Positions 1-40,933 of a stretch of 40,933 nt of DNA are shown here, one piece after another. The DNA lies in IMG/VR virus record IMGVR_UViG_3300028804_000025, positions 1 through 40,933 of that record. One strand, 5' to 3'. The number at the start of each line of letters is the position of its first letter. Position 1 is the first letter of the stretch. The notes below the pieces were generated by a model, which saw only the letters and a list, made by a program, of their open reading frames with translations, searched no databases and was not told the DNA's origin. The stretch comes from a virus. Both the position numbers and the translations under genes were made by a program.

Positions 1-35
1 GACTTGTCATGAGCCGCAAAGCCAGCATCACCCTA
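1..35. repeat. Terminal overlap identical to 40899-40933 (circular or circularly permuted genome, unique length 40898 bp)
   Basis: The two window ends are identical on direct comparison. The plus-strand operon reads through the junction (ATGA at 40907-40910 equals 9-12). Confidence 0.9.
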
Positions 36-389
36 CACATCCAAGACGACTACCTGGCTGGTGTCGTCGTGGCCACTAATATGGCCGCCCCCAGCATTGG
101 CCGCACCGTCACCCCTGCAGAGTCGCTGGCCACCGACTTGCTGCGCACCTGCACCCGCCAGGCCGACCAGGTGCACTACCAACAACAAGGCGTCAACGGC
201 GTGGCACAGCGCACGTTTTTGGCCCGCCTGCTCGACATGGAAGACCTGGGCCACGCCGTCACTGCGGAAGTGCGCGACGGTGCCCGTGTTGCCCTGGGTA
301 TCGCCCCAGCTGAGCAAGCCCGCTACACCTGCAGCATGGGCGTTGACATCGATGCTGCGCATGCGCTGCGCGCTGGGGCTGCGCTGTGA
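9..389 (+). CDS. hypothetical early protein (126 aa)
   Basis: ATG 9 overlaps the upstream stop (ATGA, seen at the junction copy). GTGA overlap with the next gene at 386. The first 40 codons are duplicated at 39345-39463. Confidence 0.65.
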   Translation: MSRKASITLHIQDDYLAGVVVATNMAAPSIGRTVTPAESLATDLLRTCTRQADQVHYQQQGVNGVAQRTFLARLLDMEDLGHAVTAEVRDGARVALGIAPAEQARYTCSMGVDIDAAHALRAGAAL

Positions 390-775
390 GCAAGTTGCGC
401 GTCTACGTCTGCGCCCCCATGTCGGGGCTGCCGCATCTCAACATTCCAGCCATCCAGGCTGCGACCACCAAGCTGCGCGCGCTGGGTTACGAAGTCGTTT
501 CACCAGCAGAAATCAACGCCGGGCAAAACCCCGATCAATCAGCCATGACGCCCCTGCGCAAGCGCGCGATCTGGATGCACTGCATGCGCAAATGCATCCC
601 AGAGCTGATCACCTGCGACTGGCTTGTCGCCCTGCCCGGCTACGACTTCAGCGAAGGCTGCGGCGTAGAGATCACCCTGGCCATGGGCCTGGGCATCCGC
701 TGCGAAGCGCTGGAGGACTTTCTGGCAAGCCCACCCGCACCCCACCACCCCATCACTACCGAGGCCCACGCATGA
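386..775 (+). CDS. DUF4406 / nucleoside 2-deoxyribosyltransferase-like protein (129 aa, GTG start)
   Basis: The N-terminus KLRVYVCAPMSGLPHLNIPAIQAATTKLRALGYEVVSPAE fits the DUF4406 pattern as I remember it. Start and stop are coupled to both neighbours. Confidence 0.6.
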   Translation: MSKLRVYVCAPMSGLPHLNIPAIQAATTKLRALGYEVVSPAEINAGQNPDQSAMTPLRKRAIWMHCMRKCIPELITCDWLVALPGYDFSEGCGVEITLAMGLGIRCEALEDFLASPPAPHHPITTEAHA

Positions 776-1329
776 GCACCACCTACACCCCACAAGCCGA
801 CAGCCTGGCAGCCCAGGTCTGCGCATTCTTGATGCGCAACCCCGACGAAGAGCTGACAGTCGAAGACATTGCCCAAAAGTTCGACACCAACCTTAAAAAC
901 GTCCACACCCAGCTGGCCAGGGCTGTTGACGCTGACTTGCTGGTCCGCAGCCGCAGCGAAGACGGCGAATACCTCTACACCAAGGGCCAAGAACTCAAGG
1001 AAAACACCGTTTGCCCAGACCAGGCCCCCGCCAAGGCCAGCAGCGCCAGCATTGCCAAAATTTACGCCGGCCAGGTGATACCCGACCCGGCACAGGTGCC
1101 GATCGACACGGACCCCGCCCTGCTGCCTAAGGCCATCATGCGTCCAGCGGCCATTGACTGGCTGGTGCTGCTCAAACGCCTGGGCGTAGGCCACAGCGCC
1201 CAACTGCCCCAGCGTGCGCGCTACGTGGTCAGCACCGCTATTACGCAGGCCCACAAGCAAGGCCTGGGCAAGTTCAAGACCGCCACCGATCCGGGCGGCA
1301 ATACCTTTCGGGTAGGGAGGGTTTCGTAA
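772..1329 (+). CDS. hypothetical protein with winged-helix-like N-terminus (185 aa)
   Basis: ATG 772 overlaps the previous stop (ATGA). The longer 61..1329 track ORF is a Pro/Arg-rich shadow over genes 9..775. Confidence 0.6.
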   Translation: MSTTYTPQADSLAAQVCAFLMRNPDEELTVEDIAQKFDTNLKNVHTQLARAVDADLLVRSRSEDGEYLYTKGQELKENTVCPDQAPAKASSASIAKIYAGQVIPDPAQVPIDTDPALLPKAIMRPAAIDWLVLLKRLGVGHSAQLPQRARYVVSTAITQAHKQGLGKFKTATDPGGNTFRVGRVS

Positions 1330-1751
1330 TGGCCCCCAAAAAACCCAAACCCGCCACCGACAGCATCATCGGCCGCCGTGTGCGCATCAACACCGATGCC
1401 ACCTACGCCAACGGCAACACCCACGCCTGGGCAGGCTTCACCGGCACGGTGCGCGTGCACAACGGCCGCAGCGTCTACCAGGTCGAGATGGAAGACGGCC
1501 AGGCGATCGAGGTGTTTCCGCTCGACAGCTTCTCGCTGTTGCACGATGCGCATGTTGATGGGCAGGCTGATGGGGGTGTTGATGCCAGTGCCGGGGCAGA
1601 CCAGCTGGCAACACCTACCCAAGCTGCAGCCGCTACCGACAGCCCCGCCAAGCCCACCAAACCCGCCCGCAAGCCGAAGACCACCCAGGCCGAGGCACAG
1701 GCGCAAATTGCAGCCGCCATGCAAGCTGCAGAGTCAGGGGCCCCAGCATGA
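1329..1751 (+). CDS. hypothetical protein (140 aa) with Ala/Pro/Lys-rich tail
   Basis: TAATG overlap at 1327-1331. The stop overlaps the next start. Confidence 0.6.
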   Translation: MAPKKPKPATDSIIGRRVRINTDATYANGNTHAWAGFTGTVRVHNGRSVYQVEMEDGQAIEVFPLDSFSLLHDAHVDGQADGGVDASAGADQLATPTQAAAATDSPAKPTKPARKPKTTQAEAQAQIAAAMQAAESGAPA

Positions 1752-2248
1752 GCCGCCGCCACTTCTTTGCGCAGCAGCCCGTGTACCGGCATCGCCCAGT
1801 CCACGCCGACCCAGTCTCGCTGGCCATTGTGCGCGCCTCGCTGATCATGCCCGCCGAGGTGGCCACGGTGATGGCACCCATCCTCAAGAGCCACGTTGCG
1901 CTGCGTGAGGGACTGGGGACGCACTTTCACTGGGTAAATCTGGTGACCGCAGTCGAGATCGGCCTGGCACTGGAAGGTATCGGCGCATTGAAGGGCTCCA
2001 GGGCTACGCTGAAGTGCGCCGAAATGGCGCTCAAGATGATCTATGACCGCGCCATGCGCGACGACGGCACCTGGGTGCCTGTCACGCTGTACCCAGGCGA
2101 GCTGAGCGCATTGCTGAGCCTGGTGGAGACATTTCCGCAGCAGCTGAGCAAGGTGACGCATGGCGAATATAAACGCGCCGAAGCCCGCGCATCGCAGGGC
2201 GTGGTGGCTGCGGGTGGCAAGGTTTATGAGTGGAGGGCAAAGCAATGA
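1748..2248 (+). CDS. hypothetical protein (166 aa)
   Basis: ATGA coupling at 1748. The ORF has no competing frame with protein-like composition. Confidence 0.6.
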   Translation: MSRRHFFAQQPVYRHRPVHADPVSLAIVRASLIMPAEVATVMAPILKSHVALREGLGTHFHWVNLVTAVEIGLALEGIGALKGSRATLKCAEMALKMIYDRAMRDDGTWVPVTLYPGELSALLSLVETFPQQLSKVTHGEYKRAEARASQGVVAAGGKVYEWRAKQ

Positions 2249-2336
2249 CGCCACACCCAGCCGCCACAAATCAACTGTATGTCTAAGTAGCCATTTGCAG
2301 ATTAGCGAATTCTTTCAACCAACCAACGGAGCAACC

Positions 2337-2933
2337 ATGCCCACAACCAATACACCCACGACCCAACAACACTGGCTCGAATCCGCAGGCGGCTATTTCA
2401 GCGGCATCATCATGCTGCACGGCACCCAGCACCGTGTGATCACCGCGCCCGCTGATCAGGGCCAATTCAAAGGCCAATGGCTGCCTGAATACGATGACGT
2501 GCCAGGCGCCCGCAGCTTCTTTGACAGCGCCGCCAATACCCGTGCCATGGCAGAAGCGGGCAGCGTCATTGCCCAGCGTGCCCTGGCCGCCAACATCAAT
2601 GGCTTTACCGACTGGGTCATTCCCGCCCGCGACGTGCTGGAGGTGATGTACCGCGCCCACAAACCCACGACTGACAAAAACTGGATTTATCGCGGCGATA
2701 ACCCCAGCAGCGTACCAGTGGGCTACCCCTACACAGCCGACGCGCCAGCACGCACTGCCGACAAGGATTTTCAAAAGGGCGGCGCCCAGGCCTTTTTGTC
2801 TGACTGGTATTGGTCCAGTACGCAGTCTTCTTCTGACGGCGCCTGGTTTCAGCACTTCAGACATGGGAACCAGAACGTCCTCAACAAGCACTTCGAGTTG
2901 CAAGTCAGGCTCGCCCGCTTGATTCCACTTTGA
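2337..2933 (+). CDS. DUF1566 (Lcl C-terminal domain-like) protein, paralog 1 (198 aa)
   Basis: ATG 2337 follows ACGGAG. The C-terminus WYWSSTQSSSDGAWFQHFRHGNQ...ELQVRLARLIPL fits the DUF1566 signature (W.SST....AW...F..G......VR.VR). Confidence 0.65.
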   Translation: MPTTNTPTTQQHWLESAGGYFSGIIMLHGTQHRVITAPADQGQFKGQWLPEYDDVPGARSFFDSAANTRAMAEAGSVIAQRALAANINGFTDWVIPARDVLEVMYRAHKPTTDKNWIYRGDNPSSVPVGYPYTADAPARTADKDFQKGGAQAFLSDWYWSSTQSSSDGAWFQHFRHGNQNVLNKHFELQVRLARLIPL

Positions 2934-4196
2934 TCCTTCAATCCTTTAATTCTTCACTCTGAAAGTACGTTCATGCGCTTGCACATCCAAAACGTTCATC
3001 TAAATTTTCAGGCCCAGCCGGTGATGGCTTCTGCGATCTTCAAAGCTTTTGCTGAGCAAGATAGACCCGCCGCGACAGATGGCCCAATAGCTGCGCCAGC
3101 CCTACCCCGCGTGGGTATGTATTGGCCCGAGCAAAAGGGCCGCTTCCTGGGCGTGATGCCAGGTCAAGATGGCCGCCCTGATTACGCCCTGATACTTCCA
3201 CGGATCCCTGCAGCCGATCTCGGCAAACGCCCATGGGGTGAACGCGGTAAGGCCATTGACGGCGCTAACAGCGACTTTGACGGCATGCAAAACACCCAGG
3301 CCATGGCCGAAGCTGGCAACGCGCTGGCAAAGGAAATCCTGGCGCTAGAAGCGGATGGTTTCAATGATTACTTCCTGATGAGCCGCAACGAGCTGCGATT
3401 GGCCTACATCGCTGCCGCCGATGCCTTTGATAAAGATGAGTGGCACTGGTCCAGTACGCAGTCTTCTTCTCGCCACGCCTGGTTTCAGAACTTCAACGAT
3501 GGGTACCAGGACGACGACAGCCTCAAGGGCACCGAGTTGCAAGTCAGGCTCGCCCGCTTGATTCCACTTTGATCCTTCAATCCTTTAATTCTTCACTCTG
3601 AAAGTACGTTCATGCGCTTGCACATCCAAAACGTTCATCTAAATTTTCAGGCCCAGCCGGTGATGGCTTCTGCGATCTTCAAAGCTTTTGCTGAGCAAGA
3701 TAGACCCGCCGCGACAGATGGCCCAATAGCTGCGCCAGCCCTACCCCGCGTGGGTATGTATTGGCCCGAGCAAAAGGGCCGCTTCCTGGGCGTGATGCCA
3801 GGTCAAGATGGCCGCCCTGATTACGCCCTGATACTTCCACGGATCCCTGCAGCCGATCTCGGCAAACGCCCATGGGGTGAACGCGGTAAGGCCATTGACG
3901 GCGCTAACAGCGACTTTGACGGCATGCAAAACACCCAGGCCATGGCCGAAGCTGGCAACGCGCTGGCAAAGGAAATCCTGGCGCTAGAAGCGGATGGTTT
4001 CAATGATTACTTCCTGATGAGCCGCAACGAGCTGCGATTGGCCTACATCGCTGCCGCCGATGCCTTTGATAAAGATGAGTGGCACTGGTCCAGTACGCAG
4101 TCTTCTTCTCGCCACGCCTGGTTTCAGAACTTCAACGATGGGTACCAGGACGACGACAGCCTCAAGGGCACCGAGTTGCAAGTCAGGCTCGCCCGC
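2894..4196 (+). repeat. Perfect tandem duplication, period 639 bp (2894-3557 equals 3533-4196)
   Basis: Base-by-base comparison of the two stretches. The repeat starts in the conserved 3' end of paralog 1 (CGAGTTGCAAGTCAGGCTCGCCCGC). Confidence 0.95.
2973..3572 (+). CDS. DUF1566 protein, paralog 2 (199 aa; start could be the internal Met at 3024)
   Basis: WHWSSTQSSSRHAWFQNFNDGYQ...ELQVRLARLIPL. The gene lies inside the perfect tandem repeat. Confidence 0.65.
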   Translation: MRLHIQNVHLNFQAQPVMASAIFKAFAEQDRPAATDGPIAAPALPRVGMYWPEQKGRFLGVMPGQDGRPDYALILPRIPAADLGKRPWGERGKAIDGANSDFDGMQNTQAMAEAGNALAKEILALEADGFNDYFLMSRNELRLAYIAAADAFDKDEWHWSSTQSSSRHAWFQNFNDGYQDDDSLKGTELQVRLARLIPL

Positions 4197-4211
4197 AGAT
4201 TGTTTCTTTAA
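3612..4211 (+). CDS. DUF1566 protein, paralog 3 (identical to paralog 2 except for the last 4 residues, RLFL vs LIPL)
   Basis: The track ORFs are identical in protein sequence. The DNA is identical up to 4196. Confidence 0.65.
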   Translation: MRLHIQNVHLNFQAQPVMASAIFKAFAEQDRPAATDGPIAAPALPRVGMYWPEQKGRFLGVMPGQDGRPDYALILPRIPAADLGKRPWGERGKAIDGANSDFDGMQNTQAMAEAGNALAKEILALEADGFNDYFLMSRNELRLAYIAAADAFDKDEWHWSSTQSSSRHAWFQNFNDGYQDDDSLKGTELQVRLARRLFL

Positions 4212-4357
4212 TCCTTTGATTCTTTGAATCATGGCCTTGCACACCGATTTACCCATCCACAAGACAGGCTGCCAGTTGCTGGCGCTGGCAATCAACTGGG
4301 CGACAAGATCACCAGCCATTGCATTGACATGCTCGACCTGATGGCAACAGGTAATAG

Positions 4358-4597
4358 CTACTTTGGCCTGCTTGGGCAGGCATCCCATAGCCACACAGAC
4401 CGCACACGACTTGCCAGCGCAATGATCTTGCGTGCCCGCTGCACAGCCGCACCCACGCCGCCACGCTGCATGCCGAGCTGACGGGCTACCTCGGCTTGAG
4501 GGATACCCTCGACCAGCACCATGCGCAGCACGTCCCTGGTGCGGCCCTCTCGTGGATTTAGAAGCTCGAGCAGGGCATCAAGTTGGGCCAATGTCAT
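4358..4597 (-). CDS. KorA/TrfB-like helix-turn-helix repressor (79 aa)
   Basis: MTLAQLDALLELL..RDVLRMVLVEGIPQAEVARQLGMQRGGVGAAVQRARKII parallels IncP KorA (..ARGVLVDGKPQA..LGLTRGAVSQAV.R) from memory. ATG 4597 is chosen because of its ATGA overlap with the upstream stop. Confidence 0.6.
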   Translation of the reverse strand: MTLAQLDALLELLNPREGRTRDVLRMVLVEGIPQAEVARQLGMQRGGVGAAVQRARKIIALASRVRSVWLWDACPSRPK

Positions 4598-4845
4598 TTG
4601 TTTCGCAGAATCCACTCATTTGCCTCACGCGCCAGACGTATCAATCGCTGCGCTAGATCATGTACCTGGACACCTCTGGCCAGCTCGTAGCGCTGGTATT
4701 CCTCAAGAGTCTCCGGGGCAGCATTGATGTCCGTGAACCCGTCGCCGCGCTCGACAATAAACTCAGCCCCGCTGATATGGCGGAGCCGACCATTGGGCAA
4801 CCGGGACCAAGCCCGGTGCCAGTTTTTATTTTTGCTGGTCATCAA
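4594..4845 (-). CDS. hypothetical protein (83 aa)
   Basis: Middle gene of a tightly coupled three-gene unit, with ATGA overlaps at 4842-4845 and 4594-4597. Confidence 0.55.
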   Translation of the reverse strand: MMTSKNKNWHRAWSRLPNGRLRHISGAEFIVERGDGFTDINAAPETLEEYQRYELARGVQVHDLAQRLIRLAREANEWILRNK

Positions 4846-5102
4846 TAAAACAAAAATCGCAAGGAAAGCGAATGGCCGTCCACAATGATGGCCGTTTCCA
4901 CCTTGGTTTTCCCAATGCGAATTTGGACATCACGGGTCGCGCCCACAGCCAGAGCCACGGCACCGCGCATGCCTTCGACAGCTTCGCCGCGCTGCCACGT
5001 GGCTTTTGCCGTACCCATAAATGTGCGGACCCAGGCCCTCAGTGACTCGGAGCGGATCAGTGCATCTACGATTTGGCCGGTGGTGATGGTTGCGTTGGTC
5101 AT
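4842..5102 (-). CDS. hypothetical protein (86 aa)
   Basis: ATG 5102 is preceded by GAGGAG (5112-5117). It is the first gene after a sigma70-like promoter. Confidence 0.55.
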   Translation of the reverse strand: MTNATITTGQIVDALIRSESLRAWVRTFMGTAKATWQRGEAVEGMRGAVALAVGATRDVQIRIGKTKVETAIIVDGHSLSLRFLFY

Positions 5103-5173
5103 TTGAAAACTCCTCAGAGTGCCCGCTGCCCTTGGGTGTGGGGGACTTGCCTAATTGCCTGTCCATGTAGCGG

Positions 5174-5201
5174 ATTGTAATCCTATTTAGAATTACGTCA
5201 A
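5174..5201 (-). promoter_or_regulatory. sigma70-like promoter TTGACG-N16-TACAAT, with the dyad GGATT-AC-AATCC overlapping the -10
   Basis: -35 at 5201-5196 and -10 at 5179-5174 on the minus strand, in an AT-rich gap. The dyad lies at 5172-5183. Confidence 0.5.
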
Positions 5202-5383
5202 GCATTTAAATTATTTTTTAGGTAGTTTCCCCTGGCAGCTTGCCCAGCCTTAAACGCAGCCTCCAACGCCGCCTTGATGCTGCTGCCCCCAGGTCATAGA
5301 AATCGAGGCGGTCGCTATTGCGGCTGGCCAGGGTGCTGTTGGCGCAGCAACCTGGTCGCCTTGTTCTTTTTGGTGGAATGCGG

Positions 5384-5767
5384 TCAGGGTGTAGTCTTTT
5401 TGAAACGGCTTGCACCCCCAATCCGCACGCCAGCCCACAGTATCCAGGACCGCCAGCCCGAGATGCCTGACACCTGGGCGGCTTCTTTGAAGATCGCATC
5501 AGCCATGCTGCGGGGCACCTTACCTGTGGAATATAAGTAATCGTGCACCACTGCGGCTGCGTGTGCCGTATCGCCCACGGCTTCATAGACCAGGGGGATG
5601 CGGGGGACGCTGGCAAAGTCGGTAGTGAATCCGGTGGGCACAGAAATGATGGTGCTGGCAACGTCAGACTGGTACACCAGCGCGGTGGTCAGGCGCCATT
5701 GGCCACGGCCATCGTTCGCAGCGTCATCCAGCTCTTCGACCGTCAGTCGGCTTAAAAACTTGCTCAT
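5384..5767 (-). CDS. DUF1353 family protein (127 aa)
   Basis: VPTGFTTDFASVPRIP...AAAVVHDYLY matches the DUF1353 core. ATGA coupling to the upstream ORF. Confidence 0.65.
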   Translation of the reverse strand: MSKFLSRLTVEELDDAANDGRGQWRLTTALVYQSDVASTIISVPTGFTTDFASVPRIPLVYEAVGDTAHAAAVVHDYLYSTGKVPRSMADAIFKEAAQVSGISGWRSWILWAGVRIGGASRFKKTTP

Positions 5768-5946
5768 GGCGTGTCCCACAGGTTGAGTTTGTGTGCGGTG
5801 ATCACTTGCGCGATCTTTTGGGCGTAGGCCGGGTCTGTGGCGTATCCGGCCTTGGCCACGGCCTGGGCAAAGGTGATGCCGGTCTTGCACGCAAAGGCGG
5901 GCTTGTAGCGCGGGTCTTTGCCTATGAAAGCAAAGCGATTTTGCAT
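5764..5946 (-). CDS. small protein (60 aa) with a glucosaminidase-type AGYATDPAYAQKI motif
   Basis: ATG 5946 follows AAGGTG. The stop overlaps the DUF1353 start. The motif resembles the C-terminal part of FlgJ/glucosaminidase domains. Confidence 0.45.
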   Translation of the reverse strand: MQNRFAFIGKDPRYKPAFACKTGITFAQAVAKAGYATDPAYAQKIAQVITAHKLNLWDTP

Positions 5947-5968
5947 CACCTTACGCCAAACCTTACGC

Positions 5969-6493
5969 CTATGTTTGCGCTGTACGCTGCGCCAGCAGTT
6001 CAAACTTCTGCGCGCTCCCATTGGTCGTGCCGTACCAGTAGCCCAGCACTAGCATGGCAATGGTGTCCATCAGTCCCAGCACTCGACCCAACACCAGTGG
6101 ATCAGTATTTTCTGGGTAGCCAATGAACAAAACAGACAGCTCGCAACCCAACGAGATGGTCAGCAGCAGCACGGATAGCCAGAATAGGTGTTTTTGCGTT
6201 CCACCGGCAACATTGGCTTTGCGCGCACTGTCGCGGTCTTGAAACGCCAGATCGGCGTATTTGAACCCGCGCTCTTTTTCGTTGTTCTGGTATTCCAGCT
6301 CCAGCTTCTTTAGCTCGCCAATTTGCTCTGGCGTGAGGCTTGCAGATTGGATCACATTGGCGATCTTGTCTTGGGTGGCTTCGCTTACCCCCAGGACATT
6401 GCCCAAGGCCGACACAGCGACACCCCCTAACGGACCCAGCAAGGCTGTGGCCACGGTAGGCGCGATAGATTTGAGTACAGATGTCCAGTCCAT
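5969..6493 (-). CDS. holin, GTA-type 3-TM holin-like (174 aa)
   Basis: N-terminal LLGPLGGVAVSALG, a central charged coiled segment and C-terminal TM segments. It sits immediately downstream of the endolysin. Confidence 0.6.
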   Translation of the reverse strand: MDWTSVLKSIAPTVATALLGPLGGVAVSALGNVLGVSEATQDKIANVIQSASLTPEQIGELKKLELEYQNNEKERGFKYADLAFQDRDSARKANVAGGTQKHLFWLSVLLLTISLGCELSVLFIGYPENTDPLVLGRVLGLMDTIAMLVLGYWYGTTNGSAQKFELLAQRTAQT

Positions 6494-6495
6494 GA

Positions 6496-6975
6496 TCAGT
6501 TGTCCTCTGTTGCGTATTCAAGGTCTCTGGCTGCACGCATAGCCCAGCCCTTGCCAAAGCTTGGCCAACTGCTGAGAGATGCCCAAAACCGCAGGCGCTG
6601 GGCCATGAAACGCATCAGCACATCATTGACATCTGCGCTGGCCAGGGCGCGCTTGCTGATGGGGCCAAAGACGCCATCGTCGGCCACGCCCAATGCCGCC
6701 TGCAGCTTGCGAATCGCTGTGCTGATGCCGCTGTTGACCGCAAAGTCAAACACCTGGAATACGATTGCTGGGTGAGCATCAGTGCCGATCTGGTCCCAAA
6801 AATCGCGCTTGTAGATGGTCTTAGCTTGGTCGCGGGTCAAGTGCTTGATGTCAATATTGGGGTAGCTGCGCTTGCTGATGCCCCAATTGGTTTCACCCCC
6901 AGGGTCAGCGGGATTGCAGACGTATCCACCCTCATTGCCGATCAGGCGGTCAAAGGCTTGGTCAAAAGTCAGCAT
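6496..6975 (-). CDS. endolysin, GH108 N-acetylmuramidase with PG_binding_3 domain (159 aa)
   Basis: FDRLIGNEGGYVCNPADPGGETNWGIS (GH108 catalytic region) and a C-terminal ...FMAQRLRFW... region. ATG 6975 follows GGAGAGGGGG. Confidence 0.8.
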   Translation of the reverse strand: MLTFDQAFDRLIGNEGGYVCNPADPGGETNWGISKRSYPNIDIKHLTRDQAKTIYKRDFWDQIGTDAHPAIVFQVFDFAVNSGISTAIRKLQAALGVADDGVFGPISKRALASADVNDVLMRFMAQRLRFWASLSSWPSFGKGWAMRAARDLEYATEDN

Positions 6976-7084
6976 GGTTAAGCCCCCTCTCCATTGCGGC
7001 GACGATCTTGCTGAAACTGAGTTTTGAGCGCATCCCACGGCGCTTCATTCGGCCATCGCTTGCGGGTGATCCAAATGTTAGGTT

Positions 7085-7762
7085 TCACAACAGCCCCTCC
7101 TGCACGCATTCGCGCGGGGGTTCGGGCGGTAGTAGCGTGCCCTGCGCCTGGGCGCGACTGATGCGCTCGCAGGCGATGTCGAAATACTTGCGCTCGCGCT
7201 CGATGCCGGTGAACGCCTTGCCAAGCTGCGCGCACGCTACGCCAGTTGTCCCGCTGCCCATGAACGGGTTTAGCACCGTCTGCGCCTTGTCGGCAAAGTC
7301 CAAGCACCACGCCATCACCTGCACAGGCTTCTGTGTAGGGTGTACCGCGCCATCCTGCGCAATAGCCGCCCGGTTCAGCGTCATGGAGCGCAGCGCCTTG
7401 TCCAGCGTGCTGTACGCCAGTTCGCAGTCGCTCTGGCTGATCCGCTGCCCCTTGTCCCACACCAGCCACCCCATGCTTGGCCTCAGGTGCTGCGGGTAGT
7501 AGTTGGCGCCCCAAATAATCAGGTTCGCGGCCTTCTCGTGCATCAACCCGAACAGCCACGCGGGCGGTGCGTCAGCGTCCCAGCCCATGAACTCATAGCC
7601 CTTGTGCCCGCCGTGGCTGCTGGTGCTCGGTGGCTTGCCGTCGCGGCCAATCCCATAGGGCGGGTCCGTCAGCAGCAAGTCGTGCACGGGCAGCAGCGGC
7701 AGCACCTCGCGGCAGTCTCCGTGCCACAGTTCCGCGTTCCCGATCACTACTTTCTCAGCCAC
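7085..7762 (-). CDS. DNA N6-adenine/N4-cytosine methyltransferase, beta class (225 aa, GTG start)
   Basis: DPPY (LLLTDPPYGIG) precedes NPFMGSGTTG. AAGGAG lies 6 nt upstream of GTG 7762. Confidence 0.85.
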   Translation of the reverse strand: MAEKVVIGNAELWHGDCREVLPLLPVHDLLLTDPPYGIGRDGKPPSTSSHGGHKGYEFMGWDADAPPAWLFGLMHEKAANLIIWGANYYPQHLRPSMGWLVWDKGQRISQSDCELAYSTLDKALRSMTLNRAAIAQDGAVHPTQKPVQVMAWCLDFADKAQTVLNPFMGSGTTGVACAQLGKAFTGIERERKYFDIACERISRAQAQGTLLPPEPPRECVQEGLL

Positions 7763-7820
7763 TTCAACTCCTTCACGCTTCGGACACAGTGAAACCTAAC
7801 TAGTCGCTCAAGCGGAGCGC

Positions 7821-8054
7821 CTACGGCGCCCGCTTAGCTCGAATGTTGTGCGTCAAAATCCGCCATGCAGCCGCCACCACTCCTGGAACTTGCCCATTGC
7901 CAAGGGCTTTAAGTCTGTCCACCCTGTTGGCCACCCCATGAGCCACTCGACCCAAGGCGGGTTCAGTTGCCCATGCGGCATGTGTCGCCCGTCTGCTTTT
8001 TCTTCGCGGGCTACCGCAAAGCTCAAAGAGTCCTGCTTCGCTACTCCGTCCCAT
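7821..8054 (-). CDS. DNA (cytosine-5)-methyltransferase, C-terminal part (same frame; ATG immediately follows the TAA)
   Basis: EPALGRVAHGVANRVDRLKALGNGQVP carries the motif X GN..VP. The frame is continuous with 8594. Confidence 0.7.
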   Translation of the reverse strand: MGRSSEAGLFELCGSPRRKSRRATHAAWATEPALGRVAHGVANRVDRLKALGNGQVPGVVAAAWRILTHNIRAKRAP

Positions 8055-8590
8055 TTAATTGCTGTCTCCATCGTGCAACTCGCATCGCGAGGGCTGTGTG
8101 TTGGTGTTGGCCAAAATCCAGATTCGTTCGCGCTTGTGGTTTGCGCCAATGGCATTCGCTCCCAGCACTCCCCATTCCGCATCGAACCCCATCGCGGCCA
8201 AGTCTCCAAGCACGGTTCCGAGTCCGCGAAGAGTGAGCATTGGGGAGTTTTCCACGAGCACGAAACGGGGTCGTACTTCGCCAATAATCCTTGCCATTTC
8301 CCGCCATAGGCCGGAGCGCTCGCCGGCAAGTCCTGCGCCATTTCCGGCAATCGAAATGTCCTGGCATGGGAAGCCTCCAGAAACCACGTCAACAATTCCG
8401 CGCCAAGGTCTTCCATCAAAGGTCTGCACGTCATCCCACACGGGGAACGGCGAAAGAATTCCATCGTTCTGTCGCTGGCACAGAACAGCAATGGCGTAGG
8501 GCTGCCACTCAACGGCGCACACGGTGCGCCAGCCGAGCAATTTACCGCCGAGTATTCCTCCACCAGCGCCTGCGAAAAGTGCCAACTCAT
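7853..8590 (-). CDS. 245-codon ORF in a second frame overprinting the C5-methyltransferase gene (status uncertain)
   Basis: ATG 8590 lies 8 nt after the same GGAGG. There is no stop for 245 codons. It contains the WPRWGSMRNG, WPTPT and NPPWVEWLMGWPTGWTDL strings. Confidence 0.35.
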   Translation of the reverse strand: MSWHFSQALVEEYSAVNCSAGAPCAPLSGSPTPLLFCASDRTMEFFRRSPCGMTCRPLMEDLGAELLTWFLEASHARTFRLPEMAQDLPASAPAYGGKWQGLLAKYDPVSCSWKTPQCSLFADSEPCLETWPRWGSMRNGECWERMPLAQTTSANESGFWPTPTHSPRDASCTMETAIKWDGVAKQDSLSFAVAREEKADGRHMPHGQLNPPWVEWLMGWPTGWTDLKPLAMGKFQEWWRLHGGF

Positions 8591-8594
8591 TCAT
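8055..8594 (-). CDS. DNA (cytosine-5)-methyltransferase, N-terminal part (motifs I-VIII), ending at in-frame TAA 8057-8055
   Basis: LFAGAGGG (I), GGFPCQDIS (IV), ENSPML (VI), RERIWILA (VIII). GGAGG at 8603-8599. Confidence 0.85.
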   Translation of the reverse strand: MNELALFAGAGGGILGGKLLGWRTVCAVEWQPYAIAVLCQRQNDGILSPFPVWDDVQTFDGRPWRGIVDVVSGGFPCQDISIAGNGAGLAGERSGLWREMARIIGEVRPRFVLVENSPMLTLRGLGTVLGDLAAMGFDAEWGVLGANAIGANHKRERIWILANTNTQPSRCELHDGDSN

Positions 8595-8631
8595 TCTTCC
8601 TCCGTATCACCATTTGACGCACAATGCGTTA

Positions 8632-8660
8632 GCCGCCACCAGCATCGGCCAGTGGCGGGC
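8632..8660 (-). other. GC-rich bulged intergenic hairpin H0
   Basis: GCCGCCAC-N12-GTGGCGG(G)C, between the Acb2-like gene and the methyltransferase gene. Confidence 0.5.
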
Positions 8661-8667
8661 CATAAAC

Positions 8668-8892
8668 TTAAAACGTGGTCGGTTGTGCAACGCCACGGAT
8701 TGCCCACATGAAGCCCTGTTGCAGGTTTGTCTTGCCAAGTGCAACTGCGCGCTTGTCCGTGCTTTCGTTCGCCATCAGCTTGTCGATGTAGGCACCGCAC
8801 TGTTCAGCCAGTGCCTTGCCTTCGTTCATCAGGTCGATTTCCTCTTGAGAGAGGTCGCGGTAGCCTTTAATCTTCTCGTGCTGGTCTTTCAT
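8668..8892 (-). CDS. Acb2-like protein, candidate cyclic-oligonucleotide sponge (74 aa)
   Basis: KGYRDLSQEEIDLMNEGKALAE...DKRAVALGKTNLQQGFMWAIRGVAQPTTF. The size, the Tyr11/Lys26 positions and the C-terminal T.LQQG.MW..R...P..F resemble the Acb2/Vs.4 family (memory only). Confidence 0.55.
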   Translation of the reverse strand: MKDQHEKIKGYRDLSQEEIDLMNEGKALAEQCGAYIDKLMANESTDKRAVALGKTNLQQGFMWAIRGVAQPTTF

Positions 8893-8948
8893 GGTGGTCC
8901 TTTCATGTTGTGCCGCGTTTTCAGCGGGTCGCGGCTAACCCGTCATTC

Positions 8949-8977
8949 CAGCCGACCGCCGCGAGCGGCGTCGGCTG
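8949..8977 (-). other. GC-rich bulged intergenic hairpin H1
   Basis: CAGCCGAC(C)GCCGC-GA-GCGGCGTCGGCTG, directly after the stop at 8981. Confidence 0.5.
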
Positions 8978-8980
8978 AAT

Positions 8981-9223
8981 TCATGCGTTATGCGTCAATT
9001 CCCGCTGAATGCGCTCACGCAGTTCGTGGGGGATTGTCAGATATTGCTCAACATCCCACGCCTTCAGGTCGGCCAGCAGGTCGCGCAGCCGTTCGTTCTC
9101 TCGGTGCAATTCGAGTATGTCGGCCTTGGCGTCGGCAAATGCGAAGGTTCGTGCTACATCGCTTTGTTCGGTCGCCATCGCTTCCGGCTGGCATCCACTC
9201 CATTGCTCAATCGTTCGATTCAT
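8981..9223 (-). CDS. hypothetical coiled-coil protein (80 aa)
   Basis: ATG 9223 is preceded by GGAGG (9233-9237). The upstream extension to 9307 has no RBS. Confidence 0.5.
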   Translation of the reverse strand: MNRTIEQWSGCQPEAMATEQSDVARTFAFADAKADILELHRENERLRDLLADLKAWDVEQYLTIPHELRERIQRELTHNA

Positions 9224-9319
9224 TTGTTCCAGCCTCCATCTTCTGTGTTTCCAGCAAGCGCCGGGCTTGCTCACCTTGTTTTTGCAGCCAATCCACGAGC
9301 AACGCATAACACGTCAGTC

Positions 9320-9350
9320 AACCGGACGTGCCGCAAGCGGCCCGCCGGTT
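9320..9350 (-). other. GC-rich intergenic hairpin H2
   Basis: AACCGG..GCCGC-AA-GCGGC..CCGGTT, after the stop at 9360. Confidence 0.45.
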
Positions 9351-9359
9351 ACTTCGGCG

Positions 9360-9659
9360 TTATGCCTTGCAATACGCCGGCCGCTCAGACGGGCCTTTCC
9401 CTGCCTCCGCAATCACCTGCGGCGTCCACTCAAACTCTGGCCTTGCCATCACCGGCGTCTCGTCTGTGATGCGCAGGCGTGCGATGTCAAACCACTGCGA
9501 TTCACGCAGTTTTCCGTCTGCGTCCGCGCCTGGATTCACCACCGCTTGGATGCAGCCGTACAGGTCAAACCCGACCGTCGCCACCACTCCCTTGAAACCA
9601 GTTACGCGGTCTTCTACCCGCATACCGAGAAAGTCCAAATGCTTTTTCAGGTTCACCAT
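9360..9659 (-). CDS. hypothetical protein (99 aa)
   Basis: ATG 9659 is preceded by AGGAAA. The composition is protein-like (VTGFKGVV..GC.QA.V.P....G...ESQWFD). Confidence 0.6.
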   Translation of the reverse strand: MVNLKKHLDFLGMRVEDRVTGFKGVVATVGFDLYGCIQAVVNPGADADGKLRESQWFDIARLRITDETPVMARPEFEWTPQVIAEAGKGPSERPAYCKA

Positions 9660-9705
9660 TTCTGTTTCCTTTCGTTGTAGTTACGCCAGGCATAACCCGG
9701 CAGTC

Positions 9706-9740
9706 GAGCTGACCTGCGCGAAAAGCCGCGCAGTCAGCTC
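9706..9740 (-). other. GC-rich bulged hairpin H3, overlapping the stop codon at 9739-9741
   Basis: GAGCTGA(C)CTGCGCG-AAAAGC-CGCGCAGTCAGCTC. Confidence 0.5.
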
Positions 9741-10038
9741 ACTTTTGCGTCGCACGCCTCTTTGGCGGCTCTCTATGCATGACATAGTGGTCGGGCACGC
9801 GCACGCGCCAGTACATGGCTGTGACAGCCTGCACTACGGCAATGCCAATCAGCGCAAGTACGGTGGATGGATGCGCAGGCAGCACGCAAGCTGCCACGGC
9901 CAAGATGATGGATATGGTGGCTAGCAGCGCGAAGGCGTGTCGTACAGCTGGCACGGTGTTGTTATCGGTCTTGCGCAGACGGCAAAAACTGGTGAAGGCC
10001 AGATACCCAGCGAGCGCAAATTGGGAAAGTTCAAGCAT
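9739..10038 (-). CDS. small membrane protein with 3 predicted TM segments (99 aa), holin/antiholin-like
   Basis: Three hydrophobic stretches and a basic C-terminal tail (REPPKRRATQK). 8-nt overlap with the upstream gene. Confidence 0.5.
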   Translation of the reverse strand: MLELSQFALAGYLAFTSFCRLRKTDNNTVPAVRHAFALLATISIILAVAACVLPAHPSTVLALIGIAVVQAVTAMYWRVRVPDHYVMHREPPKRRATQK

Positions 10039-10408
10039 CTTGCCCTCCTTTCACGCCCAGCAAGCGGGCTCTGATCGCAGGCCAGGCGAGACCACTGAGC
10101 GTGTCCCACTTCCAGCCGATCAGGTAGGCTGCAATGCCTGTCACAAACTCTATCGGGAGCTGGATGTAGTAGACGACGATGTGTGTAGCGGGCGCTGTAA
10201 ACAGCAGCGCGGTAAACGCAACTCGTAGCAAGAACAGGCCATCGTGCACGATGGTTTGCCCGCTCTTGCGTGCTGACAGCGCTGTGAACGCCCCCAAGAC
10301 GGCCCCAAACAAGACATAAACATATGGCCCAGCCACAGGCCCGGCTAGCATGACAATGAGCCCCAGCAAGCCGACGCTGGGCGCGACAGCGGTTGGCTCG
10401 GTCATCAT
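10031..10408 (-). CDS. membrane protein resembling a class I (lambda S-type) holin (125 aa, tandem Met-Met start)
   Basis: 3-4 hydrophobic segments. The C-terminus YLIGWKWDTLSGLAWPAIRARLLGVKGG parallels lambda S [23 protein letters not shown] (memory). ATGA coupling at 10405-10408. Confidence 0.45.
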   Translation of the reverse strand: MMTEPTAVAPSVGLLGLIVMLAGPVAGPYVYVLFGAVLGAFTALSARKSGQTIVHDGLFLLRVAFTALLFTAPATHIVVYYIQLPIEFVTGIAAYLIGWKWDTLSGLAWPAIRARLLGVKGGQDA

Positions 10409-10704
10409 GCCCCTTTGGTCTTTGTGAGGTTCCATGCGCCAACAATGGGCGGGCGGCCAGCTTCTTTGAGAATCTGGTTTCGGCTGGCATACAGCGCGAT
10501 CTGCTCCCGCGCTGCGCTGACGTGGCTAAAGTAGTACGGCCCGGTACCCGACGCCTCCCATGCTTCGCCAATCGTCCCAGGCCCCACAATATTGGGCTGG
10601 AGCGCTTGCCAGGCCAAAAAACGCTTCTCTTCAGCCGTCAGTGACTTGGGGTTGACGTACCACGCCGGGTGGGCGGCCATGTTGGTTTGGACAAGGGTTT
10701 TCAT
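10405..10704 (-). CDS. hypothetical protein (99 aa)
   Basis: An ORF with tight spacing to both neighbours. Confidence 0.55.
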   Translation of the reverse strand: MKTLVQTNMAAHPAWYVNPKSLTAEEKRFLAWQALQPNIVGPGTIGEAWEASGTGPYYFSHVSAAREQIALYASRNQILKEAGRPPIVGAWNLTKTKGA

Positions 10705-10707
10705 CGA

Positions 10708-11115
10708 TCACACTTTCTTGATGGAATGCCATGGCTCACCTGCGTGGTAGCCACTGACTGAGTGCCAGACGTAAGGGAGGCCAAAGAAGTGCATGACCAT
10801 GCTTTGCCGGTTGTCCAGGATCAAGCCATTGCTTTCCGCCACGCAATGCCATTCCCCCGTCTCGACCTGGCACAGCACATAGCGGCCAGGCAGGCCAGCG
10901 GCGCGCAGATGCCCGACGCACCAGGCGGCAAAGTCGTCGCAATCGCCATGAATCTCGCCCGTTCTGGCTTCGGCCCGCTCCAGCTCAGTCAGGCAGGCCC
11001 AGTACTCTGCCCTGCCAAAGCATTGCTGATCGCTCAGGTAATGGAACTGCACCTTGGCAGCGGCAAAGATGCTGTTAACAGTCGTGGCCACGGGTTCGCG
11101 CCTCTGTGCAGCCAT
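10708..11115 (-). CDS. transglutaminase-like cysteine peptidase (BTLCP/LapG-type) domain protein, leaderless as encoded (135 aa)
   Basis: HGDCDDFAAW (Cys), GEWHCVA (His) and LILDNRQ (Asp), in the order of the BTLCP catalytic triad. Confidence 0.6.
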   Translation of the reverse strand: MAAQRREPVATTVNSIFAAAKVQFHYLSDQQCFGRAEYWACLTELERAEARTGEIHGDCDDFAAWCVGHLRAAGLPGRYVLCQVETGEWHCVAESNGLILDNRQSMVMHFFGLPYVWHSVSGYHAGEPWHSIKKV

Positions 11116-11200
11116 GTGGGGGTGGAACCTCGGGGCCCAACTCAAACTGGGCAGCAGCGCACCCAGCCAGCAGCGCAGCAAATAGCACGGCGCGGATCAT
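11075..11200 (-). CDS. 41-aa lipoprotein ORF (lipobox LLAGC), not in the ORF track
   Basis: MIRAVLFAALLAGCAAAQFELGPEVPPPHGCTEARTRGHDC. ATG 11200 overlaps the upstream stop (ATGA). The ORF overlaps the BTLCP start in another frame. Confidence 0.45.
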   Translation of the reverse strand: MIRAVLFAALLAGCAAAQFELGPEVPPPHGCTEARTRGHDC

Positions 11201-11730
11201 GGCAGCACCTCGGGCATGGGGTCGGCAGGCTGCTCGGCGATGGGCGCCGGGTGACGCAGCGCCAGCAGATCAAGCACCGCCTGCGGCGCGCCATCAATCA
11301 CGGCCTGGGCGGCTGCGCGCTCAGCGGTGTCTGCCTGAATCGCGGGGTTGGGCACCTCCACCTGATTGGCATCCAGGCCAGCCGATTGCATGACGGTGGC
11401 GGGGCCATCAAACGGTGGCCGCGCCAGGCGGGCCTGGGCGGCTTCGTAGGCCATTGCCTGGCTGAGCAAAGCCATATCGGCGCGGGCTTGCCGCCCAGCA
11501 TCAGCAGCGGCTTCGGTCACTGTCTTGACCAGGATGATTTCGCCCATTTCCGACGCTGTTGCTGCGCGCATCTGCGCGATATGGCCCAGCATGATCGTGC
11601 GCAGTTCGTCCTGGCGCTCGACGCTGACAACGCCCGCAACAATGGACCTGACTCGATTGTCAATGTCGGCGTCTGACCACACGTCATTGGCCAGCAGATT
11701 GATGAATCTGGGGATGCTGATGGTGGTCAT
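11197..11730 (-). CDS. hypothetical protein downstream of the tail fibre (177 aa), possible fibre assembly factor
   Basis: The function is suggested by position only. ATG 11730 lies 4 nt after the fibre stop. Confidence 0.55.
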   Translation of the reverse strand: MTTISIPRFINLLANDVWSDADIDNRVRSIVAGVVSVERQDELRTIMLGHIAQMRAATASEMGEIILVKTVTEAAADAGRQARADMALLSQAMAYEAAQARLARPPFDGPATVMQSAGLDANQVEVPNPAIQADTAERAAAQAVIDGAPQAVLDLLALRHPAPIAEQPADPMPEVLP

Positions 11731-11733
11731 GAT

Positions 11734-14700
11734 TTAGGCCCTCACGCACATGACAGAAACCCACACCGTGTTACCCGGTGCAGTACCGAACGTGACCGTT
11801 TCACGGAAACCGTCAGTCGATACCGTGTAGTCCTTGGTTGACCCCTGGCGCTTCAATGTGCCAGCGGAGTACACAGCTTTGACCGTGTAGCCCTGCTGGA
11901 CAGTGAAGGCGGTTTGACTGGTCACGGCATCGAAGTCGAAGAACACGGGCTCCTTGCCCAGCGCTCGCCTTGCCTCCGCTCGTCGTCTGATCTCGTCGCG
12001 CAGCAGGAATGCAGGTTGGTAGAGCTTGCCGGAGCTTGCCCCGCCGACCAGCACAGCGCCCTGCCCTGCGCTGATGGAGGTGACAGCGCCCACGGTTGTG
12101 ACTTCTGAGTCAACGCGCAGCAGATCGCGGAAGCCAGTGCGGCCCCAGCTTGTGCCAGCGTGCCAGGTGTCGGTTTCCTCGTCATAGGTCAAGGCTGTGA
12201 CTGCGTTGGATGACCCGGCCAAGGTGCATTGCGCGCCAGCAGCAAACAGGGGCTTTTCTGTGCGGTAGATATAGGCGATCTGGTCTGCGCTGGGGGCGGT
12301 GGCGCCGATGCGCCAGAGGGCCATTGAGCCAACGAATGGATATGAGGCAGTGTGATTTACTCCCAGGCGCAGCAAGGCCGTGGCGTTAGCCATTGTCAGT
12401 GACGGCGACGCGGCCGATGCGACTTGAATCCCGTTGATATATAGGTAACACGTATTGCCGGAACGGATGACGGCTACCAACGCCCAGGCATTGACAACAA
12501 GAGCGCCCGCACTCAAATTGATCGTCCCGGTCCCATCAGTTACCGCAACATTGACCACACCAGTTGTAGCGGCAACATAGGCATAGATGCGCGAACCTGT
12601 TGCATCACTGTTCTGCCTTCCAAAAAGGTATCCCAATCCAGCCAGAGAACTGGGGTTCACCCACCCCATCACACAGTAGTCACCCGTCCCAAAATCAAGA
12701 TCAGCGCTGTAGGCTTCTTCGAGGTAGTTGCTTGCGCTGAAACCTGAGTAAGCCACCAAGGCAGCACCAGCGGCCACGGAGGTTTTGGTCAGGGTGCCGA
12801 CAACGGTGATGGGCTTAGCTTTGACTGAGCGGTCGGGTTCGGCAAGCTTGCAGCTGATGTTGTCGAATGCGTTGGTCGCGCCAGAATCATTCCTATTACC
12901 TGCAACGATATAAGTCGTCGTCGCAGCAGCCACAAACGAGAATGAATATGCCCCCGAGGCGTTGACGTTAATTGCAGCGCCACCAACAGACGTTGGAACT
13001 GCAACAGAAGTTTCCACACGGGCGTATCCACCACCAAAAACAATGTCTGCGGAGACTCGATAAGTTTTACCAACTATTGTTGGGATTGCCTGGTAAATAA
13101 TCCCGTTTGTTGCCCCATTATTTGTGATGCTGACACTTCCAGCAGACACAGAAACTGTGGGCGAATTTCCTGCGGTCCATCCGCTTGTGTCTGTCGTAAA
13201 CGTACCATTTGTGACAAGCTCACCCGACCCCACCACAGTCTCAGCCACGGTATCAGCCAGCCAGGAGCGCTTGATGTCGCCCACCATCCAGCCGGTGGCG
13301 TAGTCTTTGGTGATGTAGGACACCATGCCTTTGGTGGGCGCTGCGGGGTTATCCCGGAACAGCATCATCCCGACTGGGAAGCTAGCCGCCGCGCCATACC
13401 GCTGCCCCACCGTCTTAACAGTTGGCCCCATGCCGACAATCGTGGCAGGTACTGATTGGGTCGAATACTGTTTGATTGCCGAGAAGGAGGCCGAAAGCGT
13501 TCCTACGGGGGGGTACTCGCAAATATTTCCGCTATCCCACCCAACCGCCCATAGACGCCCTTTGGAATCAATACTCGCGCCGTACATTCGATCTGTCGTA
13601 GCTGCGCTATTCACCACTGACCCATCATGCTTGATCACGGACACGCCGCCACCCGTTGCGACTGCGATGGTGGGCACAGCCAGGCCTGTCAATGGGTCAA
13701 TGGGGGCGTCTGGGAGGACCGTCATCGCAACGGCATTGATCCCTCGATTGACGATGCCTACAGTCGTCCCTGATACGTAGTCACTTACTGAAACATTGCG
13801 ATTTGCAACAGTGCAACGGTTGTATTCGGTAGTTGACGAAATCCTAAGGAAAGTGCTGTCATTGCCAAAGTCGATGTGACCAAGGCCACCGGATGCAGTG
13901 CTGACGCCAACCACAACTTGGCCATTTCCCGCTGCAATGCAGGTGATGGCGGTTACGCCGCCACCTGAATACACAGCCCTGCCGTTCGCTGCGACAAACA
14001 CCATCCACATAGGGCAACCAGGAGCACTTGCGTCATAGATCGCCACACGGGCCGACTCCGCAACGATCAAGGCCAGGGCGGGGAATTCGCGGGCGTTGCC
14101 CCGGAACACCTCGGCAACAGTGGGGCTTGACGCACCCAGCGTGTAAAACTTTTTGTCTGTGGTGTTCTGGAAGTAATCACCCGCAACGGCACCAGCGGTA
14201 GCCCAGGCAGCGGCTGCGGTGGCTTTCTGGCCCAGCCATTTGCCTGTCTGGATGGTCTCTGTGTACCAGGATTTATCGGTGCACCGCTTGCGCCATTGCC
14301 CACCGTCAGAGTCTTTGTTCGTGTCGTAAAGAAACGAGGCAACCACGGCACCGCTGTGCACGCTCTGACTGATCGCAGCCAGGGATTCAGCAGGGGCTGT
14401 GGCGCTGCCCCAGGCGGCAATGGCGGCATCGCTGGCGGCTACGGCTGATGCACTGGCCGTGGTAGCAGTGCTGGCGCTTGAGGCGGCAGCAGCGGCATTG
14501 GTGGCTGTGGCTGCGACATTGCCTGCTGCACCTGTTGCGCTGTTTGCTGCGCTGGTGGCACTGGTAGCGGCGTTTGAAGCTTGTGCGGTGGCCGTTGATG
14601 CACTGGTGGCAGCGCCGGTGGCTTGCGTAGTGGCCGTGGCCGCGCTGGTGCTGGCCGATGTGGCTGAGCTTGCGGCGGCGGTGGCGCTGCTGGCGGCATT

Positions 14701-15345
14701 GGTGGCCGATGTGCTTGCGCTGGTGGCGCTGTTAGCTGCGTTGGCCTCGTTGGTGGCGGAGGCGTTTTTGCTGGCCAGGGCGGCTGCGGCAGAGGCAGCG
14801 GCAGCGGTGGCGCTTGAATCTGAGGCGCTGGCCTGGGCCGTGGCTGTGCTTGCGCTGGATGCGGCAGAGGTGGCCGACGATGCTGCGCCGGTGGCGCTAT
14901 TGGCTGCGGCGGTTGCTGACCCTGCGGAAGCGCTGGCGCTTGCGGCGGCGTTGGTGGCCTGCGTGGTCACAAGCGCCAGCGCGCCCTGCGCGGCGGCCAG
15001 CGCTTGCTGTGCGGCGTCGATGGGCGGGTAAGGCTCTTCGGTCAGGATTTGGTGCAGGTTGCAGGCGCTGTTGGGCACCGATACCGTTTTGCTAAGGATC
15101 AGCTCGCCGGTGCCTGGGCGGGTGACGGTGACTTGGTACATGGACCCATTGGCGCCGAGGGCATTGGGCCAGAGCTGCAGCACGGCGGTGCCGGTGGCGT
15201 CTGCGGTGGTGGTGACGCTTGCGGGCACCACAAAGCCGCCATAAATCTCGGCCTTGGTGAGCTTGGCCTTGACGATGGCGCTGGCAACGGGGGTGCCATT
15301 TTGATCGACGGCGATGCAGGTGACGTTGACGAGGGGGAGTGACAT
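11734..15345 (-). CDS. tail fibre / host-recognition protein (1203 aa)
   Basis: An about 200-aa Ala/Ser/Thr/Asn quasi-repeat stalk. A CBM-like segment (GELVTNGTFTTDTSGWTAG...GKTYRVSADI). A LamG/concanavalin-like segment (DFGTGDYCVMGWVNP...CYLYINGIQVA). AAGGA RBS. Confidence 0.85.
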   Translation of the reverse strand: MSLPLVNVTCIAVDQNGTPVASAIVKAKLTKAEIYGGFVVPASVTTTADATGTAVLQLWPNALGANGSMYQVTVTRPGTGELILSKTVSVPNSACNLHQILTEEPYPPIDAAQQALAAAQGALALVTTQATNAAASASASAGSATAAANSATGAASSATSAASSASTATAQASASDSSATAAAASAAAALASKNASATNEANAANSATSASTSATNAASSATAAASSATSASTSAATATTQATGAATSASTATAQASNAATSATSAANSATGAAGNVAATATNAAAAASSASTATTASASAVAASDAAIAAWGSATAPAESLAAISQSVHSGAVVASFLYDTNKDSDGGQWRKRCTDKSWYTETIQTGKWLGQKATAAAAWATAGAVAGDYFQNTTDKKFYTLGASSPTVAEVFRGNAREFPALALIVAESARVAIYDASAPGCPMWMVFVAANGRAVYSGGGVTAITCIAAGNGQVVVGVSTASGGLGHIDFGNDSTFLRISSTTEYNRCTVANRNVSVSDYVSGTTVGIVNRGINAVAMTVLPDAPIDPLTGLAVPTIAVATGGGVSVIKHDGSVVNSAATTDRMYGASIDSKGRLWAVGWDSGNICEYPPVGTLSASFSAIKQYSTQSVPATIVGMGPTVKTVGQRYGAAASFPVGMMLFRDNPAAPTKGMVSYITKDYATGWMVGDIKRSWLADTVAETVVGSGELVTNGTFTTDTSGWTAGNSPTVSVSAGSVSITNNGATNGIIYQAIPTIVGKTYRVSADIVFGGGYARVETSVAVPTSVGGAAINVNASGAYSFSFVAAATTTYIVAGNRNDSGATNAFDNISCKLAEPDRSVKAKPITVVGTLTKTSVAAGAALVAYSGFSASNYLEEAYSADLDFGTGDYCVMGWVNPSSLAGLGYLFGRQNSDATGSRIYAYVAATTGVVNVAVTDGTGTINLSAGALVVNAWALVAVIRSGNTCYLYINGIQVASAASPSLTMANATALLRLGVNHTASYPFVGSMALWRIGATAPSADQIAYIYRTEKPLFAAGAQCTLAGSSNAVTALTYDEETDTWHAGTSWGRTGFRDLLRVDSEVTTVGAVTSISAGQGAVLVGGASSGKLYQPAFLLRDEIRRRAEARRALGKEPVFFDFDAVTSQTAFTVQQGYTVKAVYSAGTLKRQGSTKDYTVSTDGFRETVTFGTAPGNTVWVSVMCVRA

Positions 15346-15376
15346 GGGCAGTCCTTGAGGTCAGCAATTTGGCTGT

Positions 15377-15712
15377 TTAGGCCGGGGCCTCTTCGGCCTG
15401 GATGGGGGCGCTGAGGATCTGCGCGGCACGGCCTGCTGCGATGACGCCTGCAGCCTCCAACGCCTGCAGGCCTGCGATGACGTCGGCATCGGTGACGTGC
15501 ACGGCCAGGCCGCTGTTGAGCAGGTCCATGTAGTCGTACACCTGCGCATTGGCCTGGGCGGCTGCGCGGATGGCAATGCGCTCGGTTGACGTAAAGCGGC
15601 GCTTGAAGGCCACGGCGGTGATGCGGGTTTGAGGTGGCGGCACAAACGGGGCCAGCTCGGCATTTGGCACGGTGATGGTGGCGCCGCCGATGTGGGTGGT
15701 GATGGTGGTCAT
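15377..15712 (-). CDS. hypothetical tail-associated protein (111 aa)
   Basis: ATGA coupling at 15709-15712. It lies in the tail module. Confidence 0.6.
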   Translation of the reverse strand: MTTITTHIGGATITVPNAELAPFVPPPQTRITAVAFKRRFTSTERIAIRAAAQANAQVYDYMDLLNSGLAVHVTDADVIAGLQALEAAGVIAAGRAAQILSAPIQAEEAPA

Positions 15713-16167
15713 GCGTTGGTTTCTCCGTGGTAGTGCAGGGTTTGCACGCTGCTGGCGCTGGAGCTGGAGACCTCGACCAGGAAGGAGGCGTCGAAGGTGA
15801 TGGGCTGCAGGGCGAGCATCCAGTCGCCGCTGGTTTGCGCGGCGGCTGTGCCGATGGCACACATGCCGTAGCCGTTGCCGCTGGTGCCGCTTTTGTCGAA
15901 AATGACGACGCCGTCCAGCGTGATCTTGATGCGGTTGGTGGGGGTGCCGCTGGCAATGCCCTCGGTGACGGCAAGCCAGTTGATTTTGCCGCGCCCGGTG
16001 ATGGACAGGGCGGTTTTGAGGGTGTTGGCGGTGAGCGCGCCAACGGCGGCAGAGATGCAGCCCAGCATGCTGGGCACCGCGTAGAGGTATTGCGTTTGGG
16101 CGGGGTTGTTGAGCAAGGCGGTGACCTTGCGGGGGCCGCCAAGCACGGCGCCGATGGGGGTAGTCAT
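15709..16167 (-). CDS. hypothetical tail-associated protein (152 aa)
   Basis: The ORF abuts both neighbours. Confidence 0.6.
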   Translation of the reverse strand: MTTPIGAVLGGPRKVTALLNNPAQTQYLYAVPSMLGCISAAVGALTANTLKTALSITGRGKINWLAVTEGIASGTPTNRIKITLDGVVIFDKSGTSGNGYGMCAIGTAAAQTSGDWMLALQPITFDASFLVEVSSSSASSVQTLHYHGETNA

Positions 16168-16794
16168 TTAAGCAGTCCTCCAGCCCTTGGCGGGCGAAAT
16201 GAATTTGAGGCCAAAACCGATGGCGGGTGAGGTGGTGAAGACGCCGCTGATGCCGCCAATGGGGTAGGCGCCAGGGTCAACGGTGTTGTCTGTGCGGCCG
16301 TTCTCCGGGTCGATGTAGATGTAGTCATCTGTCACCGGGGACGTGGGCAGGGTGATGGCAATGGCGCCGGCGTATTCGAGCACCGCGTGGTCGCCCGCTG
16401 CCAGCGTGGCGCTGGCGGTGGTGATCTCGCGGACGATGGTGGCGCTGAGCTTGATGGCGGCCCAGCTGGCGCTGCTGCCTGGCACGGCGGCGGTGACATC
16501 GGCCAGGGGGGCCAACAGTGCCCAGAATTTGCCGTCGTGACGCACGCTGGCTGGCATGGCGAGCGCGCCGTTGAGTGCAGACCAATTGCCCTTGAAGGCG
16601 GTCAAGCTGGCGCTGGCGCTGGCTGCTGCAGCGGCTGCGGTGGCGCTGGCCTCTTTGGCGTTGACGTTGACCTCCAGCGCATTGGCCTCGGCTTGCCATG
16701 GGGTGAGCTGGGGCAGGAAGGCGTCGGCACGGCTGTCAAAGTTGGCCGGGTCCGCCATGCTGGGCGGGGCGGGCAAGATGGTGGTGATGGGCAT
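16168..16794 (-). CDS. tail fibre-like/baseplate protein (208 aa)
   Basis: The N-terminus PAPPSMADPANFDSRADAFLPQLTPWQAEANAL is typical of phage fibre N-termini. The start is at Met46 of the track ORF, 2 nt after the upstream stop. Confidence 0.6.
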   Translation of the reverse strand: MPITTILPAPPSMADPANFDSRADAFLPQLTPWQAEANALEVNVNAKEASATAAAAAASASASLTAFKGNWSALNGALAMPASVRHDGKFWALLAPLADVTAAVPGSSASWAAIKLSATIVREITTASATLAAGDHAVLEYAGAIAITLPTSPVTDDYIYIDPENGRTDNTVDPGAYPIGGISGVFTTSPAIGFGLKFISPAKGWRTA

Positions 16795-16796
16795 GG

Positions 16797-17708
16797 TCAG
16801 ATTTCCTCCAGTTCGAGGGAGATTTCGGCGTGGTTGAGGTGCTTGAGGTTGATGGGCATGCGGCGGTAAATGCCGCTGATGAGCAGGGACTGAAAGTAGG
16901 GGCTGGTGCTTTTTTCGTCCAGGCCGCACCAGATGGCGCGCACGGCGTTAAGACGGTCGCGCAGCCTGCGGATGCGGGGCACATCGGCCTTGTCCACCAG
17001 AATGGTCTGGCTGGTTTTGGGCACGCTGACGCTGGGGGTGAGCGTGGCGCTGCCGTCTATGACGCTGCGGGTGATCTTGGAGTAGTTGTCGGCGTCGTCG
17101 GTGGGGGCAAACTGAACGCGGCCAACGTACTCTTGCATGCCGATGTCGAGGTTGCCGATTTGCACGTCTGCCGTAGGGTGCGTGAGCGTGACGGTGATGA
17201 CGCCGTTGGACACGGGGGGCAGGTTAAAGCGAATCTCGTTCTCGCGCAGGGTGATTTTGCGGAAAAAGTAGTCGTACCAGCTGCGGGTGGGGCGGTCTAC
17301 CAGGTTGATGGATTCGCTGTAGATGCGGGTGGCACCCTGGTCGATGGTGATGCTGGCCTGGTGGGCCTGCATTTTGGTGAGGGCGATGGAGTCCACCCGC
17401 TCGCCAGGCGCGATGACCACGGTGAGTGGAGACGTGGCCACCGTGGGGGTGCTGCGCAGGGTGTCGAACATGGCGAACTTGTTGGCGTAGCGCTTGAAGA
17501 GCCAATAGGCGGCATCGGCATCGGGCGTGGCGGTGCGGCCCGCATGCGCTTGCACGCAAGACCAAAGCTTGTTGGCGTGCACGCGCTCGTCGCCAACGGC
17601 AAAGGTGCCGGTGGCCCAGGCGACCTCGCCCCTGGCGGTGTCGGGGTAAGGCACGGTGCTGCTGGTGAGCATGGCCGGGGTGATGGGGATGGGGGGGATG
17701 ACGATCAT
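16797..17708 (-). CDS. distal tail / minor tail protein (303 aa)
   Basis: It lies immediately downstream of the tape measure gene, with an ATGA overlap at 17705-17708. Confidence 0.6.
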   Translation of the reverse strand: MIVIPPIPITPAMLTSSTVPYPDTARGEVAWATGTFAVGDERVHANKLWSCVQAHAGRTATPDADAAYWLFKRYANKFAMFDTLRSTPTVATSPLTVVIAPGERVDSIALTKMQAHQASITIDQGATRIYSESINLVDRPTRSWYDYFFRKITLRENEIRFNLPPVSNGVITVTLTHPTADVQIGNLDIGMQEYVGRVQFAPTDDADNYSKITRSVIDGSATLTPSVSVPKTSQTILVDKADVPRIRRLRDRLNAVRAIWCGLDEKSTSPYFQSLLISGIYRRMPINLKHLNHAEISLELEEI

Positions 17709-20700
17709 GATGCGGTGGTGACAATGGCCAGGTCGCCGCGTGCTGCGCCCTCCCACAGCCGGGTGCTGCGGCTGGTGCTGTCGGCGGTGTTGGCGGTGTT
17801 GGCTTTGATCTCGGCCAGCTCGGCTGCCATGCTGCGCACGGCCTCCATCAGCGCGGCGTTGGTGGCGCTTGCCGCTGGCGCGGCCAAGGCGGGGTTATAG
17901 GCACGTGGGACCACGGCCTCGCCCTGGTGGATGACGGCGAGCATGTCTTGCGGGACGTAATTGGTGCCCACGGCCAGGCGGGGAATGCCTGCGCGGCGGA
18001 AGTATTCGTCCACATACTGCTGATCGATGCCGAAGGCAGTGGCGGCCTCGCCGTTGGTGATGCCCAGGGCGTCAAACTTGGCCTTGAGTGCGGCCGGGTC
18101 GTTGGCATTGGCCTCGTAGTAGGCCTGCAGATCGAATGGCTGGGTTTTGCCGTTGACGCTGTTGCCGAGCACGTAGCCGCTGCCGTAGCCGTAGGCATTG
18201 GTGCCGCCTTCGCCCCCGGCGCCGGTGACAAAGGGGCTGCCTGTGCTGGCTTTGCTGGCGGTGCCGGTGCTTCGGCCAGTGTCTGGCGCCACGGATGGGG
18301 TAAGGAGCTTGACCAGGTCGGCAATGGCGGTGCCCACGCTTTTGACGGAGGTGTCTACCCCGTTGGTGGCATCGATGAGGTCTTGAACGTATTTGACGGA
18401 CTTTTCCAGCTCGGTGACTTGGTCTTTGGCGGCCTGTAGCTGCTGCTCGGCCACGGTGAGCTGCACGCCTGTGCTGGCCTGGAGCTGTGACAGCTCGCCC
18501 GCCATGATGAGGCGCTGGCGGTCTGCCTCGAACTGGCTGGTGTACTGGGCGGCGTCCAGCCCCGATTTGGCGGCCGCAATGGCGGTGGAGAGTGTGGCCT
18601 GGTCTGGCACGGTGCCGCCTGCCTTGGACAAGGCCAGGGCGGTGGTGATGTAGGCCCTGCCCTCGGCAGCGCCCATGGCGGCGGTGCTGTTGACTTGGGC
18701 ATACAGATCGCGGGTGGAGGTGACGAGCAGGTCAAACACGCCCTGGATGCTTTGCAGCGCGGTGGCGCGAAGATCAACCAGGCCATCCAGGCGGGTGCGC
18801 TCGGCGCTGACGGCGCGGTCAAACGCGGATTTGGCCGCGTTGAGGGCGTCGGCCTTGGCTTTTTCGAGCGCGGCTGTCGTTTCTGATATTGTTTTTTGGC
18901 GTGCCTTTTCAGCGTAGACCTGCCGAATGATGGACTTGGTAGATTCATCCGTGGTGCTGGCCAGGTCGCGCTGCATTTGCAGGGCGGTGTCGGTGGTCTT
19001 GCCTGTGAGCACGTCGAGCTGGTCTTGCCATGATTGCTTGGTGGCTGCGGCTTGCTCTTCGGCCTTGGTGAGCTGATCGACCCCGCCTGCTAGCTTGAGG
19101 ATGCTGTCGTAGGCCTTGGCATTGGCCTCGACAGACAAGTCCATGGCGCCCAGGCGGTCGACTTCGCTCTTGTACCACTCGCGCATGCTGCCGGTGGTTT
19201 GGGGCATGGTGATGCCTAGGTCGGCAAAGCTGCTGGAGAGGTTGCCGACCAGGGCGGCTTTTTTCTCGGCCTCGGTGCCAAACAGCTCGAAGTAAGTGCC
19301 GATGTCTTCGCCCAGCTTATCGAGCCCGCCCGCTGCGGCAATGAGGGCCTTGGAGGCTTCTACCGATGCGGTTTTGAGGTAGTCGAACGGCAGGGACTTG
19401 ACGGCATTGCTGAATGCGGTGAAGTTGGTGACATCGCCCAGCACGGCGGTGACCTGGGCCAAGGTTTTGCCTTGCGTGGTGACGGTGGCCAGGTAGGCGT
19501 TGAGCGCTGGGCCCATGTCGGTGGCTTTTAAGGCCTCGATAACGACCTGGCTGGAGCTGAGCTTGACGGCGTCGGACATCTCGCCATCGGTGGTGCCAGC
19601 GCCTAGGCTGCCACCATTGGCAGTCCAGCGGTTGTAGAGCCATTTGCCGTTGAGCTGCGCATCAAGCCCCAGGGCGTTTTGGCTGCCTCTGGAGCCGCCA
19701 TTGCCATCCATGCCAATGAAGCTTTGGGCGGTGAGGTTGCCTGCTGACTTGTGGGCGGATTTGACAATCCCGGTGTAGTAAGCGCCGATGTCGCTCACAA
19801 TGGTTTGGGCGGCGCCGTCGAGCTTGCCGCCGTACACGCCATCGACATAGGTTTTGCCGTTGGCGCTGCCCACGGTGCCTGCGGATGCGTATCCACCCTC
19901 AATGCTGGGCCTGGTGCCCGTGTTGCCGGTGAGTTTGTCTACCCAGGAGCCGATTTTGGTGCCGATGGCAGCGCCGATGGGGCCGCCAAAGTAGGTGCCG
20001 ATGGCCGAGCCTGCAGCGGCGCCCCACTGCCCCTTGCTGGCGAGCATGATGGAGTTGACATAGCCCAGGCCATCGGCAAAGGTGTTGATGGAGCCCGACA
20101 CGCTGCCGAGGTTGAGGCCAAAGGATTCGAGTTGGGTGCCAAAGGTGGTGAAGCCTTTGTCTACCAAGGTGGTGCCAAAGTCAGACACGGAGCCAGCCAG
20201 GTTGCCGCCAAAGTCGCTGAACCAATTGCCGGGGCCGGTGACGGCGTTGTAAATGCTTTTGCCCGCGCTGATGGCGCCACCCAAGCCGCCACCCTCACCG
20301 CCCGCCGCTTGGGCCATGGCGCCGGAGCCGCTGACGGTGGCACCGATGCTGAAAATCCATTTTTTCAGCGTCATCTGGTGCAGCCAGTCGAAGAACATCG
20401 TTTTGGCGGTGTTGCGCAGCTTGCTCCAGATGTCTTGCCCGCCTTGCAGCACGTTGGTCCAGACTTGGTGGGCGGCGTTGTCGATGCTGGTGAAAAAGCT
20501 CATCCAGTCGGCCTGCTCTTGCTTTTTGACGGCGCCTTCTACCCTGGCAGCGGCGAGCTTGCGCAGGGCATCGGCGGTGCGTTTGATGTTGTCGATGTCT
20601 TCCTCGCGGGCGTTGGCCTGCTCATAGATGGCGGCCTTGGCGTCGAGGGCGGCTGCGGCTTCGAGGTCTCGGGCGGTGACGAGCTGGGCGATTTGCACGG

Positions 20701-22645
20701 CCGTCATGCCGATGGTTTCGTTCTCTTGGATCTGGGTGCGCAGCTTGTCCTCGGTGGACGCCATGGTTTTGTAGATGGCGTCGGAATTGGCGTAAGCGGC
20801 GTCTGCCGACTCCTTCATGGCGGCGGCTTCTTTTTTCTTTTCGGCGGCGAGTTGCTCGGATGCGATGGCGCCATAGGCCGACTGCAAAACGATTTCGCGC
20901 ATGGCGGCGCTGTGGTTGGCGTAGGCGGGGGATTTGAGGTACTCCACCAGCCGCTCTTGGGCCTTGCTGAGTTCGTCGGTTTTGCCTGCTGCTGCGGCGC
21001 CGATTTTGGTGAAGTCTTCCCAGGCCTTGGCGTACTCTTTGGCGTATTCGCGGTCGGCAGCGAAGGGGTCGCCCTCTTTGGACTTGGCGCCGCCTTTTTT
21101 GGCGTAGCTGTCTCGAATGGACTTGATGCGCTCTTCGATCTTGGCCTGGGACTCACCAGCGGCAACGCCGAGGTTTTTGGCGGCGTTGATGTCCTGCTCC
21201 ATCTTGACTTTGTCGGACAAGTACTTGACGCCGGTTTTGTCCCATTCCACCAGGGCTTTGACCTGGGCTGCCTCGGCTGCGCGAAGGTCTGCGCCCTTGC
21301 GCAATTGGCGCTCTTGCTCTTGCAGGTAGCTGAGCTGTGTTTTGAGGGCTTCGTTGCCCTTCTCCCACGCGCCACGGGTTAGCTCGTTGGTGGGGCCGTT
21401 TTGCAGCCGGGTGTCGAGCTGGCTGCGCAGGGAGGCGGCCTGGTCTGCCGGGGAGGCATCGCGGCCTATGCCTGCGATGGCGCTGCCTGCGCCTAGCACG
21501 GCCTTTTTAATGGCGTTCCAGCCCTGCTCTATGTAGCCCAGGTTGCCGATCATTTGCGCGCTGCGGGTGTCGAGCGTGTCGGCAAATGCCTTTTGGGCGA
21601 GGTTGGCGGCCTCGGTGGTTTTGCCTTGCTCATCAAGCGCCTTGATCTGGCGGTAGACGCTGGCGGTGAGGTAGTTGTAGGTGTCGTTGAGCTTGAGGGA
21701 GGCGTCCAGGGGCGACTTGGCCAGCTCGTTGAATTGCTTGACCGTCTCGCTGACGGCGGTGCCGGTGGTGCTCTCGAACTTGATGGCGGCGCGGGTGAAG
21801 GATTCGAGGTTGTCGCGCCCTACCCCGCTGGCTTGGGCCATTTCTGCCAGGGCGGCGGCTGCGGCGCTTTGTGTGCCGGTGACTTTGCTGATGCTGGCGG
21901 CCATGGCGCCCAGCTGGCCGCTGGTGGTGCCTGCGATGTTGCCGCTGAGGATGAGTGCCTTGTTGTAGGCGTCGGACTCCTGGCTGCCTTTGTAGTAGGC
22001 ATAGCCCACAGCGACCACACCGGCTGCGAGCAGGGTGAAGGGGTTGATGAGGCCGACCACATACGAGCCAAGGGCTTTGGATGCGTTGCCGATGCCACCA
22101 AACATGTCTTTGAGCTGGCCGCCTTGCTGGAGCAGCACGGTCATGGGGGCTTGGCCCGCTTGCAGGCTGGTAACGATGTCGGTGAACTGCGCGGGCACGT
22201 TGCGCATGGCAGCGGCGGTGGCCTGGGCGGACATGCCCATGCTGTTGAGGCTTGCCGTGCCCTGGGCCATGGCGATCTTGGCGTCCATCTGCTTTTGGGT
22301 GACGGCGTCGAGCTGGGCCAGGTAGGGCTTGAGGACATCGAGGTTAGCGCCACGCTGGACTGCCAGGGATTCGTAAAGGGCGGACGCGCTCTTGCCTGCA
22401 GCCTCTTCGCGGGCAATGCGGCGCTGGATAGCTTGCATGATCTGCGCGGTGACCTTTTCGTGCTTATCAGCGGCAGCCTGGGCACCGTTGCCAATGGCAT
22501 CAATTCCGCGTGCGGCTTGCTGGCCTGCCTGGCCGACTTGCTGGGCCATGTTGTGGCCACCGGCAGAGATTTTGGCAAAGCCTTGCTCTGCCTGGGTGGT
22601 GTCTACGCTGACGCCAAGCTGGATTTTGCGGTCTTCGGTGCTCAT
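17705..22645 (-). CDS. tail tape measure protein (1646 aa)
   Basis: The size, the Ala/Gln/Lys-rich helical composition, Gly-rich hydrophobic central segments and the position after the G/G-T chaperones. Confidence 0.9.
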   Translation of the reverse strand: MSTEDRKIQLGVSVDTTQAEQGFAKISAGGHNMAQQVGQAGQQAARGIDAIGNGAQAAADKHEKVTAQIMQAIQRRIAREEAAGKSASALYESLAVQRGANLDVLKPYLAQLDAVTQKQMDAKIAMAQGTASLNSMGMSAQATAAAMRNVPAQFTDIVTSLQAGQAPMTVLLQQGGQLKDMFGGIGNASKALGSYVVGLINPFTLLAAGVVAVGYAYYKGSQESDAYNKALILSGNIAGTTSGQLGAMAASISKVTGTQSAAAAALAEMAQASGVGRDNLESFTRAAIKFESTTGTAVSETVKQFNELAKSPLDASLKLNDTYNYLTASVYRQIKALDEQGKTTEAANLAQKAFADTLDTRSAQMIGNLGYIEQGWNAIKKAVLGAGSAIAGIGRDASPADQAASLRSQLDTRLQNGPTNELTRGAWEKGNEALKTQLSYLQEQERQLRKGADLRAAEAAQVKALVEWDKTGVKYLSDKVKMEQDINAAKNLGVAAGESQAKIEERIKSIRDSYAKKGGAKSKEGDPFAADREYAKEYAKAWEDFTKIGAAAAGKTDELSKAQERLVEYLKSPAYANHSAAMREIVLQSAYGAIASEQLAAEKKKEAAAMKESADAAYANSDAIYKTMASTEDKLRTQIQENETIGMTAVQIAQLVTARDLEAAAALDAKAAIYEQANAREEDIDNIKRTADALRKLAAARVEGAVKKQEQADWMSFFTSIDNAAHQVWTNVLQGGQDIWSKLRNTAKTMFFDWLHQMTLKKWIFSIGATVSGSGAMAQAAGGEGGGLGGAISAGKSIYNAVTGPGNWFSDFGGNLAGSVSDFGTTLVDKGFTTFGTQLESFGLNLGSVSGSINTFADGLGYVNSIMLASKGQWGAAAGSAIGTYFGGPIGAAIGTKIGSWVDKLTGNTGTRPSIEGGYASAGTVGSANGKTYVDGVYGGKLDGAAQTIVSDIGAYYTGIVKSAHKSAGNLTAQSFIGMDGNGGSRGSQNALGLDAQLNGKWLYNRWTANGGSLGAGTTDGEMSDAVKLSSSQVVIEALKATDMGPALNAYLATVTTQGKTLAQVTAVLGDVTNFTAFSNAVKSLPFDYLKTASVEASKALIAAAGGLDKLGEDIGTYFELFGTEAEKKAALVGNLSSSFADLGITMPQTTGSMREWYKSEVDRLGAMDLSVEANAKAYDSILKLAGGVDQLTKAEEQAAATKQSWQDQLDVLTGKTTDTALQMQRDLASTTDESTKSIIRQVYAEKARQKTISETTAALEKAKADALNAAKSAFDRAVSAERTRLDGLVDLRATALQSIQGVFDLLVTSTRDLYAQVNSTAAMGAAEGRAYITTALALSKAGGTVPDQATLSTAIAAAKSGLDAAQYTSQFEADRQRLIMAGELSQLQASTGVQLTVAEQQLQAAKDQVTELEKSVKYVQDLIDATNGVDTSVKSVGTAIADLVKLLTPSVAPDTGRSTGTASKASTGSPFVTGAGGEGGTNAYGYGSGYVLGNSVNGKTQPFDLQAYYEANANDPAALKAKFDALGITNGEAATAFGIDQQYVDEYFRRAGIPRLAVGTNYVPQDMLAVIHQGEAVVPRAYNPALAAPAASATNAALMEAVRSMAAELAEIKANTANTADSTSRSTRLWEGAARGDLAIVTTAS

Positions 22646-22651
22646 GGGTGG

Positions 22652-23364
22652 CTAACTGCGTTTGCGGTTGAGGACTTCGAGGGCGGCGAATTCCATGGTT
22701 TGGATGTCGTCGAGGGCATCAAAAAATGCTTGGCCGGTGAAGCCTTTGTGCTCCAGGAGCGGGTAGACGGTGGCGTAGTCGAGGCCAGTGGCGCCGCCCA
22801 TGCCACCGATGCGCCACTGGGTGCGAACGGCACAGAACACCTGGAAAATGGGCCAGTTTTCGGGCCAGACATCGAAGTCGTCTTCGTCCTCGTAGTCTTC
22901 TGGCTCGAAGCCTTGGGCCCGCATCTCTGCGAGCGTGGGCATGGGTTCGTGCAGTTCACGGGCGGCGGCTTTTAGTTTCCCAGGCGGCCTTCGGTGATGG
23001 CGACGCGGTAGCGCTCCATGATGGCGATGGCAGCGCCGGGGAATTCGTTGCACAGCTGCTCTACCGCTTGGCGGGAGAATTCGACATCCAGATCCCAGCC
23101 GTCGATCACGCTGCAGATGTAGTCGGCGTTGTTTTCAATGGTGCGCTCCATGGCCTGGGCCAGGGTGGCTTTGATGTCGGCGTCGTCGGTGCTGGCGGGC
23201 TTGAGGCCAGCGGCGTTCATCAGGCCATCAATGAACTCACCAAAGTCGGTGCGGGTGCGGTAGATGTAGCTGACTTTGACAGCGCCTTCGGTGCCGTCGA
23301 GCATGGGCACCTTGATGGTGACGGGGAAGTTCTTGGCTGCTGAGCCGAGTTTGATTTTGGCCAT
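22652..23364 (-). CDS. tail assembly chaperone G-T fusion via -1 frameshift (about 237 aa; T part is DUF1799-like)
   Basis: The -1 frame after GGGAAAC continues LKAAAREL...DVWPENWPIFQVFCAVRTQWRIGGMGGATGLDY (DUF1799 pattern). Confidence 0.7.
22972..23364 (-). CDS. tail assembly chaperone G (130 aa)
   Basis: It lies between the major tail and tape measure genes and ends ...CTG GGA AAC TAA, with the slippery heptamer. Confidence 0.8.
   Translation of the reverse strand: MAKIKLGSAAKNFPVTIKVPMLDGTEGAVKVSYIYRTRTDFGEFIDGLMNAAGLKPASTDDADIKATLAQAMERTIENNADYICSVIDGWDLDVEFSRQAVEQLCNEFPGAAIAIMERYRVAITEGRLGN
22975..22981 (-). promoter_or_regulatory. -1 programmed frameshift slippery site G GGA AAC
   Basis: An X XXY YYZ heptamer immediately before the G stop codon, with the T frame open in -1. 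Confidence 0.7.
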
Positions 23365-23465
23365 GTGGGTCTTTCGCGGGGGTGGTTAAAAATGCCCGTG
23401 CCCAGCCCATGCGCCCCGCGAAGAGCGACATGAGCCGGGTCGGTGCCTGGTGGTGATGGGTTGTC

Positions 23466-24113
23466 TTAGGAGGCGTAACGGGTGGAGCGCGAGCGGCCAC
23501 TGACGGCGCACTTGACTTGCACGATCTGGCCTTCGGAGATGATTTCTTCTTCGTTGAGGGCGACGGTGGCCACCAGGTAGGAGACGGCACCGCTCTTGGC
23601 ATTAGTCCGCCAGACGGTGTCTGCACCGCTGTCGGTAAACGTTTTGAGCGCGGTGTAGCCTGCGGTGCCGATGCTGTCGGCATCTAGGTTGATGGAGCGC
23701 TGCACGGGGCTGAAGCCGTCGTTGAGCGTGTACTCGTTCTCGTCTTCCTGGAACTTGTAGGAGACCGTCTTGGGCTCGCCACCGGAGCTGCTGGGCGCCA
23801 TGACGGTAGTGATTTGCGTGAAGGCGGTGACCTTGCGCACATTGCCAATGCCGGTGCCTGGGCTGAACAGGGTGGTGTTGGCGGTGTCAGCGCCTTCGAG
23901 CACAAAAGTGTCGGTGGTGATGGACTTGATGCGGAAGGCGCGGTTGTGCAACCGGCCCCAGCCTGAGCCTACGATGACGACGTCGCCATTGCTGTAGCCG
24001 TGGGCAGCGCTGGTGACAACGGCCTCGGATGCGTTGGTGACGATGGTGGTGGTTTTCGCCGCAGCGATGGTGGTGGCAATCCAGTTGGTACTGCCGGTGG
24101 GGACGCGAGCCAT
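23466..24113 (-). CDS. major tail (tube) protein (215 aa)
   Basis: Its position upstream of the chaperones, its Thr/Ser/Gly-rich beta-type composition, and a GAAAGG RBS. Confidence 0.75.
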   Translation of the reverse strand: MARVPTGSTNWIATTIAAAKTTTIVTNASEAVVTSAAHGYSNGDVVIVGSGWGRLHNRAFRIKSITTDTFVLEGADTANTTLFSPGTGIGNVRKVTAFTQITTVMAPSSSGGEPKTVSYKFQEDENEYTLNDGFSPVQRSINLDADSIGTAGYTALKTFTDSGADTVWRTNAKSGAVSYLVATVALNEEEIISEGQIVQVKCAVSGRSRSTRYAS

Positions 24114-24136
24114 GGTGTGGGCCTTTCAGTGGTAGT

Positions 24137-24192
24137 AAAAAAAGCGCCCTCTCGGGCATGAAAAAAGCCGCACTGGTTGCCCGGTGCGGCTT
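24137..24192 (-). terminator. two tandem rho-independent terminator-like hairpins with T-runs (coordinates +/-1)
   Basis: Minus strand: AAGCCGCAC-N10-GTGCGGCTTTTTT, then GCCC-GAGA-GGGC-GCTTTTTTT, between the DUF3168 gene and the major tail gene. Confidence 0.6.
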
Positions 24193-24233
24193 GCTGGGTG
24201 GCCTTGCGGCCTGATTTACAAAATCGGTTTTGG

Positions 24234-24596
24234 CTAGCCTGTGCGGCTGGCGGTGATGTCAAAGTCTTGTCTTGCGCCGTAGCGGTTGAGGTCGGGCTCA
24301 TGCTCTGCCACGCTGGCGGACATGGGGCGGGCCTGGAGGGTTGCGGCGGTGATTAGGGTGGATTCGATTTGCAGGGCCAGGGCTTTGGCGCTGGCGCGGG
24401 TGTCGTGCCAGGTGGTGAGCTGGATGGCGGCGTTTTCGGTATCTGGGACGGTGTCGTCCACATAGTTGGTGGCCTTGCCGCCGATTTGCTGCCAGATGAT
24501 GTAGGGGCGCGGCGTGTCGAACGGGGCAACATCAGGGAACACGCGGCCAGCCACCAAGGGGGACAGCAGGGCGAAGAGCTTGGCTTCTAGGGTCAT
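24234..24596 (-). CDS. tail completion / neck protein, DUF3168-like (120 aa)
   Basis: MTLEAKLFALLSPLVAGRVFPDVAP...PYIIWQQIGG pattern. ATGA coupling at 24593-24596. Confidence 0.6.
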   Translation of the reverse strand: MTLEAKLFALLSPLVAGRVFPDVAPFDTPRPYIIWQQIGGKATNYVDDTVPDTENAAIQLTTWHDTRASAKALALQIESTLITAATLQARPMSASVAEHEPDLNRYGARQDFDITASRTG

Positions 24597-25051
24597 GCCA
24601 TGGCCTCGTGCAACTTGGCATTGGCAGCGGCCATGGCGCGGTCGATATGGTCCCACGCGGGGCGCAGGAATGGCCTAGCCGCCACATGGCGGGGTGGGAT
24701 GGGTGCGCGTTTGTTGGTGTGCCACTTGCCGTCTTTTCCCAGGTAGACCTTGTAGCGCTGGATGTGGCCGTATTCCACGAGGTGGCCATGAGGGGCTTTG
24801 CTAGCGTTCCACGACACGTGGTAGGTGGCGACACCGGGGCGGCTGTGGTCTTTGCTGTAGGCCTGATAGATGGCGGCGGACAGCTTGCCGGAGACGCGGC
24901 CGATGGCGGCGACATTGGTGCGTGCCTGGTCGTAGAGGACTTGAGCTGCGGCCTGGGCGGCGGGGCGTGCAGACGCTTGCACTTTGGCTTGCATGTCGCT
25001 GATGGCGGCGTCTAGGCCGGTCAGGTCAACAGTCATGGAGAAGCTGCTCAT
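24593..25051 (-). CDS. HK97 gp10-family tail component (152 aa)
   Basis: ...HLVEYGH...ARPFLRPAW motif typical of HK97 gp10-like proteins. Confidence 0.75.
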   Translation of the reverse strand: MSSFSMTVDLTGLDAAISDMQAKVQASARPAAQAAAQVLYDQARTNVAAIGRVSGKLSAAIYQAYSKDHSRPGVATYHVSWNASKAPHGHLVEYGHIQRYKVYLGKDGKWHTNKRAPIPPRHVAARPFLRPAWDHIDRAMAAANAKLHEAMA

Positions 25052-25368
25052 TTGGCGACCTCGCAGACCAGGTCGGTGTACTCTTTGCCCTGCTCGTCTT
25101 GCACCACGGCCTTGATGGCATAGATGGTGGACCCGATGACGGCACGCATGGAGGCATCAGCATCGGTGCGGTAGCGCACGCGGATGCTAACGGGAACGGT
25201 GGATACGTCTGCACTGGCGCGGATGACGCCAATGCCTGTTTGCATTTTGATGTTGGCCCACATGGGCGCCACGTCTACCCAGGCAATGACCGGCTGGCCG
25301 ATGCTGTCTTGCGCAGCGCTGGGCCGCTGCACCAGGATGCGGCGGTTGTATTGGGCGATGTTGGCCAT
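25048..25368 (-). CDS. head-tail adaptor / head closure protein (106 aa)
   Basis: YNRRILVQRP...WANIK....G.......VPVSIRVRY pattern of SPP1 gp16-type head-tail joining proteins. Confidence 0.75.
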   Translation of the reverse strand: MANIAQYNRRILVQRPSAAQDSIGQPVIAWVDVAPMWANIKMQTGIGVIRASADVSTVPVSIRVRYRTDADASMRAVIGSTIYAIKAVVQDEQGKEYTDLVCEVAK

Positions 25369-25381
25369 GGTGGTGCTGTCT

Positions 25382-25966
25382 TTACATCGTCCAGACGCGG
25401 TAGCGGTCTAACATGAAGTCGATGAACGGGTTGGGCTGGATGGCCTCGCGCTGGCCCATGGTCCAGCTTTGGCGGGTTTCGTACAGAGCGCCGATGCGCA
25501 GCTTGATCCATGCCTTAACCAGCTCGGGCACGTCGGCAGGGGTGGCCCAGCCTGACGTGTAGGTGACTTGCACCGACTCCGGCTGCACGCGCACGACGGG
25601 CCAGCTGCAGCCGTAGGCAGGTACCACGCTGGCGGCGATCTCGCTGGCCAGGCAGGCTTGGTACAGGCTGGGGCTGAGAGTGGTGAGCGTGCCGGTGGCA
25701 GCGTCTACATATTTGACGCTGGCCACCGCCGTGACAGTGGGACGTGGCAGGTCGATGACGCCGGGGAAAGCATCCAGCGTGAGCTGCCAGGTCTGGGGAA
25801 GAATGGAGCGGCCCATCAAGTGCTCGGCATCTTGCGTGGCGGCGGTGATGATGGCGGTGATGAGCGCGTCATTGCCAGCGTCAGCGAGGTCTTCACGCAA
25901 GTGGACCTTGGCCTCGGCCAGCGTGAGGACGCTGGCGGTGGGCGGGGTTAGGAGCTTGAGGGCCAT
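25382..25966 (-). CDS. gp6-like head-tail connector protein (194 aa)
   Basis: LTLAEAKVHLREDLADAGNDALITAIITAATQDAEHLMGRSILPQTW is the classic gp6-like N-terminal pattern. Confidence 0.75.
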   Translation of the reverse strand: MALKLLTPPTASVLTLAEAKVHLREDLADAGNDALITAIITAATQDAEHLMGRSILPQTWQLTLDAFPGVIDLPRPTVTAVASVKYVDAATGTLTTLSPSLYQACLASEIAASVVPAYGCSWPVVRVQPESVQVTYTSGWATPADVPELVKAWIKLRIGALYETRQSWTMGQREAIQPNPFIDFMLDRYRVWTM

Positions 25967-25977
25967 GGGGGTGGGGG

Positions 25978-26193
25978 TTAGGCGGTTTGCGGGGCTTGCG
26001 CTTGGGCTTTATTCTCTGGCGCTGCGCTTTGATCTGCCTCGGGCTTGCCGTCTTTCTTGGCCCATCCTTCGGAGACTGAAACGTCGATCAGGTCTTGGTC
26101 GTCGGTTTCAATCACATCGCCTTTTTCATAGGACTTGACATCAACATGGCGGTGCGCCCATTGAAACGGCTTGATAACTTTGAGTTTGGTCAT
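25978..26193 (-). CDS. hypothetical small head-module protein (71 aa)
   Basis: An ORF between the capsid terminator and the connector gene, with an acidic, low-complexity tail. Confidence 0.5.
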   Translation of the reverse strand: MTKLKVIKPFQWAHRHVDVKSYEKGDVIETDDQDLIDVSVSEGWAKKDGKPEADQSAAPENKAQAQAPQTA

Positions 26194-26216
26194 GATGTGA
26201 ACTTGTGTGAGGTGAA

Positions 26217-26250
26217 TAAAAAAGCCCGCAGCGGTGAAACTGCGGGCTTT
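26217..26250 (-). terminator. rho-independent terminator after the capsid gene (partial read-through expected)
   Basis: Minus strand: GCCCGCAG-N8-CTGCGGGC followed by TTTTTTATT. Confidence 0.7.
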
Positions 26251-26267
26251 TGCTAGGGGGTCAACGA

Positions 26268-27668
26268 TCAGGAGGCCGCGATCTTCAACAGCTTGATGGC
26301 CTGGGTGTTGCGCAGCTTGCCGCCAACGCGCTTGCGCACGTAGAACTTAACGAAGCCTGGCGTGGTGATTTCGTCGCGCGTGATGCGGGTGCCAACACGG
26401 TCGGCAATGAGGTAGCCTTCTTTGAAGTCACCGAATGCCAAGGGGAATGCGTTGGCAGCAACGGCTGGCGTGTCTTCTGCCTCGGTGATGCCGTAACCCA
26501 GGAACGTGCTGGGCTGGCCTGCCGTGAGGGCTGGCTGCCACAGGTACTGACCCGTGCTGTCTTTGTACTTGCGCAGGACGGCAAGGACCAGCTTGTTGGT
26601 AACCCACTGGGCATTGTTGCGGTAGCGAGCACGCAGGCCGTACACCAGGTCGAAGAACACATCGATACTTGTTGGCAGGGCGGCGGCCTGGCCAGAGGCG
26701 ATGTATTGCAGCGTGCCAAATGCGCGGCTTGCATCTGCCGTGGCCACAGGTGTTGGGCCTGCCAGGAAACCGGTGGGCTTTTTGGTGCCGTTGCCAGCTA
26801 CGAAGGCGGCGCCCTCACCTTGGGCCATGGCTTCTGCAGCAGAGTCAATGAGCCAGGCTTCCACATCGAAGAACAGGTCATCGAGCGACTCTTCAGACGC
26901 TTGCGGCTTGGCGCTGGCCATGCCGAACGTGGGCGCGACTTCTGCCAGGTCTGGCGTGTTGGTCTGGCTGCGGGTGTCACCCTCGCCAACCCACTCAAAA
27001 GCTGCGCCGTTGACGTCGAACAGCTCTTTGTAATCGGTGGTGCCAACTTGGCGAACTGTGGAGATCTGGCGGATTGGCGACATGTCCACAGACAAGCGGG
27101 CGATTTGACGCTCGATTTGCTCGGGCAAGGCAAAGCCACCAGCGCTGCCGGTAGAGGTAACGGTTTGAGTGGAGCGGACTTCCCGGCCAGTGGCGGCGGC
27201 GTCTGCCTTGGCCTTGGCTTCGAGAGCTTTTTGCGCAGCTGCAGCGCGCTGCTGGCGTTCGCCATCAGCTGGAGCACGGACCCAGTCCAGGAACGCATTT
27301 CTGTATTCAACGGATTCAGCGCTTTCGCGCTGCTCACCGCCGCCACCCAAAGCGCCTGGACGGGAAAGCTTGGTTTCCATCTTTTCGAGCTTTGTTTTTA
27401 CTTCGCTCAGGGAGTTGATGTACTCGTCCATGCGGGCGAGCTTGGCGTCGAATTCTGCCGTGCCTTTTCCAGACTTGACAGCTTCGATGCGCTCGTCGTT
27501 GGTCTTTTTGTACTGATCAAACGCCGTAGCGATTTTGTCCAGGGCTTCAGCCACGGACTTGATGCTGGGTTCTTCGCGCTTTTCATAGAAGCCAAGGCTT
27601 TGCGCTTTGGTGGAGAAGGCAGCAAAGTGGACGGCCATCACGGCCAGCATGGTGAGAGATTTTTTCAT
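26268..27668 (-). CDS. major capsid protein, HK97 family (466 aa)
   Basis: A delta-domain-like coiled N-terminal part, then ...GGFALPEQ...FEWVGEG...AEEA..AFV.G.G.KKPTGFL.... It follows the prohead protease. Confidence 0.9.
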   Translation of the reverse strand: MKKSLTMLAVMAVHFAAFSTKAQSLGFYEKREEPSIKSVAEALDKIATAFDQYKKTNDERIEAVKSGKGTAEFDAKLARMDEYINSLSEVKTKLEKMETKLSRPGALGGGGEQRESAESVEYRNAFLDWVRAPADGERQQRAAAAQKALEAKAKADAAATGREVRSTQTVTSTGSAGGFALPEQIERQIARLSVDMSPIRQISTVRQVGTTDYKELFDVNGAAFEWVGEGDTRSQTNTPDLAEVAPTFGMASAKPQASEESLDDLFFDVEAWLIDSAAEAMAQGEGAAFVAGNGTKKPTGFLAGPTPVATADASRAFGTLQYIASGQAAALPTSIDVFFDLVYGLRARYRNNAQWVTNKLVLAVLRKYKDSTGQYLWQPALTAGQPSTFLGYGITEAEDTPAVAANAFPLAFGDFKEGYLIADRVGTRITRDEITTPGFVKFYVRKRVGGKLRNTQAIKLLKIAAS

Positions 27669-27678
27669 GGTAAGTCTT

Positions 27679-28386
27679 TCAGGAGGTAGAGAGGGAAGCA
27701 ATCAGCTGCTGAGCTGACTTGAGGGCTTTGGATGTCGAATCGACGGAATCACTCCGCTCTTCTCCCATCCGCATGACGCGCGACACCAGTGCCGTTGCGT
27801 CGGCTTTGCTGAATCCGGCATCGCGCAGGATTCGCTCGGCATCTTTGGGGGTCGCCAGTTCGGTGGACGACTTGACGTTGGTGACCCGTGATTTTTCGTT
27901 TGCGGGGAAGGTGACTAGCGAGACTTCCCACAGGTCGATCTCGGTCAAGGTTCGAACATCGGTTTCTCTGTCGTAGGCCCACTGTTTGCTCATGAAGCCG
28001 ATAGACAGGCCATTGATGGCCCCCATCTTGAGCAGGGCATAGGCTTCTTTACCTTGAGCCGTTTCAAGGCAAAGCTGACCTTTGATGCGCAGGCCTTTGG
28101 TGTCTTCGACCATTTCGATCCAAATACCAATCGGCTCGTCGGCTTCGTGCTGCCACAGCATGGCGGGCATGGTGCCTGCCGCCTTGTGAGCTTTGAGGGT
28201 TGTAGCAAAAGCACCCGAGGCGATGACATCGTCGTAGTTGTCACGTACACCAAACACTGACCCATAACCCTCTACGGTGCCGTCGTCTCCGACAGCCTTG
28301 AGGCTCAGGGTGTAGGAGCGGGTCTCTCGGTGCCCAGTCGATGTTGAGCGGTCTTTGCGCTCAAGGCGTGGCATCTTGCTTGGCAT
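27679..28386 (-). CDS. prohead protease, HK97 family (235 aa)
   Basis: VEGYGSVFGVRDNYDDVIASGAF...MLWQHEADEPIGIW...GLSIGF pattern. Confidence 0.9.
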   Translation of the reverse strand: MPSKMPRLERKDRSTSTGHRETRSYTLSLKAVGDDGTVEGYGSVFGVRDNYDDVIASGAFATTLKAHKAAGTMPAMLWQHEADEPIGIWIEMVEDTKGLRIKGQLCLETAQGKEAYALLKMGAINGLSIGFMSKQWAYDRETDVRTLTEIDLWEVSLVTFPANEKSRVTNVKSSTELATPKDAERILRDAGFSKADATALVSRVMRMGEERSDSVDSTSKALKSAQQLIASLSTS

Positions 28387-29593
28387 CGTTGGTTCCTTGT
28401 GTGGTTTTGCCCATGTTCATGGGGGTTAGCGGCTCATCCAGACCTGTGAGCGGGTCTTTGCCTTCTTCGTCGCGGATTTCGTTGCGGGTGTAAATGCCCA
28501 TTTCGGCCATGGTTCTGGCCCACTGGGCGCGGTCTCGCATGGAGCCCGCCATGAGGTAGCGCACATCAAATTCACCGAACAGTGGGCCGGAGCCATCGAG
28601 CAGCATTTCGTCTATGCGCTGGGTCCAGGCGCGATGCCACGGCGCCAAGGTATGCTTGACGTGGGCGGCAAAGAATGCCTCGGAACTGGCAAATGTGCTG
28701 GTTTTGTCTGAGTGCCCCACCATGATGGGGAACACGCCGTAAGCCCTGCAGATTTCTTCGATTTGCAGGCGGCGGGTCTCGACATGCTGGGCATCAACGC
28801 CGCTAACAGACAAGCCTGTCCATTTGGCGTTGCGATCAAGCACAAGGGGGTCTCCTGCCTTGCTTGCGCCGCCCTTCTTTTTGAGCCACATCGTCATGCG
28901 CTCGTGCTGCTCTGGCGATAAAGTGCCGTCCACGGAATACACGCCGCTTGGGCGCAGGCCGTTTTCGTGCATGGCTGCCTGGCTTTTTTCGGTGGCCATG
29001 GCAAGCCCAATGGCTGATCTGGCGAGCATGACGGCATTCATGCTGGCGGACCAGTCCCATTGCACACCGTTGAGCAGGAAAACATCGTCTGCGGTGAAGT
29101 CGCCAATGTGGCCGAATTCATCCCAGCAGCGGTACACAACGTCATAGCGTGCGGTTTTGGTCACGGTCCAGTTGCCAGGCTTCACCGGGATCAGCTCGCG
29201 CACGCGGCGGTTGTCGCCTCTGACTTTGATGGACAAACCTGCACCCGTGAGGGCTGCATGGATGGTCATTTGACGGCGCCACTCAAACGATGTTTGCCAT
29301 TCGTTAGGTCGACGGCTGAGCAGGCGGTATTCTGGGATGTTGGTGGCTTTTTGCCGGGTGCCGTCGTCAAGTTCGCGGTAGATGTGCAGGTTGGGCGTCG
29401 CACATCCGTCTGCAATGACTTTGACGCATGCCAGCACGGTGGATACCTGCAGGGCTGTTTTGTCGTTGACGTGTGAGCCAGCAATGGCACCACCACCAAC
29501 ACCATCAATCAGGCTTGCTACCTGGTCGTAGGTGAGTTGGGCGGATTTTCTACCCAGGAGACGGTCAAGGAATTTCACTCGGCTGTTTCCCAA
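28361..29593 (-). CDS. portal protein, HK97 family (410 aa)
   Basis: Its size, its position between the terminase and protease genes, and its portal-type composition. Confidence 0.9.
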   Translation of the reverse strand: MGNSRVKFLDRLLGRKSAQLTYDQVASLIDGVGGGAIAGSHVNDKTALQVSTVLACVKVIADGCATPNLHIYRELDDGTRQKATNIPEYRLLSRRPNEWQTSFEWRRQMTIHAALTGAGLSIKVRGDNRRVRELIPVKPGNWTVTKTARYDVVYRCWDEFGHIGDFTADDVFLLNGVQWDWSASMNAVMLARSAIGLAMATEKSQAAMHENGLRPSGVYSVDGTLSPEQHERMTMWLKKKGGASKAGDPLVLDRNAKWTGLSVSGVDAQHVETRRLQIEEICRAYGVFPIMVGHSDKTSTFASSEAFFAAHVKHTLAPWHRAWTQRIDEMLLDGSGPLFGEFDVRYLMAGSMRDRAQWARTMAEMGIYTRNEIRDEEGKDPLTGLDEPLTPMNMGKTTQGTNDAKQDATP

Positions 29594-31284
29594 AATGAGG
29601 TTTCGATAGGCTGGACAGCCAGGGCACGGCCAAGGGCCATGAGCATGGCCATGGGGCCGTCGATCTTGTTTTCTGGGCGCTCTTTGGTGGGGGAACGCAG
29701 CTCGTTGAATTTGCTGATCTTGACCACCAGGTTGGAGACCATCCAGGTCATGACGGGGTTGCCGTCGAACTTGAGGATCTGCTCGTGAACCATGTTTTCG
29801 ACCTGGATCAGCGGTGGCGTGAAGAACATGGCGCGCTGGGTGATTTCGACGAGTGGCAGGCCTTCTTCAATGAGCTTGCCCGCGAAGTACATGCTGAGGG
29901 CGGGGTCGAAGGCGATTTCTTGCACGTCGAACTGGCGGCAGTATTTGCGTAAGTCCTCTGCGACGATATCGAAGTCGGTGATGTCGCCGTCAGTGACCTC
30001 GACATGCCCGGCGCGGGCCCAGCCGCTGAGGTGGGCGTTGCCGCTTTCCTGCACGGCCAGTTCGTTAAGGTAGAGCCTGCTGAAGACGTGCCAGCCGCGC
30101 TTGGGCGTGTAGGCGCCATCAGCGCCTTTAACAAGGACTTCGCGCTCAAAGACGATGCACAGGGCGGCAAAGTCTTTCTTCTGGGCAAGGTCCAGGCCGA
30201 TCCAGCACTTTTGACCGGCAAAGTCGCTCATGCTGAGGCTCGTGTCTGCGCATTTGGCCCATGCGACCATGTCCATCCAGGCGCTTTCGCCATTGACCCA
30301 GACGTTGAGGCGCTTGGTGAAGAAGTTGTTGCGGGAGGATTCGGAGTTCTCAGCGTTGCGGCTGGCGGCTTCCATGTCTTCGCGTAACACGGAGACGAGC
30401 CAATTGGGGTTAGCTTTGGCCCAGCTGGTTTCGACAAAGGGGTTATCGCCCTCGTCGATGCTGTAGATGATGCCAAAGGTGGAGTGGTCTTCAATGACGC
30501 GCTCTAGCACCTTGGTGAGGTAGGTGCGGCGCTCGTAGCAGATGCCGCTGAGGTCAGTGCCAGCGGTGGTGATGTTCCACAGCAGGGATTGCTCACGGGC
30601 GCCACGGGCGGTGTCGATCACGTCATACACAGCGCGGGTCTTGTGCGCGTGCAGCTCGTCCAGCACGGTGAAGTGGACGTTGAGGCCGTCGAGCGTACTG
30701 CCTTCGGCAGCGAGGGGTTTGAAACTGCTGGCAGTGTGGGCAACGGTGATGCTGTGCTGCAGGATGGCTACGCCCAGGTAGGTGCGCATGTCGGGCGTGC
30801 GCTCTGCCATTTGCTTGGCGTCATCGAAGACGATGCGGGCTTGGTCTTTGGTGGTGGCGGCGCTGTAGACCTCGGCGCCCTGCTCGCCGTCTGCGGTGAG
30901 CATGAACAGCGCCACGCCGCTAGACAGGGTTGACTTGGCGTTCTTGCGCGGGATCTCCAGGTACACATCGCGGAAACGGCGCAGGCCGGTGTCGCGGTGG
31001 ACCCATCCGAAGATGGTGGTGAGGATGAAGGACTGCCATGGGCCGAGCTGGATCAAGGCGCGCTCGCGTGCCCACTTGCCTTTGATGTGGGGCAGCAACT
31101 CGATGAATTCGCAGGGCCTGACGGCGCGGGCTTCGTCAAACACCCAGGGCCAGTCTTCGGAAGGCTTGCGTGCCAGGTCATCGATCTGGCGTTGAACGGC
31201 CAACAGGGTCCATTTGCAGCAAGGAATGGCGCCCGCGACTACCCCGCGCATGTAGTCATGCGCCTGGGTAATGTGGTTGGTCAT
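29575..31284 (-). CDS. terL: terminase large subunit (569 aa)
   Basis: A Terminase_1-type protein with a Walker A-like EIPRKNAKST, a LDELH Walker B, and a C-terminal nuclease region. Confidence 0.95.
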   Translation of the reverse strand: MTNHITQAHDYMRGVVAGAIPCCKWTLLAVQRQIDDLARKPSEDWPWVFDEARAVRPCEFIELLPHIKGKWARERALIQLGPWQSFILTTIFGWVHRDTGLRRFRDVYLEIPRKNAKSTLSSGVALFMLTADGEQGAEVYSAATTKDQARIVFDDAKQMAERTPDMRTYLGVAILQHSITVAHTASSFKPLAAEGSTLDGLNVHFTVLDELHAHKTRAVYDVIDTARGAREQSLLWNITTAGTDLSGICYERRTYLTKVLERVIEDHSTFGIIYSIDEGDNPFVETSWAKANPNWLVSVLREDMEAASRNAENSESSRNNFFTKRLNVWVNGESAWMDMVAWAKCADTSLSMSDFAGQKCWIGLDLAQKKDFAALCIVFEREVLVKGADGAYTPKRGWHVFSRLYLNELAVQESGNAHLSGWARAGHVEVTDGDITDFDIVAEDLRKYCRQFDVQEIAFDPALSMYFAGKLIEEGLPLVEITQRAMFFTPPLIQVENMVHEQILKFDGNPVMTWMVSNLVVKISKFNELRSPTKERPENKIDGPMAMLMALGRALAVQPIETSFWETAE

Positions 31285-31285
31285 G

Positions 31286-31858
31286 CTATCTGCCGTTTAC
31301 CAGGGTGAATTTGGCAAAGCCTGTGGCGGCATTGGCAGCTGTGGGGGCGGCTTCAATGCCTGGCAGCGTGGGCTGCACGTAATTGGATGGCTGCACCCGA
31401 CCACGGGCGGCGGGTGACAGACCAAAGTGCATCAGGTAGCGGTTGACCTGCTCGCGCTGCGACTTAAGCAGCTGGGCCAGCACACTCTGTTGCGCATAGC
31501 CGCTTGGCGTAATGGAGTGGCTGACCTCATAGACGGCATCGGCATAAGGCACGCCCTGAGTGACTTTCAAGTCAACCTTGGAATTGAAAGAGGTTTCAAG
31601 ATCCGTAAGTCGGCCAACTGCCTGGCAGTAGAGCGCCAGGGCGGCGCGATCAAGGCCGCTGATCAGGCCAAGCTCTTCCAGCAGGGGGGTAATGCGTTTC
31701 CACTCTTTTCGCGCTTCAGGCCCCAGGTGCTTGGGGATCGATGGGATTTCGACACGCGGATTTATCCCCTCAGCCAAATTCAGAGAGCGTTTTCCAGGGT
31801 TACCTTCAAGCGCTTTCAGGGCTGCGGGCTTCGGTAGAGGCCCACGGGAACCAGTCAT
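31286..31858 (-). CDS. terS: terminase small subunit, P27 family (190 aa)
   Basis: GPLPKPAALKALEGNPGKR...P.HL...A..EW.R....L...G......D...L..YC pattern. Confidence 0.85.
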   Translation of the reverse strand: MTGSRGPLPKPAALKALEGNPGKRSLNLAEGINPRVEIPSIPKHLGPEARKEWKRITPLLEELGLISGLDRAALALYCQAVGRLTDLETSFNSKVDLKVTQGVPYADAVYEVSHSITPSGYAQQSVLAQLLKSQREQVNRYLMHFGLSPAARGRVQPSNYVQPTLPGIEAAPTAANAATGFAKFTLVNGR

Positions 31859-31959
31859 CGGTCTATTTCCTTGCTCAATTCGGGGTACCCCCCCACCTAA
31901 ACCTGCGCACGTGAAAAAACGGGGAACCGATCGATTTCCGGTCGGTGGGGGCTAAAGAT
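31859..31959 (-). other. candidate packaging (cos) region between the HNH and terS genes
   Basis: A noncoding 101 bp with the 10-bp palindrome GGGGTACCCC (31882-31891), G/C runs and ACCGATCGATTTCCGGT dyad elements. The assignment is based on position only. Confidence 0.25.
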
Positions 31960-32310
31960 TTACCCCCCCCTACCTCTTGCTGATTCACGTTTACTCTTCA
32001 CGTCATGGCACTCATCGCACAGGCCCTGCGTGTTCTCTTCAATGTCCTCGCCACCCTCTCCTAACGGGATGATGTGATCGCGCTGCGTTGCCAGCCGCAC
32101 GACTCCACGCTCAGCACAGTGCACGCACAATGGCGAGCGCTTAAACAGCGCCTCTCTCAGCGCCTGCAGCTTGCGACCTGTGATGCGCTTCGTTGCAGTC
32201 ACAGGTTTAGTCCAAGCTGGACGCTGATGCTTATCACAGCGCCCGCTGCCATCAGTCACAAGGACGTGGCAGCCAGCTGCAGTGCAAGGCTTTGGTGCTG
32301 ATCTGGGCAT
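31960..32310 (-). CDS. HNH endonuclease (116 aa), terminase-associated
   Basis: CxxC...DHIIPL..GG......N.Q.LC..CH..K motif set. Its position upstream of terS is typical of HK97-like cos phages. Confidence 0.85.
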   Translation of the reverse strand: MPRSAPKPCTAAGCHVLVTDGSGRCDKHQRPAWTKPVTATKRITGRKLQALREALFKRSPLCVHCAERGVVRLATQRDHIIPLGEGGEDIEENTQGLCDECHDVKSKRESARGRGG

Positions 32311-32344
32311 GAAAAAGCCGCCAGATCAAAACGATGTGGCGGCT
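32311..32344 (-). terminator. rho-independent terminator-like hairpin immediately upstream of the first late gene
   Basis: Minus strand: AGCCGCCA-N13-TGGCGGCT followed by TTTTC, running into ATG 32310. Confidence 0.55.
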
Positions 32345-32372
32345 GGGTGTAGCTGTGGGACAGTGTGCCTGA

Positions 32373-32400
32373 AATGTACCTAAAAAGTATATGTAGTAAA
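32373..32400 (-). promoter_or_regulatory. candidate late promoter TTTACT-N16-TACATT (alternative -10 TATACT nearby)
   Basis: An AT-rich 100-bp gap downstream of the Q-like gene. The hexamer matches are only moderate. Confidence 0.3.
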
Positions 32401-32416
32401 AATCCTTTTTTTTGGG

Positions 32417-32815
32417 TCAGCCGCGTGGATACGTCTGCACTGCAGACTCTTGTCGATTGCGAAACCAAACCGCGATCGCATGATCAGCCTGGTCAAGGTT
32501 CGCCTTGATCGTAGACTCAGCACGCGCCATCTTGTGCGCCGTTGCACGCACTCCAATGCCTTCGATGTAAATCAGCTGCAGCGTGATGTACAGATGCAAC
32601 TGTGTCAGTCTCAGCGATTCAACTGCAGCATCGGTCACCGATGCGTCCACTTCATCCACTGGGATCACCGTCTCACGGTAGCCGCTCTGGCTTCCTGCTT
32701 CTTTCAGGAATGATGTCCCAGCGTAGAAGCCTCGACCACCGTTTGCGCCCCGTTCCTTCCATAACGCCCAGTTGTCTAAGCGTTGCTTGACCCATTCAAT
32801 GCGTGCCATTGACAT
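32417..32815 (-). CDS. antitermination protein Q-like late regulator (132 aa)
   Basis: The layout IEWVKQRLDNWALW...DEVDASVTDAAVESL...LYITLQLIYIEG.....A.KM....STIKANL.QADHAI parallels QuuD/Phage_antitermQ proteins (memory). Confidence 0.55.
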   Translation of the reverse strand: MSMARIEWVKQRLDNWALWKERGANGGRGFYAGTSFLKEAGSQSGYRETVIPVDEVDASVTDAAVESLRLTQLHLYITLQLIYIEGIGVRATAHKMARAESTIKANLDQADHAIAVWFRNRQESAVQTYPRG

Positions 32816-33083
32816 CCTCCACTGGTTTCAAAAACACCGCACCATCAACCGCCCACGTAATCGCAATTGCTTGCCACTGTTCATACGCATGCCCTTGCGG
32901 AAAAGGCGTTCCCAGCACATGGCCCTTTTCCATTGCGATGAAGCACCCCGGCTCACCGGCCAGGGATCGTTTGATCAATCCATTGACGTACTCCACCCCA
33001 TACTCTTTGCGCTTGGCATCGATGATCCTGGCGCAGTTGGGCATTTGGGTGCGCATATCCGGGCGTTTGGCTGGTGCGTTCAT
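32796..33083 (-). CDS. hypothetical protein (95 aa)
   Basis: An ORF between the origin region and the Q-like gene. The start is uncertain because there is no clear RBS. Confidence 0.45.
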   Translation of the reverse strand: MNAPAKRPDMRTQMPNCARIIDAKRKEYGVEYVNGLIKRSLAGEPGCFIAMEKGHVLGTPFPQGHAYEQWQAIAITWAVDGAVFLKPVEDVNGTH

Positions 33084-33098
33084 AGATTTCTTTGGGGT

Positions 33099-33370
33099 GG
33101 GTGGTCAAGGGTGGACGAGGGGGTGGACGGCGCAAACCCGCGCCAGTACTCAATCCGTCCACCCGTCCACCCTGTCCAAGGTGTGTGCATGAAGATGTGG
33201 GTGCGCGCGTGCGCGTGTAGGCGCCTGCGCACACACGCGCCCGCATGTAAAGCCAAATTGGCTTTTTGGGTGGACGCTTGGACGGATGCCGCTTTATTCA
33301 ACAAAATCAAACACTTACGCCGTCCACCCCCCCCGGACGAAGGGTGGACGTGCTGGACGAAGCTGGACGG
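33099..33370. repeat. iteron array: 7 full copies of GGGTGGACG (4 direct, 3 inverted) plus about 5 partial TGGACG(A/G) copies
   Basis: Full copies at 33109, 33121, 33156(inv), 33164(inv), 33268, 33321(inv) and 33342. Partial copies at 33099, 33278, 33334, 33353 and 33363. They flank an alternating Pu-Py tract and an AT-rich patch at 33293-33317. Confidence 0.8.
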
Positions 33371-33390
33371 AGTCATTGGGGCCATGTCGT

Positions 33391-35769
33391 TCACAGCGGA
33401 AAATCCTCTGCCTCAGAAAGCGCACAGACCCCTTCTATCGGCTGCGCAGGCGCTTCGGCGGGCGCGGGAGGGGGTAGCCTTTGCCAACCACGCCTGCGGC
33501 TTCCTGTCGTCTCTCTATGCTTTTTGAAGCCCAGCGCTTTCATCGCATTGGCAAGCCGGTTATCCATCTGCCCTGCCCCATCGATCCGGTCCGCCTTGAT
33601 CGCCAATGCCTTGCCATACAGCTCCACTGTCGTGAAGAACTCGCGGTCAGCCCGCGCCCTGGCCTGTGTTGCGTCATCATGCCCATCCATCGTGGTGGCA
33701 TTGACATAGGCGCCCAGGTAATCCTCCCAGGTCTCTGTTTTCTTAAACTGTTCTTGCTCGGGGAACACCAGGTCAATCTCTTGCTGGCGGGTCGGCCAAT
33801 ACTGCTCAGCTTTCTTGAGCCTGGCCAACGCTTCAGCAAACAACTGCAACCGCATCTCCCGCAACAAGTCCAGGTTCACAACCTTGACCTCCAGCGGCCA
33901 AAAACGCCGGTCGCCAGTCGCATCTTTTAAAAAAGTGTCGGCATTGGTCGTACCTGCCACCACGGTGTGGCGGGCACGCTTCTTGATCTGCGCACCATAG
34001 GGCGGTCGATACATGTCATCCTGTGCCGACAAAAACTGCTTTACCGCCGTCGTTTCGGCCTTGTTCAAGCTCTCCAACTCGGCAGACTCGGCAATCCACA
34101 CCAACTGCATCGTCATCAAGCTGTCTTTGTCGCCCATGCGAATCGCGTTGTCTGTAAACCAAGGCTCAGCCAGCACCCGGAATGACCCCGACTTACTTAA
34201 GCCCTGCTCACCCTTCAGCACCAGCATGTAATCGAACTTGCAGCCCGGCCGCATCGCCCGCATGACCATGCCCATGATGAAACACTTGCCAATCAGCCGC
34301 GTGTAAGGCCTTTCGTCTACCTCATAAACACCCGACAGCCATGTCTCCAGCCGCGATACACCATCCCACGCCTGGCTTTTTATCAAATCAATGATTGGGT
34401 TGAACTTGTGCTCCCGCGCCGCCATCAGCACCCCATTGCGAAGCGTCCCCGTGGCCTTAATTAGCAGCTGATGCTTCCGGGCAAGGTACTCGCCCAACAT
34501 CAGGTCATCTTCTTCATCCCATTCCCCCGCTGGCCTGCCCCACGGCGTATCTCGGCTTCGCTCGTGCAGCTCGGTAAACGTGTTGTGTCGCACCAGGCCT
34601 GCAATTTCCGGATCGTCTCTTAAGCAATACAAGACGTTCTCCCTGCAATCCACGGGGCGACCACGATGGCGAATCAAATCCGGCCCGACCGGCAGGCCGT
34701 CATCGTCCCCGCCATCACTGCCCTGCGCCGCTACGCCGTCGTAACCTTCATCCCCCCCAGCGGGAGCCCCAAGGTTCGCGGGTTTTGGGTTCTGCGCCTG
34801 GCGCGGCATACGCTTGCTCAGCACCGTACCTGTGCGCTCAGCCAGCCACTTCATCGCGTCCACCGGCTTACCCATACCGAGGTGCTCCATCACCAGGTCA
34901 ATAGGGCTAAAACCTCGGTCTAAACCAAAGTCTTGAATACCATCAGGGTGGATGCTCAAATCCTCTTGCAGATTGCGTCCCAGTGCCTTGCTGGTAATCC
35001 GGTAGCCGCCCTTGTAGGGCTTAGCCTTGGGCAACAGCGAAGGCACCCAGGCATCCATGCGCGCCATCGCATCAGCATTCACCCGAGTAAAGTCGTCGCC
35101 TTGCGCCTGGCCAGGCGTAGGTGCATGCGCCTTGGCAGGCCGCCGTGTGCTTGTCTCTTGCGCCTGCCGGTGGGCTTCCTTAGCCTCAGCAATCCGCGCC
35201 ACAATCGCCTGCAGCGCTGCGTCTGGAATAGGCTTCACCCCGTGCGACACATTGTCCCAGCGCCTACCTGTGACAGTAAAGAACTGCGACCCGCAAAACA
35301 TCTCCAGGCCAATGTCGTTGCTCTTGCAGCTGTCTGCCTTCCCTTGCACATAAATGTGCACGCCCTTGCCACTCGGCGAAAACTCAGTAAAGCTGTCGCA
35401 GGCCCGAATCGTCTCCATGCACAGGGTAGACGTGTCCCCGGTATCCGGGTCGATCGCGCCATCGATGTCAATGCCGATCAGCCCGTCCCCTGGCAGGAAG
35501 GCAAAGCCAATACCAGACCAGCCGCCCCGCTCATACGCCTTACGCGCCACTTCTAACGTAGCCAACCTCATGCGATCCGCATCACAGCCCTGTGTCAGCT
35601 TGCGTTTGCCGCCGCTCACGTAATACGGCATCTTGGCAGGTTTGACCGGACCCGCCTTGGGGGACTCAAAACGCCACAGCAACCATTGCTGGCGCGTTGC
35701 CATATCTTGGGGGATGTTCTCCCAGACCGGTGGGGCCACCACCGGTATTGGATGCGCGCCAGAGGTCAT
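33391..35769 (-). CDS. bifunctional primase-polymerase (PrimPol) fused to a VirE/D5-type P-loop NTPase (792 aa)
   Basis: N-terminal GIGFAFLPGDGLIGIDIDG...FSPSGKGVHIYV (PrimPol motifs). C-terminal VLKGEQGLSKSG Walker A in a VirE-like region. Confidence 0.9.
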   Translation of the reverse strand: MTSGAHPIPVVAPPVWENIPQDMATRQQWLLWRFESPKAGPVKPAKMPYYVSGGKRKLTQGCDADRMRLATLEVARKAYERGGWSGIGFAFLPGDGLIGIDIDGAIDPDTGDTSTLCMETIRACDSFTEFSPSGKGVHIYVQGKADSCKSNDIGLEMFCGSQFFTVTGRRWDNVSHGVKPIPDAALQAIVARIAEAKEAHRQAQETSTRRPAKAHAPTPGQAQGDDFTRVNADAMARMDAWVPSLLPKAKPYKGGYRITSKALGRNLQEDLSIHPDGIQDFGLDRGFSPIDLVMEHLGMGKPVDAMKWLAERTGTVLSKRMPRQAQNPKPANLGAPAGGDEGYDGVAAQGSDGGDDDGLPVGPDLIRHRGRPVDCRENVLYCLRDDPEIAGLVRHNTFTELHERSRDTPWGRPAGEWDEEDDLMLGEYLARKHQLLIKATGTLRNGVLMAAREHKFNPIIDLIKSQAWDGVSRLETWLSGVYEVDERPYTRLIGKCFIMGMVMRAMRPGCKFDYMLVLKGEQGLSKSGSFRVLAEPWFTDNAIRMGDKDSLMTMQLVWIAESAELESLNKAETTAVKQFLSAQDDMYRPPYGAQIKKRARHTVVAGTTNADTFLKDATGDRRFWPLEVKVVNLDLLREMRLQLFAEALARLKKAEQYWPTRQQEIDLVFPEQEQFKKTETWEDYLGAYVNATTMDGHDDATQARARADREFFTTVELYGKALAIKADRIDGAGQMDNRLANAMKALGFKKHRETTGSRRRGWQRLPPPAPAEAPAQPIEGVCALSEAEDFPL

Positions 35770-35781
35770 AGGCTCGTTGGT

Positions 35782-36096
35782 CTATTGCATTGGGGGGGGG
35801 GTCTGGCACCACGCACTCAACGTCGCCGCCAGCACCTTTGCACCAGCACCCGCTGGTGTATTGAAGGGCGCCTCATCCACATCCACCAGCTCATACAAGC
35901 GGCACCAGCCTTTTGCATGCGCCCGTTTCTCCTGACCGCAGATTTGGACCTTCTTGGCACGTTTCAGATTACCGAGACTGGCACGGGCAGCTTTGTAGCC
36001 CACCTGGGCACGCTCGCACACGTCACGCAAGGTGCATGGCCCAAGTGCCAGGGCCGTCAACACCGCCTGGCTGACTTCTTGAGGGGGCCGCATCAA
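35782..36096 (-). CDS. winged-helix DNA-binding-like protein (104 aa)
   Basis: AVLTALALGPCTLRDVCERAQVGYKAARASLGNLKRAKKVQICG resembles a wHTH. Confidence 0.5.
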   Translation of the reverse strand: MMRPPQEVSQAVLTALALGPCTLRDVCERAQVGYKAARASLGNLKRAKKVQICGQEKRAHAKGWCRLYELVDVDEAPFNTPAGAGAKVLAATLSAWCQTPPPMQ

Positions 36097-36293
36097 ACAA
36101 CCCCAGCCTGCTTCATCAGTGGCTGCAATTTCGCCAGCATCAAAGCCAGCTCATTCATTGCGGCACCTTGCTTGGCCGTCTTGTCAGACAGAAACCGCTC
36201 GCACAGGTAAAACAGCGGCTGTAACTCATTTGATAAAAACCGAACGTCAGATCCGCGCGTAATTTCAACGGCCCCTCGCAAAGGTGTATTCAT
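36093..36293 (-). CDS. hypothetical protein (66 aa)
   Basis: ATG 36293 lies 1 nt after the upstream stop. ATGA-type overlap at 36093-36096. Confidence 0.5.
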   Translation of the reverse strand: MNTPLRGAVEITRGSDVRFLSNELQPLFYLCERFLSDKTAKQGAAMNELALMLAKLQPLMKQAGVV

Positions 36294-36294
36294 C

Positions 36295-36564
36295 TCAGGT
36301 CTCCTGCGCTGCGGGTTGAGGGTTGGGGGTGGGTTGGGTGGCATCGTTGGCGGCCAACTCCGGCCATATCGACGCCCAGTCATCCGGCCGAAGGTCTCGC
36401 CGGGTCACAGCACCTTTGACCGCCGCCTCAATCGCTGCGCAGTACTCGGCTGGGACATGAGATCGACGCAGCCATCCCGCCACGGTCGGCTGGATGACGC
36501 CGCAGGCCTCAGCGATCAAGCGCTGAGAACCGGCAATTTCAATGGCTTTAGAGAGTGCAGACAT
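36295..36564 (-). CDS. Cro/YdaS-like HTH regulator (89 aa)
   Basis: GSQRLIAEACGVIQPTVAGWLRRSHVPAEYCAAIEAAVKGAVTRRDLRPD matches the YdaS/Cro pattern. It is the first gene of the leftward operon. Confidence 0.7.
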   Translation of the reverse strand: MSALSKAIEIAGSQRLIAEACGVIQPTVAGWLRRSHVPAEYCAAIEAAVKGAVTRRDLRPDDWASIWPELAANDATQPTPNPQPAAQET

Positions 36565-36574
36565 GTTTGATGCG

Positions 36575-36643
36575 TATTACAAACGTAATATTACATCAAT
36601 TACCAACGTAATGCAAAGCACTGGTCAAATTGCGTTCGTAATG
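36575..36643. promoter_or_regulatory. operator cluster O1-O3 (dyads ATTAC-N4-GTAAT)
   Basis: O1 TATTACAAACGTAATA at 36575-36590. O2 AATTACCAACGTAATG at 36598-36613. O3 AATTGCGTTCGTAATG at 36628-36643. Also a 10-bp palindrome GTAATATTAC at 36585-36594. Confidence 0.55.
36588..36616 (-). promoter_or_regulatory. candidate leftward early promoter TTGCAT-N17-TAATAT
   Basis: -35 at 36616-36611 and -10 at 36593-36588, overlapped by O1/O2, 23 nt upstream of ATG 36564. Confidence 0.35.
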
Positions 36644-36763
36644 ACAGACATCAGTACGCGCCTCAAATCCACCCGCAGTCGCGCTGTACTCCGCGAATTT
36701 GTGTCGGCAAATGCATGCCCTGCCACAGGCTTACATCGCCTGGTAAAAAAATTTCACGTCAAA

Positions 36764-36804
36764 TATTACATTTGTATTGACTCCAATCTATTACATTTGT
36801 AATA
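36764..36804. promoter_or_regulatory. operator cluster O4-O5
   Basis: O4 TATTACATTTGTATTG at 36764-36779 (imperfect). O5 TATTACATTTGTAATA at 36789-36804 (7-bp perfect arms). Confidence 0.6.
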
Positions 36805-36805
36805 T
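36777..36805 (+). promoter_or_regulatory. rightward early promoter TTGACT-N17-TAATAT
   Basis: -35 at 36777-36782 (overlaps O4) and -10 at 36800-36805 (overlaps O5), 39 nt upstream of ATG 36844. Confidence 0.6.
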
Positions 36806-36843
36806 TCACCCCACACCGCACCCAAAGCGGCATGGAGTGACAG

Positions 36844-37323
36844 ATGCAAACCATTACCAAAGCCCAGGCAACAGCAGCATTTGAAGCCTGGGAGCGCGAC
36901 TACCGCGCCAACCCTGTATCGGCATATTTAACCCCTGAAGAAGCCTCCCGCATGGAAGTGGCCCCGCTGTCAGAGCAGCGGGCTATCCACTTCGTAGCGT
37001 TGCTGCGCCAGGACGGTGCAGCAGTCTTGACCGCGGCGGCTGACACCACGCTGCACGGCGTCAATGTTCAGGTTACTTTGCGTGTTGATCCCGCAGCTTT
37101 TCAGCTTGCTCTGCGAGCCGCAGCACCTGAAGTACAAATTTGGCGTACGCCAGACGCTGTTTGGAGCTCCACTCAGGTGGACTTTGAGTTGGTAGTGAAT
37201 CGCACGCTGTACGAAGCGCAGCAGCGGCTGCAGGAAGGTCTGGAACTTGCGGCATGTCGGCTCCTCGAGGCTCAAATTGTTGCGATGCGGGGCAACCAGT
37301 CTACGGCAGGCGGTGCAGCATGA
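36844..37323 (+). CDS. hypothetical early protein (159 aa)
   Basis: A GGAGTG RBS. It is the first gene of the rightward operon. Confidence 0.6.
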   Translation: MQTITKAQATAAFEAWERDYRANPVSAYLTPEEASRMEVAPLSEQRAIHFVALLRQDGAAVLTAAADTTLHGVNVQVTLRVDPAAFQLALRAAAPEVQIWRTPDAVWSSTQVDFELVVNRTLYEAQQRLQEGLELAACRLLEAQIVAMRGNQSTAGGAA

Positions 37324-37763
37324 CCACCAATCCCATAGCCCTCAATACCCACGTACTCGACGCGCTGGGCATTGAATGGAAGGGCCAGAACATTGCCCAT
37401 GTGAGCGTTGATCTGAAGGGGCACGACACAGTCCCCACTGCAACCATCACGCGATACCTGTCCAGGCAGACGCTGGCGACCCATCGTTTTACGTGGGTGC
37501 TGACATCTGCAGAGCCCATTGGTTTTGACATCGATGCCGCATGCGAAGCAGCTCGCCAGGTTGTGCGCCGCACTGTTCACGATGCATTTGACCGGGCTGT
37601 GACCGATCTCGCTACCGGGTTCATCTATTCACGTCAGCGCCTCGGGCTACCCATCACCCTGGCGCATTTAAAGCTGGCTGACTGGCCAGGAGGGGCAGAC
37701 AACTGGCTGCAGTTCACCACCCTGGGTGGCAATGAGTTTTATGTTTATCGGGGTGCAGCATGA
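37320..37763 (+). CDS. hypothetical protein (147 aa)
   Basis: ATGA coupling at 37320-37323 and at 37760-37763. Confidence 0.6.
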   Translation: MTTNPIALNTHVLDALGIEWKGQNIAHVSVDLKGHDTVPTATITRYLSRQTLATHRFTWVLTSAEPIGFDIDAACEAARQVVRRTVHDAFDRAVTDLATGFIYSRQRLGLPITLAHLKLADWPGGADNWLQFTTLGGNEFYVYRGAA

Positions 37764-38062
37764 CCACCCCACACCACCCCAGCACCGCCCCCTACTGGCT
37801 TGCCACGCTGGCCATTGCCACGGTGTTCGCCTTGGTCCAGCAACTGGACATTACCCCGCCCACTATCTCCGACCTGGAAGCTGCCCAGGCTGTGGCCGAA
37901 GAGGCCGAGGCATTGGCTTCGCGGGACTATGCCGCCCGCACTACCTGCGGGCCCGAGGCCTCGTTTCGCTGGGTGAGCGACACAGACCTTCAATGCCTGG
38001 ACAAGCATGGCCGTAAGACCGGAAAGCCCCAGGCCGTGACAGTAGCGGGGTTGCTGCCATGA
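37760..38062 (+). CDS. hypothetical protein with N-terminal TM segment (100 aa)
   Basis: YWLATLAIATVFALV hydrophobic segment. ATGA coupling on both sides. Confidence 0.55.
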   Translation: MTTPHHPSTAPYWLATLAIATVFALVQQLDITPPTISDLEAAQAVAEEAEALASRDYAARTTCGPEASFRWVSDTDLQCLDKHGRKTGKPQAVTVAGLLP

Positions 38063-38229
38063 CCTGCACACACGAATGCGATCAGGGCGACGCATGCACC
38101 TGCGCAGACCCGCTCGATGAATGCGGCCTGTGGATACGTATCCCAGACCTTGTGATGCTGTTGATTGTTGCATGCACCGTAGGCGTCATTCTGGGCGTGA
38201 CGCTGGTGCGGGCTGGGATGGTGGTATGA
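38059..38229 (+). CDS. 56-aa Cys-rich protein with C-terminal TM anchor (not in the ORF track)
   Basis: MTCTHECDQGDACTCADPLDECGLWIRIPDLVMLLIVACTVGVILGVTLVRAGMVV. ATGA overlaps at 38059 and 38226 link it to both neighbours. Confidence 0.45.
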   Translation: MTCTHECDQGDACTCADPLDECGLWIRIPDLVMLLIVACTVGVILGVTLVRAGMVV

Positions 38230-38813
38230 AACAGCGCCCTATCCTATTCAGTGGGCCGATGGTCCGGGCGCTGCTAGATGGCAGCAAGACGCAGACGCGG
38301 CGGGTTTGCAAGCCTGCAATCAAGCATAGTTTGAGTTATGTCATCCCTGTGCAAGACCCCGCGTATCCAGGGCAGCGCCCGCCACACATAACCCCCGGCT
38401 GGTTCGGCGATGAGGAAGGTGACATACAGTTTTACAGCCCATACGGCCAGCCCGGCGATCAGCTTTGGGTGCGCGAGACCTGGGCTCGCACTGTCGTCGG
38501 CGCCGGGACTGCAATGGTGGTGTATCGCGAGGGAGACAACCGAACTGACTATGGTGGCCCTTGGAAGCCTGGAATCCATATGTTCCAGCGGGACAGCCGT
38601 ATAACGCTTGAAATCACAGGCGTGCGCGTTGAGCGCTTGCATGACATCACACGCGGCGATGCCATGGCGGAAGGGTGCCCATTCCCAAACATGGCAGATG
38701 GCGATGATCCAAGAAAGTGGTACTCCGACCTATGGAATTCCATAAACGGAACCGATTCGTGGGACTTGAATCCATGGGTCTGGGTCATTGAATTCAAGGC
38801 GGTCAAGCCATGA
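38226..38813 (+). CDS. ASCH-like domain protein (195 aa)
   Basis: MKQRPILFSGPMVRALLDGSKTQTRRV...YGQPGDQLWVRETW...ITLEITGVRVERL pattern, common in phage ASCH-annotated proteins (memory). Confidence 0.5.
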   Translation: MKQRPILFSGPMVRALLDGSKTQTRRVCKPAIKHSLSYVIPVQDPAYPGQRPPHITPGWFGDEEGDIQFYSPYGQPGDQLWVRETWARTVVGAGTAMVVYREGDNRTDYGGPWKPGIHMFQRDSRITLEITGVRVERLHDITRGDAMAEGCPFPNMADGDDPRKWYSDLWNSINGTDSWDLNPWVWVIEFKAVKP

Positions 38814-39043
38814 CCACCCTAGCCCACCATATCCCCGTGGCCACGATCTACCGCCAGCTGCACAACCCCAGTGCTGGTGCTTTCAGATCCTGCGCACTGT
38901 GCACGCATGGCGACGATCGCGGGCAGCGCTGCTACGCACCCGCCGCACACAGCGGCTTGTACGGCATGTCTGCAGCCGATGCACGGGGCAGCGCTGGCCC
39001 CTGCGGGCCCCACGGTCTATTGCTTGAACTGGAGGCCGCATGA
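38810..39043 (+). CDS. hypothetical Cys-containing protein (77 aa)
   Basis: ATGA coupling at 38810 and at 39040. Confidence 0.5.
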   Translation: MTTLAHHIPVATIYRQLHNPSAGAFRSCALCTHGDDRGQRCYAPAAHSGLYGMSAADARGSAGPCGPHGLLLELEAA

Positions 39044-39348
39044 GCTCCTTTCGCTTACACGTCACCGGCACCGTCACCACCGCCGAATGCCGCTTCCAGC
39101 GCAACGGCATCCCCCAGGTGATTGCCGAGCTGAAGGACGCAAACGGCCAGACCGTGCGCGCCCACCACAACTACCCGGACGCCAGCGCCACCAGCGCATT
39201 TGCTGCCCGCGCCCTGTGCCGCCAGCTCAAAGGCCAACAGGCCCAGCTGGATGCCATCAACCCAAAATTCAAAGCCCGCCGACTTGACTGCGAGGCTTTG
39301 CTGATTACCACCACGCAAACCCTTCAACACAGACAGGACTTGTCATGA
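39040..39348 (+). CDS. hypothetical protein (102 aa)
   Basis: A coupled ORF. Its last about 33 codons lie in direct-repeat copy 1. Confidence 0.55.
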   Translation: MSSFRLHVTGTVTTAECRFQRNGIPQVIAELKDANGQTVRAHHNYPDASATSAFAARALCRQLKGQQAQLDAINPKFKARRLDCEALLITTTQTLQHRQDLS

Positions 39349-39463
39349 GCCGCAAAGCCAGCATCACCCTACACATCCAAGACGACTACCTGGCTGGTGT
39401 CGTCGTGGCCACTAATATGGCCGCCCCCAGCATTGGCCGCACCGTCACCCCTGCAGAGTCGCT
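39241..39463 (+). repeat. 223-bp direct repeat, copy 1
   Basis: 221/223 identical to 40803-40933 plus 36-127 (offset 1562). The mismatches are at 39245 and 39264. Confidence 0.95.
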
Positions 39464-39479
39464 TGGGGTGACATCATGA
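39345..39479 (+). pseudogene. 5' remnant of the 126-aa gene (40 identical codons plus GVTS, then stop), translationally coupled to the DUF5131 gene
   Basis: MSRKASITLHIQDDYLAGVVVATNMAAPSIGRTVTPAESL is identical to the product of 9-128. ATGA overlaps at 39345 and at 39476. Confidence 0.6.
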
Positions 39480-40579
39480 GCGCCGACACCAAAATAGAGT
39501 GGGCAGACCACACCTTTAACCCCTGGATCGGCTGCACTAAGGTGTCACCAGGCTGCGACAACTGCTATGCCGAAGCATGGGACAGGCGTTTTGCGTTGAG
39601 TGGGCACGATATGCATTGGGGCGCTGGCAAGGCCCGCAAGCTAACAAAGACTTGGGGTGACCCGGTGAAGTGGAATCGCCAGCATGAGGCGTTTTTTGCG
39701 CAGCATGGCCATCGTCAGCGGGTGTTTTGCTCAAGCCTTGCGGACGTGTTCGACAACGAGGTCGATCCAAAGTGGCTCAGTGATCTACTCGATCTGATTC
39801 GCCATACGCCGAACTTGGACTGGCTACTGCTTACGAAGCGGATCGGGAACTGGAAAAGCCGGATGCAAGCCGTGCAGGATCATTTAGGTGCAAGGATGGA
39901 CGCTCTCCCCAAGCCAAGGTCAGTCACTGATGAGGAGTCCGACGCGATGAACTGGGTTGGTGCGTGGATTCTCAACAACAGCGTTGATTCGATTCCAGAG
40001 AATGTCTGGCTTGGGGCAACCATCGTCAACCAGGAAGAGGCTGACCGGGACATTCCCAAGCTGCTGGCTGTGCCTGCTGTCAAACGGTTTCTGAGCATGG
40101 AGCCGCTGTTGGGGCCGGTAGACATTCGCGATTACATGTGGCCAGTGCACCCGTCGTGGCCAGCGAAGTACCGTTCACCATCCGAGGCGATCGCTGATGG
40201 AGCAATGGTTACGTACCACAGGCAAGCGCTGATCTCTAAAGCATGGGCTGATTCCCTTGTGAACTGGGTGATTGTCGGCGGCGAAAGCGGACCAAATGCC
40301 CGCCCATTGCACCCCGACTGGGCACGAAGCCTGCGCGATCAGTGCGTAGCGGCTGGCGTGCCGTTTCTGTTCAAACAGTGGGGGGAGTGGAGTCCAGGTA
40401 ACGTGTTCGAAGCTGTTGGAAGTAAGCACGTGACCTGCATCGACCAGTCTGGGCAAGTGCACCCCTACCCGCCTATCTTCGAACCGATATCTGGTATATG
40501 GCGTATGCATCGCATAGGCAAGAAAGCCGCAGGCCGCTTGCTCGATGGCCGCACATGGGATGAGGTGCCAACATGCTGA
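39476..40579 (+). CDS. DUF5131 (phage Gp37/Gp68 family, three-Cys motif) protein (367 aa)
   Basis: KIEWADHTFNPWIGCTKVSPGCDNCYAE, ...WLLLTKR..., ...FLSMEPLLGP..., ...WVIVGGESGPNARP..., ...VPFLFKQWGEW..., ...GRLLDGRTWDE.P. Confidence 0.85.
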   Translation: MSADTKIEWADHTFNPWIGCTKVSPGCDNCYAEAWDRRFALSGHDMHWGAGKARKLTKTWGDPVKWNRQHEAFFAQHGHRQRVFCSSLADVFDNEVDPKWLSDLLDLIRHTPNLDWLLLTKRIGNWKSRMQAVQDHLGARMDALPKPRSVTDEESDAMNWVGAWILNNSVDSIPENVWLGATIVNQEEADRDIPKLLAVPAVKRFLSMEPLLGPVDIRDYMWPVHPSWPAKYRSPSEAIADGAMVTYHRQALISKAWADSLVNWVIVGGESGPNARPLHPDWARSLRDQCVAAGVPFLFKQWGEWSPGNVFEAVGSKHVTCIDQSGQVHPYPPIFEPISGIWRMHRIGKKAAGRLLDGRTWDEVPTC

Positions 40580-40767
40580 CCAACACACACCAAGCTTCCC
40601 CCTGGGACGCGCTGTTGAACCCGATTCGGATGCGGCTGCCTGCGTCTGTGCCGTCTGAGTGGCTCGAGGCGGACAAGCCCAAGGCTGAACTGAGCAAGGC
40701 GGGGCAGGTGCGGGCTGCTGTGAACCTGCTGCGCAGGCATGGATACCGGGTGGAGGTGCCAGCGTGA
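40573..40767 (+). CDS. hypothetical protein (64 aa), cargo partner of the DUF5131 gene
   Basis: ATG 40573 overlaps the DUF5131 stop by 7 nt. GTGA overlap at its own stop. Confidence 0.5.
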   Translation: MLTNTHQASPWDALLNPIRMRLPASVPSEWLEADKPKAELSKAGQVRAAVNLLRRHGYRVEVPA

Positions 40768-40910
40768 AAGCCCGTATGCATCAATGTGCGGCTACCGGGT
40801 GCGCCCGGCTGGATGCCATCAACCCCAAATTCAAAGCCCGCCGACTTGACTGCGAGGCTTTGCTGATTACCACCACGCAAACCCTTCAACACAGACAGGA
40901 CTTGTCATGA
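40764..40910 (+). pseudogene. 3' remnant of the 102-aa gene with a new 15-codon N-terminus (48 aa, GTG start)
   Basis: (M)KARMHQCAATGCAR followed by LDAINPKFKARRLDCEALLITTTQTLQHRQDLS, which is identical to the end of 39040-39348. ATGA coupling to the 126-aa gene. Confidence 0.4.
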
Positions 40911-40933
40911 GCCGCAAAGCCAGCATCACCCTA
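40803..40933 (+). repeat. 223-bp direct repeat, copy 2 (continues across the junction to nt 127)
   Basis: See copy 1. Confidence 0.95.

Follow-up and report, generated by a model that had tools for sequence, protein, structure and literature searches.

The beta subunit of the C5-cytosine methyltransferase M.EcoHK31I of E. coli HK31 is a 176-aa internal ORF. The enzyme was described as a two-polypeptide C5-methyltransferase (Lee, Kam & Shaw 1995), and the passages devoted to it in two later papers state that beta is read from another frame of the alpha gene, that motifs I-VIII and X lie in alpha and motif IX in beta, and that both polypeptides are needed (PMC2836561, PMC3404938). The same passages relate that N-terminal deletions of beta, in the region overlapping alpha, weaken the association of the two (PMC2836561, PMC3404938). 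The TRD has been reported to lie in alpha, an assignment that is itself a prediction (PMC2836561). M.AquI is a second C5-methyltransferase with two natural subunits; the split falls in its variable region, and the overlap between its ORFs is marginal. Genes lying wholly inside another gene, on the same strand, in a different frame and with both being expressed, are known from lambda Rz/Rz1 and from A/B and D/E of phiX174. In these cases the embedded gene gives a distinct, often de novo protein. In addition, engineered splits of M.HhaI, M.BspRI, M.BsuRI and M.SssI yield large- and small-domain parts that fold and assemble as separate chains (PMC3404938, PMC5944983).

In the window, i.e. the whole 40,933-nt stretch of virus record IMGVR_UViG_3300028804_000025 analyzed here, one gene resembles M.EcoHK31I as that enzyme has been described in print: motifs I-VIII and X lie in one frame (frame A, product alpha) and an equivalent of motif IX in a second (frame B, product beta). 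It also differs from M.EcoHK31I in several respects. Beta is co-extensive with alpha and starts 4 nt after it, behind the same Shine-Dalgarno (SD) sequence; the whole small domain, composed of PTP-type TRD modules and motif IX, apparently lies in beta, leaving alpha with only a linker predicted to be disordered; alpha is further cut by a TAA-ATG; and the gene is an orphan phage gene beside an amino-methyltransferase gene, outside any restriction-modification system. Unlike in M.AquI, motif X shares a frame with motifs I-VIII and not with the TRD and motif IX, and the overlap runs over the whole length. In contrast to Rz/Rz1 and phiX174, the second frame appears to be an ancestral part of the same enzyme, with an overlap of about 245 codons covering the whole gene. 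The engineered splits are artificial and use separate genes, whereas the arrangement here is natural, conserved and in overlapping frames. A literature search for a phage family with this two-frame architecture returned only the papers on EcoHK31I. We propose, with a probability of about three in four, that the locus encodes one C5-methyltransferase as separate polypeptides in two overlapping same-strand frames, in the manner of M.EcoHK31I.

Layout of the gene and its surroundings

All features lie on the minus strand. A GGAGG at 8599-8603, the SD sequence common to the two start codons, precedes the ATG of frame A by 4 nt and that of frame B by 8 nt. The starts themselves form a twin module, ATG-A-ATG-AGT-T (8584-8594), with the frame-A start at 8594-8592 and the frame-B start at 8590-8588. 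The N-terminal ORF of frame A (8055-8594; 179 aa plus TAA), termed alpha-N, covers the large catalytic domain with motif I (LFAGAGGG, 8579-8556), motif IV (GGFPCQDIS, 8378-8352), motif VI (ENSP, 8252-8241) and motif VIII (RERIWILA, 8132-8109). Its stop lies in a short segment (8052-8069) made of GGAG (8069-8066), an 8-nt spacer, TAA (8057-8055) and ATG (8054-8052), which frame B reads as METAIKW. The C-terminal ORF of frame A (7821-8054; 77 aa plus TAG at 7823-7821), termed alpha-C, encodes a junk-like linker followed by motif X; it carries RVDRLKALGNGQVP, and GNGQVP of motif X, LKALGNGQVPGVVAAAWRIL, is located at 7901-7884.

Frame B, in phase +1 relative to frame A, encodes beta (7853-8590; 245 aa plus TGA at 7855-7853), whose product carries WPRWGSMRNG, WPTPT and NPPWVEWLMGWPTGWTDL. 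WPTPT (8099-8113), the first TRD-like module, shares nucleotides with the last part of motif VIII in frame A (WILANTN), and the motif IX equivalent LNPPWVEWLMGWPTGWTD (7913-7966) overlaps frame-A PALGRVAHGVANRVDR. Frame B (8590-7853) is thus nested inside frame A (8594-7821), an arrangement kept family-wide. The first-pass annotation had described the motifs, the frame-B strings, the GGAGG at 8603-8599, the in-frame TAA followed by ATG 8054 and 77 further codons, and the second frame running for 245 codons from ATG 8590 to 7853 over the N-terminal ORF and the TAA; re-reading of the sequence confirmed them all.

An amino-methyltransferase gene with a DPPY motif (7085-7762; phrog_67, E 7.5e-40) lies directly downstream. 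In Salmonella phage S9-5 an adenine methylase also adjoins the two-frame Dcm, but upstream. Between the two methyltransferase genes of the window is a stable hairpin (7810-7835) with the frame-A TAG at its loop; its minimum free energy is -23.3 kcal/mol (z = -3.0), it has no T-tract and it was not called by the terminator scan. The promoter and terminator scan of the locus gave nothing informative, and megablast of nucleotides 7000-9500 against GenBank phages gave no match.

Contents of the two frames

Frame A matches PF00145 over profile positions 4-166 (E 1.9e-30, from the 179-aa product), phrog_363 (E 1e-55) and M.HhaI in a PDB sequence search (E 3e-10); the match to TIGR00675 (E 2e-22) is below the cutoff of that model. 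The large-domain motifs I (FxGxG), IV (PCQ), VI (ENV) and VIII (RxR) are all satisfied by frame A, and the 77-aa alpha-C matches phrog_32758 (E 1e-15). Motif X is separated from motifs I-VIII by the TAA in the window and is contiguous with them in most relatives. The AlphaFold model of a relative with intact frame A revealed a large domain (pLDDT 84-97 at residues 1-165), a linker predicted to be disordered (<50 at 169-237) and a motif-X helix (about 90 at 240-256). Foldseek with the same relative matched M.HaeIII (E 3e-14) and M.HhaI over the large domain only, covering about 170-190 of their 325 residues. The segment between motifs VIII and X, some 17 codons of which precede the TAA of alpha-N, is not conserved (amino-acid entropy 2.5-3.5 bits), and the small domain (TRD and motif IX) is absent from the frame-A polypeptide at this place. 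Longer frame-A matches, considered as natural A+B fusions, turned out to be alpha proteins with long junk linkers.

Frame B has homologues in more than 6,000 protein clusters, many of them full length at 40-50% identity, and matches phrog_1008 (E 1e-21), but no Pfam or NCBIfam family was found for it by the profile searches. It is composed of two parts. Codons 1-160 are a shadow of frame A by phase entropy, kept open with a protein that is not conserved and with the second codon position being the most variable, while codons from about 160 to 230 form the selected module. AlphaFold of frame B alone gave a poor model with a mean pLDDT of 54 and a pTM of 0.23, with residues 1-100 below 50 and the C-terminal third at 58-75. 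Gene callers are inconsistent in choosing between frames A and B among the relatives; in contigs of the clade that shares the TAA, frame B is the one picked.

The first-pass annotation had associated the strings in frame B with phage methylase-associated proteins. An unrelated protein of that kind does not agree with the data, because frame B carries motif IX and TRD-like modules that have no counterpart in frame A; it is better read as the missing small-domain part of the same enzyme. The assignment of motif IX and the TRD rests on the motif consensus and on one single-frame relative, gp71 of Mycobacterium phage IrishSherpFalk (MK016496), in which motifs I-VIII, LLPTP repeats, LNPAFPEWMMGWPTGW and IIGNGVVPQQ follow one another in one frame. 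The order of modules is the same in both, namely motifs I-VIII, LLPTP/WPTPT repeats, LNPxFxEWMMGWPxGW (motif IX) and GNGVVPQ (motif X), and the LLPTPxxxDGxGG repeats in the main frame of gp71 are comparable to the PTP modules of frame B. The difference is that gp71 has everything in one frame and one chain, with about 10 residues between motifs IX and X, whereas in the window the same nucleotides encode both segments, each in its own frame. Comparison by hhalign of the frame-B profile with the gp71 block matching LNPPWVEWLMGWPTGW yielded a probability of 96% (E 5e-9). A hybrid translation that follows frame A, then B, then A again matched gp71 by BLASTP with 47% identity (E 6e-9), while pure frame A aligns to it only at motif X. 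With a homologue in the motif IX region of gp71, which is read there in the main frame, the selected part of frame B does not qualify as a gene overprinted de novo.

The PTP modules themselves are confined to frame B, with [WFL]PTP occurring 1.2 times per product in frame B, 0 in frame A and 0.02 in frame C, the third frame. Their number tracks the length of frame B (r = 0.63), and the indel-rich middle of the gene consists of them. Against Pfam, hypothetical A-B-A hybrids built from three loci gave no gain in score over pure frame A, the match stopping at profile position ~180, and the methyltransferase match of the window's hybrid to PDB sequences likewise did not extend into the frame-B segment; the small-domain assignment is therefore not confirmable by generic profiles. 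Paenibacillus phages, which gave a one-piece tblastn match and were considered as further single-frame relatives, are two-frame on translation, the match being a spurious extension.

Selection on the two frames among relatives

Comparison of 163 diverged phage and prophage loci revealed both frames open in about 150 of them, with 10-27 stops in frame C (11 at the window locus and about 15 on average in relatives). Some 95% of the relatives keep the two frames open, and this includes loci found via frame A alone; frame B is open from the +4 ATG in 71 of the 75 loci found via frame A only. In a synonymous-shuffle null, 5.2 stops are expected in frame B and 0.95 observed, this being its own terminator, and 8.6 are expected in frame A and 0.5 observed. 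For the window locus, given its frame-A protein and own codon usage, about 5 frame-B stops are expected and the terminator of frame B is the sole one present, which bears out the first-pass judgement that such an open frame is unlikely by chance. The parts of each frame without a conserved protein are open as well. The frame-A linker has no stop in 118 of 123 loci (2.5 expected), and the N-terminal part of frame B has no internal stop (about 2.4 expected). The null was also rejected in independent subfamilies at 47-60% GC, including the lower-GC Paenibacillus phages, with P from 0.02 to <0.0005.

Phase entropy indicated that the gene is A-coding at codons 1-160, B-coding at 161-230 and A-coding at 231-240, and this A-B-A mosaic of amino-acid selection repeats within the window's clade. 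What is selected in frame B, between the two frame-A blocks, are the WPTPT modules and LNPxWVEWLMGWPxGWT. Across a range from phages of Proteobacteria to mycobacteriophages, codons 161-230 show higher conservation in B than in A; in a stretch with little frame-A conservation, 12 of 17 frame-B residues agree with mycobacteriophage SG4. At motif X, the family shows an H of 1.32 at A3 and an amino-acid entropy of 0.74 in frame A vs 1.78 in frame B. Two relatives (L110 and L162) carry motif X in frame B, together with the TRD and motif IX, which is the layout of M.AquI; only there does the frame-A linker gain stops, 6 and 9 respectively.

The start codon of frame B is under selection too. The module [A/G/T]TG-A-ATG-AG[T/C] is nearly invariant among relatives, with an SD-like motif upstream in 85 of 126, and the frame-A ATG plus the next A make a TGA that closes frame B upstream. 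Where frame-A codon 2 is Asn it is AAT in 123/123 and 71/71 cases and never AAC, although elsewhere in the gene 61-68% of Asn codons are AAC (Fisher P = 5e-24). The frame-B ATG is therefore preserved at a site silent in frame A. In the four exceptions to AAT, a GTG is created in frame B. Together with the shared SD sequence and a frame B that stays open from this ATG, the codon choice is indirect evidence for translation of beta starting independently at a codon of its own.

These data also bear on whether frame B is no more than a non-functional shadow ORF, open through GC or codon bias, with homologues that are gene-calling errors. Its first 160 codons do act as a shadow with pLDDT <50, and the callers' choice of frame is inconsistent. 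However, the same genes hold 10-27 stops in frame C, the shuffle nulls reject chance at 47-60% GC, codons 161-230 evolve as frame-B coding, the indel-rich middle is made of frame-B PTP modules, and selection at a silent site maintains the frame-B ATG. The comparative data already contradict the shadow-ORF explanation, whose probability is negligible. The same-strand dual coding suggested by the first-pass annotation was upheld by three lines of evidence, namely the two frames open in about 95% of loci, the selection of each frame on its own segments and the frame-B start fixed at a silent site. As judged from these sequence comparisons, dual coding is real and family-wide.

The in-frame TAA-ATG and the proposed mode of expression

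The TAA at 8057-8055 recurs in one MAG and in seven metagenomic contigs of independent origin, whose frame-B identity is 62-87%, and its 20-nt context, ATGGAGACnnCnnTTAAATGGG, is invariant in seven close relatives. The next outgroup (L175) has an intact frame A, and two other relatives (L094 and L119) have independent linker stops. The first-pass annotation had left three readings of the stop: a sequencing or readthrough problem, a nonsense pseudogene, and a two-piece methyltransferase made by termination-reinitiation. An error of sequencing or assembly, or a TAA that is read through to give a normal alpha of 257 aa, would agree with the uninterrupted frame A of most relatives outside the clade. 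However, the same TAA in its invariant context comes from seven contigs of different samples and one MAG; being common to eight relatives, it is not a sequencing error. A TAA is not leaky when the next base is A, which speaks against readthrough. Both variants of this explanation are extremely improbable.

If instead the methyltransferase were dead in the window's clade, the TAA would be a nonsense mutation and frame B would be retained for a role unconnected with methylation, for instance in DNA binding or regulation. In agreement with this, all eight clade members have a broken frame A beside an intact frame B, a further frame-A stop is present at codon 45 in one of them (L002), and gene callers chose frame B in the clade contigs. 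But frame-A codons 2-160 show 1027 A-silent vs 273 B-silent differences within the clade, with phase differences of.13/.07/.32, and purifying selection of this strength would not last in a pseudogene over a divergence of 13-38%. Past the stop, motif X likewise still seems to evolve as coding sequence of frame A, with pairwise differences of.090/.016/.143 and 50 A-silent vs 22 B-silent differences on only 15 variable columns. In addition, the TAA sits in the sole frame-A segment that is unconserved across the whole family. A nonsense pseudogene is unlikely, because purifying selection on frame A persists on both sides of the stop. A two-piece alpha made by termination-reinitiation at TAAATG is the best reading of the TAA. 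Reinitiation there, which would give three polypeptides, is likely; the spacer from the GGAG to ATG 8054 is 11 nt, longer than optimal.

The A-B-A mosaic could also arise from a hybrid polypeptide made by programmed frameshifting, with a +1 shift near RIWI/WPTPT (~8113) and a -1 shift back at C-TTA-AAG (~7918-7912) for motif X, giving a canonical single chain in which the TAA is bypassed. The mosaic of selection fits such a product exactly, the hybrid is collinear with single-frame gp71, the TAA lies within the segment to be skipped, and A-AAG is a -1 slippery A-site codon in E. coli. Frameshifting, however, leaves unexplained the stop-free state of the unused parts of both frames, which are open well beyond the junctions, the silent-site fixation of the frame-B ATG, and the linker stops appearing only where motif X has moved to frame B. 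Inspection of both junctions for frameshift signals found none beyond what dual coding forces. The first junction has no conserved slippery heptamer, hungry codon or stop codon and its third positions vary freely, and TTA-AAG at the second is already forced by both protein sequences. Moreover, two consecutive shifts would be very inefficient, and the EcoHK31I precedent is of two polypeptides. This route is therefore very unlikely, more so than a dead enzyme in the clade.

Based on the two frames and their conservation, we propose the following model of separate polypeptides. Alpha would supply the catalytic AdoMet-binding large domain with motifs I-VIII and the motif-X helix, and in intact relatives an unstructured linker of arbitrary sequence would join the motif VIII part and motif X. 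Beta would have a start codon of its own, an ATG lying 4 nt beyond that of alpha and served by the same SD sequence; it would run through 160 codons whose sequence is dictated by frame A and then supply the small domain for DNA recognition, with its WPTPT-type TRD modules and motif IX. By analogy with M.EcoHK31I, where experiments have shown it, alpha and beta would associate into the active enzyme. In the window's clade, where the TAA cuts alpha in its dispensable linker, the enzyme would most likely consist of three pieces, alpha-N of 179 aa, alpha-C of 77 aa and beta of 245 aa, with alpha-C made by termination-reinitiation at the TAA-ATG behind the SD-like GGAG. We infer the physical association of alpha and beta, the activity of the enzyme and reinitiation at ATG 8054. 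The two-polypeptide model gives no reason for 160 shadow codons in beta instead of an internal start, and the shadow N-terminus may aid association with alpha.

A broader proposal, which we put forward tentatively and at somewhat less than even odds, is that these genes form a widespread, unrecognized class of phage C5-methyltransferases, with the domains always in two superimposed frames, twin starts 4 nt apart, and two polypeptides (three in the window's clade). The PTP-type recognition modules may possibly go back to motif VIII read in the +1 frame, with later spread through duplication; hints are a duplicated motif VIII string in the linker of one relative (P0193) and the gp71 LLPTP unit in the +1 frame just after motif VIII. 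If so, this would be among the longest and most ancient conserved same-strand overlaps in prokaryotic viruses.

If the two-polypeptide model holds, the annotation of thousands of "Dcm" genes in phages and prophages is wrong: pipelines report either a "DNA cytosine methyltransferase" (frame A) or a "hypothetical protein" (frame B), and almost never both. If the recognition modules lie in frame B, frame A would not suffice for predicting the methylation specificity of a phage. With hundreds of independent replicates of a same-strand overlap of about 250 codons, in which selection is cleanly separable, the family is a strong natural data set on how two proteins can share a sequence, and the window's clade is a testable case of termination-reinitiation yielding a separate motif-X peptide. 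Naturally evolved split C5-methyltransferases would also be the scaffolds sought for targeted methylation tools. A design formerly described for a single E. coli enzyme would thus be common to thousands of phage genes, and the 1995 curiosity M.EcoHK31I would become a general design principle.

Layout of the locus and the frame-B family

Two ATGs located 4 nt apart follow a GGAGG (8603-8599) on the minus strand. Frame A runs from ATG 8594 to TAA 8057-8055 and encodes 179 residues (alpha-N) with the C5-methyltransferase motifs I, IV, VI and VIII; its second part starts at ATG 8054, the codon right after the stop, and has 77 codons (alpha-C) containing RVDRLKALGNGQVP, which is motif X. Frame B opens at ATG 8590 and spans 245 open codons to 7853. 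Re-reading of this strand confirmed the first-pass annotation throughout as to coordinates, motifs, twin ATGs and TAA-ATG. Searches with the three products gave homologues for each of them: frame A matched PF00145 in the Pfam search (E 1.9e-30) and phrog_363 (E 1e-55), its 77-aa part phrog_32758 (E 1e-15), and frame B phrog_1008 (E 1e-21). No family was found for frame B in Pfam and NCBIfam.

Tail fibre, endolysin and tail-chaperone genes are present elsewhere in the window. A stable hairpin without a T-tract (minus strand 7810-7835, -23.3 kcal/mol, z = -3.0), with the frame-A TAG at its loop, separates the two-frame gene from a downstream amino-methyltransferase gene (GTG 7762). Directly upstream, a 74-aa ORF (8668-8892, minus) has hits to phrog_717 and phrog_29522 (E 1e-20), both of unknown function; the gene at this 5' position differs among relatives, being an HTH_31 protein, an SSB/ERF recombination module or an adenine methylase. 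Several further candidate ORFs of 100-260 codons, which may reflect GC content, overlap annotated-looking genes on both strands at about 7300-9700. Among these candidates, one (6978-7559, minus, 193 aa) lies within the amino-methyltransferase gene (7085-7762, minus), and a 261-aa one is antisense (8524-9309).

The 245-aa product retrieved 6,142 clusters, nearly all unnamed and many full length at 40-50% identity. Frame B served to fetch 163 loci, of which 80 lie on viral contigs, 80 on genome contigs and 3 on encoding contigs; the sources of the genome contigs include Pseudomonas, Acinetobacter, Citrobacter, Pantoea, Burkholderiales, Verrucomicrobiota and Planctomycetota. In about 150 of the 163 the whole overlap is open in frame B (230-320 codons) as well as in frame A (phase -1), and the third frame, frame C, has 10-27 stops in the same loci. 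Synonymous-codon shuffles of 126 non-redundant loci predicted 5.2 stops in frame B from the frame-A protein against 0.95 observed, which is the terminator, and 8.6 stops in frame A from the frame-B protein against 0.5 observed; frame C behaved as the null predicts (15 observed, 12-14 expected). Among loci ascertained by frame A only, frame B is open from the +4 ATG in 71 of 75. Openness was also found in other subfamilies (P between 0.02 and <0.0005), among them those of Paenibacillus phage Bloom (47% GC), C72C1, Salmonella phage S9-5 and mycobacteriophage SG4. Frame B is a real and very large family, always superimposed on the methyltransferase frame.

Segment-wise selection and the number of chains

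Codon-phase variability was analyzed on a back-translated frame-B alignment of 127 loci. Over frame-B codons 1-160 the frame-A wobble varies far more than the other positions, and amino-acid entropy is 0.1-1.4 bits in frame A versus 1.2-2.2 in frame B. This segment is ordinary frame-A coding, with frame B a shadow that is only stop-free (0 internal stops in its N-terminal part, about 2.4 expected); the frame-A wobble variability dips locally, for example at WPRWGSMRNG. Codons 161-230 show the reverse, the frame-B wobble being most variable and frame B better conserved than frame A, most sharply in PPWVEWLMGWPTGWTDLKPL (entropy B1/B2/B3 = 0.49/0.53/0.92). Codons 231-240 (frame A GNGQVPGVVA) return to frame-A coding, with an amino-acid entropy of 0.74 in A and 1.78 in B. 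Repeated [WFL]PTPxAxDxKG modules make up the indel-rich middle. Only frame B reads them (1.2 per product, versus 0 for frame A and 0.02 for frame C), and module number correlates with length (r = 0.63). The frame-A linker is stop-free in 118 of 123 loci, with 2.5 stops expected and 6.2 present in frame C; open linkers reach about 150 junk-like residues. In P0193, a frame-A homologue of 342 aa, the motif VIII string GAPHKRDRIWIV.TDS occurs again in the linker, a frame-B WPTPT module having evidently been duplicated along with the overlapped frame-A motif.

Overall, comparison of the loci favors a model of two polypeptides, to which we assign a probability of roughly three in four. The A-B-A mosaic of selection would also suit a single chain, which could be made through a +1 and then a -1 frameshift. 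However, the unused stretches of both frames stay stop-free, the junctions have no conserved slippery motif beyond what two proteins force, and the frame-B start codon is itself under selection. Silent-site constraint in the methyltransferase frame was found at this start, where codon 2, when Asn, is fixed as AAT (71/71 in the frame-A-ascertained set and 123/123) and is never AAC, the codon used for 61-68% of Asn in the rest of the gene (Fisher P = 5e-24 and 8e-48). Where codon 2 is not Asn, in four cases, it is CGT, giving frame B a GTG, and the start context [A/G/T]TG-A-ATG-AG[T/C] is near-invariant. Also against the hybrid, the frame-A linker fills with stops only where motif X sits in frame B, in two prophages of Paraburkholderia caffeinilytica (L110, from ~2974) and P. 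adhaesiva (L162, from ~3001). There motif X (RIEALGNGQVPR) follows the target-recognition part (TRD) and motif IX, and the linker has 6 and 9 stops, respectively. Therefore, the main family keeps frame A open so that normal translation can extend to motif X. The layout of these two prophages resembles M.AquI, in which alpha carries motifs I-VIII and beta motifs IX-X. At a further locus (L137, 3001-3900) an indel puts the TRD and motif IX block in the third frame and motif X in frame B; misassembly or a MAG pseudogene is the probable cause.

The frame-B module and the TAA-ATG junction

The single-frame C5-methyltransferase gp71 of Mycobacterium phage IrishSherpFalk has, in order, motifs I-VIII, three LLPTPxxxDGxGG repeats and RLNPAFPEWMMGWPTGWVTQVPGISRNDQLRIIGNGVVPQQ. 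A hypothetical A-B-A chain of the window is collinear with gp71 at both ends, motifs I-VIII aligning at 34% identity (E 4e-20) and the IX-X block at 47% (E 6e-9), whereas pure frame A matches at motif X only (E 0.002). The frame-B family profile finds the gp71 block with 96% probability (E 5e-9), and LNPxFxEWMMGWPxGW agrees with LTPRECARLQGFPDxF, which we take to be the motif IX consensus. With generic profiles (Pfam, PDB sequences) the methyltransferase match stops short of the frame-B segment, so its assignment depends on gp71. Structure prediction is in line with this reading. The model of an intact frame-A protein has pLDDT 84-97 over residues 1-165, <50 over 169-237 and about 90 in the C-terminal helix, and overlies M.HaeIII and M.HhaI across about 170-190 of 325 residues only. 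Frame B alone was modelled poorly (pLDDT <50 in the N-terminal 100 residues, 58-75 in the C-terminal third). The small domain, TRD plus motif IX, appears to sit as a whole in beta, the frame-B product.

The +1 frame of gp71 (L169, 196-1371) reads SWKMWPD..SETWPKTGYMSGG..LLPTPETGMSPNGHGRRGG and then a stop, one TRD-like unit directly 3' of motif VIII, where the main frame has about 38 junk-like residues. This hints either that the frames were re-fused or that the PTP modules were born as a +1 reading of motif VIII. P0008 (399 aa, close to the window's frame B) begins as frame B, carries about 150 inserted residues within the motif IX block (WVEKLMGWADNWTSLQP...) and has motif X as read in frame A (PRVAHGVAHRVDRLKALGNGQVPGVVAAAW) at its end; thus the insert connects B to A.

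All seven relatives with 245 codons (frame-B identity 62-87%, different samples) and one MAG have the TAA at this codon, in the invariant context ATGGAGACnnCnnTTAAATGGG (frame B METa[I/L]KW), and frame A is uninterrupted in the nearest outgroup, L175 (60% identity). The stop is therefore neither recent nor the read error that the first-pass annotation had considered. It lies in the linker, the sole frame-A part unconstrained across the family. Within this clade, codons 2-160 evolve as frame A (phase differences.13/.07/.32; 1027 A-silent versus 273 B-silent) and codons 161-228 as frame B (123 versus 296). Codons 229-246, 3' of the stop, again fit frame-A coding on 15 variable columns only (.09/.02/.14; 50 A-silent versus 22 B-silent; amino-acid difference.07 in A,.16 in B).

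Motif X is required for cofactor binding in C5-methyltransferases. As alpha-N is clearly maintained, the simplest reading would be a separate 77-aa motif-X peptide, made by reinitiation at the ATG abutting the TAA, with an SD-like GGAG 11 nt upstream; we hold it with as much doubt as confidence. The window enzyme would then probably consist of three pieces. Independent single linker stops interrupt frame A in two other loci (L094, L119), and L073 and L134 have one stop each within the large domain. One clade member (L002, 3001-3738, a 7x-coverage contig) carries a second frame-A stop in the catalytic domain at codon 45 (QND*ILSPF, GGA to TGA), which may reflect a dead copy or a read error.

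Known split methyltransferases and database annotation

M.EcoHK31I is a natural heterodimeric C5-methyltransferase; passages in PMC2836561 and PMC3404938, citing Lee et al. 1995, state that both chains are needed and that N-terminal deletions of beta weaken association progressively. Likened to this published description, the window gene would be a two-frame split C5-methyltransferase of the same kind, and its two chains would work likewise. It differs in that beta is co-extensive with alpha, has a twin start and appears to hold the small domain in full. Further differences are that this phage gene is an orphan adjoining an amino-methyltransferase gene and that alpha is interrupted again in the clade. 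The open-access literature searched held no paper extending the two-frame architecture to phages. The genuine dual coding first suggested for this locus is supported at its core by the shuffle nulls, the open frames of relatives and the segment-wise selection, and comparison with these loci and gp71 points to a two-frame split C5-methyltransferase.

One Achromobacter prophage gene has two records: its frame-A product (P0121) is named "DNA cytosine methyltransferase" and its frame-B product (P0072) "hypothetical protein". The UniRef name of the latter (Achromobacter spanius), 'Type I-E CRISPR-associated prot...', looks like a propagated mis-annotation. Labels are likewise inconsistent among GenBank phage records. 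Annotators of Paenibacillus phages call both ORFs, and in Bloom and about 45 related P. larvae phages (L168, 477-1532 and 679-1383) both are 'DNA cytosine methyltransferase', with the frame-B start internal, just 5' of motif IV; the genome paper PMC6070908 makes no comment on the overlap. In Mycobacterium phage Llama (L166, 705-1464) a 1-nt indel relative to SG4 gp64 breaks the methyltransferase into gp74 and gp75, which lie in different frames and are each annotated 'DNA methylase', as also in Seabastian, OfUltron and Jinglebell; this frameshift lesion or variant is distinct from the two-frame layout and additional to it. The two-frame split is evidently very common in phages, and current annotation fails to recognize it.

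Follow-up and report, generated by a model that had tools for sequence, protein, structure and literature searches.

A 74-residue Acb2-family protein encoded on a recently exchanged DNA cassette in a siphovirus-like phage genome

The viral DNA analysed here (IMG/VR record IMGVR_UViG_3300028804_000025; its whole stretch of 40,933 nt is referred to as the window) encodes a 74-aa protein, MKDQHEKIKGYRDLSQEEIDLMNEGKALAEQCGAYIDKLMANESTDKRAVALGKTNLQQGFMWAIRGVAQPTTF, that is a clear member of the Acb2 family. By analogy with the Acb2 of phage PaMx33, it very probably acts as a hexameric sponge that sequesters the cyclic dinucleotides of CBASS. A preliminary description, made from the letters alone, had quoted this protein without naming its strand. 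Translation of positions 8668-8892 placed acb2 on the minus strand, where an ORF with an ATG start yields the quoted protein letter for letter, whereas the plus strand does not. The product carries Tyr at position 11, Lys at position 26 and the C-terminus KTNLQQGFMWAIRGVAQPTTF, just as had been described. The coordinates of acb2 and of the features around it are given in Table 1.

Table 1. Features of the window discussed in the text, with their coordinates
Feature	Position	Strand	Remarks
N6/N4 DNA methyltransferase gene	7085..7762	-	PF01555, E=1.2e-16
C5 cytosine DNA methyltransferase gene	7821..8594	-	PF00145, E=1.9e-30; in-frame TAA at 8055-8057
Stop-free +1-frame ORF in the C5 methyltransferase (METHYLTRANSFERASE) gene	7853-8590	-	245 codons, intact
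Shared acb2 cassette	8626..8990; minimal core 8626-8960	-	99.2-100% DNA identity to 8 metagenome contigs (L045-L052)
GC-rich stem-loop	8630..8662	-	just downstream of the acb2 stop; fold energy not significant alone (z=-1.3)
acb2 ORF	8668..8892 (stop codon included)	-	74 aa; predicted helices 16-41 and 47-69, N-terminal loop with Tyr11
AAGGA Shine-Dalgarno-like motif	8898..8902	-	5-9 nt upstream of the acb2 ATG; read from sequence
GC-rich stem-loop, ~14 bp stem, no T-tract	8950..8978	-	just after the stop of the upstream gene; z=-2.3
Small genes between tail fibre and acb2	8981-9307, 9360-9659, 9739-10435, 10405-10704, 11197-11730	-	candidate accessory genes

A Pfam search matched the protein to one family, PF24729 (Acb2/Tad1 hairpin domain; E=5.2e-20), with residues 10-70 spanning model positions 1-58 of 58. 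The score of 71.8 bits lies far above the curated cut-off of 27 bits and exceeds those of the founding members, PaMx33 Acb2 (66.1 bits) and JBD67 Acb2 (59.6 bits). PHROG 717 was matched as well (E=1.4e-20). When the protein was compared with PDB chain sequences using phmmer, the matches were p26, i.e., PaMx33 Acb2 (E~2e-14), aligned in two stretches (query 1-36 with chain 1-36, query 46-74 with chain 65-93), and T4 Vs.4 (7UQ2; E=2e-3). A profile of diverse short forms, searched against the same database, found p26 (E=9e-30 and 8e-29) and Vs.4 (E=9e-11) and no further match.

The predicted fold pointed to the same proteins. The AlphaFold2 model, built with 65 homologues in the alignment, had a mean pLDDT of 86 and contained the two helices listed in Table 1 and no strands. 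In a Foldseek comparison with the PDB, it matched the Acb2 structures 8H2X and 8H2J (E~5e-5, probability 1.00, TMq ~0.7 (0.71)) and Vs.4 (7UQ2; E~3e-3); only Acb2 and Vs.4 scored below E=0.01, all others having E>1. The hits of a fold search of viral predicted structures (BFVD) were mostly named 'Acb2/Tad1 hairpin domain-containing protein'. The Acb2-like identity suggested in the preliminary description was thus borne out by the PF24729 profile, by sequence similarity to Acb2 and Vs.4 in the PDB and by fold matches limited to these two. The profile and structure comparisons that it had proposed as checks were all positive, and neither of the computational outcomes it had named as contrary (no significant similarity to Acb2, or Tyr11 and Lys26 out of register with the ligand-binding residues) was found. 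PF24729 is a large and well-studied family, and the window gene is an ordinary compact member of it.

We then examined the ligand pockets, using the full PaMx33 Acb2 sequence recovered from the PDB alignment, whose numbering agrees with the literature. In PaMx33 Acb2, Y11 stacks on the base and K26 forms salt bridges to the cyclic dinucleotide, and the Y11A and K26A substitutions abolish binding (PMC10312549); the pocket is also lined by L14 and P90 (PMC12393519). A separate pocket holds the phosphates of cA3 and cAAG through R67 and T74, with A70 and I71; here, cA3 binding is lost in R67A and weakened in T74A (PMC10312549). The window protein has equivalents of all these residues, namely Y11, L14, K26 and P71 (PaMx33 P90) in the dinucleotide pocket, and R48 (R67), A51 (A70), L52 (I71) and T55 (T74) in the trinucleotide pocket. 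Tyr11 and Lys26, named in the preliminary description as nucleotide contacts, indeed align with the PaMx33 residues whose roles are documented in PMC10312549.

Moreover, residues 7-20 of the window protein (KIKGYRDLSQEEID) are identical to those of PaMx33 Acb2, and Y11, L14, K26, R48, A51, T55 and P71 are invariant when it is aligned with PaMx33 and JBD67 Acb2. In its 65 closest homologues, no variation is seen at Y11 or R48, and conservation at K26 and T55 is 90% or more. In a set of 47 diverse short forms (45-82% identical), Y11 again shows no variation and conservation at L14, K26 and P71 is 90% or more, while R48 and T55 vary; published work reports the same pattern across the Acb2 family.

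While family membership, fold, pocket-residue conservation, phage origin and gene mobility were computed here, the hexamer, the ligand binding and its spectrum, and the inhibition of CBASS are inferred from the PaMx33 protein. On this analogy, protomers made of a two-helix hairpin with an N-terminal loop would interlock into a hexamer. Three pockets, each formed by two protomers, would bind CBASS dinucleotides such as 3',3'-cGAMP through Tyr11 (stacking), Lys26 (salt bridge), Leu14 and Pro71. The signal would be held uncleaved, and with the signal sequestered, the CBASS effector would stay off, allowing the phage to complete its cycle. Probably, cA3 and cAAG would also be bound, at the three-fold axis, a proposal we make because Arg48, Ala51, Leu52 and Thr55 match the published R67, A70, I71 and T74. 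This trinucleotide binding, predicted from residue matches, is less certain.

Indeed, the Acb2 proteins of T4 and CHI14 do not bind cA3, for which the authors blame the geometry of the pocket, i.e., the lack of an E64 kink and other helix angles (PMC10312549). According to the same authors, the E64 kink shapes and enlarges the trinucleotide pocket of PaMx33 Acb2 (PMC10312549). Furthermore, T4 Acb2 carrying D61R, which restores the Arg beside a native Thr, still fails to bind cA3 (PMC10312549); trinucleotide binding is therefore not something that can be read from R48 and T55 alone. The window protein may, then, be an Acb2-fold sponge that, like T4 Vs.4 and CHI14 Acb2, has a working dinucleotide pocket and a non-working trinucleotide pocket. 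We consider this less likely than not, and view it as a variant of the main explanation and not an alternative to it; in this case, the shortened hairpin would alter the geometry at the three-fold axis. It draws on the finding that the kink and the helix angles, and not the contact residues alone, decide cA3 binding, on the loop (residues 42-46) that the window protein has where PaMx33 Acb2 has a kinked helix, and on R48 and T55 being less conserved positions among the short forms. However, both contact residues and their hydrophobic neighbours A51 and L52 are all present, and the invariance of R48 and near-invariance of T55 in the 65 closest homologues suggest selection. In addition, no helix lies N-terminal to R48, and the window protein may thus be spared the steric clash proposed for T4.

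A second possibility concerns the signal itself. When Acb2 homologues were assayed against type I Thoeris, 10 of the 46 tested inhibited it, and Acb2_43 binds 3'cADPR without inhibiting CBASS (PMC12393519). By this precedent the window protein could be an Acb2-fold sponge retargeted to a non-CBASS signal such as Thoeris 3'cADPR, which we consider very unlikely. Acb2_43-type Thoeris inhibitors share the overall hexameric Acb2 architecture, but Acb2_43 engages its ligand through additional beta strands at both termini and a different set of residues (T4, H5, L6, V7, K19 and K55), with no Tyr stacking (PMC12393519). The window protein, in contrast, keeps the PaMx33 dinucleotide motif exactly (the 7-20 stretch with Y11 and L14, together with K26 and P71), and its AlphaFold2 model has no strands; Acb2_43 was compared by its description, and residues 1-4 of the model are of low confidence.

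The preferred reading, a CBASS sponge, also has to be set apart from Tad1, which shares with the window protein the hairpin domain that gives PF24729 its name. Tad1 is a larger protein, in which a further domain binds gcADPR. The window protein is the hairpin alone, PF24729 taking up residues 10-70 of its 74, and as this leaves no room for a second domain, we rejected Tad1 as its identity.

Compared with the characterised proteins, the window protein is closest to PaMx33 Acb2 (gp26; 8H2J, 8H2X, 8H39, 8IXZ-8IY2, 8J8O), with which it shares the Pfam family, the hairpin fold, the residues of both pockets and an ...AQP..F ending, at ~53% identity in the alignment. JBD67 Acb2, which binds cGAMP at ~99 nM and cA3 at ~3.5 nM, belongs to the same family and has Y11, K26 and the R and T residues in common with it, at 38% identity. 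Far more distant is T4 Vs.4/Acb2, as its single-sequence E-value indicates: it has the same fold and family, shares the C-terminal motif KT.L....MWA.R.V.QP and binds cyclic dinucleotides, yet lacks an equivalent of the Arg, has no kink and does not bind cA3.

The proteins also differ in length. PaMx33 Acb2 has 93 residues and JBD67 Acb2 108, the latter with a still longer insertion at the hairpin tip. The window protein lacks ~19 residues relative to PaMx33 Acb2, falling roughly within PaMx33 37-63 at the tip; the missing segment includes the part that precedes the E64 kink and is replaced, in the AlphaFold2 model, by a five-residue loop (42-46) before R48. The 58 positions of PF24729 are covered in 61 residues by the window protein, compared with 80 by PaMx33 Acb2 and 95 by JBD67 Acb2.

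Such short proteins are abundant. Database searches returned 1,614 clusters at E<=1e-3, and almost every one of the best 120 has a length of exactly 74 aa. An exhaustive search gave 1,226 family representatives at 50% clustering, many of which are 73-78 aa long and align over their full length at identities as low as 45%. By tblastn, matches covering at least 80% of the query were found in 246 phage records; the best-ranked were mostly gap-free over 74 codons, belonged to cultured phages (Vibrio, Erwinia, Serratia and Yersinia jumbo phages, and Acinetobacter phages) and, with few exceptions, bore the label 'hypothetical protein'. The 74-aa form is not a truncation: the nearly insertion-free fit to PF24729, the higher score and the abundance of 74-aa relatives mark it as the core form, whereas the characterised Acb2 proteins have hairpin-tip insertions. 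The short-form profile detected no short-form structure in the PDB by sequence, and our literature search yielded neither a published ligand spectrum nor other biochemical or genetic data for a 74-aa Acb2. JBD67 Acb2 was considered as a characterised short form, given a published deletion of 228 bp, and was dismissed, its annotated protein being 108 aa.

The relatives of the window protein largely go unnamed. No NCBIfam model matched the window Acb2, which accounts for relatives still labelled 'hypothetical protein' in phage records, and the PADLOC defence-system models matched neither Acb2 nor its small neighbours. The anti-defence gene acb2 is thus systematically under-annotated, and annotation pipelines miss it. 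The 74-aa homologues labelled 'hypothetical protein' include those of Serratia phage BF, the Erwinia pEa_SNUABM jumbo phages, Yersinia fHe-Yen9, Acinetobacter Ac42 and many Vibrio phages; one, in Pseudomonas phage vB_Pae_U2, is labelled 'Rz-like spanin'.

We also compared the DNA around acb2 with that of metagenome contigs. For the eight contigs that we retrieved, DNA identity to the window was confined to about 8626 to 8960-9002. The shared cassette of 335-365 bp is made up of acb2 with ~98 nt upstream and ~42 nt downstream, and is set between different flanks. In-register comparison showed abrupt edges, beyond which six or seven distinct flanks occur on either side; outside the cassette, the sole similarity consists of patches of the N6 methyltransferase (75-90%). 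The downstream edge is the same in all contigs, just past the GC-rich stem-loop at the end of acb2, beyond which DNA identity ends within a few bases. The upstream edge lies at the strong 14-bp stem-loop or, in two contigs, just inside it. These observations indicate that the cassette was exchanged very recently between phages that are otherwise unrelated; we claim no mechanism of transfer. The window contains the upstream stem-loop only once (0 expected), and in most contigs it falls within the cassette. The idea that it is a dispersed repeat marking recombination sites was set aside, as it has a single copy in the window and is cassette-internal elsewhere, with one related copy in L051. Of note, a 365-bp repeat in co-occurring phages could lead to chimeric assembly at the window junctions.

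The retention of the gene bears on whether it is functional at all. The window, with 60% GC, contains many long spurious ORFs, e.g., an opposite-strand ORF of 261 aa with no family match, and the adjoining C5 methyltransferase gene carries a premature stop, so one could view acb2 as a decaying, non-functional remnant or as a chance ORF in GC-rich DNA. We find this barely credible. The length and both ends of the protein fit the family, its score lies above those of characterised members, its functional residues are intact and the identical protein is retained in many different phage backbones. It is listed in 155 blocks of a public assembly collection, which, together with the Pfam E-value and the 1,614 database clusters, places the ORF far beyond chance.

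The window itself is a siphovirus-like phage genome. Its last 35 nt repeat its first 35, as would be expected of a circular assembly of 40,898 bp. In keeping with a phage-encoded family, acb2 shares the window with genes for TerL, portal, S78 protease, HK97-type capsid, tape measure and endolysin. They form one long minus-strand late operon, starting with an HNH endonuclease, a 190-aa ORF (31286-31858; by its position presumed to be the small terminase), TerL, portal, the S78 protease and the capsid. The operon then continues with the tape measure (1,646 aa), a 1,203-aa tail fibre, seven small genes, acb2 and the two methyltransferases, and ends with the endolysin and a 174-aa ORF placed where a holin would be expected (phrog_1544, of unknown function). 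Hence, unlike in PaMx33, acb2 does not lie in the head module; the tail-fibre and accessory genes precede it, and the lysis cassette comes after it. A precedent for its position is JBD67 acb2, which is also found in the late structural operon, between the major head and head-tail adaptor genes. A DNA search of window positions 7000-10500 against 50,697 phage records gave no match, so the phage has no close sequenced relative among them.

A scan of positions 8400-9400 found neither a sigma-70-like promoter nor a canonical terminator flanking acb2; for this reason, we regard the gene as an autonomous promoter-gene-terminator 'moron' as unsupported. Its low GC content, another point of the preliminary description, held in direction but proved modest in size: 0.533 for the ORF and 0.568 for its 1-kb bin, compared with a window mean of 0.601 and 0.64-0.66 for the tail genes.

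As that description had also stated, two DNA methyltransferase genes adjoin acb2; they are of the C5 and N6/N4 types and lie directly downstream on the same strand. Its view of this region as a counter-defence neighbourhood gained ground from four other contigs, in which the identical acb2 lies within 1-3 genes of N6/N4 or Dam methyltransferases; one of the four also has a Lar restriction-alleviation gene nearby. This suggests that acb2 lands in clusters of anti-defence genes. In 43 GTDB loci with homologues (33-88% identical; from marine gammaproteobacteria, Alcaligenes, Acinetobacter and others), none of the 18 flanking window genes was common, bar three weak methyltransferase matches and one holin match, and there is thus no conserved acb2 operon. 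Near identical acb2 genes in other contigs we also observed a 'Sequestin' gene (PF21825); the Lar homologue belongs to PF14354 (L046 204-413; L047 7422-7697).

The seven small genes between the tail fibre and acb2 are mostly without a family match, apart from one transglutaminase-like peptidase. A 108-aa Cys-rich/coiled-coil neighbour had no match in Pfam, PHROGs, PADLOC or NCBIfam, two predicted membrane proteins near acb2 had none in Pfam or PHROGs, and the sole match of the 99-aa protein at 9360-9659 (minus strand) was phrog_37639, of unknown function. Any of them may be an additional accessory or anti-defence gene.

Few phage counter-measures to cyclic-nucleotide immunity are as widespread as Acb2 sponges: IMG/VR holds 4,204 non-redundant homologues, most of the 46 tested inhibit CBASS, and 84 sponges have been screened (PMC12393519). 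Bacteria, in turn, evolved guard systems that sense them, e.g., Panoptes (PMC12657218). Conceptually, the window example adds little; what is of interest is the structurally uncharacterised short architecture and the mobility of the cassette. The abundant 74-aa form, unlike the 93-108-aa proteins studied so far, offers a good minimal scaffold for the role of the hairpin tip, and the DNA-identical cassette across phage backbones provides a clean case of very recent exchange of an anti-defence gene.

These two features can be joined in a bolder proposal, which we consider unlikely as a whole. The minimal Acb2 core, having no kinked-helix tip, might form a hexamer with a more open, differently shaped axial pocket and a ligand spectrum unlike that of characterised Acb2 (e.g., larger or different oligonucleotides), and might spread as a self-contained, hairpin-bounded cassette of 335-365 bp that recombines into unrelated phages beside methyltransferase genes. 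The differently shaped pocket is conceivable because the tip segment that forms the kinked helix is absent.

Two further features of the window were recorded. The in-frame TAA of the C5 methyltransferase gene is codon 180 and falls between motif VIII and the C-terminal GNGQVP motif; the frames of 77 homologous methyltransferase genes are uninterrupted over 235-404 codons. The gene could be a pseudogene, a split gene or the product of an assembly error. Its +1 frame is open, with an ATG 4 nt after that of the methyltransferase (ATGAATGAG). We followed this frame through 77 genes from viral contigs and two phage records (L053-L140; GC 0.46-0.61, 66-84% identical). All 77 keep the +4 ATG, and in 75 this frame stays open for 90% or more of the gene length, ending within a few nt of the methyltransferase stop. 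The average number of +1-frame stops is 0.96 (mostly terminal), compared with 6.0 in synonymous-codon shuffles and 18.3 in the +2 frame; ordinary genes in the window have 1.3-5.4 such stops per 100 codons. The same pattern extends over 168-281 codons in distant low-GC phages (Vibrio, Microcystis, Porphyromonas) and in Che9d gp80. More than 6,000 database clusters are gene calls in this frame, none of them carrying a Pfam domain; PHROG 1008 also represents this frame. A full-text literature search found no paper describing a stop-free +1 frame in C5 methyltransferase genes. The idea that the +1 ORF encodes a conserved, folded protein was not supported: its pairwise identity is no higher than that of the +2-frame control, and its AlphaFold pLDDT is 50. 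Its 'motifs' are methyltransferase motifs read out of frame. The stop-free +1 frame is nonetheless maintained across the phage C5 methyltransferase family.

The second feature is an exact direct repeat of 199 nt (~39265-39463 and ~40827-40933/1-127), with near-identical sequence further upstream. The repeat (1-127 versus 39337-39463, with 72 nt more leftward) flanks a 1.56-kb segment that carries a DUF5131 gene (39476-40579), and the joined ends of the apparently circular assembly, with their 35-nt terminal overlap, lie within one copy of the repeat. It could be a duplication, the footprint of an insertion or an assembly artefact.

Follow-up and report, generated by a model that had tools for sequence, protein, structure and literature searches.

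We identify here a conserved split gene on the minus strand of a viral sequence of 40,933 nucleotides (IMG/VR record IMGVR_UViG_3300028804_000025; the window), in which a 41-residue lipoprotein and a LapG-like cysteine protease are encoded by two overlapping genes. We are confident that this is a conserved two-gene arrangement, neither an error nor a switch. Comparison of related sequences has shown both halves to be evolving as if under purifying selection, apparently translated from separate starts, and co-occurring in dozens of diverged phages. The split gene is old and adjoins lysis genes, and other phages make one exported lipoprotein. Taken as a whole, a conserved split gene whose products assemble under the control of a holin is the best explanation we can offer, and it has roughly an even chance of being correct. 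The pair comprises the following features.

11208 to 11211, minus strand: GAGG, a Shine-Dalgarno-like site 7 nt 5' of the ATG of the small ORF
11075 to 11200, minus strand: small lipoprotein gene, encoding the 41-residue MIRAVLFAALLAGCAAAQFELGPEVPPPHGCTEARTRGHDC and ending in the stop codon TAA (11077 to 11075)
11161 to 11159, minus strand: codon of the predicted lipidated Cys14 in the lipobox LAGC, residues 1-13 being the signal peptide
11118 to 11122, minus strand: C5 run of the coding strand (G5 on the plus strand), within CCA CCC CCA, the codons of Pro26-Pro27-Pro28 of the small protein
11078 to 11110, minus strand: C-terminal Cys-loop motif GC-x-E-A-R-x-R-G-x-D-C, from C31 to C41, the last residue
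11101 to 11104, minus strand: GAGG, a Shine-Dalgarno-like site inside the small ORF (Glu-Ala codons), 9 nt 5' of GTG 11091
10708 to 11091, minus strand: BTLCP/LapG-like cysteine protease gene without a signal peptide, 127 residues from GTG 11091 (MATTVNSIF...), with its stop at 10708
10941 to 10939, 10848 to 10846 and 10815 to 10813, minus strand: codons of the catalytic Cys, His and Asp of the protease

An initial reading of the DNA (the first-pass annotation) had proposed a 41-residue lipobox ORF coupled to the gene upstream, and this was borne out: the ATG of the small ORF (11200 to 11198) and the TGA of an upstream 177-residue ORF (11197 to 11730) overlap as ATGA at 11200 to 11197. The signal, MIRAVLFAALLAGC, takes its charge from R3, continues with the h-region AVLFAALL and ends in LAGC, which matches the lipobox consensus [LVI][ASTVI][GAS]C. 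When both strands of the 40.9-kb window were scanned, this was the only credible lipobox ORF. Equivalent lipoboxes are present in 35 of the 35 partner sequences in our family alignment (A2), and further partners were judged by eye. Under the E. coli rule, Ala at +2 leads to outer-membrane sorting, and the Ala at this position suggests that the 41-residue lipoprotein is sorted there. Such placement is not universal, because the partner protein of one relative (L079) is TM-anchored and not lipidated.

The mature peptide, of 27-28 residues, ends in a motif whose two cysteines, C31 and C41, probably form a disulfide-closed loop in the periplasm. Its residues are preserved across relatives despite many synonymous changes, and the lipobox Cys, P28, G30, C31 and the terminal C41 are invariant in alignment A2, giving a PxGC motif. 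An AF2 model of the small protein places a short helix at residues 31-36, with a pLDDT of about 88-90 there. A profile search with the small protein retrieved 39 proteins of 38-94 residues, all unnamed or 'hypothetical' and none with a Pfam domain. Gene callers often overlook the small gene and it is unnamed wherever it is called, so that these sequences define a new micro-protein family.

The assignment of the second gene to the BTLCP/LapG-like proteases, with a Cys-His-Asp triad, held up in HMM searches. The protein scores 30.2 bits against PF06035 (cut-off 27) and 24 against PF01841 (cut-off 23), and precomputed PF06035 matches are on record for 20 of 22 homologues. In an alignment of 23 homologues, Cys59, His90 and Asp101 (counting from ATG 11115) never vary, and the GDCDDFA of the phage protein aligns with GDCEDFA and GDCEDYA of LapG. 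The conserved acidic residues D58, D60 and D61, candidate Ca2+ ligands flanking C59, align with the DCED of LapG. The AF2 model of the protease is well defined (pLDDT 92.2, pTM 0.85), and its top PDB matches in Foldseek are LapG structures (4u65_E, 4fgo, 4fgp and 4fgq; TM 0.66-0.71, probability 1.0). As had been proposed, neither candidate start gives the protease a hydrophobic N-terminus, the export signal lying on the separate 41-residue ORF.

In the first-pass annotation, the two frames met at the C5 run and the protease began at ATG 11115. The run is indeed at 11122 to 11118, and deletion of one C fuses the frames, giving ...PEVPPHMAAQRREP, but the functional junction is the end of the small ORF, at 11075 to 11091. 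Likewise, the protease frame contains ATG 11115, which is the choice of gene callers and would give 135 residues, but GTG 11091 is the likely start and the ATG an alternative. The ATG usual in the family is mutated to ACG in this phage, leaving these two codons; called homologues are 122-144 residues long and begin MT(V/A)D.IF. Two relatives, L035 and L042, have no ATG, so that the protease must begin at the equivalent GTG, which precedes the small-ORF end by 17 nt. In most loci the protease start codon lies 1, 7, 11, 14 or 17 nt before that end, and the common 11-nt overlap reads CAT GAC TGY TGA C. At the junctions that were read (the window, L005, L035 and L042), a Shine-Dalgarno-like GAGG or AGGGGG stands 7-9 nt 5' of the protease start. 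The offset of the protease from the small ORF varies: 29 loci have it at +1 and 15 at +2, and in 1 locus the two share a frame, separated by a TAA. Pooled pN/pS also differs by frame, with 0.37 for that of the small ORF versus 1.25 and 1.27 for the other two; the protease frame 5' of its start, at 1.25, is not under purifying selection.

These observations bear on the suggestion that the split arose in the C5/G5 run, through an artefact of sequencing or assembly or through a recent frameshift that inactivated what is truly a single lipoprotein protease of roughly 164 residues. Although a one-base deletion in the run restores a single ORF, and fused orthologues exist, we regard this reading as almost certainly wrong. 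Assemblies made independently from other samples have a run of equal length and an identical split (L002 and L004 at the nucleotide level, L001 and L003 at the protein level), and at least 45 diverged loci are split. The run consists of Pro-Pro-Pro codons and is absent in relatives, where the PP motif is written CCG CCG, CCA CCA or CCT CCT; the small ORFs of L081, L011 and L013 have no homopolymer of four or more bases anywhere. A slip at the run would bypass the best-conserved stretch of the small protein, deleting the invariant GC...C motif that natural fusions retain, and the pN/pS of 0.37 applies to the small-ORF frame 3' of the run. Homologues exist in both fused and split forms, and the 41-residue ORF is independently conserved where they are split.

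A recoding or phase-variable switch near the junction, which would yield a free lipopeptide plus a full lipoprotein-protease and so tune the amount exported, was also raised at the outset. Fused orthologues indicate that a fusion product is functional in nature, and a +1 shift at the stop in the 11-nt overlap would give ...HDC-D.., matching the natural fusion junction. Upstream, the protease frame also stays open for 62-122 nt in the window and the loci closest to it; in many others the open stretch is only 17-29 nt. We nevertheless consider a switch quite improbable. There is no conserved slippery sequence, many loci are without homopolymers, and the frame relation is mixed. The Shine-Dalgarno-like element is spaced for initiation rather than for a prfB-type shift, and the protease has its own start, of a kind that is maintained: the window lost the usual ATG, yet alternatives remained. 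Recoding is further disfavoured by tRNA-Cys, which cannot re-pair from UGY to GYU. The elevated pN/pS upstream of the protease start points the same way.

Natural orthologues that carry lipobox, Cys-loop and protease as one ORF bear out the earlier view that leader and protease belong together, and their predicted products show the parts acting as one periplasmic protein. The family numbers 1151 members; among its best 150 representatives, about 22 have a lipobox extension within the protease ORF, and in 8 or 9 the full motif is fused directly; the motif is joined to the protease domain right after the terminal Cys in P0077, P0078, P0087, P0121, P0156, P0200, P0210, P0067 and P0080. Four fused orthologues were verified on their contigs. 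Fused and split states are interleaved, because protease-domain identity is 34-59% between fused and split members versus a median of 37% among split ones; the junctions of fused L087 and split L035 differ by a 2-nt length change. The Cys pair is retained in essentially all split partners and in only about 9 of 22 fused forms, a pattern to be expected if docking becomes important when the halves are no longer covalently joined. We also considered whether the motif is an N-terminal part of the BTLCP domain and dropped the idea: the fused-orthologue profile aligns to LapG only past the terminal Cys. P0087 alone reaches BTLCP profile position 20, and neither joining the two window proteins head to tail nor deleting one base extended the Pfam match below profile position 33. 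Viral contig searches with the fused proteins P0087 and P0077 gave no matches.

Other relatives carry different routes of export. The protease has a Sec signal in L075, P0076 and P0080, a Tat signal together with a partner gene in L031 (= P0202) and a TM anchor in L069, L070, L074 and P0075, while about 80% of family members are without an export signal. The Sec, Tat and TM variants, with LapG as the closest structure, argue for a periplasmic site of action. BTLCPs in general are periplasmic (PMC4241560, PMC4359373).

Related phage loci in which the small lipoprotein adjoins the protease number at least 45 and extend to protease identities as low as about 30%; the linkage is kept even where the gene order is reversed (L058). 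Xanthomonas phage PhiXhv-12 is a carrier that can be cultivated. At the DNA level, 9300 to 11800 had no match among 50,697 phage records, and a protein-mode search matched only distant Xanthomonas jumbo phages and Shewanella phage 3/49. A promoter and terminator scan of 9300 to 12000 gave nothing useful. On the downstream side, ORFs predicted to have TM segments were collected, and selected ones were compared with HMMs. The surroundings of the pair in the window are as follows.

11734 to 15345, minus strand: tail-fibre gene, 1203 residues, with a Laminin_G_3 domain; the usual upstream neighbour of the pair
11197 to 11730, minus strand: 177-residue ORF between the tail fibre and the pair, without a TM segment and not conserved beside the pair in relatives
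10405 to 10704, minus strand: 99-residue ORF directly after the protease, present only in close relatives
10031 to 10435, minus strand: 134-residue holin-like protein with 3-4 predicted TM segments; a homologue directly follows the protease in L019
9739 to 10038, minus strand: 99-residue protein with 2-3 TM segments that accompanies the 134-residue protein, with homologues in L019, L005 and L058
6496 to 7038, minus strand: canonical endolysin (GH108 and PG_binding_3), about 3.7 kb downstream of the pair
5969 to 6493, minus strand: 174-residue holin-like protein of the GTA 3-TM type (phrog_1544), adjoining the endolysin

The recognised endolysin and holin of the window thus lie 3.7 kb from the pair. 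A holin role for the 134-residue protein rests on topology and position, because it had no HMM match. Proteins with several TM segments lie after the pair in the window and in L019, L005, L013 and L058, and several relatives place it at the head of recognisable lysis genes: the pair is followed by Phage_holin_3_2, an M15 endolysin and an Rz-like spanin in L011, by one gene and an Rz-like spanin in L014 and L022, by an M15 endolysin and a GTA-type holin in L020, and by a GTA_holin_3TM gene on its 3' side in L041, while in L075 the protease precedes an M15 endolysin and a holin. Non-lytic contexts also occur, with the pair before a capsid protease (L006), among replication genes (L079) or between tail-fibre-like genes (L081).

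This context also bears on whether the two genes are independent, the lipopeptide being an o-spanin-like or Cor/Llp-type superinfection-exclusion factor and the protease having a cytoplasmic protein of the host or phage as its target. Genes for a tail fibre or tailspike usually precede the pair (tail fibres in L001, L005, L075 and L081 as well as in the window), which places it in a classic position for moron or exclusion genes. In the window its lipoprotein ORF is the only one, and no Rz/Rz1 pair was found beside the endolysin and holin-like gene. Kongari et al. list 31 phage genomes that have a lipoprotein gene and no linked i-spanin (PMC6139136), and the prevalence of signal-less proteases would also suit a cytoplasmic role. 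We think independence unlikely, however, for adjacency and coupling are kept to about 30% identity, including in the reversed L058 and the anchor-changed L079, fused forms show the parts acting as one periplasmic protein, and the Sec, Tat and TM variants point to a periplasmic substrate. The specific proposal of an o-spanin overlapping an unrelated gene did not survive, the genes being linked across deep divergence. We rejected o-spanin identity itself, for want of an i-spanin partner and because Rz/Rz1 genes occur separately in relatives. Neither the upstream 177-residue ORF nor the downstream protease has the TM segment of a type II inner-membrane i-spanin, and neighbours vary between loci. 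Besides the pair, L014/L017 have an Rz-like i-spanin with an embedded lipobox ORF, and L011 and L022 have Rz-like i-spanins, known there from the i-spanin gene alone. As several carriers have their own Rz/Rz1, the pair cannot be essential for outer-membrane disruption in those phages.

How might the conserved split gene work? Gene 1 would supply the Sec/lipoprotein signal, the lipidated Cys and a peptide ending in the Cys-loop GCxEARxRGxDC; gene 2, probably translationally coupled through its own Shine-Dalgarno site and start at the stop of gene 1, would supply the catalytic domain only, with no export signal. Early in late gene expression, the lipopeptide would be exported, lipidated and sorted to the outer membrane, while the protease would build up in the cytoplasm, where the Ca2+ requirement of LapG-type enzymes probably keeps it inactive. 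Once the holin has opened the inner membrane, the protease could enter the periplasm in the manner of a signal-less endolysin and dock on the pre-positioned Cys-loop peptide, rebuilding an anchored enzyme. This enzyme might then cut an envelope target, such as an outer-membrane tether, a surface adhesin or a capsule component, as an accessory to lysis or release. We put forward this holin-gated docking mechanism tentatively. The fuller version, in which the exported anchor and the cytoplasmic catalytic half are both assembled and activated at the outer membrane on holin firing, strikes us as somewhat doubtful. The split could also be merely tolerated, each half now doing something unrelated. 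If a holin-gated split enzyme does exist, it would be a new mode of timing an envelope-cutting activity, and the pair a new accessory class of lysis or release proteins that has arisen repeatedly by fission of a lipoprotein gene.

Alternatively, the lipopeptide might be a tethered, propeptide-like inhibitor in the periplasm that protects the infected or lysogenic cell or delays the enzyme. Analogues include the sequestration of LapG by LapD, the inhibition of gp5 lysozyme by T4 Spackle and the effector-immunity pairs of T6SS. Papain-like and transglutaminase-like proteases are often governed by N-terminal segments or partners, and LapD holds LapG through a short loop (PMC4359373). VASH-SVBP complexes are among the fold matches, and a tether able to take the form of a lipid in the outer membrane or of a TM helix in the inner membrane (L079) would suit a binder better than an outer-membrane device; L031, moreover, has a Tat-exported protease plus a partner. 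Against this, an inhibitor in the periplasm would have nothing to restrain before lysis if the protease is signal-less, forms with a Sec signal (L075, for example) do without a partner, and in fused forms, where no processing site is obvious, the motif stays covalently bound. We accordingly give an inhibitor or immunity pair a low probability. A virion-borne tail lysin with a Spackle-like inhibitor was set aside as a poor fit with the Sec, Tat and lipoprotein-fused relatives.

Several known systems offer partial parallels to the split gene. LapG of Pseudomonas fluorescens and Legionella pneumophila (Peptidase_C93/BTLCP) belongs to the same Pfam family, shares the GDC(D/E)D triad motif and is the best structural match. 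Sequence identity is only 17-22%, however, and the phage protein amounts to a minimal core domain of about 125 residues, lacking the roughly 40 N-terminal residues and signal peptide of LapG. The phage locus has a separate 41-residue lipoprotein gene in place of the signal, and no LapD or LapA homologues came up when about 17 ORFs between 4930 and 16167 were scanned with HMMs.

Phage endolysins provide a second parallel. Signal-less endolysins depend on holin lesions, and Sec/SAR endolysins carry their own signals; similarly, most members of the protease family are signal-less and some have a Sec or Tat signal or a membrane anchor. The phage protein differs in being LapG-like, with no known muralytic fold, and in having its anchor on a separate polypeptide. 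Vasohibin-SVBP, among the weaker fold matches, also combines a transglutaminase-like Cys protease with an obligatory small partner, but it is eukaryotic and cytosolic, its partner is a helical chaperone, and homology is not demonstrated.

That the pair so often opens a lysis cassette suggests that it helps to break down the envelope or to release progeny. Lambda Rz1 and other o-spanins (PMC6139136) are likewise small lipobox lipoproteins with a Pro-rich mature part and a periplasmic Cys, often near lysis genes. Our small lipoprotein, in contrast, has no i-spanin partner and is neither embedded in one nor following one; it coexists with Rz-like spanin genes (L011, L014 and L022), is fused to the protease elsewhere and is TM-anchored in its L079 version. 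HvyA, a Caulobacter BTLCP that blocks capsulation, is periplasmic and needs its triad for function (PMC4241560), and so illustrates that the family is able to remodel phage-relevant surface structures. It differs in being a Sec-exported, unsplit protein of 272 residues that is cellular and not phage-borne.

Finally, a study of river-water viruses reports that, among their 'auxiliary metabolic genes', phage BTLCP is the most frequent, and notes its horizontal spread between viral clusters (PMC11283719). This is probably the same phage gene family as ours, although the passages searched in that study treat it as a single gene and mention no partner lipoprotein, split or fused states or lysis link (PMC11283719). 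Most phage BTLCP copies lack the export signal usual for the family, an oddity that the partner lipoprotein of 40-60 residues and the fused orthologues explain. Annotators should not 'repair' such junctions as frameshift errors.

The protease gene belongs to the Peptidase_C93 (BTLCP, LapG-like) family by profile, catalytic triad and fold. Its product scores 30.2 bits against the Peptidase_C93 profile (Pfam gathering score 27) and 24 bits against Transglut_core (gathering score 23), and the Cys of GDCDD, the His of WHCV and the Asp of LDN are invariant among 23 aligned homologues. The six best PDB matches of its AlphaFold2 model (pLDDT 92, pTM 0.85) are all LapG structures (TM 0.66-0.71, probability 1.0). 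The assignment made in the first-pass annotation therefore stands. All 22 homologues from a word-indexed search are 122-144 aa long, begin MT(V/A)D.IF and carry no signal peptide. One family representative, P0122 (461 aa), appears to be interrupted exactly within the catalytic motif (GD/C VLATEK ... VAHN/C EEFA) by an intein that carries a LAGLIDADG homing-endonuclease domain, and its BTLCP profile match is confined to the C-terminal part.

Also confirmed is the lipobox ORF just upstream, whose ATG overlaps the TGA of a preceding 177-aa ORF (ATGA) and follows a GAGG by 7 nt. The features of the junction are:

11075..11200, minus strand: 41-aa lipobox ORF, encoding MIRAVLFAALLAGCAAAQFELGPEVPPPHGCTEARTRGHDC
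11181 to stop at 10708, minus strand: open protease reading frame, with ATG 11115 inside
11122..11118, coding strand: C5 run

Comparison across loci indicates that this ORF is a real gene, because its motif is invariant, its codons change synonymously, its pN/pS is low and it belongs to a family recoverable by profile. The sequence preceding the protease gene was read in 74 loci (metagenomes, IMG/VR and GTDB genomes), a set later extended; at least 45, down to ~30% protease identity, have a 38-94-aa ORF whose end coincides with the protease start or lies just within that gene. These partners share a lipobox, then ...P.PF..G.EV.PP.GC.EAR.RG.DC and a stop, and an alignment of 35 sequences shows no variation at the lipobox Cys, P28, G30, C31 or the C-terminal Cys. 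Codon by codon, conserved residues show many synonymous changes with the amino acid kept. Pooled pN/pS over the last 24 codons (Nei-Gojobori) is 0.37 in this frame, where pS is already saturated at 0.80, and 1.25 and 1.27 in the other two, which include that of the fusion proposed earlier. Searching 5.8 billion proteins with a partner-family profile yielded 39, of 38-94 aa, all unnamed or 'hypothetical' and none with a Pfam domain. Split homologues together with an independently conserved 41-aa ORF are what the first-pass annotation had named as refuting its proposal. Variants occur: in locus L079 (2641..2970) a 109-aa partner has an N-terminal TM anchor in place of the lipobox and keeps the C-terminal GC...C motif, and in L058 (4294..4476) the protease gene precedes a partner-like lipoprotein gene rather than following it.

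The first-pass annotation had described leader and protease domain as separated by one frameshift at the C5 run, and deleting one C does join the frames as described. The run is no more than Pro-Pro-Pro in a GC-rich codon dialect, and a slip there would remove the most conserved stretch of the small protein. Sequencing error is disfavoured: CCA CCC CCA CAT is identical in L002 and L004, L001 and L003 encode the same peptide, the arrangement is the same in four other samples, in close relatives whose proteases are 98% identical, and the small ORF recurs in the other loci. Phase variation or a conserved recoding signal fares no better. The protease is in the +1 frame relative to the small ORF at 29 of 45 loci, in +2 at 15, and in frame behind a TAA at one; the whole small ORF of L081, L011 and L013 contains no homopolymer of four or more bases; and the protease has its own start and ribosome-binding site. 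At most loci the two genes overlap by 1, 7, 11, 14 or 17 nt, counted from the protease start codon to the end of the small ORF, and GAGG or AGGGGG, encoded by the Glu-Ala-Arg codons of the small protein, stands 7-9 nt before that start codon. The arrangement is ordinary translational coupling, with low-level recoding at the stop codon as a less likely rival.

The commonest junction is dual coding, CAT GAC TGY TGA (His-Asp-Cys-stop) also being ATG ACT G.. (Met-Thr-...) of the protease. The window and its nearest relatives have CAC for CAT (11075..11091, minus strand), a change silent for the small ORF that destroys the protease ATG. Two starts are left: ATG 11115, the choice of gene callers, and GTG 11091, which has a GAGG 9 nt before it. 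We favour GTG 11091, giving 127 aa; it occupies the position of the start in L035 and L042, which have no ATG and must start at GTG. In L014, L015 and L016 (3403..3555 in L014) the small ORF ends ...RGVNVKYRLRH, compared with ...RGVEC in L017 and L018; a near-junction indel takes away the terminal Cys and shifts the protease start accordingly, and this may be a natural junction variant in transition.

That leader and protease belong together nevertheless holds in an evolutionary sense, although the break is elsewhere. When 1.84 billion cluster representatives were searched exhaustively with HMMER, the protease profile matched 1151. Most of the best 150 are short and signal-less (pattern scoring classed 91 in this way, and of the 30 it could not score most are 118-152 aa), while ~22 have an N-terminal lipobox extension within the protease ORF. 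Eight or nine of these join the full small-protein motif directly to the protease domain:

P0077: fused, ...LLLGGC AISKKFQTGDEVAPPKGCIDLLFRGGDC then RYHKVMDDV...
P0078: fused, ...YGCLEGRHREVDC then MYIYHELSDIF...
P0087, P0121, P0156, P0200, P0210: fused, full motif
P0080: motif after a non-lipoprotein Sec signal

Four fused forms were confirmed on their contigs, P0087 on three. Since protease domains of fused and split forms are 34-59% identical, against a split-split median of 37%, the two states are interleaved, and switches between them must have occurred repeatedly. A length change of 2 nt separates the junction of fused L087 from that of split L035. The break lies after the terminal Cys rather than at the C5 run, and is old and maintained. 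A rival reading, two genes with independent functions, has these fusions against it.

Other members indicate where the protease acts. The Shewanella phage 3/49 protease has a Sec signal (MKLIAAALLVLASFTSHA followed by DE), as does P0076; L031/P0202 (L031 3709..4402) combines a Tat signal, MRSVSRRGFLSGLALVVAVPSTVVAQ, with a partner gene; and L069, L070, L074 and P0075 have TM anchors. The studied BTLCPs LapG and HvyA are periplasmic (PMC4359373, PMC4241560). From these members, the partner variants and the two studied enzymes, we infer that the whole family acts in the periplasm. In the nearest relatives of L031 (L029, L046, L049, L051 and L055) the protease lacks the Tat signal, which this one lineage has acquired.

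The phage BTLCP family repeats a pattern familiar from endolysins: most copies are signal-less, and some have a membrane anchor or a Sec or Tat signal. To our knowledge, the holin lesion is the only established periplasm route for a signal-less phage protein. On these two grounds we tentatively propose a holin-gated model. The lipopeptide would first be exported and lipidated, with the protease held back in the cytoplasm; an enzyme of the LapG type, being Ca2+-dependent, should be inactive there. On holin triggering the protease would enter the periplasm and dock on the Cys-loop peptide. This would restore the anchored enzyme of the fused orthologues, and an envelope target would then be cut. 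Docking fits the retention of the Cys pair in essentially all split partners but only ~9 of 22 fused forms, and the defined short helix (residues 31-36) that AlphaFold2 gives for the small protein. On the other side, no alignment joins the motif to the N-terminus of LapG. As a less likely rival, the peptide may be an inhibitor or immunity factor.

A tail-fibre or tailspike gene is the usual upstream neighbour of the pair, and a lysis cassette very often lies downstream.

Gene order at the pair in related loci and in the window
L011: pair, Phage_holin_3_2, Peptidase_M15_3, Rz-like spanin
L014/L017: pair, 122-aa gene, Rz-like spanin with embedded lipobox ORF
L022: Rz-like spanin downstream
L020: M15 endolysin, then GTA-type holin downstream
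L041: GTA_holin_3TM downstream
Shewanella phage 3/49: protease, M15 endolysin, holin
Window, 10031..10435 and 9739..10038, minus strand: two multi-TM proteins, after the pair and a 99-aa ORF
Window, 5969..7038, minus strand: adjacent GH108 endolysin and GTA-type (GTA_holin_3TM-like) holin

In L019 the pair is immediately followed by homologues of the two multi-TM proteins. Holin-like membrane proteins form two sets in the window (5969..7038 and 9739..10435, minus strand). Two adjacent ORFs with DNA-methyltransferase matches (7085..7762 and 7853..8590, minus strand) separate the protease cluster from the endolysin. They may be two enzymes or one interrupted gene; the match of the former is to the C-terminal part of N6_N4_Mtase only. 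Non-lytic contexts also occur, before a capsid protease (L006), among replication genes (L079) and between tail-fibre-like genes (L081). Because some carriers also have Rz/Rz1, the pair is at most accessory. We found no Rz/Rz1-type spanin pair in the 40.9-kb window, and no Rz1, since the window has no credible lipoprotein ORF other than the 41-aa one.

A study of river-water viruses reports phage BTLCP as the most frequent auxiliary gene (PMC11283719); in the searchable literature we found no description of the partner lipoprotein, the split/fused polymorphism or the lysis-cassette linkage. The cultivated jumbo Xanthomonas phage PhiXhv-12 (L076, PV764601.1) carries the pair and is a possible experimental system. 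There it is annotated as two 'hypothetical protein' CDSs of 47 and 140 aa (2834..3399) with a one-base overlap, one gene downstream of two 'Rz-like spanin' genes. The small protein resembles an o-spanin, as had been suggested, only superficially and fails spanin tests. BTLCP proteins usually combine signal and catalytic domain in one polypeptide; the window's protease has no signal of its own.

Follow-up and report, generated by a model that had tools for sequence, protein, structure and literature searches.

In the Hendrix/Hatfull model, mosaicism of phage genomes is said to arise by illegitimate recombination and by accretion of the 'moron' type, with the lambdoid phages and the mycobacteriophages as examples. 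Classical morons possess a promoter and a terminator of their own, and they are located between genes. By the time phage mosaicism is observed, selection and decay have in most cases trimmed the joints back to the edges of genes. Another type of mobile segment is found in the T4-type phages, in connection with the so-called PeSLs, short promoter/stem-loop regulatory motifs that are present in many copies per genome (PMC2839356). A site known in both its filled and its empty form from natural populations, with the scar of a duplication intact, presents a concrete and datable example of the proposed step of a random joint plus selection.

The site described here belongs to the complete genome of an HK97-like siphovirus, IMGVR_UViG_3300028804_000025, which probably infects a member of the Burkholderiales. 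The window is the whole stretch of 40,933 nt, and all coordinates refer to it. Positions 1-35 are the same as positions 40899-40933, a terminal overlap of 35 bp that gives a circle of 40,898 bp. A scan of all the ORFs of this genome also found two methyltransferase genes, neither of them located among the ten mid-genome ORFs that were scanned against Pfam.

The repeat, the cargo and the surrounding operon

A segment of 223 bp is present in this genome as a direct repeat of two, and only two, copies, on either side of 1,339 bp of foreign DNA, the cargo (39464-40802, + strand). Copy A, to the left of the cargo, occupies positions 39241-39463, while copy B, to the right, starts at 40803 and continues beyond the circular junction, occupying 40803-40898 plus 1-127 on the circle (in the window, 40803-40933 represents its offsets 1-131, and 1-127 its offsets 97-223). 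The copies are spaced 1,562 bp apart and are identical at 221 of the 223 positions, the mismatches being A at 39245 versus G at 40807 and A at 39264 versus C at 40826, and the similarity ends sharply at both edges. Once the terminal overlap is removed, the repeat and both its mismatches are as claimed in an earlier note on this DNA. Only one other direct repeat longer than 100 nt exists genome-wide, belonging to a tandem paralogue family at 2.2-4.2 kb, so the 223-bp repeat is not a chance match. Both mismatches fall within the first 24 nt, the remaining core of 199 bp being exactly identical. Such an arrangement has a probability of ~0.012 under random placement (our own calculation), and the clustering hints that the left edge of copy B may have an origin other than plain duplication, for example a diverged donor homologue or a conversion tract. 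As the contig ends fall within copy B, closure of the circle through this copy rests on the 35-bp overlap and on an independent contig (L098, described below).

The region contains six ORFs, all on the + strand, and every neighbour pair overlaps stop to start. It is bounded by two intact phage genes, one encoding 102 aa (39040-39348), its last 108 nt inside copy A, and one encoding 126 aa (9-389, equal to 40907 onward on the circle); copy A consists of the 3' end of the former and the first 39 codons plus 2 nt of the latter. The second ORF, of 44 aa (39345-39479), is a chimeric remnant in which these 39 codons and 2 nt of the 126-aa gene are fused in frame to four donor codons (GVTS, then a stop), with the TGA overlapping the ATG of the DUF5131 (Gp37/Gp68) gene (367 aa, 39476-40579). 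The latter is followed by a 64-aa orphan ORF (40573-40767) coupled to its stop, and by a second chimeric remnant, of 48 aa (40764-40910), in which 13 donor codons run in frame into the C-terminal 35 residues of the 102-aa protein. This ORF possesses its own GGAGG Shine-Dalgarno sequence, its start region resembles that of the 64-aa ORF, and it ends in a TGA that overlaps the ATG start codon of the 126-aa gene. The overlaps read ATGA at 39345, 39476, and 40907 and GTGA at 40764, and those previously claimed, at 39476, 40764, and 40907, are all present. As to the proposal that the duplicated gene ends serve as translational adaptors, the remnants are indeed in frame, but the couplings at 39476 and 40764 arrived with the cargo, and the phage remnants simply happen to be in frame (a prior of ~1/9). 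The exact 102-aa protein is encoded on 12 other contigs, while it has no match in Pfam or PHROG and no relatives in IMG/VR. Exact look-ups of the 126-aa, 367-aa, 48-aa, and 44-aa products found none on record, and in the collection searched neither the 44-aa nor the 48-aa product appears among the gene calls.

The content of the cargo, 1,339 bp with the DUF5131 protein and the 64-aa ORF, is as originally described. Its left end, 12 nt ahead of where DUF5131 starts, includes a Shine-Dalgarno-like sequence, GGGGTGA, and its right end is positioned 39 nt into a donor gene. With the cargo came a Shine-Dalgarno sequence of its own, the closing codons of the gene upstream in the donor and the 13 opening codons of the one downstream, and, with both ends inside donor genes, the breakpoints look random rather than site-specific. 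Scans of the cargo for promoters and terminators gave counts equal to shuffled expectation and nothing convincing, the only matches being a weak promoter-like site (9/12 positions) in the start region of DUF5131 and a weak terminator-like site inside the gene; neither a promoter nor a terminator was found within the repeat. The GC content of the cargo (58.3%, versus 60.1% for the genome) and its dinucleotide signature do not stand out from the rest of the genome, so composition gives no clue to the donor. The 64-aa ORF has a GC3 of 0.77, fitting a coding frame. Among 5.8 billion proteins its product has exact self-matches only, on three contigs, each compatible with the arrangement in the present genome, and tblastn against the DUF5131 loci that were fetched produced nothing significant. 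Having no homologue besides itself, this ORF cannot be a conserved partner, and the suggestion that it may be an alternative partner of DUF5131 finds no support. ORFs of 72 and 70 aa that follow DUF5131 in contigs L091 and L095 were considered as its relatives and rejected, there being no visible similarity.

Empty sites and independent junction contigs

Ten contigs with an identical 102-aa gene (L001-L010), originating from two other sample series, possess a single 223-bp segment and no cargo. Their left flank matches the flank of copy A, their right flank matches the flank of copy B, and in all of them the 102-aa gene is directly followed by a 123-133-aa homologue of the 126-aa gene. One of the ten (L008) also has C at the position corresponding to 40826, which is a standing polymorphism. 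The earlier note had allowed for related phages sharing the filled arrangement; instead, these ten carry the empty site, and an ancient, fixed arrangement is ruled out. It had likewise allowed for an assembly artefact, while the junctions recur in assemblies other than the present one. Contig L097 (Logan SRR10398024) is 100% identical to positions 39434-40856, covering both cargo joints and, on its left side, just 30 nt of the repeat. Contig L098 (JGI 3300020046) extends from the cargo through a complete repeat into the 126-aa gene; an additional SNP and a differing 3' mosaic mark it as a separate genome variant sharing the same joint. Both contigs also possess the copy B variants, 40807 G and 40826 C.

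In blastn of both flanks against phage GenBank, only this gene was matched, at 68-83% identity, along with a weak match to an Acidovorax phage, and the collection contains no close relative. The 30-mer of the left junction has no matches in IMG/VR, and the 29-mer of the 3' end of the repeat, searched in a collection of metagenome contigs to which the present contig does not belong, was found only in an empty-site contig, ERZ650309. The donor of the cargo was not found in the databases, where the next-best DUF5131 proteins are 61-65% identical; in IMG/VR the best relative is 58% identical, and no locus there encodes the 64-aa ORF or the N-terminus of the 48-aa ORF.

The DUF5131 protein and its family

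The 367-aa protein matches PF07505 with 299.5 bits versus a cut-off of 28.9 (E 2.3e-89, profile positions 2-243 of 243) and phrog_2045 with E 4e-101. Across 119 homologues, there is no variation at Cys20, Cys27, Cys30, I266, G268, E270, S271, G272, K300, Q301, or G303, and conservation reaches 90% or more at G269, F297, F299, and W302. The DUF5131 assignment made from the sequence, along with the three-Cys, GGESG, and FKQWG motifs, is upheld by the HMMs and by this conservation. DUF5131 genes occur in many differing neighbourhoods, with the same protein, P0003, in three contexts, and members of the family are very common in phages and prophages.

As to the enzyme class, the Cys spacing is C20-X6-C27-X2-C30, as opposed to the canonical CX3CX2C of radical SAM proteins. 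Non-canonical spacings occur in this superfamily, so CX6CX2C does not exclude membership. The protein also matches TIGR04471 (radical SAM mobile pair protein A) locally, and in RadicalSAM.org DUF5131 is listed as Megacluster-5-2, next to 5-3, which is spore photoproduct lyase (PMC9477430). Structure prediction, as had been proposed, resulted in a confident AF2 model with 119 sequences (pLDDT 90, pTM 0.89), an earlier model with 30 sequences having a pLDDT of 66. The best PDB fold matches of this model are weak and are to spore photoproduct lyase (probability 0.89-0.99, E 6e-3 to 2e-2), followed at lower ranks by lipoyl synthase, TsrM, and viperin; single-sequence and profile searches of the PDB gave nothing real, and a BFVD fold search gave no informative match. 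Spore photoproduct lyase is both the top fold match and a member of the neighbouring radical SAM subgroup, but identity to it is 12% with a TM of ~0.3, and the Cys spacing of the cargo protein is the CX6CX2C described above. DUF5131 is predicted to be an enzyme of the radical SAM superfamily, most likely a [4Fe-4S]/SAM radical enzyme that is a relative of spore photoproduct lyase and acts on nucleic acid. In the literature searched, we found no tested activity for any member of the family and no mention of 'Gp37 Gp68' or PF07505, and TcmP appeared in gene tables only.

A role in defence or counter-defence may also be considered, as suggested by the matches of the cargo protein to the PADLOC models PDC-M41B and PDC-M30B (E ~1e-50). 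PDC-M30 and PDC-M41 are multi-gene PADLOC defence candidates of the 'guilt-by-embedding' kind that are not validated (PMC10855318). The locus resembles these candidates, and the DUF5131-TcmP pairing, in the B component, but here this component is phage-encoded and not part of a bacterial defence island, the cargo does not include TcmP, and the adjacent 64-aa ORF is an orphan. TcmP models match none of the 107 ORFs in the genome that encode 110 aa or more, in agreement with the earlier statement that a TcmP partner is not present. The ORFs adjoining DUF5131 have no PADLOC match, and the whole-genome PADLOC search detected B components only, with no partner among the best 25 of 93 families.

Origin of the insertion and its place among known systems

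The insertion is recent, given the 99% identity of the repeats and the frequent occurrence of empty sites among relatives. That the cargo was recently acquired and is bracketed by duplicated gene ends, the central claim of the first reading of this DNA, is supported by the empty sites, the independent junction contigs and the HMMs. It probably originated as an illegitimate insertion of a foreign operon piece through two joints with a stagger of 223 bp. On this view, 1,339 bp from an operon of another phage or prophage, comprising a Shine-Dalgarno sequence, the DUF5131 gene, the 64-aa ORF, and 13 codons from the start of a third gene, would have been joined into a rightward operon of small genes, presumed early, by two non-homologous joints, such as template switching or end joining could produce during co-replication. 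In the phage sequence, one joint would be positioned after 39463, inside codon 40 of the 126-aa gene, and the other before 39241, at codon 68 of the 102-aa gene. Because of the stagger, the 223-bp stretch would come to lie on both sides of the cargo, and because of this duplication, even with the joints inside both genes, a full-length 102-aa gene would be kept upstream and a full-length 126-aa gene downstream. As the two leftover chimeric ORFs are in frame, every stop/start overlap of the operon is retained. The cargo would be expressed by read-through and coupled translation, and selection would have kept this recombinant out of many dead ones. The structure is compatible both with a two-joint event and with sequential events, the donor being absent from the databases. 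Homologous recombination between the repeats should precisely restore the form with one repeat and no cargo, calculated at 39,336 bp.

A somewhat unlikely alternative is that homology, in place of a second illegitimate joint, accounts for at least one side of the duplication. In one version, a single unequal crossover would have occurred with a related phage already carrying, in order, the DUF5131 gene, the 64-aa ORF, a 48-aa 102-like gene, and the 126-aa gene; in the other, a mini-circle of 1,562 bp (one repeat plus the cargo) from a cargo-bearing relative would have integrated in the Campbell fashion. The mismatches in the first 24 nt of copy B, common to L097 and L098, fit such an origin in presenting a diverged edge followed by an identical tract, as does the C at 40826, already present in an empty-site relative. 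The cargo is found in two backbone variants, the present genome and L098, which shows that it moves or recombines within the phage population, and a precedent exists in repeat-flanked cassettes of T4-type phages, which excise as mini-circles and have been proposed as transfer vectors (PMC2839356). However, no contig of the hypothetical parental phage was found, the three contigs encoding the 64-aa protein all fit the present arrangement, and the 48-aa ORF, with its 13 unrelated codons preceding the 102-aa C-terminus, has the look of an illegitimate joint. The mini-circle version, in addition, needs a prior repeat-cargo-repeat structure, and so it explains spread and not origin. A broader proposal appears improbable, that of a general, machinery-free route of 'duplicative splice-in' for operon-embedded genes among related phages, by way of small circles or flank homology, combined with a solo DUF5131, as a radical-SAM relative of spore photoproduct lyase and the 'B' half of PDC-M30/M41 without its partner, that would be kept against constant deletion by acting on DNA, so that the phage evades host defence or excludes competitors.

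Very improbable is an artefact in which a strain mixture was threaded through a collapsed repeat, no single genome possessing the repeat-cargo-repeat structure. What speaks for it is that the contig ends inside copy B with an overlap of 35 bp only, that the 199-bp identical core could partly be a product of graph collapse, and that the 102-aa gene, the whole repeat and the cargo follow each other in one contig in the present assembly only, L097 being an exact k=31 unitig bounded by the repeat that cannot, for this reason, phase the two copies. However, de Bruijn joins require shared k-mers, so that the cargo molecule itself must carry the end of the repeat on its left and the start of the repeat on its right. 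Moreover, both joints in L097, and the cargo with the entire repeat and the 126-aa gene in L098, come from separate assemblies; both joints are in frame with all the stop/start overlaps kept, and the private variants of copy B recur in three contigs. Finally, an autonomous mobile element (a transposon, or a homing-endonuclease or integron-like cassette), with the repeat as its target-site duplication or attachment site, is hardly credible: a direct repeat does bracket an insert that is missing in relatives, but neither cargo protein has a family match to a transposase, integrase, HNH, or other recombinase, the cargo ends possess no terminal inverted repeats and cut donor genes, the duplication measures 223 bp while known target duplications of transposons measure a few bp, and the DUF5131 family is found in many unrelated contexts that lack this repeat.

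The staggered illegitimate insertion that we favour is an event of a well-known kind and an ordinary but clean snapshot of gene gain by a phage. It leaves current understanding unchanged, its value being that of a clean case and of an experimental handle, with a natural plus/minus pair for probing the role of DUF5131. It also illustrates how a staggered duplication can rescue an insertion with breakpoints inside genes. As in the mosaicism of the Hendrix/Hatfull model, and as with morons, the extra block is absent from the same place in close relatives and the breakpoints look random, and, likewise, selection keeps only those recombinants whose neighbour genes are functional. Unlike lambdoid morons, the cargo has no promoter or terminator of its own and is wired into the operon by stop/start overlaps; the joints fall within genes, and the 223-bp duplication persists. 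The insertion is an early, not-yet-tidied stage, of a kind rarely caught. With the PeSL cassettes of the T4-type phages, it shares a cassette of non-essential ORFs between direct repeats (PMC2839356), and recombination between the repeats would, in both cases, free a small circle able to re-insert by homology. In contrast to PeSLs, however, the repeat here is a one-off coding duplication of two neighbour genes, with no regulatory motif and no further copies.

The repeat and the insert that it encloses

The window represents a complete HK97-like siphovirus genome. Besides an endolysin and a primase-helicase, it encodes the major capsid protein, portal, prohead protease, both terminase subunits (large and small), tape measure protein and tail tube protein. 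Two DNA methyltransferases, a dcm-like C5 enzyme and a CcrM-like N6/N4 enzyme, were recognized in all-ORF scans (~7088-8590, minus strand, and elsewhere; a DPPY-motif ORF occupies 7088-7762, minus strand). For ORFs of 110 aa or longer, neither the NCBIfam families listed nor 25 of the 26 Pfam families include an integrase. In a self-comparison, bases 1-35 are identical to 40899-40933, and the window is thus a circular contig of 40,898 bp. The 223-bp repeat described in the earlier note is real: 39241-39463 (copy A) recurs at 40803-40898 and 1-127 on the circle (copy B), with 221/223 identities and with the mismatches as reported (39245 A for G at 40807, 39264 A for C at 40826), and no similarity between the copies continues past either repeat end. 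The copies are spaced 1,562 bp start to start, and removal of one such unit from the circle gives 39,336 bp, the size previously proposed for the deletion form. The 35-base overlap sits within copy B (repeat offsets 97-131), as do both window ends; evidently the break in the contig came at the repeat, and its closure into a circle depends on this overlap. The sole other long direct repeat is a tandem family at 2.2-4.2 kb, of three paralogous genes (2160-4211; 257, 199, and 199 aa; phrog_4245; spacing ~639 bp), probably the source of an Lcl_C match in the all-ORF Pfam scan; here, 300 nt at 2885-3184 and 3524-3823 are 99% identical, a second very recent duplication in this genome.

The insertion site belongs to an operon of small, overlapping, rightward genes that diverges from the primase gene and begins after a promoter-like site (36777-36806). 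The order of ORFs is also as first described, with a stop/start overlap at every boundary: the 102-aa gene (39040-39348), a 44-aa chimeric remnant (39345-39479), the gene for the 367-aa DUF5131 protein (39476-40579), the 64-aa ORF (40573-40767), a 48-aa chimeric remnant (40764-40910), and the 126-aa gene (40907 onward, equal to 9-389). On the phage side, one breakpoint interrupts the 126-aa gene at codon 40 and the other the 102-aa gene at codon 68. The cargo (39464-40802) begins 12 nt 5' of the DUF5131 ATG. Within these 12 nt are a Shine-Dalgarno-like GGGGTGA and the closing codons, with the stop, of an upstream donor gene. At its other edge the cargo takes in the first 39 nt of a downstream donor gene, which brings its own GGAGG and whose start region resembles that of the 64-aa ORF. 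As the edges cut donor genes, the donor breakpoints appear arbitrary. Neither cargo protein matches a transposase, integrase or HNH family, inverted repeats were not found at the cargo ends, and promoter and terminator matches in the cargo do not exceed shuffled expectation. Its composition is unremarkable (GC 58.3% versus 60.1% for the genome, within one standard deviation).

Relatives with an empty site

Exact look-up placed the 102-aa protein on 12 contigs, which come from two further sample series (Logan SRR26192xxx and ENA ERZ650xxx). In all ten that were retrieved, the 102-aa gene is directly followed by a 123-133-aa homologue of the 126-aa gene. In each relative, left-side BLAST alignments end at 39463, right-side ones begin at 40803, and the two overlap by exactly one 223-bp unit; the aligned sequences carry a single copy of the segment, with the left flank of copy A and the right flank of copy B. 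The empty sites that the earlier note proposed to look for among related phages therefore exist. Backbone identity is 90-99.8%, with mosaic replacements elsewhere, and one relative, L005, is 98% identical across the insertion site. Immediately 3' of the site, a DUF4406/nucleoside 2-deoxyribosyltransferase-like gene (386-775, 129 aa) is common to the window and L005, and four other relatives (L001-L004) have an unrelated 220-aa gene in this position (L001 6674-7336), another module swap in the same operon.

The DUF5131 protein and its neighbourhoods

The family assignment of the 367-aa protein is firm (PF07505, E 2.3e-89; phrog_2045, E 4e-101). RadicalSAM.org places DUF5131 in radical SAM Megacluster-5-2, beside spore photoproduct lyase at 5-3 (PMC9477430), and the protein carries a C-X6-C-X2-C motif that is invariant among its homologues. 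TIGR04471 ("radical SAM mobile pair protein A") is matched locally, at E 1e-7, far below the cut-off of that model. From 119 homologues, AlphaFold gives a confident model (pLDDT 90.1, pTM 0.89), whose best PDB matches by Foldseek are spore photoproduct lyase entries, with probabilities of 0.89-0.99, E-values of only 6e-3 to 2e-2, and TM ~0.3. The PADLOC defence candidates PDC-M41B and PDC-M30B are matched at E ~1e-50; these two candidates were proposed through "guilt-by-embedding" and have not been validated (PMC10855318).

The protein is a singleton in a collection of 5.8 billion proteins, the next best match being 61-65% identical, and the nearest named homologues belong to Hydrogenophaga, Rhodoferax, and Cupriavidus. 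The single GenBank phage match to the flank is an Acidovorax phage, and we infer from such sequence matches a host in Burkholderiales. As noted earlier, the window lacks TcmP, judged over its ORFs of 110 aa or more. The 64-aa protein has exact copies only, on two further contigs; it is an orphan, and hence the suggestion of an alternative partner lacks comparative support.

Recurrent same-strand neighbours were counted over 85 DUF5131 loci. An integrase is present in 26 of these (by sequence clustering, identity judged from sequence), and precomputed Pfam annotations place Phage_integrase downstream of DUF5131 in two loci (L092, L095). Other neighbours are a phrog_874-like protein (~20-27 loci, mostly just downstream), DUF4224 (19 loci), an ASCH domain protein (10 loci, directly adjacent), and a C5 DNA methyltransferase (10 loci). 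Of the 80 IMG/VR DUF5131 loci, ~20-27 (within L019-L090) have a phrog_874 homologue immediately downstream of DUF5131. The window encodes a phrog_874 protein at 38226-38813 (ORF listed from 38121; N-terminal 26 residues not shown), without a Pfam match; its gene precedes the insertion by 650 bp and is shared by the empty-site relatives. The closest homologue with context, P0002 (61% identity), is encoded directly 3' of bAvd and reverse transcriptase genes, a diversity-generating-retroelement pair, with overlapping stop and start (L091 2224-5209). Another homologue, P0003, occurs as one identical protein in three neighbourhoods (L092, L093, L094). Its upstream neighbour is a gene of 74/75 aa in two of them and is ASCH-like in the remaining one, and an integrase follows in one locus, which shows that the DUF5131 gene moves freely. 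Taken together, the radical SAM listing, motif, TIGR04471, fold and PADLOC matches, and the neighbours weakly suggest that the protein is a radical enzyme with a nucleic-acid substrate, at work in defence or counter-defence. Little is added on function past the confident model and the remote similarity to spore photoproduct lyase.

Origin of the insertion

The simplest account would be illegitimate recombination with a co-resident phage or prophage, through two staggered joints that lie 223 bp apart on the phage side. The segment between them would thereby be duplicated, so that each interrupted gene persists in one intact copy; insertion without a stagger, at either point, would have cost the phage one of the two. 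With both remnants in frame (prior probability ~1/9), the chain of stop/start overlaps stays unbroken. Loss through recombination between the 223-bp repeats would be expected.

A homology-assisted variant, either unequal crossover with a cassette-bearing relative or a 1,562-bp circle that re-integrated in the manner reported for PeSL cassettes of T4-type phages (PMC2839356), seems rather unlikely to us, its main support being the position of both mismatches within the first 24 nt of the repeat (~0.012 if random), followed by 199 identical bases. The copy-B variants are common to all three cargo-bearing contigs, and the C variant alone occurs in the empty-site contig L008, as a standing polymorphism. 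Because the mismatches cluster, are common to the cargo contigs and include one polymorphic in L008, the left edge of copy B may have a separate origin. Such a cluster may also mark a conversion or mosaic boundary.

That assembly artefact produced the repeat-cargo-repeat structure is far less probable, even though the window ends inside copy B and is alone in joining the 102-aa gene to the cargo across the entire repeat. Both joints recur in L097 (Logan, SRR10398024, 1,423 bp), 100% identical to 39434-40856, in which the entire cargo lies between the final 30 nt of the repeat and 54 nt of copy B that hold both the G and the C variant. It is exactly the k=31 unitig expected between two copies of an identical core, and it confirms both joints and cannot phase the copies. 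The right joint recurs in L098 (JGI 3300020046, 964 bp), which carries the final 484 nt of the cargo at 100% identity and all of copy B, where one more SNP accompanies the G and C variants. Its 126-aa gene diverges sharply after window position ~308, indicating a different backbone variant with the same right joint; the tail past the switch (~888-964, window 308-383) shares 88% identity with L005, and the gene thus holds a mosaic breakpoint in its 3' end. Graph assemblers join solely at shared k-mers, so the cargo-bearing molecule itself must have the repeat end on one side and the repeat start on the other, making an artefact unlikely. An old, fixed arrangement is ruled out by the empty sites.

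Overall, the observation stands, and the earlier interpretation proved largely right. Illegitimate recombination is a known route of gene gain in mosaic phage genomes, of which this appears to be a new and well-documented case, its one less common feature being a long duplication scar that preserves both interrupted genes. The event fits the Hendrix-type model, of random joints followed by selection, and would have been caught before decay of the scar.
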